Shown here one piece after another: positions 1-22,704 of a DNA stretch of 22,704 bases. Origin of the DNA: a virus (Duplodnaviria > Heunggongvirae > Uroviricota > Caudoviricetes); the IMG/VR virus record IMGVR_UViG_2693429524_000015. The stretch is one strand, 5' to 3'. Under the pieces are notes generated by a model. That model saw only the letters and a list, made by a program, of their open reading frames with translations, was not told the DNA's origin and ran no database searches. Positions within the stretch are counted from its first letter, which is position 1, and each line of letters begins with the position of its first letter. The position numbers and the translations under genes are program-made.

Positions 1-1005
1 TTAATCCCCCGTGGACACTGCGTGGACACTTACGCCACCTTTCAGCGGATTAAGGGCCACCGCATCCTGCAGGTAATCCGGTGCAAAATGCGCATATGCC
101 ATTGTTTGCTGAATGGTTGCGTGACCAAGAATCTTCTGAAGCGCAATAATGTTTCCTCCGTTCATCACAAAATGGCTGGCGAACGTATGCCGCAGCACAT
201 GTGCAGCCTGGCCTTTTGGTAAATCGGGCTTAACTCTTTTCAGCGCCAGGCAGAATTCCCGGTACTTCACCTCAAACAAGCCGCCTGTTTCTCTGGTTTT
301 GATCGCCTCACAAACTGCCTGCGAAATTGGCACTGTTCTCTTCCGGCCATTTTTGGTTTCAAGAAACGTTACACGGTTATGAACTATCTGTTCACCACGA
401 AGCTTACAAGCTTCACTCCAGCGCGCCCCTGTGCTTAAACACAAAAGCGCAACACGCCAGTAGTCGCCCTCCAGTGTATCGAGCAATAGCGCCACTTCCT
501 TCTGTGACAGGAACGCCATTTCTCGTGGAGATACATAAAGAATAGAAATTCCCCTTACTGGATGTTCTGCATCCCAAAGACCTATTTTTTTCAGCACGGT
601 AAACATTCCGGATAACCGATTCATGTACCTGTTAGCAGATGACGGTTTCAATCCATCAGCTATCTTTTGAGAACGCCACGCGATAATTTTCAGCTTATCA
701 AGATCCACAGCCTGCATATCAGCGCCAAGCTCATTGATTATGTTGCGCAGTTGTTTTCGGTCTTCTTCCGCCTTACGCCTGTGCTGGCCGTGATACATCC
801 ACCACAACTCAAGCAAATCATTTAGCGTTCGACGATCACGGTAGCCCTGTATATATTCCCGCTTTTCAGCGTTCGCCATGATGTAGCGTTCAGTGGCCAC
901 CGCTACCGATTTTTTGTCAAATACCTTACGCACGCGCTTTCCCTTGCGTCCGTTCGGCCTGATGTCCAGCAAATAACGACCATCTTCGAGCTTCTTAATC
1001 GACAT
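1..1005 (-). CDS. int: Tyrosine integrase, P2 Int-like
   Basis: ORF 1..1020 minus. N-terminus MSIKKLEDGRY...DIRPNGRKGKR and C-terminal HVLRHTFASH...LGH...YAHF tyrosine-recombinase motifs resemble P2 Int. Start set at MSIKK (1005), not the upstream MEGFV. Confidence 0.9.
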   Translation of the reverse strand: MSIKKLEDGRYLLDIRPNGRKGKRVRKVFDKKSVAVATERYIMANAEKREYIQGYRDRRTLNDLLELWWMYHGQHRRKAEEDRKQLRNIINELGADMQAVDLDKLKIIAWRSQKIADGLKPSSANRYMNRLSGMFTVLKKIGLWDAEHPVRGISILYVSPREMAFLSQKEVALLLDTLEGDYWRVALLCLSTGARWSEACKLRGEQIVHNRVTFLETKNGRKRTVPISQAVCEAIKTRETGGLFEVKYREFCLALKRVKPDLPKGQAAHVLRHTFASHFVMNGGNIIALQKILGHATIQQTMAYAHFAPDYLQDAVALNPLKGGVSVHAVSTGD

Positions 1006-1101
1006 TACGAAGCCCTCCAATGAACCGCTCTACAATTTCTCCAGCCTCTTTCCAGCAATAATCAGACCAGACAAAAAGCAGGTCTAACCAGTTTTCTGGC
1101 C

Positions 1102-1422
1102 TCAGCGGGATAATTTTTGGATTGTTTCGGTTGAAACGCGATCTCCCTCCGAATTGCAGGAACCATCAAGAGAGAGAGCCGGAGAAATTTGCCCGACCTC
1201 CGGCATCGTTTCATCTGTTGATAACCAATAAGCATACTTCTTAAATTTAGGGTGTTTCGTAACCTTAAGTAAGGCACCCTCTGTTACTTGCTTCCCCCTC
1301 ACCTCATAGTTAGTTACCGTCCCATAAGGCAGCCCAACACAATCCGCAAACTCCTGGCGGGTCATACCTTCTGCTTCACGAATCAGGCGAAATTTTTCAC
1401 CCATGCTTGACAAAGATGCCAT
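1102..1422 (-). CDS. C: Immunity repressor, P2 C-like HTH protein
   Basis: ORF 1102..1476 minus. HTH segment MTRQEFADCVGLPYGTVTNYE and C-terminal KYAYWLSTDETMPEVGQISPAL resemble P2 C (recalled). Lies directly upstream of int on the same strand. Start at MASL (1422) chosen by length; 1404 is also possible. Confidence 0.8.
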   Translation of the reverse strand: MASLSSMGEKFRLIREAEGMTRQEFADCVGLPYGTVTNYEVRGKQVTEGALLKVTKHPKFKKYAYWLSTDETMPEVGQISPALSLDGSCNSEGDRVSTETIQKLSR

Positions 1423-1481
1423 ATCGGGCATATCCCCCATCACAACATGCCACATCGGGCACAAACATAAAAACACTCAAA

Positions 1482-1511
1482 TAAGCCGATATAAGCCATT
1501 TTGAGCCATTC
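1482..1511. repeat. Three tandem 10-bp direct repeats (taagccgata / taagccattt / tgagccattc); candidate C-repressor operator
   Basis: Seen directly in the C-cox divergent intergenic region. P2-type repressors bind direct repeats at the early promoter. Confidence 0.45.
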
Positions 1512-1535
1512 GAACGAATTAGGGAGATTACCACA

Positions 1536-1823
1536 ATGAGCGAATCAGAGCTTGGGGGGTTCATTCAGGTAGCACCATATCCACTTGAAGCGGTGCCATA
1601 TCAACTATTCGCCAAGATGATCGGCCGCAAGGAATCCACAGTCAGAACCATGATTGACGCAGCAAAGCTACCAACAATTGACTTTGTGAAACCAGGTTCA
1701 GTAAAGACGCGTGCATCAGAAAACTGGGTATATCTGCCAGCATTTAACGAAGGCATGCGCAAAGCGTTTTTTGAGCAACCGAAAGAACGCCGCGACGCAT
1801 GGTTGTTGTGGCTGGGACTTTAG
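1536..1823 (+). CDS. cox: Cox-like excisionase / early-promoter regulator
   Basis: 95 aa, divergent from C, RBS agggag upstream. Motifs AVPYQLFAKMIG...WVYLPAF...AWLLWLGL resemble P2 Cox. Confidence 0.8.
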   Translation: MSESELGGFIQVAPYPLEAVPYQLFAKMIGRKESTVRTMIDAAKLPTIDFVKPGSVKTRASENWVYLPAFNEGMRKAFFEQPKERRDAWLLWLGL

Positions 1824-1829
1824 TCATAA

Positions 1830-2036
1830 ATGACCAGCCATATCATCAGCGCCATTCTGACCCTTGTTTTTATTGAGATAGGCGTAATAGAGATCTATTT
1901 GTTTCGCAAGTTAACGGGACATAAAGAACGCTTTATTGAACTCAGCATTGAATATATCGCCGCTTATACCAAAGGACTTTTCCCGGCAGCTATTGGGGCG
2001 ATGTTGATAGCGTTTGTTATCTGGTTTATCGGGTGA
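1830..2036 (+). CDS. Small hydrophobic membrane protein (hypothetical)
   Basis: 68 aa with two predicted hydrophobic helices, immediately after cox in the early operon. Confidence 0.5.
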   Translation: MTSHIISAILTLVFIEIGVIEIYLFRKLTGHKERFIELSIEYIAAYTKGLFPAAIGAMLIAFVIWFIG

Positions 2037-2075
2037 GAAACCTGACAACCCACAACTACTGCAATGAGGGTAATT

Positions 2076-2183
2076 ATGTGTGGCATGGACAAATTGGACC
2101 TTATGTTAATTGTAATACTATCAATTAACTTCGGTTACCTCTTAAGCGGCGCAATTCTCATGTGCGGAGGCAAACGAAAATGA
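2076..2183 (+). CDS. Possible 35-aa hydrophobic micro-protein (not in the ORF track)
   Basis: ATG at 2076 preceded by gaggg; hand translation MCGMDKLDLMLIVILSINFGYLLSGAILMCGGKRK; stop at 2181-2183. Confidence 0.25.
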   Translation: MCGMDKLDLMLIVILSINFGYLLSGAILMCGGKRK

Positions 2184-2288
2184 ACCAGCAGTCCGCAAAA
2201 CGTGAAAACAATGCGATGCGATTTAATCGCAAATATTTTGAGTTCGGCCTCTATGCCGGAATAATTAAATCTGTACAGAGTCTTTAAC

Positions 2289-2630
2289 ATGAAACAGCAA
2301 CGTAATTCACGCTTTCGCAATGGTGCAGAACGCCACGCTAACCGTTTTGCTACCAGTGCATCACGCAGCAACATCCGCTACAGCCTGAGTGATACACACG
2401 CAACGCCGGATGGCTACCCAGTAAAACAAATCGGCGAGCATGCCTGGCTGATTGAGAAAGCTGGAATCGTGGTCCACAAATGCCCGCGCAATCCGTTTAC
2501 CGGAAACCGCATTTTTGCTCTGAGCAGCGGCGACAATCAGTTCGGGCAGGATTTCACATTATACGAAGCGCTTCGCACGGTTGATCGTCTGCTGCGTGGA
2601 CAGAGTTTTATTAAACAGGCTGATTTATAA
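2289..2630 (+). CDS. Hypothetical early protein
   Basis: 113-aa ORF in early-operon orientation; basic N-terminus; no family recognised. Confidence 0.55.
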   Translation: MKQQRNSRFRNGAERHANRFATSASRSNIRYSLSDTHATPDGYPVKQIGEHAWLIEKAGIVVHKCPRNPFTGNRIFALSSGDNQFGQDFTLYEALRTVDRLLRGQSFIKQADL

Positions 2631-2640
2631 CAGGTGCTTT

Positions 2641-2928
2641 ATGACTAAAGACCATACTCAAGGTGTATTTATCCGCTTTATTGATTTTCGCGGTGAACTG
2701 TTATTACGCGCATCCGCTATTGATGGAGTGGCTCCGGCGGGGAAAAACGGAGCCGCCGAAGCCACTTACGTTTATCTGAACGGCACGCGACTGATCGTGG
2801 AACTTCCGTACCAGACCGTACGCGAAATCATTAGCGAAGCTGAAAAGGCTCGTCAGGTTAATGGCGATAAACCCTATATCGAAATTATCTGTATGGATTC
2901 AGAAACTGAAATTCAGAAAGCAGATTAA
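2641..2928 (+). CDS. Hypothetical early protein
   Basis: ORF 2581..2928; start placed at ATG 2641 (MTKDH) to avoid overlapping the previous gene. Confidence 0.5.
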   Translation: MTKDHTQGVFIRFIDFRGELLLRASAIDGVAPAGKNGAAEATYVYLNGTRLIVELPYQTVREIISEAEKARQVNGDKPYIEIICMDSETEIQKAD

Positions 2929-2939
2929 AGGGCGTTGCG

Positions 2940-3182
2940 ATGGGCAAAGAATATAAAACTCTCATTAACAAAGCACTTGAGCGCTTTTATTTTCGCTTAA
3001 GTGCATCAGGCGCTCATGCTGAACGTGCGGCCCGTGACTCATTGACCAGAGCAATCCGAAGTCTGTATGACGTGGCTTTTTACGCTGATGATCTGGATGC
3101 ACTTAACGAACTTTCCGAGCTGATCTGTGCCGCAGAATGCGGGGAACATATTGAACCGTATGAGCTGGGGAATATCGCATGA
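2940..3182 (+). CDS. Hypothetical early protein
   Basis: 80-aa ORF, tightly packed in the operon. Confidence 0.5.
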   Translation: MGKEYKTLINKALERFYFRLSASGAHAERAARDSLTRAIRSLYDVAFYADDLDALNELSELICAAECGEHIEPYELGNIA

Positions 3183-3292
3183 GTATATTTATCTCATGGC
3201 TTGTTCTGATTATTTCGGTGGCCTGCGCTATTGGGATTATGCGAATTATTCATTCAATAAAAAAGATTGAACGCTTTTTCACTGGCGAATAA
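3179..3292 (+). CDS. Possible 37-aa membrane micro-protein (not in the ORF track)
   Basis: ATG 3179 overlaps the stop of the previous ORF (ATGA); hand translation MSIFISWLVLIISVACAIGIMRIIHSIKKIERFFTGE; stop 3290-3292. Confidence 0.35.
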   Translation: MSIFISWLVLIISVACAIGIMRIIHSIKKIERFFTGE

Positions 3293-3378
3293 CAGAGCAA
3301 ATAAAACCACAGATTAAATAAGAAAATGTAAAAACAATCCGCATTCGCGGAGGTATTCGCACACGCCAAGGAGGCGTA

Positions 3379-3582
3379 ATGGCAATTAAGCATTTTCCTG
3401 TCGTTCGTTTTACCTCCAGAGGGCGTGAATACGAAGTCGACGAACGCCTGATTACCACAATCGACAAACACCGTTCAGAAAAGGATGCACATCACATCTA
3501 TCTCACTGACGGCACTTACTTCTGCGCCACGAATGTGGTGCGGGTGAACCTTATCCGACAGGTACAGGAGTCACGCAGATGA
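3379..3582 (+). CDS. Hypothetical early protein
   Basis: 67 aa; strong RBS aaggagg 7 nt upstream. Confidence 0.6.
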   Translation: MAIKHFPVVRFTSRGREYEVDERLITTIDKHRSEKDAHHIYLTDGTYFCATNVVRVNLIRQVQESRR

Positions 3583-3824
3583 CCATTCTGGACTATATCG
3601 CCGCCAATCCGGGGTGTAGCGGTGGAGAAATCGCCGCAGCACTGAATACACCAACCACAACCATTAATGCGGAGCTACGCCGTCTCTGGCGCAGCGGTTT
3701 AGTCACAAGAAAAGAGCGCAAAACAGGCGGTCGCTTTTCTTATCAGGTAAACCTGATGCCGTTTGGGTGTAGCAACCCACTAACCCAGATGTTCAACCAG
3801 CTACTGAGGGAAATCAGAGCATGA
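3579..3824 (+). CDS. Small winged-helix-like DNA-binding protein (putative)
   Basis: 81 aa; start overlaps the previous stop (ATGA); segment LDYIAANPGCSGGEIAAALNTPTTTINAELRRLWRSGLV resembles a wHTH. Confidence 0.55.
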   Translation: MTILDYIAANPGCSGGEIAAALNTPTTTINAELRRLWRSGLVTRKERKTGGRFSYQVNLMPFGCSNPLTQMFNQLLREIRA

Positions 3825-3965
3825 GCACCTCCAACTGCCGGAAACCACGTCGGGCTTCAGCAGCTCATCCGGCAGCAAAACAAACTCCATTAATTCCTGT
3901 TCCGGGCCTTTCCTGCACCTTGCGGCGGGAGGCCTTCGCACATCTGTAACAAGAGGATTGCCGCA

Positions 3966-4331
3966 ATGATTCTCGCCAACGACTTTCTTGAATACCTGCT
4001 CAACACAGAGCGTGATCTTGCCGCTCGCGTGCGTGATCGTTATGACATGTACCTGAAATCCCTGTCTGTACCGCAGCTCGCTGACGGAAAGATTGTTATT
4101 GATGGTCGCTACATGATTGACAGCCACGAGGGAAATTACAGGCTTTACCGCATTGAAGATGGCACCCCGTCCGTTATTGGCATTTACCAGCGCCCATCCT
4201 CTGCAATCGTCGATGTGATTGCCGACAGCATCCGCATCACACATCGCCATGCCGACACAGAAGACACCGTGCTGGAAATTCAGCGGCTGGCTACAGTCTG
4301 CCGCGACACCCTGAATGGCATGACGAAGTAA
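3966..4331 (+). CDS. Hypothetical early protein
   Basis: 121-aa ORF with RBS agagga, directly upstream of the A gene. Confidence 0.55.
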   Translation: MILANDFLEYLLNTERDLAARVRDRYDMYLKSLSVPQLADGKIVIDGRYMIDSHEGNYRLYRIEDGTPSVIGIYQRPSSAIVDVIADSIRITHRHADTEDTVLEIQRLATVCRDTLNGMTK

Positions 4332-4337
4332 ATCACT

Positions 4338-7160
4338 ATGACGGCAGAGTACATCAGGGACTGGCAACAACCGCGCCACGCAGTGGGGCGTGAAGGAACG
4401 GGGATCCCCGCTCCTGAATCCGCGCTTTCCTCCTGGCTGGATGCCTACCGGGTAGAGAACGAGCGCCGCCAGGAAATGGCTGATGCGGCGTTCTCCGCCA
4501 CGCCACTGGGCAACCTGATTAATAAAAGCCTGGACGCACAGGAAAAACAGGACAAAACCATCACACTGGCAGGAGACGCCAGAAAACAGGCACGCGGCGC
4601 GGTGGATGAAGCCATGGCCTCGCTGCGCCTGCTGCCGTCCTATCTGCGCGATCCGCTTATTCGCCACCTCTCCTTCCTGCGCAAAAAACAGGAAGCCGAT
4701 CGCCGGAAAGGCAAAAAGAGCTGGCAGGCGGAACGCTATGCACGCGGAACCCTGCGCAAAATATTCGAACGTCTGGATCGCACTGACGGACACTGGCTGA
4801 CACCGGGTTATCGCTCCCTTGCCGGACGCGAACGCCTGGACGATTTGCTTTACCTGCCGCAGCTCAACAAACACCAGATACAGACGCTGGCCACCATGAC
4901 GGCGGCGATGTTCAGCAGCACCTTCGAAAAACTCTGCGATGGCTTTGGCGCGACCGATGGCGAACTGACCATGGATGTAACGCTGAAGGCGTATCAGATG
5001 CTGGCCCGCATGGCGTTACACCTGCACATCATGCCTCCACATTATGACGCACTGACAACAGATAAAGACCGGAGGAACGAACCGGACACGGAGCTGCTGC
5101 CGGGCGCAATCCTTCGCCTGACCTGTGCGGAATGGTGGAAACGCAAACTGTGGCTGTTACGTTGCGAGTGGAGAGAAGAACAACTCCGCGCCGCCTGTCT
5201 GGTTTCCAGAAAAACATCACCCTATCTGAGCCAGGACGCGTTAAGCGAGTTTCGCGCACAGCGCGAGAAAACACGCGATTTCCTGAAAAGTTTCATGCTG
5301 GAAAACGAAGACGGGTTCACGATTGATCTCGAGACAGTGTATTACGCGGGAGTAAGTAACCCGGTTCACCGTAAGGCAGAAATGATGGCCACCATGAAGG
5401 GGCTGGAACTTCTGGCCGAAGCCCGTGGCGACAAAGCGGTGTTTCTAACTGTCACCTGCCCGTCAAAATACCACGCCACAACAGAGAACGGTCATCCGAA
5501 TCCCAAATGGAACGGGGCCACCATGCGCGACTCCAGCGATTACCTGGTTAACACGTTTTTTGCAGCGGTCCGCAAGAAACTGAACCGCGACGGCCTGCGC
5601 TGGTATGGCATCCGCACGGTGGAGCCTCACCATGACGGCACCGTGCACTGGCATATGATGGTCTTTGCTCATCCGGAAGAAATCGACACCATTGTGTCCC
5701 ACACCCGCGATATTGCCATTCAGGAAGATCGTCACGAGCTGGGTGATGATATTACCCCACGCTTTAAGGCGGAGTACGTCGACGGCTCAAAAGGCACGCC
5801 AACCAGCTACATCGCCACCTACATCGGAAAGAACCTGGACAGCCGCGCCGTGGATGGCATCGACCCGAAAACGGGCAAGCCACGCGTTGACCACGAAACA
5901 GGTAAATCAATGGCCGAGAGCGTGGAGCGAGCCATCGGCTGGGCGCGCCTTCACCGGGTCCGCCAGTTCCAGTTCTTTGGCATCCCCTCCCGTCAGGTGT
6001 GGCGTGAACTCCGCCGCCTTGCCAGCCAGATGGCACGCAACCCGGAAGGCCCGCAACGGCTGAAGGATGACGCAATGGATGCGGTACTCGCTGCCGCTGA
6101 TGCCGGATGTTTTGCCACCTACATTGAAAAACAGGGTGGCGTACTTGTTCCGCGCAAGGACTACCTGATTCGCACAGCCTACGACCTCGCAGATGAGCTG
6201 AACGATTACGGCGAACAGAGTGTACAGATTTACGGGATCTGGTCGCCATTCATCGGGGAATCCTCCCGTGTGTGCACGCATCCGGATAACTGGAAGCTGG
6301 TAAGACGTAAACCGGAAGCGGAAGACAGCGCCCGCGAAAATGGTTTTGACCTTCAGGGCGGCCCTGCCGCCCCTTGGACTCGTGGCAATAACTGTCCCCG
6401 TGTACAGGAAACAGGCAACAACGGGACAGAACAGCCGGAAGAACGGCCAGCACCGTGGCCGCAGCTTCCTGACGGCGTTGAAGTAAATGAATGGATGCGC
6501 TCACTGAAACGGCACGAACGCCGGGCGCTGATGCGTTCGCTTCGTGACAAACAGGCAAAAAACAGCAGCGATGAAATGCAGAACTGGACACAGAGCCGCA
6601 AACAGCAGCGGCCTTTGCCTGATAACCACGAGTTACTCGCTAAAGAATGGCGGGAGTCTGCTGAATCTCTCGGCCTGCATATCGGTGAACAACAGATGCA
6701 GCACCTGTTACGGGGCGGCAGTCTGTACGTTGACGGCAGCATCATTGCACCGCAGGGATTTGAAATTGTACGCAAACCGGATACCCGCCCGGACAGCCGA
6801 ATCACGCAGCTCTGGCAGCGTCTGAGCCGTAATCATGGCGTAAGCAGCACGGAGATCCGCCATAACCCGGTCGCCAGCTATCTGGCACAGCTGGGGGCAT
6901 CAGACCCTGAAGCCGCCGCACGCCTGGCATCCACACTTCAGCAGGACCAGAACACCATGAAAACACCCGTTACCGTGCTTTCTGACATGCTGCGCGCCAT
7001 CCGCGACGCAGAGCACGCACAGAGAATCAGTGAAACCACTGAACGCGCCAGCCGCAAAGCAGACCTGCTGCGGGGTGGCCTGACCAGTGGAAACAAAAAA
7101 CAGACAGAAACGGGACTCACGAATCCCGTAAATGAGCAAAAAACGCGCAGCGATATATGA
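4338..7160 (+). CDS. A: Rolling-circle replication initiator endonuclease, P2 gpA-like, with a long C-terminal extension
   Basis: 940 aa. HUH-type motif VHWHMMVF and paired tyrosines SYIATYIGK (Y-x3-Y) as in P2 A. The protein is about 180 aa longer than P2 A as I recall it. Confidence 0.9.
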   Translation: MTAEYIRDWQQPRHAVGREGTGIPAPESALSSWLDAYRVENERRQEMADAAFSATPLGNLINKSLDAQEKQDKTITLAGDARKQARGAVDEAMASLRLLPSYLRDPLIRHLSFLRKKQEADRRKGKKSWQAERYARGTLRKIFERLDRTDGHWLTPGYRSLAGRERLDDLLYLPQLNKHQIQTLATMTAAMFSSTFEKLCDGFGATDGELTMDVTLKAYQMLARMALHLHIMPPHYDALTTDKDRRNEPDTELLPGAILRLTCAEWWKRKLWLLRCEWREEQLRAACLVSRKTSPYLSQDALSEFRAQREKTRDFLKSFMLENEDGFTIDLETVYYAGVSNPVHRKAEMMATMKGLELLAEARGDKAVFLTVTCPSKYHATTENGHPNPKWNGATMRDSSDYLVNTFFAAVRKKLNRDGLRWYGIRTVEPHHDGTVHWHMMVFAHPEEIDTIVSHTRDIAIQEDRHELGDDITPRFKAEYVDGSKGTPTSYIATYIGKNLDSRAVDGIDPKTGKPRVDHETGKSMAESVERAIGWARLHRVRQFQFFGIPSRQVWRELRRLASQMARNPEGPQRLKDDAMDAVLAAADAGCFATYIEKQGGVLVPRKDYLIRTAYDLADELNDYGEQSVQIYGIWSPFIGESSRVCTHPDNWKLVRRKPEAEDSARENGFDLQGGPAAPWTRGNNCPRVQETGNNGTEQPEERPAPWPQLPDGVEVNEWMRSLKRHERRALMRSLRDKQAKNSSDEMQNWTQSRKQQRPLPDNHELLAKEWRESAESLGLHIGEQQMQHLLRGGSLYVDGSIIAPQGFEIVRKPDTRPDSRITQLWQRLSRNHGVSSTEIRHNPVASYLAQLGASDPEAAARLASTLQQDQNTMKTPVTVLSDMLRAIRDAEHAQRISETTERASRKADLLRGGLTSGNKKQTETGLTNPVNEQKTRSDI

Positions 7161-7210
7161 AGCGCGCACAAAACAGGCAAAAACGGGATTTCAGAATCCC
7201 GTAAACGATT
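7092..7210. repeat. Two copies of a ~40-bp direct repeat, each with an internal hairpin; candidate parC-like centromere/operator
   Basis: Copy 1 about 7092-7140 (acaaaaaacagacagaaacgggactcacgaatcccgtaaatga), copy 2 about 7167-7210 (acaaaacaggcaaaaacgggatttcagaatcccgtaaacga). Copy 2 contains a perfect 8-bp inverted repeat acgggatt/aatcccgt. The copies flank a GC/AT-rich spacer upstream of the parM-like gene. Confidence 0.5.
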
Positions 7211-7236
7211 AATTAATCAACATAAGGAAAACCGAC

Positions 7237-8196
7237 ATGAAAATTTACATCGACGACGGCTCCACCAACATCAAGCTGGCATGGACTGAGAACGGCGAAC
7301 GCCGCAACGCCATCAGCCCGAACAGCTTCAAGTCGGAATGGTCTGCGCCGTTCGGTGGCTCGCAGCCTGCTAACTACATGCTTGATGGCGTGCGCTATGG
7401 TTTTGATCCGGTCAGCGATCGCTTTGTCCAGACGACCGACACGCAATACCAGTACAGCGATGTGAATGTCATTGCCATTCATCACGCGCTGGTCAAATCA
7501 GACATCACGCCACAGGAAGTGGATGTGGTTGTTACCCTGCCACTGAGCGAATATTTCGACACAAACGCACAGCCGGACATGGCCAACATCAACCGCAAAA
7601 AAGCGAACGTCATGCGCCCGGTGGAGTACCAGAACGGCGAAGCATTCACTATCCGTAACGTACGGGTTATGCCTGAATCCATTCCGGCTGGCTTTAAAGC
7701 ACTGGCTGACATGAGTCCGTTTGAATCCCTGCTGATTGTGGATTTGGGCGGAACCACGCTGGATGTGGCAAAGGTTCAGGGGCAACTGGCAGGTATCAGC
7801 CAGGTGTTTTGCGATCCACACGTAGGCGTTTCTCTTATGGCCGATGCCGTACTGTCGGTGATGGCCACTAACGGTATGCGCACCAGTCACCACATCGCCA
7901 ATACCATTATCGAACATCGCCATAATGAAGCCTGGCTGCGCCAGCACATCCACAATGACGCGCATTACGCCAGCCTGATGGCGGTTATTCGTGAAAAGGA
8001 AGAAACACTGAAACAACGCGTGATCCGCGCGCTGGCGGTTTTTTCGGGTTACGGGCGGGTGATGGTTGTCGGTGGCGGGGCGGAGATTGTGGCACCCGCT
8101 ATCCGCGAAGCCTGCGGAGTTAATGCGACTTTCATCGCGGACGGGGTGCCACAGTTTGCTCTGGTTAATGGGCTGTACGCAATGGACAAGGAGTAA
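7237..8196 (+). CDS. parM: Actin-like segregation ATPase, ParM/StbA family
   Basis: 319 aa. Actin-fold motifs MKIYIDDGSTNIKLAW, LIVDLGGTTLDV and VMVVGGGAE. From memory it aligns along its whole length with plasmid R1 ParM. RBS aaggaaa upstream. Confidence 0.8.
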   Translation: MKIYIDDGSTNIKLAWTENGERRNAISPNSFKSEWSAPFGGSQPANYMLDGVRYGFDPVSDRFVQTTDTQYQYSDVNVIAIHHALVKSDITPQEVDVVVTLPLSEYFDTNAQPDMANINRKKANVMRPVEYQNGEAFTIRNVRVMPESIPAGFKALADMSPFESLLIVDLGGTTLDVAKVQGQLAGISQVFCDPHVGVSLMADAVLSVMATNGMRTSHHIANTIIEHRHNEAWLRQHIHNDAHYASLMAVIREKEETLKQRVIRALAVFSGYGRVMVVGGGAEIVAPAIREACGVNATFIADGVPQFALVNGLYAMDKE

Positions 8197-8200
8197 ACCA

Positions 8201-8512
8201 ATGACGACACCAACCAGACGGATAAGTTTCTATCTGAAGCCCGCCGCCGTCAAGAACGAAGGAGAAGCATGCGCCTGGCTGGACAGCCTTACACCAGAAG
8301 CCCGCAAAAGCGGCCAACGCGTGGCTTTTCTGGCCGGGCTGGCACTTCTGAAGACGAATCCGGCAGAGGCTTACCGACTGGCCGCATGGGCTGATGATGA
8401 GATGTTACCTGTGACACAAATCAGCTCAAAAAAGTTTGAAGCACAGTCTGCACCAGTGGCTAAGATAACCAGCCAGATGGCTGGGAATATCCGGGCGTTA
8501 TTTCCTGAGTAA
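8201..8512 (+). CDS. parR: ParR-like centromere-binding adaptor (putative)
   Basis: 103 aa; start 4 nt after the parM stop with RBS aaggag. N-terminus RRISFYLKPAAV...AWLDSLTPEARKSGQRVAFLAGLALL resembles R1 ParR (RRTIAFKLNP...DTLDSIPQGERSRLNRAALTAGLALY) as recalled. Confidence 0.7.
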   Translation: MTTPTRRISFYLKPAAVKNEGEACAWLDSLTPEARKSGQRVAFLAGLALLKTNPAEAYRLAAWADDEMLPVTQISSKKFEAQSAPVAKITSQMAGNIRALFPE

Positions 8513-8640
8513 AAGCATCTGCGCGAAAAATGCTCACGTTTATAGAGACAGTATCATTCCATTTGGCACACTTACTTCAATAATCGATCTGTTAAACAAA
8601 TAGATTGTCTATTATCTATCGATTAAAACGATCAATTATC

Positions 8641-8668
8641 TTGACAGTAATGTGCCTTTTTGTAAGAT
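8641..8668 (+). promoter_or_regulatory. Candidate sigma70 promoter (TTGACA-N16-TAAGAT)
   Basis: ttgaca at 8641-8646 and taagat at 8663-8668, downstream of an AT-rich palindrome-rich region. Confidence 0.4.
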
Positions 8669-8774
8669 CGTTCGCATTGTGAGCGACAAGATAATTGCGC
8701 GGCATTGTCCATGCAAAACGCCCCAATAGCAGCAACTATTGGGGCGTAAAACTCGGTCGGACTCACTTAACCTG

Positions 8775-8860
8775 ATATGCGTGCCTTCCGAAGTAAATCA
8801 AAATGTGCGTCGTATATTTTATTGCTTACACGCACCTCTGTAAAGGCACGCATATTTTTC
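8775..8860 (+). terminator. Long stem-loop with T5 tail; candidate intrinsic terminator, attenuator or 3' end of a small RNA
   Basis: Perfect 13-bp arms atatgcgtgcctt (8775-8787) and aaggcacgcatat (8843-8855), enclosing an inner 6-bp stem gtgcgt/acgcac, followed by ttttt (8855-8859). Confidence 0.45.
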
Positions 8861-8876
8861 CTATGAGGTAAATAAA

Positions 8877-9146
8877 GTGCGGGCTAAAACAGGTATTTGC
8901 AAGAACCCTCATCGTTATAATCCAACATTTCTGTCTCTCCCTGAATATCAAGGACAAGAAGGTCGGCACAAATGCGCTGCCTGTGCTTTTGAGCTAGGCA
9001 TAAAAGATGCGCTTGAAGGACGCGCTATGGCTCAGAATGATTTAGTTTTAGCTAACATTCCGTTTAGCCAGGCTGGAACTGTAAGGCACAGAGATGCCTA
9101 TGAAGCATATGTTCGTGGTTGGCGATTAATAAACAGCAACAATTGA
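8877..9146 (+). CDS. Orphan 89-aa protein with Cys/His cluster (hypothetical)
   Basis: GTG start with RBS gagg 8 nt upstream. C8, H12, H31, C33, C36 could form a metal-binding site. Followed 10 nt later by a clean intrinsic terminator. No family recognised. Confidence 0.55.
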   Translation: MRAKTGICKNPHRYNPTFLSLPEYQGQEGRHKCAACAFELGIKDALEGRAMAQNDLVLANIPFSQAGTVRHRDAYEAYVRGWRLINSNN

Positions 9147-9155
9147 TACTTTTGA

Positions 9156-9178
9156 AGCGCCGATAAGGCGCTTTTTTT
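9156..9178 (+). terminator. Rho-independent terminator
   Basis: agcgcc-gataa-ggcgct stem-loop followed by tttttt. Confidence 0.7.
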
Positions 9179-9179
9179 G

Positions 9180-9330
9180 TTTGCACGATAGTGCACAAGT
9201 TTGCACAATTTTTTTGAACGACTTTTTGTACTTCCGGCCCGCGTGGTGGCTGGATCCGTCAAGGATCCGTACGTGCACAAAAAAACGCGTTTTTTCTGCG
9301 CGCAGGTGACGGGGGAACAGCCCGCGTTTC
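9180..9330. other. Candidate cos / packaging region
   Basis: Sits where P2 has cos, upstream of Q. tgcac occurs at exact 10-bp spacing (9182, 9192, 9202); ggatccgt is directly repeated; palindrome aaaaaacgcgtttttt (9280-9295); G-rich ggtgacgggggaacagcc (9306-9323) loosely resembles the P2/186 cohesive-end sequence as recalled. Confidence 0.3.
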
Positions 9331-9632
9331 AGGGGGTAAATAGCATTCCCTGAACGATGTCGCAGAGATAGAACAGAATGGCTGTATTTCTCACGCTGAG
9401 CGTGAAAAAGACGTGAGGGCTTTTGATTTGATGGGGTGAAAGGTAAGGCCGTCAAAATCGCACTGAGACGGCGAGAACATGCAGTCAACGCGGTGGGATT
9501 GCGTAAGAGTCTGACTGTCGATGATGGCAATCAGCAGGAAAGCATCGTGAAATTATCTGACTGATACAGGAGCTGGAGAGTCGGGGCATAAATTTTTTAT
9601 GCCCCGGCGAAGCAGCAGACAAGCGAAGCGCG

Positions 9633-10679
9633 TCAGGATGTGGGCTGGGTGTCTAACAGTGCGTAAGGGTTAAAGCGGATCACCTCTTCGCCAAGCCAGT
9701 CATTGATGTGCTTCATGGCCTCCATGACGGGCATCAGCTCGTTAATTGCGTAAACCCGCGCGGCCTTCTCCACATCACCAAACGCACTTTTTTCGCCCGG
9801 CATCGCCCCCATCAGTTGCGGCGGAACGCGGTGCGCAGCCAGCACATCATCACGGGATGCCGCCTTAACATTCATGAACTCATCCTTTGCGGTGATCTGC
9901 TGGAACGGCAAAATTTGCACCCCTTCTTTGCCCCCGTTGGGCGCATGAATGAGCACGTTTTTAAATGCACCACCACCACGCGCACCCTGTAACGTTTCTT
10001 TCAGGGAGTCCATGCTTTCGCGGTTTACCTGCGCTGCACCGATGTAGATGATGCACCCGGCGTGGGATCCGTTGTCGTAATACAGTTTTCTGAACATGTC
10101 CGCCGAATGAGAAAGGCTGGCCGAGAGTAATGCGCCAAGATATTCCGGCATGCCGTAGATTTCCTGGTTAATATCCGGATTCATCAGGTGGCACACTTTG
10201 CCAGGGCGAAACTGGAACGCGTCCTTGCCATCCTGCACATACCACCATGATTCAAGATCGCTTCCGCGTCGCATGTATTTCGCCAGGGCGTGCCGTAATT
10301 TAAGCGGTTCGCCGAGCATATTGCTCCGAAGCTCAAGGAATGCGTTACCGAACACAAACCAGTCCAGCGCCAGCGCCGAGAAATCCTGCCGGGAAAGCAG
10401 CGGGTGCGGGATGTAGCACCCGAGCAATACATTACGCTTAAAGTAAAGCGCAGACTGATGCCAGGACGTTTGCCGGGCGGCTCTTGCCAGACCGTACCAG
10501 TCCACCGGGGTTTCATACCACCGCCCGTTATCAGCACAGTACATATTGTCCAGCAGGTCATGCCCGGTCAGGCGATAAGGACCATCAAATGTGAATGCAC
10601 TGAGCGATGATTCTTTCCTGAGCGCATCAGCGAGATCAATGCGTGAACTCATGCGCACTTTTTTATTTTTTCTGCTCAT
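9633..10679 (-). CDS. Q: Portal protein, P2 gpQ-like
   Basis: 348 aa on the minus strand, transcribed toward the cos region; start overlaps the terminase stop. Size and position as P2 Q. Confidence 0.88.
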   Translation of the reverse strand: MSRKNKKVRMSSRIDLADALRKESSLSAFTFDGPYRLTGHDLLDNMYCADNGRWYETPVDWYGLARAARQTSWHQSALYFKRNVLLGCYIPHPLLSRQDFSALALDWFVFGNAFLELRSNMLGEPLKLRHALAKYMRRGSDLESWWYVQDGKDAFQFRPGKVCHLMNPDINQEIYGMPEYLGALLSASLSHSADMFRKLYYDNGSHAGCIIYIGAAQVNRESMDSLKETLQGARGGGAFKNVLIHAPNGGKEGVQILPFQQITAKDEFMNVKAASRDDVLAAHRVPPQLMGAMPGEKSAFGDVEKAARVYAINELMPVMEAMKHINDWLGEEVIRFNPYALLDTQPTS

Positions 10680-12430
10680 CAGAACTCCATAACCGTAAAA
10701 CGCTCGTTTTCCCCTTCGCCGCCAATCGGTTCGTTAATGACAGCAAGCATGGTTGCCCACGCAAGGTCGCCGTGGCTGATCCCCCTCGCACGGTCCGTTT
10801 CGTAAGTGATAAAGCCGCCCGGTGTTTTCACCTTACGCACGGCGTTAAAGGCTGCGACCAGCTCGCGTTCGGCGCGATCATATTCCCACCGCCCGGCACG
10901 CATTATTTGCAGCATTTTCAGTACCAGCGACCGTTTTGATGACAGCGTGAAGGTGTACGGAATAGCAGCAGGGAAAAACCGTTTCACTATCTGATAAACA
11001 GCCTCCCCGTTCCCGCCCGTCACATCAATGCCGATGTGTTCCACGTTGTAGCGACACGTGAACTCTTCAATGACTCTGGCCTGTTCTTCAAACTCCAGCC
11101 CCTGAACGCGTCGCGTCTCCACCGTTCGAAAACGGCCTCCAGGAACAGCCGGAGGAACCACCACGGACACAGCGCCGCTGTCGCCGTTTCCACTGCTGCC
11201 GTTTGCGTCATACCCAATCCATACCGGACGATTTCCCATCGGGCGGGGAGCAAAAGGTTTCCAGTCTTTCCAGTCGTCGTATCCGTCAACACCGCAGCCA
11301 ATCAGGATATTCAGGTTAAATGCCGATTCCCCTTCGCGGACAAACTCACACATATAGAGATTGCGGAACTCGTCTTCGGTGTTTTCATCACGAATTTCGT
11401 CAATATCGGTGTGTTTCCAGCCGTGATTAACCACATCTTCCAGCGTGACAATTTGCCGCCACGTCCGGTCAGGGCAGATAAGCCCGTTATGCAGCGTTTT
11501 CCAGTCCACAGAAAAACGCTGGCGTTTATGCGTGGCCTTTTTCTCGTTCCAGCGGTCGCCATTCCAGTAGGCGTATGCCTCGTGCGTTTCGGTGGATGGC
11601 GTGGAGAAGTAGGTGCGCCGCAGTCCGCTGAGGGTTGCCATAGCGCCAGCCACCTTGCGCAGTTCAGCAAAGCGACTGACCCAGAAAAATTCATCAAAAT
11701 AAAAATTGCCCGTGTAGGACTGTGCCGTCGCAGCAGAAGTACCAAGAAAATGCAGCTCTGCGCCGTTGGAGAGGATGATTTTATCGCCCCCTTTCAGCTC
11801 CACATCAACTTCAGCCGCAGCCTTCTGAATAATGCTTTTAAACTGGAACGCCTGACGACGCGACGCAGACAAAAAAATCTGGTTACGCTGGTAAGGTTGT
11901 GCCACATCGTCACGCAGCGCCATCAGCAGTGCTTCCTGTGCAAAATACCAGGTCGCCCCAATCTGTCGGGATTTCAGGATCATCCTGTTACGTATCCCGG
12001 CTTCCCTGCAAAGGGTCAGGGAGTCAAACCAGCCCCGCTGATGCCACTCCAGCCTGCTGATGATTTTTTCCCGCAGTGCGGCAATCTGTTCCGGCGTGAA
12101 ATGATTTTTGAGTTTTTTCGCCCGGCCTTTCTTTCCTGCGGCCATCACATCCGGCTGGCCATCATGCAGCTTTTTAAGCTGCCGGGTCAGCAGGTCTATT
12201 TCCTTGAAGTCACCACCTGTTTTATTCTGTTTTTCAGTAAGCTGGATGAGGCGCGCATCGATGGACTGCGTGACACGCTGCACGGGTGGCGTTTCATCCC
12301 ACTGGTCGCGTTTTTTCCACGCATAAATCGTGTTCGGGTTTATTCCCATCAGACGTGATATTTCTGCGGGCGGATAACCCTGCCAGTAAAGTTGCCGCGC
12401 ACGCTGGCGCACAAAAGCGTCCTGAATCAT
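10679..12430 (-). CDS. P: Terminase large (ATPase) subunit, P2 gpP-like
   Basis: 583 aa, divergent from the O-N-M-L operon as in P2; size as P2 P. Confidence 0.9.
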   Translation of the reverse strand: MIQDAFVRQRARQLYWQGYPPAEISRLMGINPNTIYAWKKRDQWDETPPVQRVTQSIDARLIQLTEKQNKTGGDFKEIDLLTRQLKKLHDGQPDVMAAGKKGRAKKLKNHFTPEQIAALREKIISRLEWHQRGWFDSLTLCREAGIRNRMILKSRQIGATWYFAQEALLMALRDDVAQPYQRNQIFLSASRRQAFQFKSIIQKAAAEVDVELKGGDKIILSNGAELHFLGTSAATAQSYTGNFYFDEFFWVSRFAELRKVAGAMATLSGLRRTYFSTPSTETHEAYAYWNGDRWNEKKATHKRQRFSVDWKTLHNGLICPDRTWRQIVTLEDVVNHGWKHTDIDEIRDENTEDEFRNLYMCEFVREGESAFNLNILIGCGVDGYDDWKDWKPFAPRPMGNRPVWIGYDANGSSGNGDSGAVSVVVPPAVPGGRFRTVETRRVQGLEFEEQARVIEEFTCRYNVEHIGIDVTGGNGEAVYQIVKRFFPAAIPYTFTLSSKRSLVLKMLQIMRAGRWEYDRAERELVAAFNAVRKVKTPGGFITYETDRARGISHGDLAWATMLAVINEPIGGEGENERFTVMEF

Positions 12431-12584
12431 TGCTCCCCCTGAGTAATTACAGGAAGATTACCCGCGCGCGAAACCGTTCTCCTTAACCCCCTGTTCTGAC
12501 TGTTTTCTTACAACAAAAGCCCTTTGTATCAGCCTGTTACGCTTTGCCATCATGACTGAAGAACCAGTCAGAGGGGCAAAAACT
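12431..12584. promoter_or_regulatory. Divergent late-promoter region between P (minus) and O (plus)
   Basis: Positional analogy to the P2 late promoters. Partial TGT...ACA dyad near 12492-12512, but the spacing does not fit the consensus. Confidence 0.35.
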
Positions 12585-13421
12585 ATGACTAATGAAAAAA
12601 AGACATCCCGCAAAAAGTTTCGCGTGGCTGTCTCCGGTGTGACGGCAGACGGGCGCGAAATCAACGGCGACATGCTGAAAGCTGCCGCCACCAGTTATAA
12701 CCCGTCCGTTTATGGTGCACGTGTGAATATTGAGCACATCCTGTCACCACTCCCCGGTAGCGAGTTTTCCGCTATGGGCGATGTTGTGGGGTTGAGCACC
12801 GAAGACATAACCGATGGCCCGCTGGCAGGCCGCACGGCACTGTATGCCGAAATTGAGCCGACCGCTCGCATGATGTCCCTGCTTAACGATGGTAAAAAAA
12901 TTTACTCCAGTATTGAGCTGGAACCACAGTCAACCATCACGGGAGGCCCTTACCTGCGCGGGCTGGCAATGACCGACACCCCCGCCAGCCTGGGCACGGA
13001 ACGTCTGGCCTTTGCGGCACAACAACGTATGCAACTGATGACATTCAACTGTCAGCAGGGAGACGTGGCGATGTTCACCGCCGCTATGGAGTCAGAACTT
13101 ATCGAACTCACCGAACAACGTCAGGAAGAAGGCACCCAGTGGTTTAACCGCGTTATGGGGATTATTGGCCGTGGCCGCAAAGCGGATGACGCCAGTTTCT
13201 CCCGTATTCAGGAAGCGGTGGAAGGTGTCGCAACGTCACAGGCCGATATTATCGACCGTTTTAATGCACTGGAAACCCGCCATCAGCAGGACAGCCAGAA
13301 AATCACTTCGCTGACCACAGAGCTGACAGCACTGAAGGAAAAGCTGCGCACGCAGGACGGCGATCCGCAGAACCGGTTCACCGCAACGGGCGCAGCCTCC
13401 GACCAGCTGGCTGACTTCTGA
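12585..13421 (+). CDS. O: Capsid scaffolding protein, P2 gpO-like
   Basis: ORF 12552..13421; start placed at ATG 12585 (MTNEKK) with RBS agggg. Size and position as P2 O. Confidence 0.85.
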   Translation: MTNEKKTSRKKFRVAVSGVTADGREINGDMLKAAATSYNPSVYGARVNIEHILSPLPGSEFSAMGDVVGLSTEDITDGPLAGRTALYAEIEPTARMMSLLNDGKKIYSSIELEPQSTITGGPYLRGLAMTDTPASLGTERLAFAAQQRMQLMTFNCQQGDVAMFTAAMESELIELTEQRQEEGTQWFNRVMGIIGRGRKADDASFSRIQEAVEGVATSQADIIDRFNALETRHQQDSQKITSLTTELTALKEKLRTQDGDPQNRFTATGAASDQLADF

Positions 13422-13444
13422 TAAGACAAAGGAGCAAATTTTTT

Positions 13445-14497
13445 ATGAATCTGGTGATGTCAGATAATGCCCGTAACAAGCTGGGCTGCTACATGACGCG
13501 ACAGGCGTCGATTAACAATATCCCGGTTTCTGGGCTGGTATCGCGATTTACCGTGGAACCCTCGGTGCAGCAGCGTTTTGAAAACGCCTCAAAGGATAGC
13601 ACCGAACTTACAAAAAAAATTAACGTGATCGGTGTGACCGACCAGAAAGGCGAAAAAGTCCTCATGGACACCACCGGGCCGATTGCGCGCACAAATACCA
13701 GTTATGACGGCACAGATCGCCGCAACCCGATTAACGCTGTCGACCTGAAGTCCCGTCAGTACCAGTGTGAGCAGGTGAACTACGACACGTTTATTTCGTA
13801 TCCGCAGCTTGATGCCTGGGCGGCGCACAATGACTTCCAGACCCGCATCAGCGCACAGATTGCCCGACAGGTGGCGCTTGACCGCATCATGATCGGCTTT
13901 AACGGCACGTCACACGCGGAAAAATCCAACTTCAGCACCAACAAGCTGCTTCAGGACGTTAACGTGGGGTGGCTGGAGCACATCAGAACCAATGCCAGCG
14001 CGCGCGTAATGAATGACGTGACGCTGACCTCCCGCAACATGGACAACACCGTGGCGCACGCGGGTAAGTATGCGAACGCTGATGCACTGGTTCAGGACGC
14101 ACGCTCATCCCTGCTGGATGAATGGCACAAGGAAGCTGACGACCTCGTGGTGATTATGGGGCGCAACCTGTTTAACTCGCTGCGTCTGCCCGTGCTGAAC
14201 AGCATCAGCGGCCAGAATCCCAATGCGGAATTACTCGCCGGACAGCTCATCCTGTCATCGCGCACCATTGGCGGGCTGGGTGTGTTCCTTGCGCCGTTCT
14301 TCCCGGATGCAACGATGCTGATCACCTCGTTCAACAACCTGTCGATTTACTGGCAGAAAGGTTCAATGCGTCGTCTGATGAAAGACGAGCCGGAATACAA
14401 CCGCATCGCCACCTACCAGTCCATCAATGACGCTTATGTCGTTGAAGACTATGGCAAGTGCGCGATGGTCACTGGCCTGAAGTTCGCCGACAGCTAA
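13445..14497 (+). CDS. N: Major capsid protein, P2 gpN-like
   Basis: 350 aa directly after the scaffold gene; RBS aaaggag. Confidence 0.9.
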   Translation: MNLVMSDNARNKLGCYMTRQASINNIPVSGLVSRFTVEPSVQQRFENASKDSTELTKKINVIGVTDQKGEKVLMDTTGPIARTNTSYDGTDRRNPINAVDLKSRQYQCEQVNYDTFISYPQLDAWAAHNDFQTRISAQIARQVALDRIMIGFNGTSHAEKSNFSTNKLLQDVNVGWLEHIRTNASARVMNDVTLTSRNMDNTVAHAGKYANADALVQDARSSLLDEWHKEADDLVVIMGRNLFNSLRLPVLNSISGQNPNAELLAGQLILSSRTIGGLGVFLAPFFPDATMLITSFNNLSIYWQKGSMRRLMKDEPEYNRIATYQSINDAYVVEDYGKCAMVTGLKFADS

Positions 14498-14542
14498 TCA
14501 ACTCACGGCGGGCATCATGCCCGCCAGTAACGGAGAGAACAA

Positions 14543-15343
14543 ATGATTACTCCTGCACAGCAACACTGGCAGAACGTGATGGCACAGCGCGCAGGCCGGG
14601 CGAATGAAGGCGTGGACCACGCCGCGCGTACCGCGCATGAAGAGGTGCTGTATCGTCTGCGTCTGGCACAGGCCCGGCTTAAGGGCGTACAGGCCAGAAG
14701 CGCGAAAGCCGCCATCAAAAAAGAGTTGTTGCCGGATTTTTCCGGCTGGATTGAGGGAACGCTGGAGGCTGACGGCGGGCAGCAGGATGAAGTGATTGCC
14801 ACGCTGATGGTGTGGGCGATTGACTGCGGCGATCTTCCGCTGGCGTTGCGTATTGGTGCGTATGTGGTCCGTCATAACCTCATTATGCCGGATAACTTTG
14901 GCCGTACTGCTGCCACAGTGCTGACCGAAGAAATCTGCAACCCGGTACTGACGCAGGCCGGGGCGGATGCCGACGCGGATTTGTCCGCCTTTATCGAACC
15001 ACTGGACACCCTCCGGAAGATTGTCACCGACCAGGACATGCCGGACGAAGTACGCGCCAAATTATGCAAGGCGTGCGCCTTTGCCCGTCGTGGTCTGACC
15101 GATGCAGACAACATGGCCTTATCACTGAAGCTGCTGCGCGAAGCGATGCACCTGAACCCGAACGCAGGTGTGAAACGCGAGATTGCAACCCTTTCCCGCG
15201 CCCTGAAAAAAGCCGATTCCGCAGCCGCATCAGAAGACGCCAGCGCACAGCAGGCGCAGGACGAAAGCAGCAAAAGTAAAAAGACAACGCGGAAGCCTGC
15301 AACACGAAAAACCACCGCGACGCAGAAGGCGAAGCGCGGTTAA
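14543..15343 (+). CDS. M: Terminase small subunit / endonuclease, P2 gpM-like
   Basis: 266 aa. Motifs LLP.F..W..G.LE...G.QD, MPD.FGRT and MPDEVRAKL match my recollection of P2 M; K/R-rich C-terminal tail. Confidence 0.85.
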   Translation: MITPAQQHWQNVMAQRAGRANEGVDHAARTAHEEVLYRLRLAQARLKGVQARSAKAAIKKELLPDFSGWIEGTLEADGGQQDEVIATLMVWAIDCGDLPLALRIGAYVVRHNLIMPDNFGRTAATVLTEEICNPVLTQAGADADADLSAFIEPLDTLRKIVTDQDMPDEVRAKLCKACAFARRGLTDADNMALSLKLLREAMHLNPNAGVKREIATLSRALKKADSAAASEDASAQQAQDESSKSKKTTRKPATRKTTATQKAKRG

Positions 15344-15360
15344 CGACTGACCCCGTCAGC

Positions 15361-15430
15361 GGGCGGCGTGCGCGGTGTTCCGGTTTGACTCCGTGGCCGT
15401 TTACACCGCGCACCCACCGCCCGATTTTTT
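15361..15430 (+). terminator. GC-rich long hairpin with T6 tail between M and L; candidate terminator/attenuator
   Basis: Arm gggcggcgtgcgcggtg pairs with caccgcgcacccaccgccc, followed by gatttttt. Confidence 0.4.
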
Positions 15431-15444
15431 CAGGAGTGAATCCC

Positions 15445-15939
15445 ATGAGCATGGTTGCCAGAACCAACCCCGGCCCCGCAGAGGACGACATCACCGATAC
15501 CGATGATGGTGATACCCGTATTTCAGCGGGTGCATTCTGGCCGGATATTGTGCTGCGTGAGCTGCGTCTGGCGATACGACTGCCGGGCCGTGTGACCACC
15601 TCCCGCCTGCTGCATACCGCCACCGGGGCCGTGGCACACGTTACCCGCGAGCTGGAAGCGTGGCAGCAGGAACAGCAGGCGGCTGGCCATCAGACGCTGG
15701 CCGATGTTCCGGCCCCCGTAATTAACGGAGAAAGCGTCAATCTCTGGCTCTGGCGCAATGCTGTTTATACCGCCACACGCGCCCTGATTCTGGAGCGTTA
15801 CCGCGATGCGGACACAACGGACAAGGGCGACCGCCGGGCGGATGCACTGGATATACAGACATCGGATTTGTGGCGCGATGTGAGCTGGGCCATCTCTGAC
15901 ATTCTGTGCCGCCCGCGAATCTTTGCGGAGTTGTGCTGA
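15445..15939 (+). CDS. L: Head completion/stabilisation protein, P2 gpL-like
   Basis: ORF 15385..15939; start placed at ATG 15445 (MSMVART) with RBS aggag. Resembles P2 L as recalled (FWPDI..., ADVPA...NGES, LWRDV.WA). Confidence 0.8.
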   Translation: MSMVARTNPGPAEDDITDTDDGDTRISAGAFWPDIVLRELRLAIRLPGRVTTSRLLHTATGAVAHVTRELEAWQQEQQAAGHQTLADVPAPVINGESVNLWLWRNAVYTATRALILERYRDADTTDKGDRRADALDIQTSDLWRDVSWAISDILCRPRIFAELC

Positions 15940-16145
15940 TGAAAGTGAAAGTGAAGGCACTGGAAGGCGACACCGTGGATTCGCTCTGTTTCCGGTACTA
16001 CGGCACGACGCAGGGCGTCACCGAAAAGGTGCTGGATGCCAACCCCGGACTCTGTCAGCAGGTATTTCTGGACGCCGGGCAGGAAGTGGAGATGCCGGAG
16101 CCGGAGAAGAAGAAACGAGAAATGATTCAGTTGTGGGGGGAGTAG
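15939..16145 (+). CDS. X: Tail protein X (LysM-like), P2 gpX-like
   Basis: 68 aa; start overlaps the L stop. MKVKVKALEGDTVDSLCFRYYGTTQGVTEKVLDANPGL resembles P2 X. Confidence 0.8.
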   Translation: MKVKVKALEGDTVDSLCFRYYGTTQGVTEKVLDANPGLCQQVFLDAGQEVEMPEPEKKKREMIQLWGE

Positions 16146-16147
16146 CA

Positions 16148-16471
16148 GTGAGCACCATTCAAACAGGGATCACAGAGCAGGTTATTGCGTGGCTCTTTGA
16201 CCACCTGCCAACGGTGTATGCAGTAGGCGCGGCGGTCAGCATTTCCGCGCTGATGAGTCTTTATGACGGACGAACACTGGTTCAGACCGTAACGGGATCG
16301 CTGGCGTGCGGCGTTCTGGCCATGGCCGTGGCCGGGTCGTTGCGCTTCTTCGGTTTTCCTGAAGATGCCGTGACGTTTATCGGCGCATCAATCGGTTTTA
16401 TGGGCGCAGAGAAAGCACGCGACAAGGTTATTGCAGCCTTTAATCGCAGGGTGAAGGAGAAGGACGAATGA
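16148..16471 (+). CDS. Holin (putative, three TMDs)
   Basis: GTG start after RBS gggggag. Three hydrophobic segments and a charged C-terminus; sits between X and the endolysin. Confidence 0.65.
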   Translation: MSTIQTGITEQVIAWLFDHLPTVYAVGAAVSISALMSLYDGRTLVQTVTGSLACGVLAMAVAGSLRFFGFPEDAVTFIGASIGFMGAEKARDKVIAAFNRRVKEKDE

Positions 16472-16860
16472 GCAACACATTTAAATTCAGCAGCCGGAGC
16501 GAAAAGAATTTGCAGGGCGTAAATCCTGATCTGGTGAAAGTGACCCGACGGGCACTGGAAATCTCGGAAGTGGATTTTGGTATCACCGAAGGGTTGCGCA
16601 GCCGTTACCGCCAGAAGCAACTTGTGGCCACGGGTAAGAGCCAGACCATGAACAGCCGCCACCTTACGGGGCATGCCGTGGATGTTGTGGCTTATATCGG
16701 CAGCCAGGTGTCATGGGAATGGCCACTGTACGAAAAAATCGCAGCAGCATTCAGACAGGCCAGCCGGGAACTGAATATTCCGGTGGAATGGGGCGGCGAC
16801 TGGAAGACCCTGAAAGACGGACCGCATTTTCAGTTACCACACGGAGCCTATCCGGCATGA
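16468..16860 (+). CDS. Endolysin, peptidase M15-type zinc peptidoglycan hydrolase
   Basis: 130 aa; start overlaps the holin stop. HLTGHAVD zinc-ligand motif and PHFQL C-terminus are typical of M15 endopeptidases. Confidence 0.8.
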   Translation: MSNTFKFSSRSEKNLQGVNPDLVKVTRRALEISEVDFGITEGLRSRYRQKQLVATGKSQTMNSRHLTGHAVDVVAYIGSQVSWEWPLYEKIAAAFRQASRELNIPVEWGGDWKTLKDGPHFQLPHGAYPA

Positions 16861-17264
16861 AGCTCTGGCACACGCTGGGCGTCGCTTTCCTTCTGATTGC
16901 CGCATGGGGAACATCCATGCGTCTGTCGTGGTCGCTGGGCCGGGAGAACGCCAGAAACGAAGCGCAGGCCAGCGCCCTGAAAAGTACCGCCGACACCCTG
17001 AATATCATCAGCGCCGGGGTACAGGATATGCAGCAGGTGCTGGCGCAACTCCGCGTGGAAAATCAGCAACGCAATCAGGACGGAGAGGTAAGACGTGAAC
17101 AGCTACGCAACGATATTGCAAAAGATGAATGCGCCCACGCTTTGCCTGACGCTCGTTTTACTGACAGGTTGCGCAGGCACGCAGAACGCGCCACGGCCAG
17201 CGCCGTCAGTCCGGCTTATACCGCAGACGCTGACCATACCGGTAACGCCTCCCCCCTTCCCTGA
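16857..17264 (+). CDS. Rz-like inner-membrane spanin (i-spanin)
   Basis: N-terminal TMD MKLWHTLGVAFLLIAAW followed by a charged helical region; start overlaps the endolysin stop. Confidence 0.6.
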   Translation: MKLWHTLGVAFLLIAAWGTSMRLSWSLGRENARNEAQASALKSTADTLNIISAGVQDMQQVLAQLRVENQQRNQDGEVRREQLRNDIAKDECAHALPDARFTDRLRRHAERATASAVSPAYTADADHTGNASPLP

Positions 17265-17415
17265 CACTCCCACATGGGGAAATCTCGGTATATGGGGCGA
17301 CCGCCTTCTGGATGCACTGGAAACCTGTAACGCGGATAAACGGGCCATTGAATTACTGGAACAGCGCAGGCTGCAACGACTGAACAACGAGGACAACAAC
17401 CATGCTGAAAACTGA
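17095..17415 (+). CDS. Rz1-like outer-membrane lipoprotein spanin (o-spanin)
   Basis: Lipobox LLTGC in a signal peptide, proline-rich mature region, overlaps the 3' part of the i-spanin gene in another frame. Start may be the internal Met at 17125. Confidence 0.65.
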   Translation: MNSYATILQKMNAPTLCLTLVLLTGCAGTQNAPRPAPSVRLIPQTLTIPVTPPPFPDTPTWGNLGIWGDRLLDALETCNADKRAIELLEQRRLQRLNNEDNNHAEN

Positions 17416-17869
17416 TTCCCTGCGTGAAGCCATGACCCGTTCATGCCGATGGTGTCAGGCCAACCCGGAAAAATTCACCATTTTCGTGGAGAGCGGCAAC
17501 ATTGAAACGACAGGAGAAACCCCATCGTTTGTTTACCGCTATCAGATGGTGATGTTTGTCATGGATTACGCCGGGGAGCTGGACGACCTCACGCTGCCGC
17601 TGCTGGCGTGGTTATCCAAAAATCAGCCACAGTTGTTGCTCAACCCTGAGCGTAATCAGGACATCAAATTCTCCGCCGTTATTAATGACGATGACAGCGC
17701 CGATCTCCTGTTTACGCTCCCCCTGCGGGAACGCGTTCGCATCACGCGCAGCAGTCAGGGCACACCGCAGGCAGAACACCTGCCGGAGCCAAAACCCCGC
17801 CTGCCATCTTCCGAAGGCGACTGGTCGCATGTATTCCAGGATGTGACGTGGGGTGAAAGCGATGGATAA
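17402..17869 (+). CDS. R: Tail completion protein, P2 gpR-like
   Basis: 155 aa. N-terminus MLKTDSLREAMT... and LPLLAWL resemble P2 R. Confidence 0.8.
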   Translation: MLKTDSLREAMTRSCRWCQANPEKFTIFVESGNIETTGETPSFVYRYQMVMFVMDYAGELDDLTLPLLAWLSKNQPQLLLNPERNQDIKFSAVINDDDSADLLFTLPLRERVRITRSSQGTPQAEHLPEPKPRLPSSEGDWSHVFQDVTWGESDG

Positions 17870-18497
17870 GGCATTCACCCGCGTGGATGAAACCTTTGAG
17901 GCCATCCGCGACAGCCTGAATCAGCAGGCCATCAATAACATCGCCAGAAAGCTGGCACAGAATTTACGCCGCGCCCAGCAGGCGCGTATCCGGTCACAGA
18001 AAGCGCCGGACGGGACCGCGTGGACACCACGCAGACGCCGCGTAACCCGGATACAGGAACGCATTCGCTTTATCTGGAATAACGAAGCACGCACGCTGAA
18101 AAACTGGCATCACGACACGGGGAAATACGGGCGAACCATTACCGGGTGGGATGAGGATAAAAACAATATCCGCACGTTTTACCGGGATGACATCGACCGT
18201 TTTCTGGAAATACGCACCCGGCGCATCAACCAGGACAGCACCAGGCGCGTCCCCATGTTCGTAAAACTGCGCACCGCCCGCTACCTGAAAGCCCGTGCAG
18301 ATGCTTCCGGTGTGACGGTGGGTTACAGCGGCGTGGCTGCACGTATTGCACGCGTTCATCAGTTCGGTGAGCGCGATCAGGTTGCGCCGGGCATTTTCAC
18401 CGATTACCCGGTACGTGAGCTGCTGGGTATCAGCCAGACAGATGAACGCCTGATTTATAACACGGTGCTGGGCCGGATTGCGGAGGCTGTACGGTGA
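17862..18497 (+). CDS. S: Tail completion / virion morphogenesis protein, P2 gpS-like
   Basis: ORF 17853..18497; start is either GTG 17853 or ATG 17862. Call is by position after R and before V. Confidence 0.7.
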   Translation: MDKAFTRVDETFEAIRDSLNQQAINNIARKLAQNLRRAQQARIRSQKAPDGTAWTPRRRRVTRIQERIRFIWNNEARTLKNWHHDTGKYGRTITGWDEDKNNIRTFYRDDIDRFLEIRTRRINQDSTRRVPMFVKLRTARYLKARADASGVTVGYSGVAARIARVHQFGERDQVAPGIFTDYPVRELLGISQTDERLIYNTVLGRIAEAVR

Positions 18498-19075
18498 GCG
18501 CAGAACTCATGCGGCTGCTGAGCAACATCATCCGCACCGGGATCATCTCTGAAGTTGATGAGGAATCCTGGTGCGTGCGCGTTCGCAGCGGCGAACTGGA
18601 AACAGGCTGGCTGCGCTGGAACACCACGCGCGCGGGTGCCTTCAATGTGTGGTTGCCGCCATCACCAGGCGAACAGGTGGTAATTGCCTGCATTGGCGGC
18701 AACCCGGAAACCGCCATGATAATTGGCAGCCTGTGGAGTGATGCCAGTCCGGCCCCCGGCAAAAGCCTGAAAGAAATCGTGGTCAGCGCGCCGGATGGCG
18801 CGGTGTTCCGCTACGACGCAGACGCTGGCGCACTGAGCGCCAGCGGCATGAAAACAGCCACCCTGCAGGCATCCGTCAGCGTGACACTGGATACGCCCGT
18901 CGTGGAATGCACAAACCTTCTGAGAACAGCGACGCTTGACGTCACAAAAGGGGGAAAGATGAGCGGCAATATCACGCACAGCGGCGGCGATTTCACCTCA
19001 AACGGCATCACAGTGCATACGCATAAGCACGGTGGCGTTAAAGGTGGCAGCGATTCGACAGGAGGCCCGCAGTGA
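18494..19075 (+). CDS. V: Baseplate spike/hub protein, P2 gpV-like
   Basis: 193 aa; start overlaps the S stop; glycine-rich C-terminus HTHKHGGVKGGSDSTGGP. Confidence 0.85.
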   Translation: MSAELMRLLSNIIRTGIISEVDEESWCVRVRSGELETGWLRWNTTRAGAFNVWLPPSPGEQVVIACIGGNPETAMIIGSLWSDASPAPGKSLKEIVVSAPDGAVFRYDADAGALSASGMKTATLQASVSVTLDTPVVECTNLLRTATLDVTKGGKMSGNITHSGGDFTSNGITVHTHKHGGVKGGSDSTGGPQ

Positions 19076-19422
19076 CAACCCGCTACACAGGAATGAACCC
19101 GGACGGAACGGGAAACCTGAACGATATGGAGCACCTGAAACAGTCAGTCAGGGACATCCTGACCACCCCGCTGGCCAGCCGGGTTATGCGACGGGAATAT
19201 GGCAGCCTTGTGCCTGATTTGATTGACGAACCCATGAATAACACCACGCGTCTGCAATGCATGAGTGCTGCCGTGATTGCGCTGACACGATGGGAACCCC
19301 GCATTGCCCTGGACGCCATCGACGTTGTCTGGAAGGCAGGAGGCCGCGCCGGGGTGACGCTGTCGGGCACTGTCATGCAGACCATGCAGAATGTTGAATT
19401 AACCATCACGCTGAGAGAGTAA
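19072..19422 (+). CDS. W: Baseplate wedge protein, GPW/gp25 family
   Basis: 116 aa; start overlaps the V stop. Size and position as P2 W. Confidence 0.85.
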   Translation: MTTRYTGMNPDGTGNLNDMEHLKQSVRDILTTPLASRVMRREYGSLVPDLIDEPMNNTTRLQCMSAAVIALTRWEPRIALDAIDVVWKAGGRAGVTLSGTVMQTMQNVELTITLRE

Positions 19423-19425
19423 ATC

Positions 19426-20322
19426 ATGCCTGCTGTTGACCTTTCCCAGTTACCGGAACCCGCCATCATCGCGGAGCCTGATTTTGAGGCAATTCTGGCT
19501 GACACAAAGGCCATGATGATTGCGTCCTATCCTGCCGAACAGCGTGAAGCCGTCTCCGCCGCGCTGGAGCTGGAGTCGGAACCCCTGAACGTTATCGCTC
19601 AAACCATGTCTTTTCGTGAAATGCTGTTACGCCAGCGGGTTAACGAGGGCGCACGCGCCTGCATGTTAAGCCACGGTTCAGGGACAAACCAGGACAACCT
19701 CGCGGGCAATATGAACACAAAGCGCCTGGTTATCACTCCGGCAACGGATACCACCGACGCGGTGATGGAGAGCGACACCTCGCTGAGATTGCGGGCGCAA
19801 CGGGCGTATGACGGCCTGAGTGTTGCTGGCCCGTCAGGTGCATACGAGTATTTTGCACGCAGCGCCAGCGGTCTGGTGCGTGATGCGCGGGCCATCAGCC
19901 CGTCTCCGGCCTGTGTGACGGTTTCCATCCTGTCCACTGAAGGCGACGGCACAGCAACGGAGGCGTTGCTTAATACCGTTCGCGCCGTTCTGAATGCAGA
20001 GGATACCCGCCCGGTGGCCGACCGCCTGACCGTACAGAGCGCCAGAATCGTGACATGGCGGCTGAATGCAAAACTGTACTTTTACCCCGGCCCGGAATCC
20101 GAACCTATTCTGGCCGCGGCTGAATCGTCGTTCAGGAAGTGGCTGGCTGAGCAGGGGCTTATCGGTCAGGACGTGGCGTTGTCCGCCATTGCTGCCGCAC
20201 TGCATGTGCACGGTGTGCAACGCGTGGAGATAATCGAACCCACACAGAATATGGCCATCAGCGACATACAGGCGGCGCGCTGTGAGTCATTCACCATCAG
20301 CGAAGGTGGACGCAATGAGTAA
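19426..20322 (+). CDS. J: Baseplate assembly protein J
   Basis: 298 aa; size and position as P2 J. Confidence 0.88.
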   Translation: MPAVDLSQLPEPAIIAEPDFEAILADTKAMMIASYPAEQREAVSAALELESEPLNVIAQTMSFREMLLRQRVNEGARACMLSHGSGTNQDNLAGNMNTKRLVITPATDTTDAVMESDTSLRLRAQRAYDGLSVAGPSGAYEYFARSASGLVRDARAISPSPACVTVSILSTEGDGTATEALLNTVRAVLNAEDTRPVADRLTVQSARIVTWRLNAKLYFYPGPESEPILAAAESSFRKWLAEQGLIGQDVALSAIAAALHVHGVQRVEIIEPTQNMAISDIQAARCESFTISEGGRNE

Positions 20323-20923
20323 TTCGTTGTTACCACCATCAGCCAGCAATTTCATGCGTTGTGCCGAAGCCGTCGGAACACGCATTACAGACATTCCGGT
20401 AGACCTCAACACACTGTGGTCGCCGGACACCTGCCCGGTGCATCTGCTGCCTTATCTCGCCTGGGCGTTTTCCGTTGACCGCTGGGATCGCAACTGGCCG
20501 GAAGAGACAAAGCGACAGGTGATTCGTGATGCATGGCTGATACACCGACACAAAGGGACCATCAGCGCACTGCGAAGAGCCGTGGAGCCTCTCGGCTACC
20601 TGATTGAAGTAAAGGAGTGGTGGCAACTCAACGAGGAGCCGGGAACATTTCGCATTGTTGTCGGAGTACTTGATCAGGGCATCACCGATGAAATGTATCA
20701 GGAACTTGAGCGCCTTATTGCGGATGCAAAACCAGTAAGTCGCCATCTGACGGGGCTGGCGATCAGCCTGAGTGTGAACGGAAAGATTTTCGTTGGTACG
20801 GGATGCTATCACGGCGATGCCCTGACGGTTTATCCCTACACCCCGGAGTCCATTATTGTCGAAGGGGATTATTTCCCTGCCCCAGCCATTCATTTAATTG
20901 ATAATCTGAGAGTAAACGCATGA
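20315..20923 (+). CDS. I: Baseplate/tail protein I
   Basis: ORF 20282..20923; start placed at ATG 20315 with RBS aggtgg, overlapping the J stop. Confidence 0.8.
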   Translation: MSNSLLPPSASNFMRCAEAVGTRITDIPVDLNTLWSPDTCPVHLLPYLAWAFSVDRWDRNWPEETKRQVIRDAWLIHRHKGTISALRRAVEPLGYLIEVKEWWQLNEEPGTFRIVVGVLDQGITDEMYQELERLIADAKPVSRHLTGLAISLSVNGKIFVGTGCYHGDALTVYPYTPESIIVEGDYFPAPAIHLIDNLRVNA

Positions 20924-22413
20924 CAGTGAAATACTACGCCATTCTGACTAATCAGGGCGCGGCACGACTGGCTAACGCGACGATGCTCGGCAGTAAGCTG
21001 AATCTGACGCAAATGGCCGTTGGTGATGCAAATGGTGTGTTACCAACACCAGACCCTGCACAAACAAAACTGATTAACCAGAAACGCATTGCACCGCTGA
21101 ATCTTCTGAGTGTTGACCCTAACAATCAGAGCCAGATTATTGCGGAGCAAATCATCCCTGAAAACGAGGGAGGATTCTGGATCCGTGAGATTGGTCTTTA
21201 TGATGATGAAGGTGTACTCATTGCGGTGGCAAACTGCCCGGAAACGTACAAACCGCAGTTGCAGGAAGGCAGTGGACGCACCCAGACTATCCGCATGATT
21301 CTGGTTGTCACGAACACCGAAGCCATCACGCTGAAAATCGACCCGTCTGTGGTTCTGGCAACCCGCAAATATGTGGATGATAAAATATCAGAGCACGAAC
21401 AGTCACGACGTCACCCGGACGCCTCGCTGACCGTAAAAGGTTTTACTCAGTTAAGCAGTGCAATTAACAGTGAATCAGAAACACTGGCCGCAACACCGAA
21501 AGCGGTTAAGGCTGCATATGACCTGGCTAACGAGAAATATACCGCCCAGAACGCCACCACTACACAAAAAGGGATTGTTCAGCTCAGTAGCGCCACGAAC
21601 AGCACGTCTGAAACACTGGCAGCGACACCAAAAGCTGTTAAGGCGGTAATGGATGAAACGAACAAGAAAGCACCATTAAACAGCCCGGCACTGACCGGAA
21701 CGCCAACAACACCAACAGCGCCACAGGGGACTAATAGTACCCAGATCGCAAGCACGGCTTTCGTTATGGCCGCGATTGCCGCACTTGTAGATTCGTCACC
21801 TGATGCACTGAACACGCTGAACGAACTGGCTGCGGCGCTGGGCAATGACCCGAATTTTGCGACCACCATGACTAACGCGCTTGCGGGTAAGCAACCGAAG
21901 GATGCCACCCTGACGGCGCTGGCGGAGCTTGCTACATCAGCAGATAAACTCCCATATTTTACAGGGGCAGATCGTGCCGCGTTAACCGCGTTGACAAGTG
22001 TTGGACGTGCCATTCTTGGTAAAACCAGCACTCAGGGAGTTCTTGATTACCTTGGTTTGGGAGAAGCGGCGAAAAGGGATGTGGGCACAGGAGAAAATCA
22101 GATACCGGATATGTCAGCCTGGAAAAGAAATCCGAGTTCTAATCGCTGGAGAAAATTGCCTGATGGAACCATCATTCAAATGGGAATATCAGCATCAGGG
22201 CCATTAGGCTCACCTGTAAATATCCCCCTGCCGATATCTTTCAGCAATACCAATTATTGTGTTGTTGCATCGTACGATAATGCACGGTCAGGTGTGTCAA
22301 CAATGGTTAGTTTTGCAGCGTTACCTGTTTCACCATCGCAATTTTCCCTGATGTCATCTGTGACTGAGCAAGGAATAAATCCTTTTGCTTACTGGATTGC
22401 TTTTGGAGATTAA
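20920..22413 (+). CDS. H: Tail fibre protein, P2 gpH-like
   Basis: 497 aa; start overlaps the I stop. Conserved N-terminus MTVKYYAILTNQGAARLANA, tandem SETLAATPKAVKA repeats, divergent C-terminal domain. Confidence 0.88.
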   Translation: MTVKYYAILTNQGAARLANATMLGSKLNLTQMAVGDANGVLPTPDPAQTKLINQKRIAPLNLLSVDPNNQSQIIAEQIIPENEGGFWIREIGLYDDEGVLIAVANCPETYKPQLQEGSGRTQTIRMILVVTNTEAITLKIDPSVVLATRKYVDDKISEHEQSRRHPDASLTVKGFTQLSSAINSESETLAATPKAVKAAYDLANEKYTAQNATTTQKGIVQLSSATNSTSETLAATPKAVKAVMDETNKKAPLNSPALTGTPTTPTAPQGTNSTQIASTAFVMAAIAALVDSSPDALNTLNELAAALGNDPNFATTMTNALAGKQPKDATLTALAELATSADKLPYFTGADRAALTALTSVGRAILGKTSTQGVLDYLGLGEAAKRDVGTGENQIPDMSAWKRNPSSNRWRKLPDGTIIQMGISASGPLGSPVNIPLPISFSNTNYCVVASYDNARSGVSTMVSFAALPVSPSQFSLMSSVTEQGINPFAYWIAFGD

Positions 22414-22416
22414 TAA

Positions 22417-22704
<288 letters not shown>

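Follow-up and report, generated by a model that had tools for sequence, protein, structure and literature searches.

The parMRC cassette carried by P88-type phages is a plasmid-type DNA-segregation cassette that belongs to the fixed backbone of the P88/Xuanwuvirus lineage. Here, we show the identity, conservation, and layout of its three parts in the window, that is, the whole 22.7-kb stretch of DNA that was analyzed. The carrier is an integrating P2-like prophage of Escherichia coli of the phage P88 type, with an intact integrase and Cox (window positions 1-1020). On the plus strand, parMRC follows gene A and lies between A and the cos/Q end. All three parts were confirmed where an initial annotation had placed them, which supports its view that a plasmid-type parMRC sits between A and cos of a P2-like phage with an integrase. 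The cassette itself is already known: its genes are annotated by RefSeq and PHROGs, and a putative partition system has been reported in about a quarter of P2-like phages (Rousset et al. 2022, PMC9122126). The features are as follows.

4338-7160, plus strand: gene A, replication endonuclease, 940 aa (PF05840 Phage_GPA, E 5.8e-132)
7094-7135: parC-like repeat block 1, made up of an A-rich arm and palindrome 1 (7112-7127, GGGACTCACGAATCCC)
7133-7159, plus strand: weak promoter-like element between the blocks, TGAGCA-15-TATATG, inferred from reading the sequence
7167-7208: parC-like repeat block 2, which contains palindrome 2 (7185-7200, GGGATTTCAGAATCCC), a perfect one
7208-7219, plus strand: ATTAATTAATCA, containing a motif invariant in four phage lineages
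7237-8196, plus strand: parM, actin-like segregation ATPase, 319 aa (Pfam, PDB, motif alignment)
8201-8389, plus strand: parR N-terminal DNA-binding domain, aa 1-63, predicted ribbon-helix-helix type
8390-8458, plus strand: parR hypervariable disordered linker, aa 64-86 (pLDDT, pN/pS)
8459-8512, plus strand: parR C-terminal helix, presumed ParM-binding peptide, with invariant N96, I97, L100, F101, and P102
8513-9181: true variable cargo slot, outside parMRC (GC 45%; break in P88 similarity; 19 clusters)

ParM and ParR

When the product of 7237-8196 was compared with ParM/StbA families, it gave significant matches from end to end (PF06406 StbA_N, E 9.7e-81; PF21523, E 3e-68), and among solved structures it matched R1 ParM (1mwk, E 7.7e-92) over residues 1-316 of 319. 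The protein belongs to the ParM/StbA family of actin-like ATPases, and its nucleotide-binding motifs are intact: DDGST (6-10), E147, DxGGTTLD (169-176), and GGG (279-281) were invariant in an alignment with seven plasmid-type homologs, three from annotated plasmids and four from genome contigs. The close resemblance to R1 ParM that had been claimed from the sequence was therefore borne out, with 46% identity over the full length and no more than 52% to plasmid versions. parM is under strong purifying selection, being intact in 88 of 88 sampled loci with a pN/pS of 0.07. In a neighbor-joining tree without support values, the ParM proteins of phages clustered apart from those of plasmids, which suggests a long association with phages.

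Directly 3' of parM lies a small ParR adaptor of 103 aa (8201-8512, plus strand) with an N-terminal domain predicted to be ribbon-helix-helix. A longer TTG open reading frame from 8066, present in a mechanical ORF list, was set aside; we place the start at the ATG at 8201 because an AAGGAG Shine-Dalgarno sequence precedes it and 103 aa is the length of its homologs. Comparison with ParR families returned a significant match to PF10784 (Plasmid_stab_B, E 9.8e-24), which is also the Pfam family of R1-type StbB, so the earlier description of a small ParR-like protein held. Identity to R1-type StbB was 33% across the N-terminal 61 residues, and identity to plasmid ParRs in general was at most about 33%. 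The predicted fold had pB171 ParR (PDB 2JD3) as its unique match, a protein that was not detected when ParR was searched by sequence against PDB. Selection differed along the gene, with a pN/pS of 0.37 in the N-terminal domain, 0.76 in codons 64-90, and 0.17 at the C terminus. The linker, for which there are several allele classes, includes residues with pLDDT below 50 (72-85), followed by a helix predicted at 87-100. The motif N-x3-L-F-P in the presumed ParM-binding region is common to the ParRs of IncL/M and IncK, while R1 has KNAMKLIN.

The parC-like repeats

Upstream of parM are two 42-nt direct repeats that are 81% identical and 73 bp apart, start to start. Their 25-nt core, AAACGGGA-N7-ATCCCGTAAA, occurs exactly twice in the window compared to an expectation of 0.03, and at least two copies were seen in 0 of 100 shuffles. 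Across the whole P88 genome, GGGATT-N4-AATCCC is found only at the two repeat-block palindromes. The initial annotation had described repeats arranged like parC. This holds for the general layout, with two blocks at 73-bp spacing, and fails for the structure of the units. The R1-type arrangement of ten direct 11-bp iterons, five on each side of a promoter, is absent from the window, where the units are instead two 16-bp palindromes within the 42-nt blocks and only two candidate sites are visible. From this sequence pattern, the two palindromes define a minimal candidate centromere.

Block 1 is inside the 3' end of gene A, making up its final ~22 codons (stop codon at 7158-7160). The block 1 palindrome and the 72-73 bp spacing are nevertheless conserved in Hafnia and Plesiomonas relatives, and coding constraint does not explain the conservation of the palindrome because in one Hafnia relative (L098) the A stop codon falls inside it. 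Among 52 distinct P88-like upstream sequences, variation was 0.02-0.04 in the arms of palindrome 2 versus 0.22 in its center. GGG...CCC and the spacing are kept in four phage lineages whose ParR proteins are only 40-75% identical, and the repeat blocks of plasmid parMR loci have the identical spacing of 72-73 bp; one R1-type locus (L014) carries an A/C-rich iteron array. Within the P88 lineage, sequence diversity is too low for real covariation tests, and at another locus (L087) both palindromes changed together while the N-terminal domain of ParR was unchanged; these points weigh against a working segrosome.

Alternatively, the repeats may be no centromere at all, but hairpins in the A-parM mRNA that affect processing or stability, or minus-strand terminators, with parMR as an inert relic. 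Both palindromes are terminator-like on the minus strand, and their RNA folds (-9 and -10.7 kcal/mol) have z-scores of -2.9 and -3.4. Yet, the Plesiomonas and Hafnia L101 lineages have lost most of the capacity to form these hairpins (z -0.6 to -2.5, stems of 3-4 bp) but keep GGG...CCC and the 72-73 bp spacing, with no compensatory changes. Furthermore, variants within the lineage both break and keep pairing, and there is no plausible minus-strand gene at this position to terminate. The idea of a relic is contradicted by the pN/pS and the uniformly intact reading frames of parM. We consider this explanation highly improbable.

Transcription

A promoter scan found no convincing promoter in parC, and the element at 7133-7159 scored below threshold; its counterpart in Hafnia L098 reads TGAACA-16-TATAAG. 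The motif ATTAAT(C/T)AA, invariant across four phage lineages, precedes the parM start codon by about 20 nt and may be a -10-like element or some other site at which a protein binds. A terminator scan found no plus-strand terminator-like site between A and parM. Since the genes share a strand and no terminator separates them, parMRC would be expressed with the early replicative operon, and it is probably cotranscribed with the replicase gene A, a timing taken from gene order alone.

Distribution and genomic setting

P88-type parMRC is present in ~24% of complete E. coli genomes and is nearly always chromosomal (1441 of 1443 parM copies). The initial annotation had placed the cassette in an accessory slot, the one that holds tin/old in P2. 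The cassette and its location between A and Q stand, but not its status as swappable cargo. We rejected variable hotspot cargo because 1279 of the 1355 E. coli genomes that have the 3' part of this type of gene A also have parM, because the GC content of the cassette (54-55%) resembles that of the phage (53%) and not that of the cargo (45%), and because variation begins at 8513. P88 similarity stops exactly at the parR stop codon (8512) and returns at 9182. Downstream of parR, 55 loci held 19 different cargo clusters, whereas parM was 95-99% identical among P88-type carriers. In the window, the cargo slot contains a promoter-like site (8641-8668), an 89-aa ORF of unknown function (8877-9146, phrog_3941), and a terminator (9154-9174). 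P2-like prophages of Hafnia, Plesiomonas, Serratia, and Enterobacter have more distant copies of parMRC in the same place between A and Q. The module is not cargo-like, being fixed in its lineage, of phage composition, and upstream of the segment that actually varies.

These data also bear on whether the cassette is an exclusion device, in which incompatibility of centromeres or filaments lets prophage ParR or ParM disturb how a competing phage, or a plasmid already in the cell or entering it, is partitioned. Par-mediated incompatibility is a known plasmid phenomenon. In addition, the A-to-Q region of P2-like phages is a hotspot for exclusion and defense genes (PMC9122126). However, no plasmid in PLSDB had matching parC or parMR DNA except P88-like prophage DNA itself, and both proteins are distant from plasmid versions (ParM at most 52%, ParR at most about 33% identical). 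PADLOC gave no defense-family match for ParM, ParR, or the downstream ORFs, and the module is fixed rather than variable. Its own cis site, conserved beside parMR, points to action on the phage's own DNA. The plasmid incompatibility suggested earlier is thus unlikely, and an exclusion device as a whole is exceedingly improbable.

A different possibility is that ParMRC keeps P88-like phages for many generations as low-copy plasmids, either replacing or alongside integration. Such a plasmid prophage was raised as speculation by Rousset et al. 2022 (PMC9122126). There are observations in its favor: a complete P88-like genome with int and attP was deposited as a circular 34,461-bp "plasmid" (CP148288), P88-like genomes have a hok/gef-type killer gene near attP, and the phage-plasmid D6, a true plasmid prophage, uses a related ParM (47% identity). 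Yet, nearly every parM copy is chromosomal, as noted above, and an intact one-piece attP junction was found in 0 of 432 genomes with the P88-like int type. The integrase and Cox are intact, and there was no sign of a plasmid-type theta replicon; the sole replication initiator identified in the early region is protein A, which is cis-acting and of the rolling-circle type (PF05840; P88 annotation). As for CP148288, an assembler can yield a single circular contig from spontaneous induction. We also rejected "Escherichia phage 520873" as an episome, since the record proved to be an integrated prophage that has decayed and is flanked by host yecA. Extrachromosomal upkeep was not found, nor was a plasmid-type initiator in the early region; the phage-plasmid lifestyle proposed in the initial annotation therefore has little genomic backing, and we regard it as improbable. 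In a related scenario, P88-like phages are facultative "integrative phage-plasmids," in which A-driven rolling-circle replication, ParMRC, and the hok-type killer together allow episomal carriage over several generations. This may amount to a heritable pseudolysogenic state after infection or excision and before integration or lysis, but we judge it quite improbable.

Proposed role

Among the three roles initially proposed, the best fit in our analysis is that the cassette positions or partitions phage DNA that is replicating or has been excised. We lean, though not strongly, toward parMRC being a working type II segregation module of the P88-like P2-type phage backbone that acts on extrachromosomal circles. 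ParR dimers would bind the two GGGATT-N4-AATCCC palindromes through their ribbon-helix-helix N termini. The palindromes should face the same side of the DNA because 73 bp is about seven helical turns. The C-terminal helix of ParR would then capture the ends of ATP-bound ParM filaments, and filaments growing between two ParR-parC complexes would push sister DNA circles apart. Rolling-circle replication initiated by A of P2 gives rise to monomeric double-stranded circles, which are plasmid-like substrates. The segrosome would act on circular extrachromosomal phage genomes that arise from excision or infection, and the pay-off may be that copies, once spread or partitioned, are neither lost nor clumped during host growth or filamentation. 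There are precedents, in that srpMRC stabilizes excised, rolling-circle-replicating SXT/R391 ICEs (PMC4489591) and the AlpAC system of prophage CGP3 helps viral DNA replication (PMC4446434). Two sites are visible here, versus the ten iterons needed by R1 parC, which speaks against a segrosome, as does the lack of a convincing promoter in parC. The benefit of partition during the lytic cycle is also not obvious because that cycle is short.

It is possible, though on the unlikely side, that the module is instead a spatial organizer of lytic replication and packaging, like AlpAC of CGP3, and that inheritance by daughter cells plays no part. ParM filaments would shift circles to favorable sites or along SOS-filamented cells, leading to a larger burst size. 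Consistent with this, the cassette is immediately 3' of the replicase gene with no terminator, mitomycin C induces P88 (PMC5285337), efficient CGP3 DNA replication requires AlpC (PMC4446434), and the module has long been conserved within lytic-competent phages. Nevertheless, P2 and 186 need no such system to replicate well, and R1-type ParMRC is known for bipolar pushing, not for tethering DNA to a site. This scenario overlaps with partition of phage circles, and the sole difference is the selected benefit.

Our reexamination separates a fixed parMRC from the real cargo slot and shows little genomic support for a plasmid lifestyle. Of complete E. coli genomes, about a quarter contain this module, which is under strong purifying selection. 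If the module partitions or positions transient circles, it would extend to phages a principle from the SXT/R391 ICEs, that is, integrating elements still need plasmid-like inheritance functions while excised. Should integrative phage-plasmids be real, integrating phages and phage-plasmids would be less sharply distinct in roughly a quarter of E. coli strains. If parMRC does act on transient circles, the system would also offer a tractable E. coli model, because its ParM is closely related to the best-studied ParM.

Comparison with known systems

The closest reference is parMRC of R1/R100 (stbA-stbB-parC), which has the same order of parC, parM, and parR. ParM is 46% identical over its full length (PDB 1mwk, E 8e-92) with identical ATPase motifs, the ParRs share PF10784, 33% N-terminal identity, and a C-terminal N-x3-L, and in both systems the upstream repeat blocks are 72-73 bp apart, start to start. 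Unlike the R1 system, which is on a plasmid, the P88-type cassette resides on an integrating P2-like phage. Its centromere-like region is built from two 16-bp palindromes set in 42-nt blocks, where R1 has 2 x 5 direct 11-bp iterons. Its ParR is 103 aa rather than 117 aa, its first block shares sequence with the end of the replicase gene, and there is no clear promoter between the blocks. The parC of pB171 has a different repeat organization.

On the P2-type gene map, parMRC lies in the A-Q interval, as does the tin/old hotspot of P2, and the partition system was listed by Rousset et al. 2022 among the "systems" of that hotspot (PMC9122126). Unlike hotspot cargo, it is lineage-fixed, phage-like in composition, and without a defense-family match. 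AlpAC/alpS of the Corynebacterium prophage CGP3 likewise combines a prophage actin-like filament protein with a DNA-binding adaptor whose sites are upstream of the operon, and it acts on excised, replicating viral DNA (PMC4446434, PMC5539076). However, AlpAC belongs to a different actin-like family in a Gram-positive host, has no ParR homology, and has a reported role in efficient replication or transport, not partition.

The srpMRC system of SXT/R391 is ParMRC-type and strictly conserved, and as with the P88-type module its element is normally integrated and turns to rolling-circle replication once excised. Expressed together with the mobility genes, srpMRC stabilizes a mini-F without sop as well as the excised form (PMC4489591). 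In contrast to the P88-type module, known here from sequence, the role of srpMRC rests on experiments; SrpM is only distantly related to R1 ParM, SrpR lacks a recognizable ParR domain, and the carrier is an ICE, not a phage. Finally, the P1-like phage-plasmid D6 has a StbA-type ParM of the same family as the ParM described here (47% identical). As an extrachromosomal plasmid prophage of 91 kb, D6 must be partitioned in every generation, whereas P88-like phages integrate.

Results

The stretch comes from a P88-like prophage of the P2 type (Peduoviridae, genus Xuanwuvirus). When compared with phage P88, positions 3851-8512 are colinear and 97% identical, whereas 8513-9181 are unrelated, and identity returns at 95% from 9182. 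The parMRC partition cassette lies among the following landmarks.

1-1020, minus strand, integrase, after which the early genes come next
4338-7160, plus strand, gene A, the rolling-circle replicase, which precedes parMRC
9633-10679, minus strand, portal gene Q, with terminase P and then head, lysis, and tail genes beyond

A P2 cos sequence had no match in a search that tolerated up to 3 mismatches; the cos site is presumably within 9182-9632, where conservation resumes. Scans of the window for Rfam families and tRNAs were empty. The A protein (940 aa) has a Phage_GPA domain at residues 179-503 only, and its C-terminal ~440 residues are without a Pfam domain, the final ~22 codons being repeat block 1 of the candidate parC. 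Among parMR-bearing relatives, the length of A ranges from 785 to 940 aa.

The initial annotation described an actin-like ATPase closely resembling ParM of plasmid R1, together with a small ParR-like protein, and our searches bear out both assignments at the coordinates it gave. ParM (7237-8196, plus strand, 319 aa) matched both ParM/StbA Pfam domains end to end (E values of 1e-80 and 3e-68) and the solved R1 structures over its whole length (E = 7.7e-92). Its identity is 46% with an IncF R1-type StbA and reaches 52% with ParMs of IncL/M and IncK, and its phosphate-binding, catalytic, and adenosine motifs are invariant in an alignment with ParM homologues. The possibility that parMR is an inert relic can be excluded, since it is contradicted by the selection data: all 88 of the 88 loci sampled have an intact parM, and its pN/pS is 0.07. 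ParR (8201-8512, plus strand, 103 aa) falls in Pfam family PF10784, as does R1-type StbB/ParR, which is 33% identical to it across the first 61 residues. A sequence search of the PDB with ParR returned nothing, even at E values up to 10, and its kinship to ParR structures showed up by fold comparison only. No NCBIfam family was above threshold for either protein.

We also observed discrete parR allele classes (window 8255-8512; 4152-4466 in L002, another of the compared loci) whose proteins are ~55-57% identical. The ParMs beside these divergent alleles are ~98% identical, parC is near-identical, and the N-terminal 18 residues of ParR, including the presumed DNA-contacting strand, are the same. 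DNA similarity breaks at about window position 8255, which, on sequence grounds, suggests recombination inside parR.

The repeats that the initial annotation placed upstream of parM are also there, as a pair of 42-nt direct repeats spaced by 73 bp (7094-7135 and 7167-7208). The window contains exactly two copies of their 25-nt core, where 0.03 would be expected, and the 16-bp palindrome GGGATT-N4-AATCCC has two copies in the entire P88 genome, both in these repeats. The claim that they are arranged like parC holds for the layout. Specifically, four plasmid-type parMR homologues (two annotated plasmids, R1 type included, and two genome-contig loci) have upstream repeat blocks 72-73 bp apart from start to start, so the two-block plan and its spacing are shared with plasmid types. 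The claim does not extend to the units, which in the window are palindromes, whereas R1-type parC has 5 + 5 direct 11-bp iterons.

Comparison among phages gives an indication of what the palindromes may do. Both palindromes and the 73-bp spacing are retained in a Hafnia prophage whose ParR is 75% identical. There, the A stop codon lies inside palindrome 1, and this palindrome is therefore not conserved by the A coding sequence. Another Hafnia lineage and a Plesiomonas prophage, with ParM 61-62% and ParR 40-42% identical to the window proteins, likewise have GGG-N10-CCC pairs 72-73 bp apart, within mostly diverged flanks. The window palindromes could fold as RNA hairpins; in the distant lineages this potential is mostly gone, without compensatory changes, and only the GGG/CCC triplets and the spacing persist. 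This pattern favors a candidate protein-binding DNA site over an RNA structure. A test of ParR-palindrome covariation was uninformative; the presumed DNA-contacting strand, TRRISFYLKP, is identical in all lineages with GGG...CCC sites. The Serratia and Enterobacter versions have another ParR N terminus (NRKISFYL) and other inverted repeats.

Four phage lineages share an invariant ATTAAT(C/T)AA motif ~20 nt 5' of the parM start codon (7208-7219 in the window, with equivalents in the phage relatives L098, L100, and L101), the surrounding sequence having diverged. The IMG/VR locus L046 (parM at 5001) is a single-repeat-block variant with an exact 73-bp deletion between the repeats, in which the region of the A stop codon is gone; it would offer a ready-made test of whether one palindrome is sufficient. 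In L087, also from IMG/VR (parM at 5001), one and the same G-to-A substitution (GGGATT to AGGATT) is found in each of the two palindromes, with no change in the ParR N-terminal domain. Gene conversion between the repeats may have produced this double substitution.

The cassette had been interpreted as accessory cargo in a slot between A and cos. Our comparisons place it outside that slot, as a fixed module. Cassette DNA is present in 1304 of 5426 complete E. coli genomes; parM (coverage of 80% or more) occurs in 1279 genomes and the adjacent part of gene A in 1355. GC content is 54-55% in parM and parR and 53% in the phage, as opposed to 45% in the segment after parR. Among 55 loci, 19 unrelated cargo clusters of 1-4.2 kb lie in the interval from the parR stop codon to Q, and the hotspot therefore starts directly after parR. 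At the other end, the module in L087 follows an A-gene 3' end of another kind, and the two meet where repeat block 1 starts, a junction that marks the 5' edge of the module. In the window, the real variable slot is 8513-9181; it had no Pfam or PADLOC matches and contains the following features.

8580-8639, long AT-rich inverted repeats
8641-8668, promoter-like site TTGACA-16-TAAGAT
8877-9146, 89-aa cysteine-containing ORF, with phrog_3941 (unknown function) as its only match
9154-9174, strong terminator

P2-like prophages of Plesiomonas, Hafnia, Serratia, and Enterobacter have related parMR pairs (ParM 53-62% identical) in the corresponding place between A and Q. In a neighbor-joining tree without support values, phage ParMs cluster apart from plasmid ParMs, a separation that points to an old association of parMR with this phage group and not to recent plasmid capture. 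The genome-contig scan with a single protein yielded only 9 loci, since it depends on exact peptide patterns, and every copy recovered by the viral-contig scan was at least 98% identical; the protein database, together with contig look-ups, supplied the more distant phage copies. A P88-type ParM (97% identity) on a contig labelled Vagococcus sp. (NZ_JBQPOM010000071.1) most likely reflects contamination with enterobacterial DNA or mislabelling of the assembly.

A phage-plasmid lifestyle had been among the suggested roles, and a stable one has little genomic support. In complete E. coli genomes, 1441 of 1443 parM places are chromosomal. One circular 34,461-bp "plasmid" record (CP148288) is an entire P88-like genome, and an attP-junction query taken from a circular P88-like record found split halves only: 0 of 432 genomes had the junction in one piece, and no circular or tandem form was detected among them. 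"Escherichia phage 520873" and "503458" were suspected as episomes from complete assemblies; 520873 was dropped because it is a linear, decayed, integrated prophage with host flank.

Interference with plasmids, through incompatibility or exclusion, is also unlikely. At the DNA level, no plasmid shares this parC or these genes except as P88-like prophage DNA, ParM and ParR are only distantly related to plasmid versions, and defence-family models gave no match. P88-like A-parM-parR DNA does lie inside two large plasmid records, NZ_CP110658.1 (Salmonella, 272 kb) and NZ_MK439959.1 (E. coli, 228 kb), which suggests either that these phages occasionally integrate into plasmids or that the records contain assembly artefacts.

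A killer gene of the hok/gef family (MokW-like) is a further feature of P88-like genomes. It is located close to ogr and attP, outside the window, at these positions in three compared loci.

L001, 34928-35068
L003, 1291-1431
L104, 37476-37583

With parMRC, both classical stability loci of R1 (parMRC and hok/sok) therefore have counterparts in P88-like phages.

Discussion

Our analysis amounts to a correct rediscovery of a known but uncharacterized feature, given that RefSeq, PHROGs, and Rousset et al. 2022 (PMC9122126) already record parMR. RefSeq names the proteins "plasmid segregation protein ParM" and "plasmid partitioning/stability family protein" in more than 1000 genomes, and PHROGs has "partition protein" families for both. 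We found no functional study of P88 parMR in the literature, where Rousset et al. alone mention it directly, in a single sentence, and put the share of P2-like phages with a putative partition system at about a quarter. What is new is the position of parMRC with respect to the actual cargo slot, a candidate centromere of two palindromes that keep a 72- to 73-bp spacing, the broader distribution across P2-like phages, and the finding that the idea of a plasmid lifestyle is weakly supported.

Judged by sequence, the parts are most likely those of a working ParMRC segrosome. A sigma-70 scan of 7090-7236 found no promoter, and hexamers read by eye were weak. Because parMRC lies directly 3' of A on the same strand, with no same-strand terminator-like site between them, it would be co-expressed with the early replicative operon. 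In other lineages, extra ORFs between A and parM are likewise on that strand. Its targets would then be the circular extrachromosomal copies present once the phage has excised or infected a cell, which it would spread or partition during continued cell growth or filamentation. The benefit under selection may be inheritance, efficiency of replication or packaging, or lysogenization.

The nearest functional precedent for P88-type parMRC is srpMRC, which is strictly conserved in the SXT/R391 ICEs, elements that integrate and replicate by rolling circle. Its expression accompanies that of the excision genes exclusively, and experiments have shown that it stabilizes the excised form (PMC4489591). 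A second precedent is AlpAC of CGP3, in which a prophage-encoded actin acts on replicating viral DNA (PMC4446434, PMC5539076).

Follow-up and report, generated by a model that had tools for sequence, protein, structure and literature searches.

The locus raises the question of what two hairpin-containing repeats do in front of an actin-type partition motor, and the related puzzle of why an integrating phage keeps such a motor beside its replication gene. ParMRC is the textbook bacterial "mitotic" machine, and the centromere is known for no more than a handful of plasmids. The window, which is the whole 22,704-nucleotide stretch of DNA that was analysed, is a P88-like prophage (Xuanwuvirus, P2 family) whose parM and parR genes form a pair of the R1 type. 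No study of the parMR of P88, Xuanwuvirus or CP-933T was found in the literature. Judging from sequence comparisons, the locus is most likely a known kind of plasmid-partition system in a variant that has gone unstudied, and the two repeats are probably the parC-equivalent partition site of a 1.4-kb parMR cassette (about 7095–8512) of P88-like phages.

All genes of the locus lie on the plus strand. The replication gene A (4338–7160) encodes a protein of 940 residues with a Pfam Phage_GPA match over residues 179–503 (E = 5.8e-132). The parM leader (7208–7236) contains an ATTAAT(T/C)AA element (7208–7220), which is kept in an alignment of three genera, and the Shine-Dalgarno sequence AAGGA (7224–7228). 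parM (7237–8196) encodes an actin-like ATPase of 319 residues, with Pfam matches to StbA_N (E = 9.7e-81) and to the ParM C-terminal domain (E = 3e-68); it matches the R1 ParM structure 1mwk over residues 1–316. parR (8201–8512) encodes an adaptor protein of 103 residues that matches Pfam PF10784 (E = 9.8e-24), as does the R1-type StbB of locus L009, which places both in the same family. ParR is 33% identical to R1-type ParR over 61 residues, and its C-terminal N-x-x-x-LFP motif is common to phage and plasmid ParRs. A sequence search of ParR against the PDB gave no match, even at E = 10. An AlphaFold2 monomer, computed from a 12-sequence alignment with a pLDDT of 56, has helices at residues 20–29 and 32–52 after an unstructured strand region; this would suit a ribbon-helix-helix fold of the N-terminal domain, but at such a low pLDDT it says little about the fold. 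The right end of the cassette is the parR stop codon, where the matches to P88-type phages end (8512). ParM, an adaptor of the R1/StbB family whose gene follows immediately, and a repeated cis site are all present, as in type II (ParMRC) systems.

A repeat search of the window returned a single two-copy family of direct repeats of 42 nt, at 7094–7135 and 7167–7208, with 34 of 42 positions identical (81%) and a start-to-start distance of 73 bp. The sequence-only reading had described two 40-bp hairpin-containing copies within 7092–7210, which is confirmed with these borders. Shuffling the whole window 100 times with its dinucleotides preserved gave, at offsets of 20–200, no 42-nt window with more than 28 matches. 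Copy 1, the left edge of the cassette, comprises an A-rich box, a palindrome and an AAAT box. As that reading had also noticed, it lies within the final codons of A: the last 22 codons run through it, and the TGA stop (7158–7160) falls in the 31-bp spacer (7136–7166). Copy 2 ends 29 bp 5' of parM. Each repeat holds a 20-bp palindrome, ACGGGAyT-N4-AATCCCGT, at 7110–7129 and 7183–7202. The 8-bp arms are perfect in copy 2, and those of copy 1 have a single C.A mismatch at 7116; in 30 of 52 distinct relatives this base is a T and the arms are perfect. Within the palindromes, GGG-N10-CCC is found at 7112–7127 (site 1, −125 from the parM ATG) and at 7185–7200 (site 2, −52). The 6+6 palindrome ACGGGA-N8-TCCCGT occurs at two places in the 22.7 kb, both of them the repeats, where 0.03 are expected. 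The plus-strand RNA of each hairpin has a folding energy of about −9 to −11 kcal/mol (z-scores of −2.6 to −3.7). AAAY boxes recur over the 116 bp with a 10.5-bp phase (R = 0.93, where the null gives about 0.01).

Comparison with relatives supports the view that the repeats behave as a cis element of the parMR cassette and travel with it. P2-like genomes without parMR were examined for the repeats, which are absent from such P88-like relatives: both copies are missing from three prophages with other cargo (L012, L013 and L014), in which A is 95–99% identical and homology is lost from about 7048. Three further loci (L076, L063 and L058) have unrelated sequence upstream, and their homology to the window starts at about 7093–7096, with the first bases of copy 1. 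Among 80 IMG/VR loci from a palindrome scan, the palindrome pairs 72–73 bp apart all adjoin parM.

The same prophages bear on a second suggestion made from the sequence alone, that the repeats are an origin-associated structure. The P2 and 186 origins are located inside gene A. Copy 1 also lies inside A, and the hairpins could form on displaced single strands, as part of an A-dependent origin or of a single-strand initiation signal of rolling-circle replication. Relatives with a 95–99% identical A gene that lack both repeats refute this; moreover, the repeats follow an ORF other than A in L063, and parMR is always alongside. We give a role in replication initiation next to no weight. The proposal that the cassette had created the C-terminus of A, on the other hand, is supported. 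In cassette-free relatives A stops 19–25 codons sooner, and the 21-residue tail also ends an unrelated 155-residue ORF. A function for the tail as a peptide was considered and rejected, since a stop follows within 13–22 codons whichever of the three frames enters copy 1, and the chance that two contexts use the same frame is 1 in 3.

Within the E. coli-type loci, relatives are 92–100% identical across the repeat stretch, so that conservation among them has little power. The 145-bp repeat region varies more than its flanks. The palindrome loops are variable in five of eight columns and the arms seldom, and 18 of the 31 spacer columns vary. Both the high overall identity and the excess variation would suit repeats that are left over from a local duplication, have no function and persist only through the youth of the lineages. 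The core tolerates change, as indicated by two kinds of variant: site 2 has CCT in place of CCC in 11 of 78 loci, with parM and parR intact, and CGGG is replaced by CAGG in parallel in both copies at one locus, L063, with no matching change in the ParR N-terminal domain. The sites did not co-vary with ParR variants of 54–56% overall identity. No co-variation is expected there: the compared full-length variants of E. coli type share ParR residues 1–14 without change and differ beyond them.

More distant P2-like prophages, of Plesiomonas and Hafnia, encode ParM 62% and ParR 35–38% identical to those of the window, and share with it the ParR strand TRR[IV]SFYL (TRRISFYL in the window). Each has exactly two GGG-N10-CCC sites, against a background of 0.04 sites per 200 nt. 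Their positions from parM are −131 and −59 in Plesiomonas and −128 and −55 in Hafnia, and the site-to-site spacing is 72 and 73 bp, respectively, compared with 73 bp in the window. The repeat flanks, the inner bases and the hairpin potential are not retained: 3–4 pairs remain of each stem, around a loop of 10 nt, and the T tail is missing. The spacer sequence cannot be aligned across the genera, its length alone being kept. Serratia and Enterobacter phages, with the ParR strand NRKISFYL, and four plasmids were found to have no GGG-N10-CCC sites and use other repeats, a co-variation that favours ParR as the binding protein. That core, spacing and position persist at this level of ParM divergence, in surroundings that are no longer alignable, makes a functionless remnant most unlikely.

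The pattern of what is kept fits a protein-binding site, not a hairpin, a terminator or an origin. The hairpin is incidental, since the inner 10 bases in Plesiomonas have no self-complementarity. It was nevertheless considered that the hairpins might be intrinsic terminators or RNA stability elements of the minus strand, shielding A from antisense transcription that enters from the cargo region. Read on that strand, they fold at −10.2 kcal/mol, are both followed by T-rich tails and are flagged as terminator-like, and the mismatch of copy 1 becomes a G.U pair. However, no gene or promoter lies upstream on the minus strand, parM and parR being on the plus strand, and Plesiomonas and Hafnia lose the stem and tail while keeping the half-sites and their spacing. 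The copy 2 variant C7200T gives a G.U pair on the opposite strand, so that there is no consistent strand signal, and a search of 6900–7400 against Rfam gave no match at E values up to 1. An RNA function of this kind is regarded as very unlikely.

The spacer had been expected to carry the parM promoter, as in R1, and this is unsupported. A sigma-70 consensus scan of the region found no promoter. The best matrix score, 0.93, is below that of 97% of the window tiles; four plasmid parC regions score 9.6–13.8. The spacer is without promoter-like hexamers, and its sequence is not conserved. A weak promoter may overlap site 2, with TTCAGA (7190) as −35 and ATTAAT (7212) as −10, 16 apart (score 0.81); its positional equivalent in Hafnia scores 8.8. 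Ogr/Delta-dependent late promoters have a dyad TGT-N12-ACA centred near −55 of the start site. This candidate was rejected, as the sequence is GGG-N10-CCC instead and a start 55 bp 3' of either centre would fall in the GC-rich spacer or in the interior of parM. Inspection by eye of the leader and sites for the IHF consensus and the Ogr-type dyad found no match.

The overlap of the best promoter-like positions with site 2, here and in Hafnia, and the conservation in three genera of the ATTAAT element just 3' of it, would also be accounted for if the sites were an operator and nothing else. ParR or another phage or host protein would then control transcription that reaches or starts at parM without any DNA movement, for example by blocking read-through from A or by repressing the weak promoter. 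Operators of Arc/Mnt-type ribbon-helix-helix proteins have a comparable layout, a pair of inverted half-sites, separated by about one helical turn, on which two dimers assemble into a tetramer; those proteins are pure repressors without a filament partner. The sites of R1 double as operator and centromere (PMC2241845), a precedent that can be read in both directions, as known type II systems use one DNA for the two functions. In addition, ParM and the N-x-x-x-LFP motif of ParR are conserved, with parM intact in 76 and parR in 75 of the 78 loci, which argues that the motor function has been kept. An operator-only role appears unlikely.

In the partition-site reading that we favour, the functional core of each repeat would be the inverted half-site pair GGG-N10-CCC, and the two cores, 73 bp or seven helical turns apart, would lie on the same face of the DNA. 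It is presumed that ParR dimers bind each core through the N-terminal strand TRRISFYL, probably with two dimers per site. Binding would bend the DNA between the sites, and the compact complex so formed would capture ParM filament ends in the manner of plasmid R1. parMR is probably transcribed together with A, in the early replication operon, since no recognisable promoter lies between the halves and copy 1 overlaps the upstream ORF. Co-transcription of this kind would direct the system to phage circles that have excised or are infecting, not to the silent prophage.

In R1, parC spans 159 bp and is built of direct 11-bp iterons in two sets of five, between which a 39-bp core carries the par promoter; it is curved and phased, and folds into a U shape with the core unbound (PMC2241845). 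The locus resembles R1/NR1 (type II; stbA/stbB) in its homologous ParM (E = 7.7e-92) and ParR (PF10784, 33% identity in the N-terminal domain), in the order site-parM-parR, in two presumed binding blocks around an unbound core, in helical phasing and in A-rich curved DNA. It differs in having two inverted-repeat sites over about 90–115 bp without a promoter-like core, one of them inside the upstream ORF, and in that the replicon is an integrating phage. The number of sites, two, is far below the ten iterons in R1, and the lack of a sigma-70-like promoter means that the autoregulatory half of R1 is not reproduced; both observations, like the tolerance of the core to change, count against the parC assignment. 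The R1-like locus L009 has A/C-rich iterons, and the sole resemblance of the two inverted-repeat sites to such iterons is the AAAY boxes phased at 10.5 bp. A block offset of 72–73 bp common to phage and plasmid parC was considered and dropped: in R1 the offset comes from the register of the iterons, and the blocks themselves are spaced 94 bp. The sopC site of plasmid F is built of direct repeats of about 43 bp, and the adaptor itself binds a short inverted repeat within each; it differs in belonging to a type Ia system (SopA, a Walker ATPase, and SopB, an HTH protein) and in its twelve tandem copies downstream of the genes.

The one studied precedent on a phage is AlpAC of the Corynebacterium prophage CGP3, which also pairs an actin-like filament protein with a DNA-binding adaptor on an integrated prophage. 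The adaptor binds repeats beside its own operon, as is predicted here for ParR; the alp genes are switched on early when the prophage excises, and efficient replication of the phage DNA depends on them (PMC4446434). The proteins are unrelated at the family level, the adaptor gene comes first, the host is actinobacterial, and alpS is made of a short motif, TTAAnnG, with 24 occurrences (PMC4446434). The present locus would make the idea that such a system aids phage DNA replication testable by E. coli genetics. With an R1-like ParM and what would be a naturally reduced centromere (two inverted sites of 16 bp at a distance of seven helical turns), it is a tractable test of the minimum number of ParR sites needed to cap a filament.

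It is conceivable, and we propose it tentatively, that a P2-like phage which integrates has all the parts of an actin-type machine for moving DNA, down to a minimal centromere of two sites. Expressed with the early replication operon only, the machine would separate or position phage circles as they replicate after infection or induction, or would hold a transient episomal carrier state; it would not serve plasmid maintenance. If so, a chromosomal centromere would lie silent in about a quarter of complete E. coli genomes until induction activates it: the locus is present in 1285 of 5426 such genomes, O157:H7 and UPEC strains included. The setting of a low-copy plasmid, an autonomously maintained replicon, is not that of this locus. 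In complete E. coli genomes, 1406 of its 1408 places are chromosomal, and partition could matter only in a transient episomal phase. One circular "plasmid" record, of 34.5 kb, is a whole phage with an integrase.

The window is a prophage of the P2 family, P88-like (Xuanwuvirus, Peduoviridae). Its replication gene A (4338–7160, 940 aa, Phage_GPA domain) is followed by parM (7237–8196, 319 aa), encoding an actin-like ATPase that matches the R1 ParM structure (E=7.7e-92), and by the adaptor gene parR (8201–8512, 103 aa), assigned to PF10784, the Pfam family common to R1-type StbB. Fourteen phage records, P88, 520873 and Shae_phiSM among them, match region 6900–8700 at 94.7–98% identity, and the E. 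coli SCU-105 chromosome is 100% identical over 6600–7400. Of 5426 complete E. coli genomes, 1372 have the latter stretch and 1285 the repeat region, nearly all copies being chromosomal.

The two repeats noticed in the sequence-only reading at the end of A and upstream of parM were confirmed as 42-nt direct repeats (copy 1, 7094–7135; copy 2, 7167–7208) offset by 73 bp. They are identical at 34 of 42 bases, versus at most 28 in the shuffled window. Copy 1 lies within the final 22 codons of A, and the 31-bp spacer between the copies contains the A stop codon. Each copy includes a 20-bp palindrome, ACGGGAyT-N4-AATCCCGT, that occurs nowhere else in the window, and two of the three GGG-N10-CCC sites of the whole window are the repeat cores (sites 1 and 2). 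The best direct repeat of the entire window is another one (21475–21516 and 21607–21648; 35/42, offset 132); it codes for SETLAATPKAVKA-like peptide repeats and is apparently a tail-fibre coding repeat.

A minority of E. coli matches to 6600–7400 end at about 7048, A being followed there by other cargo. L012 and L014 have a defence-like AAA ATPase and S8 peptidase, and L013 has three hypothetical genes on the minus strand. These prophages diverge from about 7048, carry neither repeat, and have an A gene 19–25 codons shorter. Repeats in P2-like genomes without parMR would have refuted the sequence-only reading, and it passes this check. Conversely, in three IMG/VR loci with other upstream genes (L076, L063, L058), the upstream sequence is unrelated and homology begins no more than a few bases from where copy 1 starts. 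In L063, a 155-aa ORF unrelated to A has the same 21-residue tail as A, which is copy 1 and part of the spacer, translated. On its right side, the cassette ends with the parR stop codon. From these homology edges, the mobile unit spans about 7095–8512 and comprises copy 1, spacer, copy 2, parM and parR. IMG/VR was also scanned for the palindrome. Among 80 returned loci examined, all palindrome pairs 72–73 bp apart adjoin parM; where a single palindrome was hit and parM is lacking, the locus is an unrelated metagenome contig or the end of a contig. The repeats are part of the parMR cassette, not of gene A. An A-dependent origin, the alternative offered by the sequence-only reading, is excluded, as the repeats travel with parMR rather than with A: they are missing beside A in L012, L013 and L014, and present behind an unrelated ORF in L063.

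The slot between A and the portal gene (7048–9632 in the window; also L012, L013, L014) is a cargo hotspot, occupied by parMR in most P88-like prophages; the sequences switch at about 7048, still within the 3′ end of A. Gene A also contains an imperfect direct repeat of 20 nt (6993–7012 and 7044–7063; 85% identity, 51 bp apart) with its second copy at this breakpoint; this repeat could be a recombination site or merely a coding repeat. Another locus, L078 (1–1522), has a decayed cassette copy, with a truncated parM and an IS66-family element in place of all sequence upstream of copy 2.

The palindrome loops vary freely (5/8 columns) among 52 distinct E. coli-type variants and the arms are seldom altered, the most frequent arm change, C7116T, creating a perfect palindrome. 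Of 78 loci in which parM and parR are both intact, 11 have CCT in site 2. In L063 (1396–1545) alone, both sites have CAGG, with the N-terminal domain of ParR unchanged; the double CGGG-to-CAGG change suggests either gene conversion from one copy to the other or drift that is tolerated. Across E. coli genomes, the 145-bp region 7092–7236 has 564 records at 90–95% identity; the enclosing 801-bp stretch 6600–7400 is less variable, with just 10. The half-sites are mostly fixed despite this variability.

As the E. coli-type variants are too similar to one another to decide, more distant prophages were compared. The order A-parM-parR before the portal gene is also found in P2-like prophages of Plesiomonas, Hafnia, Serratia and Enterobacter, with ParM identities of 53–62%. 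Counted from the parM ATG, GGG-N10-CCC occurs at −125 and −52 in the window (spacing 73), −131 and −59 in Plesiomonas (72), and −128 and −55 in Hafnia (73), against a background of 0.04 per 200 nt. The corresponding ParR strands are TRRISFYL, TRRISFYL and TRRVSFYL. The site pattern differs where this strand differs. Serratia and Enterobacter (NRKISFYL) have no GGG-N10-CCC; in its place upstream of parM stands a long 14–20-nt inverted repeat built around GGGAAC..AATAGAAAAAT and flanking a 26–28-bp core (L222, 3887–3940; L223, 3883–3950). Four plasmids with another strand (R1-like RRTIAFKL) also lack the motif and have A/T-rich direct iterons. Across genera, the spacer sequence differs, as do the A-rich flanks and the ten inner bases, and the Plesiomonas inner bases, ACAACAAAAA, are unable to pair, leaving no useful hairpin. 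Both hairpins are flagged as terminator-like on the minus strand in E. coli, but a terminator function is not favoured, since they have no minus-strand gene upstream and the other genera lack both the stem and the T tail. Because half-sites, 10-bp gap, seven-turn spacing and distance to parM are kept while the sequence between drifts, and because the pattern changes with the ParR strand, a protein-binding site is predicted. ParR is the sole DNA-binding protein of the cassette. Neutral duplication is unlikely, as the conservation persists at 62% ParM identity.

The parM promoter that the sequence-only reading placed in the spacer was not recovered. The best sigma-70 matrix score in 7060–7245 is 0.93, below 97% of equal-sized window tiles, whereas the four plasmid loci score 9.6–13.8 at the expected place between iteron blocks. 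A consensus scan also found no promoter in the spacer, which in this differs from that of R1. Just one AT-rich element is conserved, ATTAAT(T/C)AA (7208–7220); with TTCAGA in the copy 2 loop, it forms a weak candidate promoter (score 0.81), whose positional equivalent in Hafnia scores 8.8. Since the spacer lacks a promoter and no plus-strand terminator was found between A and parM, we infer that most parMR transcription is part of the early replication operon and that the genes are silent while the prophage is repressed. Such expression fits an integrating phage, and would parallel the CGP3 prophage, where the actin-like AlpC and its adaptor AlpA, both induced early, help the phage DNA to replicate (PMC4446434).

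Linkage and comparison support the repeats as the putative centromere of parMR. In each core, the half-sites have centres 13 bp apart and would both be occupied by ParR dimers; the two occupied sites would lie on one helix face with about 57 bp of free DNA between. This predicted geometry recalls R1, in which two ParR-coated blocks around an unbound 39-bp core fold the DNA into a U (PMC2241845). The C-terminal N-x-x-x-LFP motif of ParR, common to plasmid ParRs, would engage ParM filament ends; structure prediction of ParR was uninformative. Over the 116 bp, AAAY boxes recur in phase every 10.5 bp (R=0.93, about 1% of a structured null), a pattern suggestive of intrinsically curved DNA or of weak secondary contacts with ParR. 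A full segrosome may require more than two sites, and an operator-only role of the sites, though less probable, is compatible with the centromere model. The repeats appear to be a new architectural variant of type II partition site, carried by phage and very common in E. coli. No study of this phage parMR system was found in the literature; its genes are annotated in databases.

The DNA 3′ of parR (8513–9632) is variable. It includes a strong promoter-like TTGACA-16-TAAGAT (8641–8668) and an 89-aa ORF (8877–9146; phrog_3941, unknown function). Downstream of this ORF, near 9150 and 9585, lie terminator-like hairpins. Deposited as E. coli plasmid pZ1323PEC0009-2, the circular 34,461-bp record NZ_CP148288.1 is a complete P88-like phage that has an integrase as well as parM and parR. 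Either the assembly captured an excised circle, or the record hints at an episomal state.

Follow-up and report, generated by a model that had tools for sequence, protein, structure and literature searches.

The 89-aa protein encoded in the prophage region studied here consists of two copies of a repeat module that, outside Dam-positive gammaproteobacteria, is found within DpnII-type (GATC) restriction-modification cassettes, and a conserved antisense RNA predicted in the leader of the gene appears to keep it in check. The restriction-modification link together with antisense RNA control suggests a more specific reading than that of an earlier note on this DNA, which had taken the gene for a separately regulated orphan with a plausible role in superinfection exclusion, anti-defence or regulation. 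Under the reading we favor, the protein would be a GATC-linked, zinc-cluster targeting module carried, under antisense control, in a prophage moron; we hold this reading as a whole tentatively and consider it to fall somewhat short of probable. The features of the locus are listed in Table 1, with coordinates that refer to the window, that is, the whole stretch of 22,704 nucleotides that was analyzed.

Table 1. Predicted features of the cassette and its leader (positions in the window)
Feature	Coordinates	Strand	Details
Imperfect 26-nt dyad, directly 5' of the sense -35	8580..8639	.	Repeat search, 73% complementary; GATC at 8586 and 8630
Sense sigma-70 promoter, TTGACA-16-TAAGAT	8641-8668	+	10/12 consensus matches
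Structured 5' UTR, ~200 nt	8675..8876	+	5' end inferred from the -10 position
Predicted cis-antisense RNA, ~98 nt	8712..8809	-	Both ends predicted; fold -35.6 kcal/mol, z = -4.0
Hairpin, presumed antisense terminator	8718..8747	-	12-13 bp stem, then UUUU on the minus strand only
Perfect 13-nt inverted repeat (8775-8787 and 8843-8855) bracketing the antisense promoter	8775..8855	+	Long stem in the MFE fold
GAAGTAAATCAA, near copy of the RBS region GAGGTAAATAAA at 8865-8876	8790..8801	+	Direct repeat
Antisense sigma-70 promoter within the 5' UTR, convergent, TTTACA-17-TAAAAT	8816..8844	-	
RBS, GAGG	8864-8867	+	8 nt ahead of the GTG start at 8877
Gene for the 89-aa basic CHCC-cluster protein, two 40-aa repeats	8877..9146	+	
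Intrinsic terminator	9154..9181	+	8-bp stem 9154-9174, then T-run

The promoter, RBS, 89-aa open reading frame and terminator are all located where the earlier note had placed them, and the conservation of each element extends to distant relatives. The near-consensus promoter had been described as lying about 210 nt upstream, and indeed the -10 element ends 208 nt before the start codon. In a shuffle control, 2 promoter-like matches were found in the region versus 1.8 expected; a lone match is thus not above chance, and the promoter claim rests on conservation. A sense promoter of the form TTGAnn-16..18-TAnnAT, 172-208 nt before the start, was detected in 22 of 23 diverged lineages. The proposal of a separately transcribed single-gene unit is borne out by these predicted signals, the gene having its own conserved promoter and terminator. 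The dyad next to the promoter looks like a candidate operator, and the region that contains it is kept in loci L040 and L041. The open reading frame is annotated by PGAP as hypothetical protein WP_001594304.1. Conservation of the frame among relatives, on which the earlier note had made its reading depend, was found: in 35 copies from E. coli and IMG/VR, the frame is unbroken, with two synonymous changes and a single non-synonymous one (N86H).

In a P88-like, P2-family E. coli prophage, the gene occupies the cos-proximal variable slot, which is bounded by the portal gene on one side and by gpA with parM and parR on the other; this agrees with the position of P2 old/tin to which it had been assigned. 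This slot has been described as a defence hotspot (PMC9122126), and according to a survey, about a fifth of the elements in the P2-family hotspot contain nothing but genes of unknown function (PMC13586616). Like old/tin and other cargo of the gpA-gpQ hotspot, the gene is a single-gene unit with its own promoter in the same slot (PMC9122126, PMC13586616), but here the slot follows a parM-parR pair and the protein shows no PADLOC similarity. Of the 5,426 complete E. coli genomes, 1,142 contain the right flank but just 166 have the cassette in full; in P88 itself, the slot is filled by different genes. Other phages, among them lambdoid and P22-like ones, have the unit at various other sites, downstream of cI or next to the lysis genes, and in a P22-like phage the homolog directly follows cI; no cassettes of the lambdoid type were found in the complete E. 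coli genomes. Given its own promoter and terminator, its variable presence between syntenic phages and its occurrence on different phage backbones, the unit is, by its sequence features, an autonomous prophage moron.

The earlier note had overlooked a conserved antisense promoter and a hairpin inside the 210-nt leader. The antisense promoter, TTTAC(A/T) followed after exactly 17 nt by TAnnnT, was found in 31 of 31 diverged phage loci. The architecture of the 5' UTR (MFE -71.4 kcal/mol, z = -3.9 versus shuffles) is kept across an alignment of 24 leader sequences, in which the invariant columns are the antisense -35 and the -10 positions T1, A2 and T6. Even a clade with an unalignable leader has this antisense promoter, there accompanied by a canonical minus-strand U7 terminator. 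The layout of the antisense RNA is the same in every lineage: a single-stranded stretch of 33-44 nt leads into a U-rich run, which is followed by a GC-rich hairpin and a U/C tail. The hairpin shows covariation: 93% of the stem positions are paired, compared to 66 +/- 3% with permuted partners, as scored by a base-anchored pair count, and, read in the minus orientation, the stems include 12 G.U pairs and not a single A.C pair. MAFFT combined with RNAalifold recovered only 5 pairs from the antisense RNAs because the stems vary in sequence and length. Termination at the hairpin is not assured, given the short U-tract that follows it: UUUU in the window and, in most lineages, UUCCC. The hairpin was also considered as a terminator of the upstream gene or an attenuator of the sense RNA and rejected as such, there being no plus-strand U-run and the G.U pairs fitting the minus strand only.

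There is no overlap between the predicted antisense RNA and the RBS, which is about 65 nt further downstream and would be reachable only via imperfect pairing. The complement of the near copy of the RBS region is contained in the antisense RNA, and the predicted duplex between this RNA and the translation initiation region reaches -19.8 kcal/mol (z = -2.96). Cognate duplexes have an advantage of 2.6 kcal/mol over non-cognate ones (p = 0.002), in a comparison of related lineages that has two exceptions, L068 and L083. A leader peptide ending at the TAA of the invariant GTAAAG was examined and discarded, as there is no conserved frame and no leader open reading frame explains GTAAAG. Rfam searches yielded nothing at the gathering score in the window and 18 related loci, and no family match at E-value thresholds either; the sub-threshold scores, which involve the hairpin only, were 22.0 versus 43 bits for sar (RF00262) and 22.1 versus 45 bits for plasmid ctRNA (RF00236). 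Other phages use the same leader to drive a Bro-N gene, which in the lambdoid cases lies directly downstream of cI; this identifies the leader as a portable control module.

Contrary to the earlier description of the protein as an orphan in which no homolog was recognized, a HMMER search retrieved 173 representative clusters, and a profile search 1,236 clusters from many phyla. No member of this family carries a name, and Pfam, NCBIfam and PADLOC searches with the 89-aa protein returned nothing, including no PADLOC-DB v2 family at E up to 10. The sole family match of the protein is PHROG 3941 (E = 9e-49), of unknown function; the literature was searched for the family, its accessions, DUF6997 and small proteins associated with DpnII, with no result. 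By sequence comparison, this is a large unnamed domain family, without a Pfam model, that is recognized here as a new repeat module. A lead from BFVD and Pfam was ribosome modulation factor (RMF, PF04957). Weak matches to the first RMF helix, with the motif A..xGYxxGxxG, were shown by 13 of 53 family members, and both repeats match; the best of these has E = 2e-4, and the scores of the members examined individually are 11-17 bits versus a threshold of 27.9. The alignment spans profile positions 4-26 of 53 (about 20 of the 53), the hhalign probability is 6%, and the window protein itself has no PF04957 match. RMF was therefore rejected, the similarity being a shared helix motif rather than family membership.

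The 10-kDa protein is basic, soluble and hydrophilic, with a GRAVY of -0.57, a highest 19-aa hydropathy of 0.58 and no membrane segment. It is composed of two repeats of about 40 aa, each with the motif LPxSQxGxxRH(K/R) plus a helix, in the order strand, SQxG turn, RH(K/R) strand, A(Y/F)xxG helix. An alignment-based AlphaFold model (pLDDT 91.1, pTM 0.84) has a 40-residue structural repeat and a secondary structure of two strand-strand-helix units; the single-sequence model was unusable (pLDDT 43). The remote-homology and structure checks that had been proposed for this protein thus delivered the PHROG match and a confident fold but no structural match in the PDB, where a sequence profile search was also empty, and among the matches to the protein there is no sequence or structural relative with a known function. 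In an alignment of 53 free-standing family members, R30, G41, Q65, R70 and H71 are invariant, and conservation is at least 90% at each of C8, H12, Q25, H31, C33 and C36. The C8-x3-H12...H31-x-C33-x2-C36 spacing given in the earlier note is therefore correct, and all five of its residues are in this conserved set. The four ligand candidates, in two pairs (CHCC), belong to the first repeat, and the second repeat has no cysteines; the cluster is also present in both repeats of the nuclease fusions described below. With the Cys/His cluster so conserved, metal binding is plausible, and the protein probably binds zinc, as the earlier note had suggested. The note's inclusion of H31 fares less well: this residue is probably not a ligand, given that its counterpart H71 is invariant in the cysteine-free second repeat.

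The genomic context of the relatives points to GATC restriction-modification. A gene for a D12 methylase, DpnII or N6_N4 methylase is located within 3 kb in 44 of the 80 genome loci with a free-standing homolog, frequently in the order methylase, homolog, DpnII, with gaps of 10-25 nt (for example, L164-L172). In these cassettes, the module occurs as a free-standing gene, as two N-terminal copies joined to a PD-(D/E)xK or HNH nuclease, or once, at the C terminus of DGQHR/DndB-like proteins. Among 44 long relatives, 24 contain NOV_C/DUF3883, 10 HNH and 5 HNH_2 domains; DUF3883 is a member of the PD-(D/E)XK superfamily (PMC3424549). All four fusion proteins that were looked up are encoded inside cassettes with D12 methylase, DpnII and N6_N4 methylase. 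Many homologs are orphans with no restriction-modification neighbor, and the window copy is not part of a restriction-modification operon; there is no Dam-like methylase gene in the window.

GATC is also overrepresented in the control region, with 67 sites observed in 18 leaders versus 16.9 expected. In the window, which is GATC-poor overall, 3 sites fall within 84 nt at the sense promoter, the third of which (8666-8669) overlaps the -10; in diverged lineages, GATC is usually found 5-10 nt upstream of the sense -35. No GATC is present near the antisense promoter in the window. Because the GATC-rich leader also drives the unrelated Bro-N gene, these sites may belong to the control module and be uninformative on the protein; Dam-sensitive promoters are one way in which they may serve that module. 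From the cassettes and fusions, we infer that the protein is a nucleic-acid-targeting module, probably for GATC DNA, although the co-location with DpnII genes would also fit a protein-protein role.

The architecture of the fusions resembles that of enzymes that combine a reader domain with a nuclease, such as 6mA-sensing fusion endonucleases with a winged helix (PMC11037411) and SRA or SBD domains joined to HNH: the long family members likewise have small N-terminal domains, in two copies, followed by HNH, HNH_2 or PD-(D/E)xK. They differ in their N-terminal module, where the new CHCC/SQxGxxRHK repeat takes the place of the winged helix, SRA or SBD; the window protein, moreover, has no nuclease domain. 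The family fusions adjoin a cognate methylase and DpnII, so that the methylated site is probably not their target, since a nuclease guided by a methylated-GATC reader would be lethal to any cell in which the cassette's own methylase is made. The most likely target would thus be GATC-containing DNA that is not fully Dam-methylated. In the lysogen, a cis-antisense RNA of about 100 nt would hold expression down through a leader duplex, pairing with the SD and start codon, or interference by convergent transcription, alone or in combination. The weakest step is the benefit to the prophage, which might lie in discriminating or regulating DNA by its GATC methylation state, for example, in excluding incoming or fast-replicating DNA. 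A bolder version of this scenario, which we regard as conceivable but doubtful, is that the CHCC/SQxGxxRHK repeat is an unrecognized reader of GATC or its methylation state that serves DpnII-type cassettes and was captured by prophages of Dam-positive bacteria as a nuclease-free sensor or exclusion factor, within a portable cassette with a new family of cis-antisense RNAs and Dam-sensitive convergent promoters.

If the favored reading is confirmed, a widespread unnamed domain, with more than 1,200 clusters and no structural relative, would gain a testable role, namely, DNA targeting in one of the commonest types of restriction-modification. The leader would represent a new control cassette for prophage accessory genes, with convergent promoters, an antisense RNA of about 75-100 nt and clustered GATC sites, that can hold different cargo, is shared across Enterobacterales, Orbales and relatives, and is absent from Rfam; it would offer a handle on how prophages silence accessory genes and when these are released. 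Defining one hotspot occupant and its regulation would also help to interpret the fraction of the P2-family hotspot with unknown function.

The layout of the locus invites comparison with the type I loci symE/symR, ralR/ralA and hok/sok, in which small proteins are controlled by antisense RNAs. Many of these loci reside on prophages, and they resemble the present unit in combining a cis-antisense RNA of 70-100 nt with a gene for a small protein whose 5' UTR is long and structured. Accordingly, the unit might be a type I toxin-antitoxin-like or abortive-infection module, with a harmful 89-aa protein (for example, a DNA binder or a small nuclease that uses the invariant R-H pairs) and the antisense RNA as a labile antitoxin, so that the toxin is freed by infection or transcription shut-off. 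An antisense RNA encoded against the mRNA is indeed predicted by the promoter, the hairpin and the strand-specific G.U pairs; the unit occupies defence or moron slots (gpA-gpQ in P2-like phages, after cI in lambdoid ones, near the lysis genes); and the Bro-N gene under the same leader perhaps also yields a product that needs tight silencing. Most type I toxins are hydrophobic, unlike this hydrophilic protein without a membrane segment, even if soluble ones such as SymE and RalR exist. Furthermore, the relatives are co-transcribed in restriction-modification operons, where the antisense promoter was found in 0 of 37 evaluable loci, which argues against intrinsic toxicity, and there is neither a PADLOC match nor a matching Rfam antitoxin family. 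We therefore rate this explanation as unlikely. The same operons could instead accommodate a modulator that contacts GATC restriction-modification enzymes and tunes DpnII or the methylases, the phage copy being an anti-restriction factor or a modulator of host Dam. The tight coupling with methylase and DpnII genes, the repeated co-occurrence with genes for D12 methylase, DpnII, N6_N4 methylase and DndB-like proteins, and the abundance of small inhibitors of host defence in phages all speak for such a role. Similar to the controller (C) proteins of restriction-modification systems, the distant homologs are encoded by small genes just 5' of a restriction gene and co-transcribed with it, but no helix-turn-helix is predicted for the 89-aa protein (no HTH match in Pfam or NCBIfam, and no Pfam match at all), its fold consists of two beta-beta-alpha-like repeats with a Cys/His cluster, and there is no known C-box. 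That the module is joined in two copies to nucleases of three unrelated folds suits a targeting domain better than an enzyme inhibitor; the hosts of the phage copies are Dam-positive, with DNA already protected from DpnII-type cleavage; and a promoter of its own with antisense control suggests that the gene is expressed in the lysogen and not early in infection. A protein-contact modulator thus appears distinctly improbable.

In the immI region of P22, ant is under the control of the sar antisense RNA, and analogous arrangements are c4-ant of P1 and P7 and OOP-cII of lambda. As in sar/ant, a small antisense RNA is here predicted to start from a promoter in the leader of an accessory gene and to be transcribed towards the sense promoter, and the controlled gene would require silencing in the lysogen; the differences are that there is no sequence relation, that the cargo protein is unrelated to Ant and that the antisense RNA is clear of the RBS. 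A lysogeny-switch factor, either an antirepressor or another prophage regulator, silenced in the same manner would explain why the identical leader drives the antirepressor-like Bro-N gene directly after cI in lambdoid phages and why a homolog is found behind cI in the P22-like phage. The equivalent region of phage 186, from gene A to cos, carries the antirepressor gene tum, and the terminator-like resemblance to sar and plasmid ctRNA in Rfam could be counted in the same direction; these matches, however, are far below threshold and are limited to the hairpin. The gene is found in unrelated phage types with unrelated repressors, and with the family spread over many phyla and non-phage restriction-modification operons, a repressor-specific partner is unlikely; we accordingly give this explanation little weight. 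That the open reading frame arose by chance, with only the RNA elements being functional, is barely credible in view of the deep protein family, the invariant residues and the confident fold, despite the GTG start and the absence of the "hypothetical protein" annotation from some RefSeq genomes. The frame breaks in one phage record (503458), which would have pointed in this direction, were traced to single-base homopolymer deletions throughout that record, where the portal gene is also split, and thus are assembly errors.

The product of the 89-aa ORF, which the earlier note had described as an orphan without a recognizable homologue, has numerous relatives. It matches phrog_3941 of PHROGs (function unknown; E = 9e-49), an exhaustive HMMER search over 1.8 billion representatives gave 173 matches at E <= 1e-3, and a profile built from 53 free-standing members retrieved 1,236 clusters (90% identity), none of which carries a name or a Pfam domain. 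The members are spread over Enterobacterales, Orbales, Pasteurellaceae, Neisseria, Moraxella and Xanthomonadaceae as well as Bacteroidota, Spirochaetes, Clostridia, Myxococcota, Chloroflexota, Actinobacteria and Verrucomicrobia. Membership in the ribosome modulation factor family was rejected: the weak Pfam matches, seen in 13 of the 53 members, were below threshold and covered the first helix only (A..xGYxxG motif).

R30, G41, Q65, R70 and H71 are invariant in the family alignment, and C8, H12, Q25, H31, C33, C36, A37, S64, A77 and G81 are conserved in at least 90% of the sequences. The protein is an internal duplication with an offset of 40 residues (repeat 1, LPEYQGQEGRHKCAACAFELG; repeat 2, IPFSQAGTVRHRDAYEAYVRG), in which repeat 2 has lost the cysteines and retained the Q...RH(K/R)...A(Y/F)..G pattern. 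The Cys/His spacing proposed previously agrees with the sequence, and the proposed ligand set holds in part: given that repeat 2 lacks cysteines yet keeps the RH(K/R) pattern, C8, H12, C33 and C36 are the likely metal ligands, and H31 belongs to the repeated RH(K/R) motif. The cluster probably binds zinc. The AlphaFold model obtained with the family alignment (pLDDT 91.1, pTM 0.84) reproduces the duplication as a two-fold arrangement of short strands and a long helix; Foldseek searches against PDB and BFVD and a PDB sequence profile search gave no significant match, and the protein is a domain without a described relative. In sequence and predicted structure, a conserved CHCC cluster and a fold of two repeats mark this large, uncharacterized family.

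In distant taxa, free-standing homologues are encoded in operons with GATC-type restriction-modification genes, in arrangements that include the following: D12 methylase, DUF6996/6997/7226 protein, homologue; homologue, DUF3644 protein, 102-aa ORF, D12 methylase, DUF6996/6997/7226 protein; D12 methylase, DpnII, unannotated 178-aa ORF, N6_N4 methylase, homologue; and homologue, N6_N4 methylase, D12 methylase, unannotated 235-aa ORF, DndB-like protein, DpnII. The clostridial order is D12 methylase, homologue, DpnII, and the genes are separated by 10-25 nt. A tblastn screen of 80 species-representative genome loci, seeded with neighbour proteins from the observed homologue cassettes, placed at least one of these neighbours no further than 3 kb from the homologue in 44. 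Longer relatives carry at the N-terminus two full copies of the module (the approximately 40-aa CHCC/SQxGxxRH(K/R) repeat) followed by a nuclease domain; the domains found in 44 such proteins are NOV_C/DUF3883 (24), HNH (10), HNH_2 (5) and HEPN (1), DUF3883 being classed in the PD-(D/E)XK superfamily (PMC3424549). All four fusion proteins whose genomic place was checked lie inside cassettes of the composition D12 methylase, DpnII, optional DndB-like protein, fusion, N6_N4 methylase. The module is also found C-terminally on DGQHR/DndB-like proteins and on one WYL protein. Judged by gene order and domain composition, the family is tied to DpnII-type restriction-modification cassettes and nuclease fusions, and this context is the main functional lead, with three kinds of evidence (free-standing homologues, longer relatives, other fusions) in agreement.

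Some related observations concern the cassettes themselves. In a second type of D12-methylase cassette (loci L164-L169, L139 and L120), the homologue is accompanied by a 420-aa DUF6996/DUF6997/DUF7226 protein instead of DpnII and sometimes by a DUF3644 protein; these may be uncharacterized restriction enzymes, and no mention of DUF6997 was found in the literature. Genes of the DGQHR/DndB-like type occur within DpnII-type cassettes (L172, L201, L096, L097, L130), and elsewhere the same type carries the module as a C-terminal fusion (proteins P0047, P0099, P0107); being both cassette neighbour and fusion partner hints at joint working with the module. In a Schekmanbacteria MAG (L092:2261-4212), the homologue is located among toxin-antitoxin-like genes, which we take, by eye from their translations, to encode a MazF/PemK-like protein and a nucleotidyltransferase/HEPN-like pair.

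The window itself belongs to a P88-like E. coli prophage (Xuanwuvirus, Peduoviridae; P2-family). The elements attributed to the unit in the earlier note were all located: a sense promoter, TTGACA-16-TAAGAT, at 8641-8668; GAGG 8 nt before the GTG at 8877; a frame of 89 codons ending at 9146; and a terminator with a GC-rich 8-bp stem and a T-run at 9154-9174. Two promoter-like matches were found in the region with 1.8 expected, so that a single match is not above chance, but 22 of 23 diverged lineages have the same sense promoter form, located 172-208 nt ahead of the start codon, which counts against chance. The reading frame is unbroken in 35 near-identical E. coli and IMG/VR copies, among which there are two synonymous changes and one non-synonymous. 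Frame breaks in Escherichia phage 503458 (L204, NC_049341.1) were considered as signs of a pseudogene and discounted: single-base homopolymer deletions run throughout this RefSeq record, the portal gene is likewise split, and the breaks look like sequencing or assembly errors. That the 89-aa gene is real is virtually certain.

Prophage genes and predicted antisense elements in the window
Feature	Position	Strand	Remark
Integrase	1-1020	minus	
Repressor and early genes			between integrase and gpA
Replication endonuclease gpA	4338-7160		
ParM	7237-8196		
ParR-like partition gene	ends 8512		followed by the region under study
Antisense RNA end	~8712	minus	predicted
Antisense hairpin	8718-8747	minus	
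Antisense RNA start	~8809	minus	predicted
Antisense -10	8821-8816	minus	
Antisense -35	8844-8839	minus	
Portal gene	9633-10679	minus	
Terminase	10679-12430	minus	

Several complete E. coli chromosomes carry the segment 8513-9632 with 100% identity, and in them the ORF is annotated by PGAP as 'hypothetical protein' (WP_001594304.1). Only the right-hand part of the segment (~9155-9632), adjoining the portal gene, is common to all P88-like prophages: this flank was detected in 1,142 of 5,426 genomes and the whole cassette in 166, and in P88 two other genes occupy the cargo slot. The slot is the cos-proximal gpA-gpQ hotspot described for P2-like phages by Rousset et al. (PMC9122126). In Dam-positive gammaproteobacteria, the homologue is found outside restriction-modification cassettes, as a stand-alone prophage moron in four types of location: the parR-cos slot of P2-like phages, as in the window (L037-L041, 56-63% identity); immediately after cI in lambdoid and P22-like phages (L053, L062, L070; Salmonella phage BIS08P22); beside lysis genes (L042, L048, L083); and elsewhere, including next to tail genes and umuDC. 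Sequence comparison shows the gene to be autonomous and mobile. At every phage site, it is preceded by ~300 nt of non-coding DNA, which between the window and L040 or L041 is conserved above the coding sequence.

We reconstructed the architecture of this leader from a 24-sequence alignment (A3) and per-locus scans. The sense promoter, with a GATC usually 5-10 nt upstream of the -35 or inside it, is followed by a GC-rich hairpin whose sequence varies by lineage and by an invariant GTAAAG, 27-40 nt ahead of the start codon. Read on the minus strand, GTAAAG is the -35 of a promoter, TTTAC(A/T), exactly 17 nt, TAnnnT, present in 31 of 31 diverged loci, and the invariant columns of A3 are precisely this -35 plus T1, A2 and T6 of the -10. 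No conserved reading frame ending at the TAA of GTAAAG was found in the leader. From the antisense promoter, the predicted transcript runs 33-44 nt (57 in the window), via a U-rich stretch, to the hairpin, after which the minus strand reads UUUU(G) or UUCCCUUAU and the plus strand is A-rich. Across 21 sequences, pairing at nine outer positions of the hairpin is 93%, compared with 66 +/- 3% (maximum 78%) when partners were permuted among sequences (2,000 permutations), and the positions each show several pair types; read on the minus strand, the hairpin has 12 G.U pairs, whereas A.C combinations, the equivalent of G.U on the plus strand, are absent from the 21 sequences. The strand bias and the excess of pairing over permutation argue for selection of the helix in a minus-strand RNA. 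In the more distant Citrobacter/Klebsiella/Serratia clade (49% protein identity, leader unalignable), the only promoter-like site of the region is TTTACA-17/18-(C/T)ACAAT, ~40 nt ahead of the start, and a minus-strand terminator of textbook form, with seven U, would yield an RNA of ~98 nt. None of 37 evaluable homologues embedded in restriction-modification cassettes has the antisense promoter. No Rfam family matched the leader element above threshold; below it, the hairpin resembled terminators of sar RNA and a plasmid ctRNA. On this comparative evidence, the leader is conserved, with a convergent promoter and a minus-strand hairpin, and a functional antisense RNA is probable; the regulatory layout is a previously undescribed form of the antisense control known from other phage genes. 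Separately, a perfect 11-nt inverted repeat flanks the sense promoter (8633-8643, CAATTATCTTG; 8687-8697, CAAGATAATTG), with one arm over the -35 and a second arm spanning about +12 to +22, and could be an operator pair.

The predicted antisense RNA is fully complementary to ~100 nt of the 5' UTR, ends ~65 nt upstream of the start codon and would act repressively, in one or more of several ways. In the window, UTR positions 8790-8801 (GAAGTAAATCAA) are a near copy of the RBS region at 8865-8876 (GAGGTAAATAAA), so that the antisense RNA contains a stretch able to pair with the true SD, spacer and GTG (duplex with the initiation region, -19.8 kcal/mol; z = -2.96 relative to shuffled RNA). In a set of 17 sequences representing 8 lineages, the antisense RNA favours its own initiation region over those of other lineages by a mean of 2.6 kcal/mol (one-sided Wilcoxon p = 0.002); in 7 of the 17 the cognate pairing beats all non-cognate ones, and L068 and L083 are exceptions. 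The result is suggestive, not conclusive, because the lineages are related. A perfect 13-nt inverted repeat (8775-8787/8843-8855) flanks the antisense promoter in the mRNA, and antisense pairing would open its stem. The two promoters, convergent and ~135 nt apart, would also permit transcriptional interference.

Among 4-nt palindromes, GATC ranks first in 18 representative leaders (67 observed, 16.9 expected under a first-order model). Its positions next to the sense -35 and around the sense -10 are conserved, and in most lineages it is also found in the spacer of the antisense promoter and at its start site. Overall, the window is poor in GATC (55 sites, where 1 per 256 nt would give ~89) and encodes no Dam-like methylase. 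Three GATC lie within 84 nt at its sense promoter, two in the arms of an imperfect 26-nt dyad (8580-8605/8614-8639) and the third overlapping the -10. The clustering could reflect promoters that respond to Dam, binding of the encoded protein or the two together. Among 27 loci recovered by a leader-pattern search, nine have this leader, both promoters and hairpin included, in front of another cargo (L175:2250-3285; L178, L180, L183, L186, L190, L193, L194, L196), namely a 234-aa Bro-N protein encoded just after cI in lambdoid prophages; the exchange of cargo appears to have taken place close to the start codon. This makes the leader a portable control module, whose GATC sites are not ascribable to the zinc-cluster protein alone.

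For a small tandem-repeat module that precedes three different nuclease folds and is consistently found beside GATC-specific enzymes, the simplest reading is a nucleic-acid-targeting domain. A link of this targeting to GATC is a tentative suggestion, on the doubtful side of even; the pseudo-dimeric repeat would suit the palindrome. Since a nuclease reading methylated GATC would be lethal beside its own methylase, unmethylated GATC, or binding independent of methylation, would be the likelier target. The explanation that combines a prophage gene, a GATC-targeting protein and antisense control, with a presumed role in exclusion or regulation, falls slightly short of an even call. Antisense control of a short ORF could also indicate an abortive or type I toxin-antitoxin-like module, a reading that we regard as unlikely. 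The protein itself is basic (pI 9.2) and hydrophilic and has no membrane segment.

The restriction-modification setting of the homologues could instead point to a protein-level modulator of these enzymes or an anti-restriction factor, which we consider quite improbable. Slightly less credence still goes to a lysogeny-switch factor, a reading that would fit the copies downstream of cI, one of the four kinds of site. The explanation combining GATC targeting with antisense control remains the one we prefer.

Several minor features surround the cargo slot. A ParM/ParR-type plasmid partition pair (7237-8512) lies between gpA and the slot, as in the P88 annotation. In L040 (5333-5620), and at the same position in L041, a second gene, whose 95-aa product has no Pfam match, is found between the homologue (56-63% identical) and the portal gene, making the cargo there a two-gene unit. 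The stretch from the terminator to the portal gene (9175-9632) is conserved across 1,142 E. coli genomes and presumably represents the cos region; it contains a second terminator-like hairpin at 9191-9206 and two copies of the direct repeat GGATCCGT, with GATC at 9253 and 9264.

Follow-up and report, generated by a model that had tools for sequence, protein, structure and literature searches.

A predicted antisense RNA and a structured leader in the control region of a prophage accessory gene

The gene, its prophage and its relatives

The window, that is, the whole stretch of 22,704 nucleotides analysed, is a P2-like prophage of Escherichia coli of the Xuanwuvirus type. Its positions 8500-9200 are 100% identical to the chromosome of E. 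coli O157:H7 FRIK944 and to many other strains, and 98–99% identical to Escherichia phages 520873 and 503458 (Peduoviridae, Xuanwuvirus). The locus studied belongs to the variable region that P2-like phages have between gpA and portal, a hotspot of accessory and defence genes, and contains the following:

4338-7160: replication endonuclease gpA
7237-8196: ParM
about 8201-8512: ParR/StbB-like protein
364-nt gap from the ParR/StbB-like gene to the 89-aa ORF
8877..9146, + strand: 89-aa gene of phrog_3941, supported by profile match and conserved motifs
9154..9181, + strand: intrinsic terminator closing the cassette, an 8-bp stem followed by a T-run (terminator scan)
beyond the 9154 terminator, opposite strand: portal and terminase

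In the present genome annotation the 364-nt gap is empty. The ORF that follows it matches phrog_3941 (E 9e-49) and is annotated in RefSeq as hypothetical. Its protein found no match in Pfam, NCBIfam or PADLOC, and neither it nor its L003 relative matched a profile in PADLOC-DB 2.0; a profile search returned 1117 relatives, all unnamed. The protein carries the motifs ICxKxHRY, RHKCxGCA and SQAGxVRHKDAxEAY, with C8, H12, R13, R30, H31, C33, C36, S64-Q65-A66, R70, H71 and Y78 invariant. The AF2 model is confident (pLDDT 85.8) and helical, and a known-fold search with it gave no match. With 89 aa and no hydrophobic segment, the protein has neither the size (usually below 60 aa) nor the hydrophobicity of a type I toxin.

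Of 5426 complete E. coli genomes, 166 carry the window-type cassette, O157:H7 and O111 strains among them; related cassettes were found in Salmonella P22-like phages, Providencia, Proteus, Yersinia, Rahnella, Cronobacter and Gilliamella. The gene and the same upstream region were also found in other P2-like prophages (L003, L004). Altogether the cassette occupies four mobile-element contexts: the P2-like gpA-portal region; the lambdoid cI-N region, where it lies directly 3' of the cI repressor (Salmonella P22-like phage, Cronobacter lambdoid prophages); the lambdoid Q-lysis region, where in a Providencia phage it lies between Q and the lysis genes; and a Gilliamella P4-like element, where it follows an S24 repressor. 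As gene and upstream region are found together in several contexts, the cassette moves as a unit, and the 89-aa ORF is a real, mobile gene. A search of the plasmid collection found no similar DNA. Among window-type variants, substitutions are confined to loops. In one E. coli strain, IS1 is inserted within the leader described below.

A structured leader with two hairpins

The region upstream of the gene was resolved into the following elements, all of them within the gap and the first nucleotides of the gene:

8641..8668, + strand: sigma-70-type promoter of leader and gene, TTGACA-16-TAAGAT, with a predicted start near 8675
8675..8876, + strand: 5' leader of the phrog_3941 mRNA, about 202 nt, supported by fold z and by the same element order in homologues
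8679-8687 / 8756-8766 (closing helix) and 8695-8716 (small hairpin), + strand: 5' domain of the leader
8718..8747, − strand: P2, a 12-bp GC-rich hairpin, supported by covariation, G·U strand bias and covariance-model match
8774..8856, + strand: P3, a long leader hairpin, supported by fold z, by its architecture in unrelated groups and by complementarity of its arms A and B
8857..8885, + strand: translation initiation region, with a UUUCCU anti-SD at 8857-8862, the SD GAGG at 8865-8868 and a GTG start at 8877

The 193 nt of positions 8670-8862 fold with an MFE of −65.9 kcal/mol against −45.6 ± 3.75 for 200 dinucleotide shuffles (z −5.41), and 1 of the 200 shuffles folded equally well. We extracted about 50 distinct upstream regions, about 45 of which carry the leader. 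These leaders, from Enterobacterales and Gilliamella, share one element order, which in the window runs from the 5' domain through P2, linker and P3 to the ribosome-binding region. The 5' part of the common order consists of the + strand promoter with a GATC at about −46, a 5' hairpin, GGAAA followed by the GC-rich P2, and an A-rich linker; the 3' part consists of a long P3 with an invariant TGTAAAG in its own 3' part, and then a short hairpin or pairing in which the SD or start codon takes part. The leader of the window type and that of the L003 type are about 75% identical, and this identity ends exactly at the end of P2; past that point their P3 sequences are unrelated yet fold alike. The sequence-only reading had proposed a structured, cis-regulatory leader of the downstream gene, and both its structure and its conservation are borne out by these results.

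Promoter patterns equivalent to that of the window (TTGAnn-16/18-TAnnAT) lie upstream of nearly all homologous leaders, the exceptions being L088 (−35 TAGAAA) and L070 (−10 CAGGAT). In the window the −10 of this promoter is overlapped by a GATC at 8666-8669. The promoter scan of the window was at chance level, with 2 sites against 2.1 expected, and the support for this promoter and for the opposing one described below comes from their conservation across homologues, not from the scan. Small ORFs within or across the leader (+ strand 8739-8843, 34 aa with a TTG start; minus strand 8632-8766 and 8616-8735) were considered and rejected, as neither frame nor sequence is conserved in L003 and L006. 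At gathering thresholds, Rfam 15 has no match in the window and only a tRNA in 11 homologous loci; a permissive Rfam search of positions 8450-9350 gave chance-level matches only. Neither this RNA nor the protein turned up in full-text searches of the literature.

In a whole-leader alignment (MAFFT, RNAalifold), neither P2 nor the outer P3 stem keeps one register across subgroups. We therefore dropped column counts for P3 and used instead a test of cognate against noncognate duplexes, together with a realignment of P2 by a covariance model. Since the sequences are phylogenetically related, shuffle statistics on the alignments overstate independence. Kinship weighs less on the strand asymmetry, on the duplex test between groups and on the control with slid partners.

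The core of P2, gccccaatag/ctattggggc at 8720-8729/8736-8745, is the 10-bp hairpin of the sequence-only reading and extends to 12 bp at 8718-8747. In the alignment of 36 distinct sequences obtained from the covariance model, 11 of the 12 pairs show compensatory changes, 90.5% of the cells are paired compared with 67.1% in shuffles (0/500), and covariation scores 0.666, while shuffles score 0.231 (0/500) and slid partners at most 0.20. The transition mismatches inside the stem, collected from 31 distinct hairpins, are G·U on the minus strand in 10 cases, amounting to about 8–9 independent events, and on the + strand in 0. P2 is more stable on the minus strand in 16/22 comparisons. The covariance model, built on the minus strand, found exactly one match per locus, always antisense to the gene (in the window 8710-8770(−), 47.8 bits), and no match in relatives without the leader.

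The stem of 12–13 bp, the loop of 4–6 nt and the stability of −23.2 kcal/mol give P2, read on the minus strand, the form of a GC-rich, short-loop terminator. Its flanks are U-runs on the minus strand and A-runs on the + strand: on the minus strand a U-rich stretch precedes it and UUUUG follows. The 3' tract, where a terminator would be expected to have about 5 U or more, has 4 U in the window and reads UUUCC in most homologues and GCUUCU in the Proteus type, and the terminator scan of the window did not call P2. With its G·U pairs confined to the minus strand, P2 is most readily interpreted as the 3' terminator or stabiliser hairpin of a predicted cis-antisense RNA of 66–96 nt, its quality as a terminator being borderline. 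Taken as an element of the + strand, as in the sequence-only reading, the 10-bp hairpin fits neither its A-run flanks nor its G·U pattern; it would instead end a minus-strand transcript. A role as terminator of the upstream parMR operon was rejected: P2 lacks a U-tract on the + strand and travels into contexts without parMR. In Rfam, where the families considered included sar (RF00262), ctRNA_pGA1 (RF00236) and Spot_42 (RF00021), P2 gave weak subthreshold minus-strand matches to the terminator parts of sar and ctRNA_pGA1 (22 bits, E 0.07–0.1; thresholds 43–45).

P3 stands on a perfect 13-bp base, in which arm A, atatgcgtgcctt (8775-8787), pairs with arm B, aaggcacgcatat (8843-8855), and contains an inner stem of gtgcgt (8805-8810) with acgcac (8830-8835); the outer stem enclosing an inner one had been noticed earlier and is present, at slightly corrected coordinates. 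The P3 region of the window alone has z −3.74. A single long hairpin forms in 13/13 group representatives with unrelated sequences (z −2.3 to −6.6), and P3 is more stable on the + strand in 19/22 comparisons, with a mean difference of −4.0 kcal/mol; the window type is among the three exceptions, its minus strand being slightly more stable (−31.8 vs −29.1). Compensatory change in the stems was the check set by the sequence-only reading, and P2 passes it. The 13-bp stem of the window is invariant among close relatives, and the support for P3 is therefore architectural and not base by base, to which cognate complementarity can be added. In a 13 × 13 test, arm B paired with its own arm A at −14.3 kcal/mol compared with −8.0 kcal/mol for the arms A of other groups (permutation p about 5e-5). 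Arm B was similarly specific for its own initiation region, at −11.4 vs −7.1 kcal/mol for those of other groups (13 × 13, permutation p about 5e-5), with the cognate partner at rank 1 of 13 in 7 cases. Leaders of the lambdoid type can form an extra helix of arm A with the A-rich linker, in competition with P3. As the stabilities favour the + strand for P3 and the minus strand for P2, we assign P3 to the mRNA leader and P2 to a predicted minus-strand RNA of 66–96 nt.

Facing promoters, a predicted antisense RNA and GATC sites

Three further elements lie on the opposite strand or at the level of the DNA:

8816..8844, − strand: antisense promoter within P3, −35 TTTACA (8844..8839), 17-nt spacer, −10 TAAAAT (8821..8816)
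8714..8809, − strand: predicted cis-antisense RNA, about 96 nt, its ends placed from the promoter and P2
8580-8605 / 8614-8639: imperfect 26-nt inverted repeat just upstream of the + strand promoter

The pattern TTTAC(A/T)-17-TAnnnT is present on the minus strand of every distinct homologous leader. The −10 occurs as 10 hexamers (TAAAAT, TACGAT, TAGACT, TAATCT, TACTCT, TACAAT, TAGAAT, TAGTAT, TAAACT and TAACCT), all of which keep T1, A2 and T6, and the spacer sequences vary as well. On the + strand, the complement of the −35 TTTACA lies in TGTAAAG, which is invariant whether it is paired or unpaired in P3; a promoter constraint fits this better than a constraint on RNA structure. The leader thus has, inside the target transcript, the conserved opposite-strand promoter expected of a cis-encoded antisense RNA.

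Transcription from this promoter would start near 8808-8810 and cross the complement of arm A and the linker into P2, so that the opposite strand of the leader appears to encode an antisense RNA of roughly 95 bases, complementary to the linker, arm A of P3 and P2. The predicted length is 66–96 nt in homologues and 137 nt in one homologue with an insertion. The predicted RNA folds into a 5' stem-loop, a U-rich stretch and the terminal hairpin (z −4.19 in the window), and the predicted antisense RNAs of homologues have the same architecture, with z −3.5 to −5.0.

The start-proximal sequence GTGCGGGCT (8877-8885) mimics ATGCGTGCC of arm A and is able to pair with arm B. When the antisense target was masked in folding of the window-type leader, 8849-8853 of arm B paired with 8877-8881, 8845-8847 with 8883-8885 and 8857-8862 with the SD, and the predicted probability that the start codon is unpaired fell from 0.40 to 0.05. 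Masking lowered start-codon accessibility in most of 23 representatives. In L003, L006, L081 and L084, the initiation region is predicted to be closed masked or unmasked, and in L056, L074, L076 and L079 the effect is opposite; as the region is closed in both states in several homologues, the switch is not evident from thermodynamics everywhere. Since arm B is complementary to both arm A and the initiation region, we read the module as a leader switch that would be triggered by the antisense RNA.

From −60 to the start codon, the cassette has 15.3 GATC per kb, while about 4 are expected; the other GC-containing 4-nt palindromes reach 0.2–6.4 per kb, and ATAT and TATA 9.6–11.8. The GATC at about −46 is conserved in 22/23 representatives. 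Other conserved sites lie in the −10 of the + strand promoter in many cassettes, in the antisense +1 region (GAGATCTC) and beside the antisense −35. The window type has GATC at −46 (8630), at the −10 (8666) and, one further, in the upstream dyad (8586). This dyad, the 26-nt inverted repeat, has one GATC per arm (8586-8589, 8630-8633) and is a candidate operator, Dam site or parC-like centromere.

Outside Enterobacterales, relatives of the gene lie inside DpnII-type restriction-modification (R-M) operons in 7/9 sampled neighbourhoods (L011, L013, L014, P0117, P0109, P0039 and P0108, of which L013 was assigned by its L011-like upstream ORF and not by the Pfam scan); the remaining two are a dnaK operon and an unrelated locus. 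The R-M operons encode a Dam-like methylase (PF02086), a DpnII nuclease (PF04556) and an N6_N4 methylase (PF01555) in varying gene order; in other phyla, the gene for the small Cys/His protein is flanked by those of the Dam-like methylase and the DpnII nuclease. GATC is the site on which DpnII enzymes act, and these findings suggest that gene and control region may both be tied to GATC methylation.

We mention as a long shot that the cassette senses its own GATC methylation and gates an accessory factor of GATC-specific R-M. How much mRNA is made relative to antisense RNA would be set by the occupancy of the Dam sites in the two facing promoters, and the leader switch would make translation all-or-none. 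The protein might then regulate or inhibit GATC restriction, or read methylation, and temperate phages of Dam+ enterobacteria may have captured it for anti-restriction, defence or replication timing. The double link to GATC, through the Dam sites of the cassette and the relatives in DpnII operons, is a testable lead for an unannotated family of >1100 members.

Interpretation and comparison with known systems

Our preferred reading, which we consider reasonably probable, is that the region is a two-strand RNA control module of a self-contained prophage accessory gene, in which the antisense RNA probably shuts off translation. The structures, their conservation and covariation, the strand selected for each, the conservation of both promoters and the complementarity among arm A, arm B and the start site are computed from the sequences. 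The sigma-70 promoter at 8641-8668 would give an mRNA whose leader measures about 200 nt. In the free leader, P3 would form and hold arm B off the ribosome-binding region, leaving the start site open. The minus-strand promoter embedded in P3 (8844..8816) would give an antisense RNA of about 96 nt, whose 3' end would consist of P2 (8747..8718) and a short U-tract. Being fully complementary to the leader over the whole stretch between P2 and arm A, both included, this RNA would capture arm A and leave arm B and UUUCCU free to pair with the start region (8877-8885) and with the SD, turning translation off. Cleavage of the duplex and collision of the convergent transcription may add to the repression. 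We infer that both RNAs are produced, where they end, and that antisense pairing represses expression rather than accompanies it. On this account, the 'orphan' ORF is marked as a tightly controlled, horizontally mobile accessory gene in hotspots known for defence or exclusion functions, and the combination of an antisense RNA and a switchable leader is an apparently undescribed control module that is widespread.

The sequence-only reading took the outer stem and the T5 behind it for a terminator or attenuator, and a full version of that proposal has P3 and its T-run ending most transcripts from the 8641-8668 promoter near 8858, as a stand-alone RNA of about 185 nt, with regulated read-through expressing the ORF. 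The window has a perfect 13–14-bp stem with four U directly after it, and sequence 3' of P3 is T-rich in most homologue groups. The T5 itself is present at 8855-8859, although its first T is the last base of the stem. However, P3 is about 83 nt long with a large interior, which is atypical of a terminator, and the terminator scan does not call it; the T-run is missing in L008 and L015, is shifted by 2–4 nt elsewhere, and mostly serves as the loop or anti-SD of the SD-sequestering hairpin. An attenuator would also leave the conserved antisense promoter and the complementarity of arm B to the start site unexplained, and we regard this proposal as quite unlikely, partial termination at 8856-8859 in the window variant being conceivable. 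With neither the 10-bp hairpin nor the T5 supported as originally read, a stand-alone sRNA of ~190 nt is also unlikely; the evidence suggests an RNA of about 95 nt from the opposite strand. A different objection is that the inverted repeats act as DNA, as operators or as Dam/SeqA-type or recombination sites, and that the RNA folds are by-products. The roughly fourfold enrichment of GATC (15.3 per kb) at conserved positions in both promoters, the 26-nt dyad upstream of the + strand promoter and the fact that GAGATCTC is a perfect palindrome in many homologues are in its favour. A DNA palindrome is nevertheless expected to be strand-symmetric, while P2 has G·U pairs on the minus strand only (10 vs 0) and P3 favours the + strand by 4 kcal/mol on average; the arms of P3 pair though their sequences are unrelated between groups, and the match of arm B to the start site has no rationale at the DNA level. 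We consider this view highly improbable as a replacement for the RNA mechanism, with which DNA-level control of the promoters is able to coexist.

A type I toxin-antitoxin or abortive-infection cassette, with a toxic 89-aa protein, an antisense RNA antitoxin and a locked leader, would share the RNA mechanics of our preferred reading and add a claim on the role of the protein. An antisense RNA and sequestration of the start site, both predicted here and the latter not uniform across homologues, are hallmarks, together with a long structured 5' UTR, of type I loci such as hok/sok, tisB/istR, zorO/orzO and ralR/ralA; the cassette lies in prophage defence hotspots, in the P2 gpA-portal region and in the lambdoid position after cI, and the IS1 insertion in the leader of one E. 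coli strain can be counted on the same side. The protein, on the other hand, is not small and hydrophobic but soluble-looking and helical with Cys/His motifs, and matches nothing in PADLOC. Relatives in other phyla that lack the leader, in R-M operons or the dnaK operon, argue against strong intrinsic toxicity. The ORF is intact in the inspected E. coli records (L001, L002), and the single-base deletions in that of phage 503458 lie in homopolymer runs and look like sequencing errors. On balance we find a toxin-antitoxin or abortive-infection cassette unlikely, and retain the two-strand control module as our interpretation.

On this interpretation the module is an instance of cis-antisense control of a mobile-element gene, a known type of control. 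It resembles P22 sar, lambda OOP and P1/P7 c4 in having a small phage antisense RNA, here predicted, that ends in a GC hairpin; the targets of sar and OOP (ant and cII) differ from the gene found here, and the Rfam scores are far below gathering thresholds. We know of no description of the three-segment arrangement of arm A, arm B and start site for sar, OOP or c4. The prophage antisense RNAs of PMC7067206 and PMC2629481 are other RNAs, namely STnc6030 and sar/OOP. With type I loci (hok/sok, zorO/orzO, tisB/istR-1, ralR/ralA), the cassette shares carriage by prophages or plasmids, an mRNA whose long 5' UTR is folded and could lock the ribosome-binding region, and a short predicted antisense RNA that ends in a hairpin. 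Unlike in those loci, the protein is of 81–93 aa, soluble-looking and not hydrophobic, the predicted antisense RNA overlaps neither the RBS nor a leader ORF, and similarity in sequence or in Rfam is absent.

Plasmid copy-number systems and a transposon offer further parallels. As in CopA/CopT of R1 and Inc RNA/repZ of ColIb-P9, the predicted antisense RNA would bind the leader upstream of the RBS and have an indirect effect; unlike in those systems, we identified no leader peptide or pseudoknot, the upstream ORFs being unconserved, and the target is a prophage accessory gene and not a replication gene. RNA-IN/RNA-OUT of IS10/Tn10 likewise has facing promoters, with the antisense promoter inside the 5' region of the target, and RNA-OUT is a stable antisense RNA of about 70 nt. 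Whereas RNA-OUT directly covers the RBS of RNA-IN, the overlap of the predicted antisense RNA here ends about 55–65 nt upstream of the SD, and the RNA would act by refolding the leader. As at the Dam-sensitive pIN of IS10, the GATC sites in the promoters could couple expression to methylation, a Dam dependence to which the conservation of the GATC sites points in the present case.

GATC sites and the dyad upstream of the promoter

GATC sites (8586-8669 in the window) occur at 15.3 per kb in the cassette and the homologous leaders, an approximately fourfold enrichment, and their positions are conserved in both cassette promoters, at about -46, -10, +96 and +126 relative to the inferred start of the plus-strand leader transcript. 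Because the sites are both enriched and positionally conserved in the two promoters, the sequence suggests Dam-dependent control of the cassette or the presence of GATC-containing operators. Each arm of an imperfect inverted repeat directly upstream of the plus-strand promoter carries ATCGAT/GATC. The repeat is also present, at approximately 75% identity, in the diverged P2-like prophages L003 and L004, and the lambdoid contexts of the cassette do not share it. In the P2-like prophage, the stretch from gpA to the cassette also includes an actin-like partition pair of plasmid type, for which the AT-rich dyad downstream of parR is one centromere candidate.

8580-8605 / 8614-8639, imperfect inverted repeat with 26-nt arms, 73% complementary
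7237-8512, partition pair, ParM (PF06406/PF21523) and ParR/StbB (PF10784)
8580-8639, AT-rich dyad, centromere candidate

Relatives of the 89-aa protein in other neighborhoods

Relatives of the 89-aa protein are housed in DpnII-type (GATC) restriction-modification operons in Firmicutes, Spirochaetes and Elusimicrobia MAGs, and at these relatives the long leader is absent. The operons contain genes for two methylases, one Dam-like (PF02086) and one N6_N4 (PF01555), and for the DpnII nuclease (PF04556), in variable order and frequently overlapping or abutting. In mouse-gut metagenomes (L111-L115), another family member, P0092, lies between grpE and dnaK as X in a heat-shock operon of the form hrcA-grpE-X-dnaK-dnaJ.

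Restriction-modification operon loci with a relative: L011, 1092-3035; L014, 1314-3264; L101-L110; L121-L126

An interrupted copy of the cassette and a copy with apparent deletions

In E. coli CH4793 (L130), an IS1 with an 8-bp duplication sits in the interior part of the long leader hairpin, at the equivalent of window 8799-8806, and parts the plus-strand promoter and the 5' arm from the 3' arm and the ORF, as well as the antisense promoter from its target. The copy in phage 503458 carries single-base deletions in homopolymer runs (equivalents of window 8639, 8817, 8928, 9075 and 9085), some of them within the ORF; their appearance points to sequencing errors, not to true pseudogenization.

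Other genes and a second hairpin match

The diverged P2-like prophages carry a second small gene after the phrog_3941 gene, which itself lacks annotation in their RefSeq records.

L003, 4626-4913, and L004, 4614-4901, 95-aa gene, phrog_33929

The gpA replication endonuclease of the window (4338-7160, 940 aa) has its Phage_GPA domain limited to residues 179-503, leaving long N- and C-terminal extensions. The covariance model of the GC hairpin read as the antisense terminator gave a weak second match in Cronobacter lambdoid prophages (L096/L097, 2291-2354, plus strand; 24 bits, E 0.008), which may be just a terminator-like hairpin. It bridges the gap that separates the DUF2740 gene (2132-2278) from the 3' end of cII (2313-2594). 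In lambda, the OOP RNA is antisense to this end of cII.
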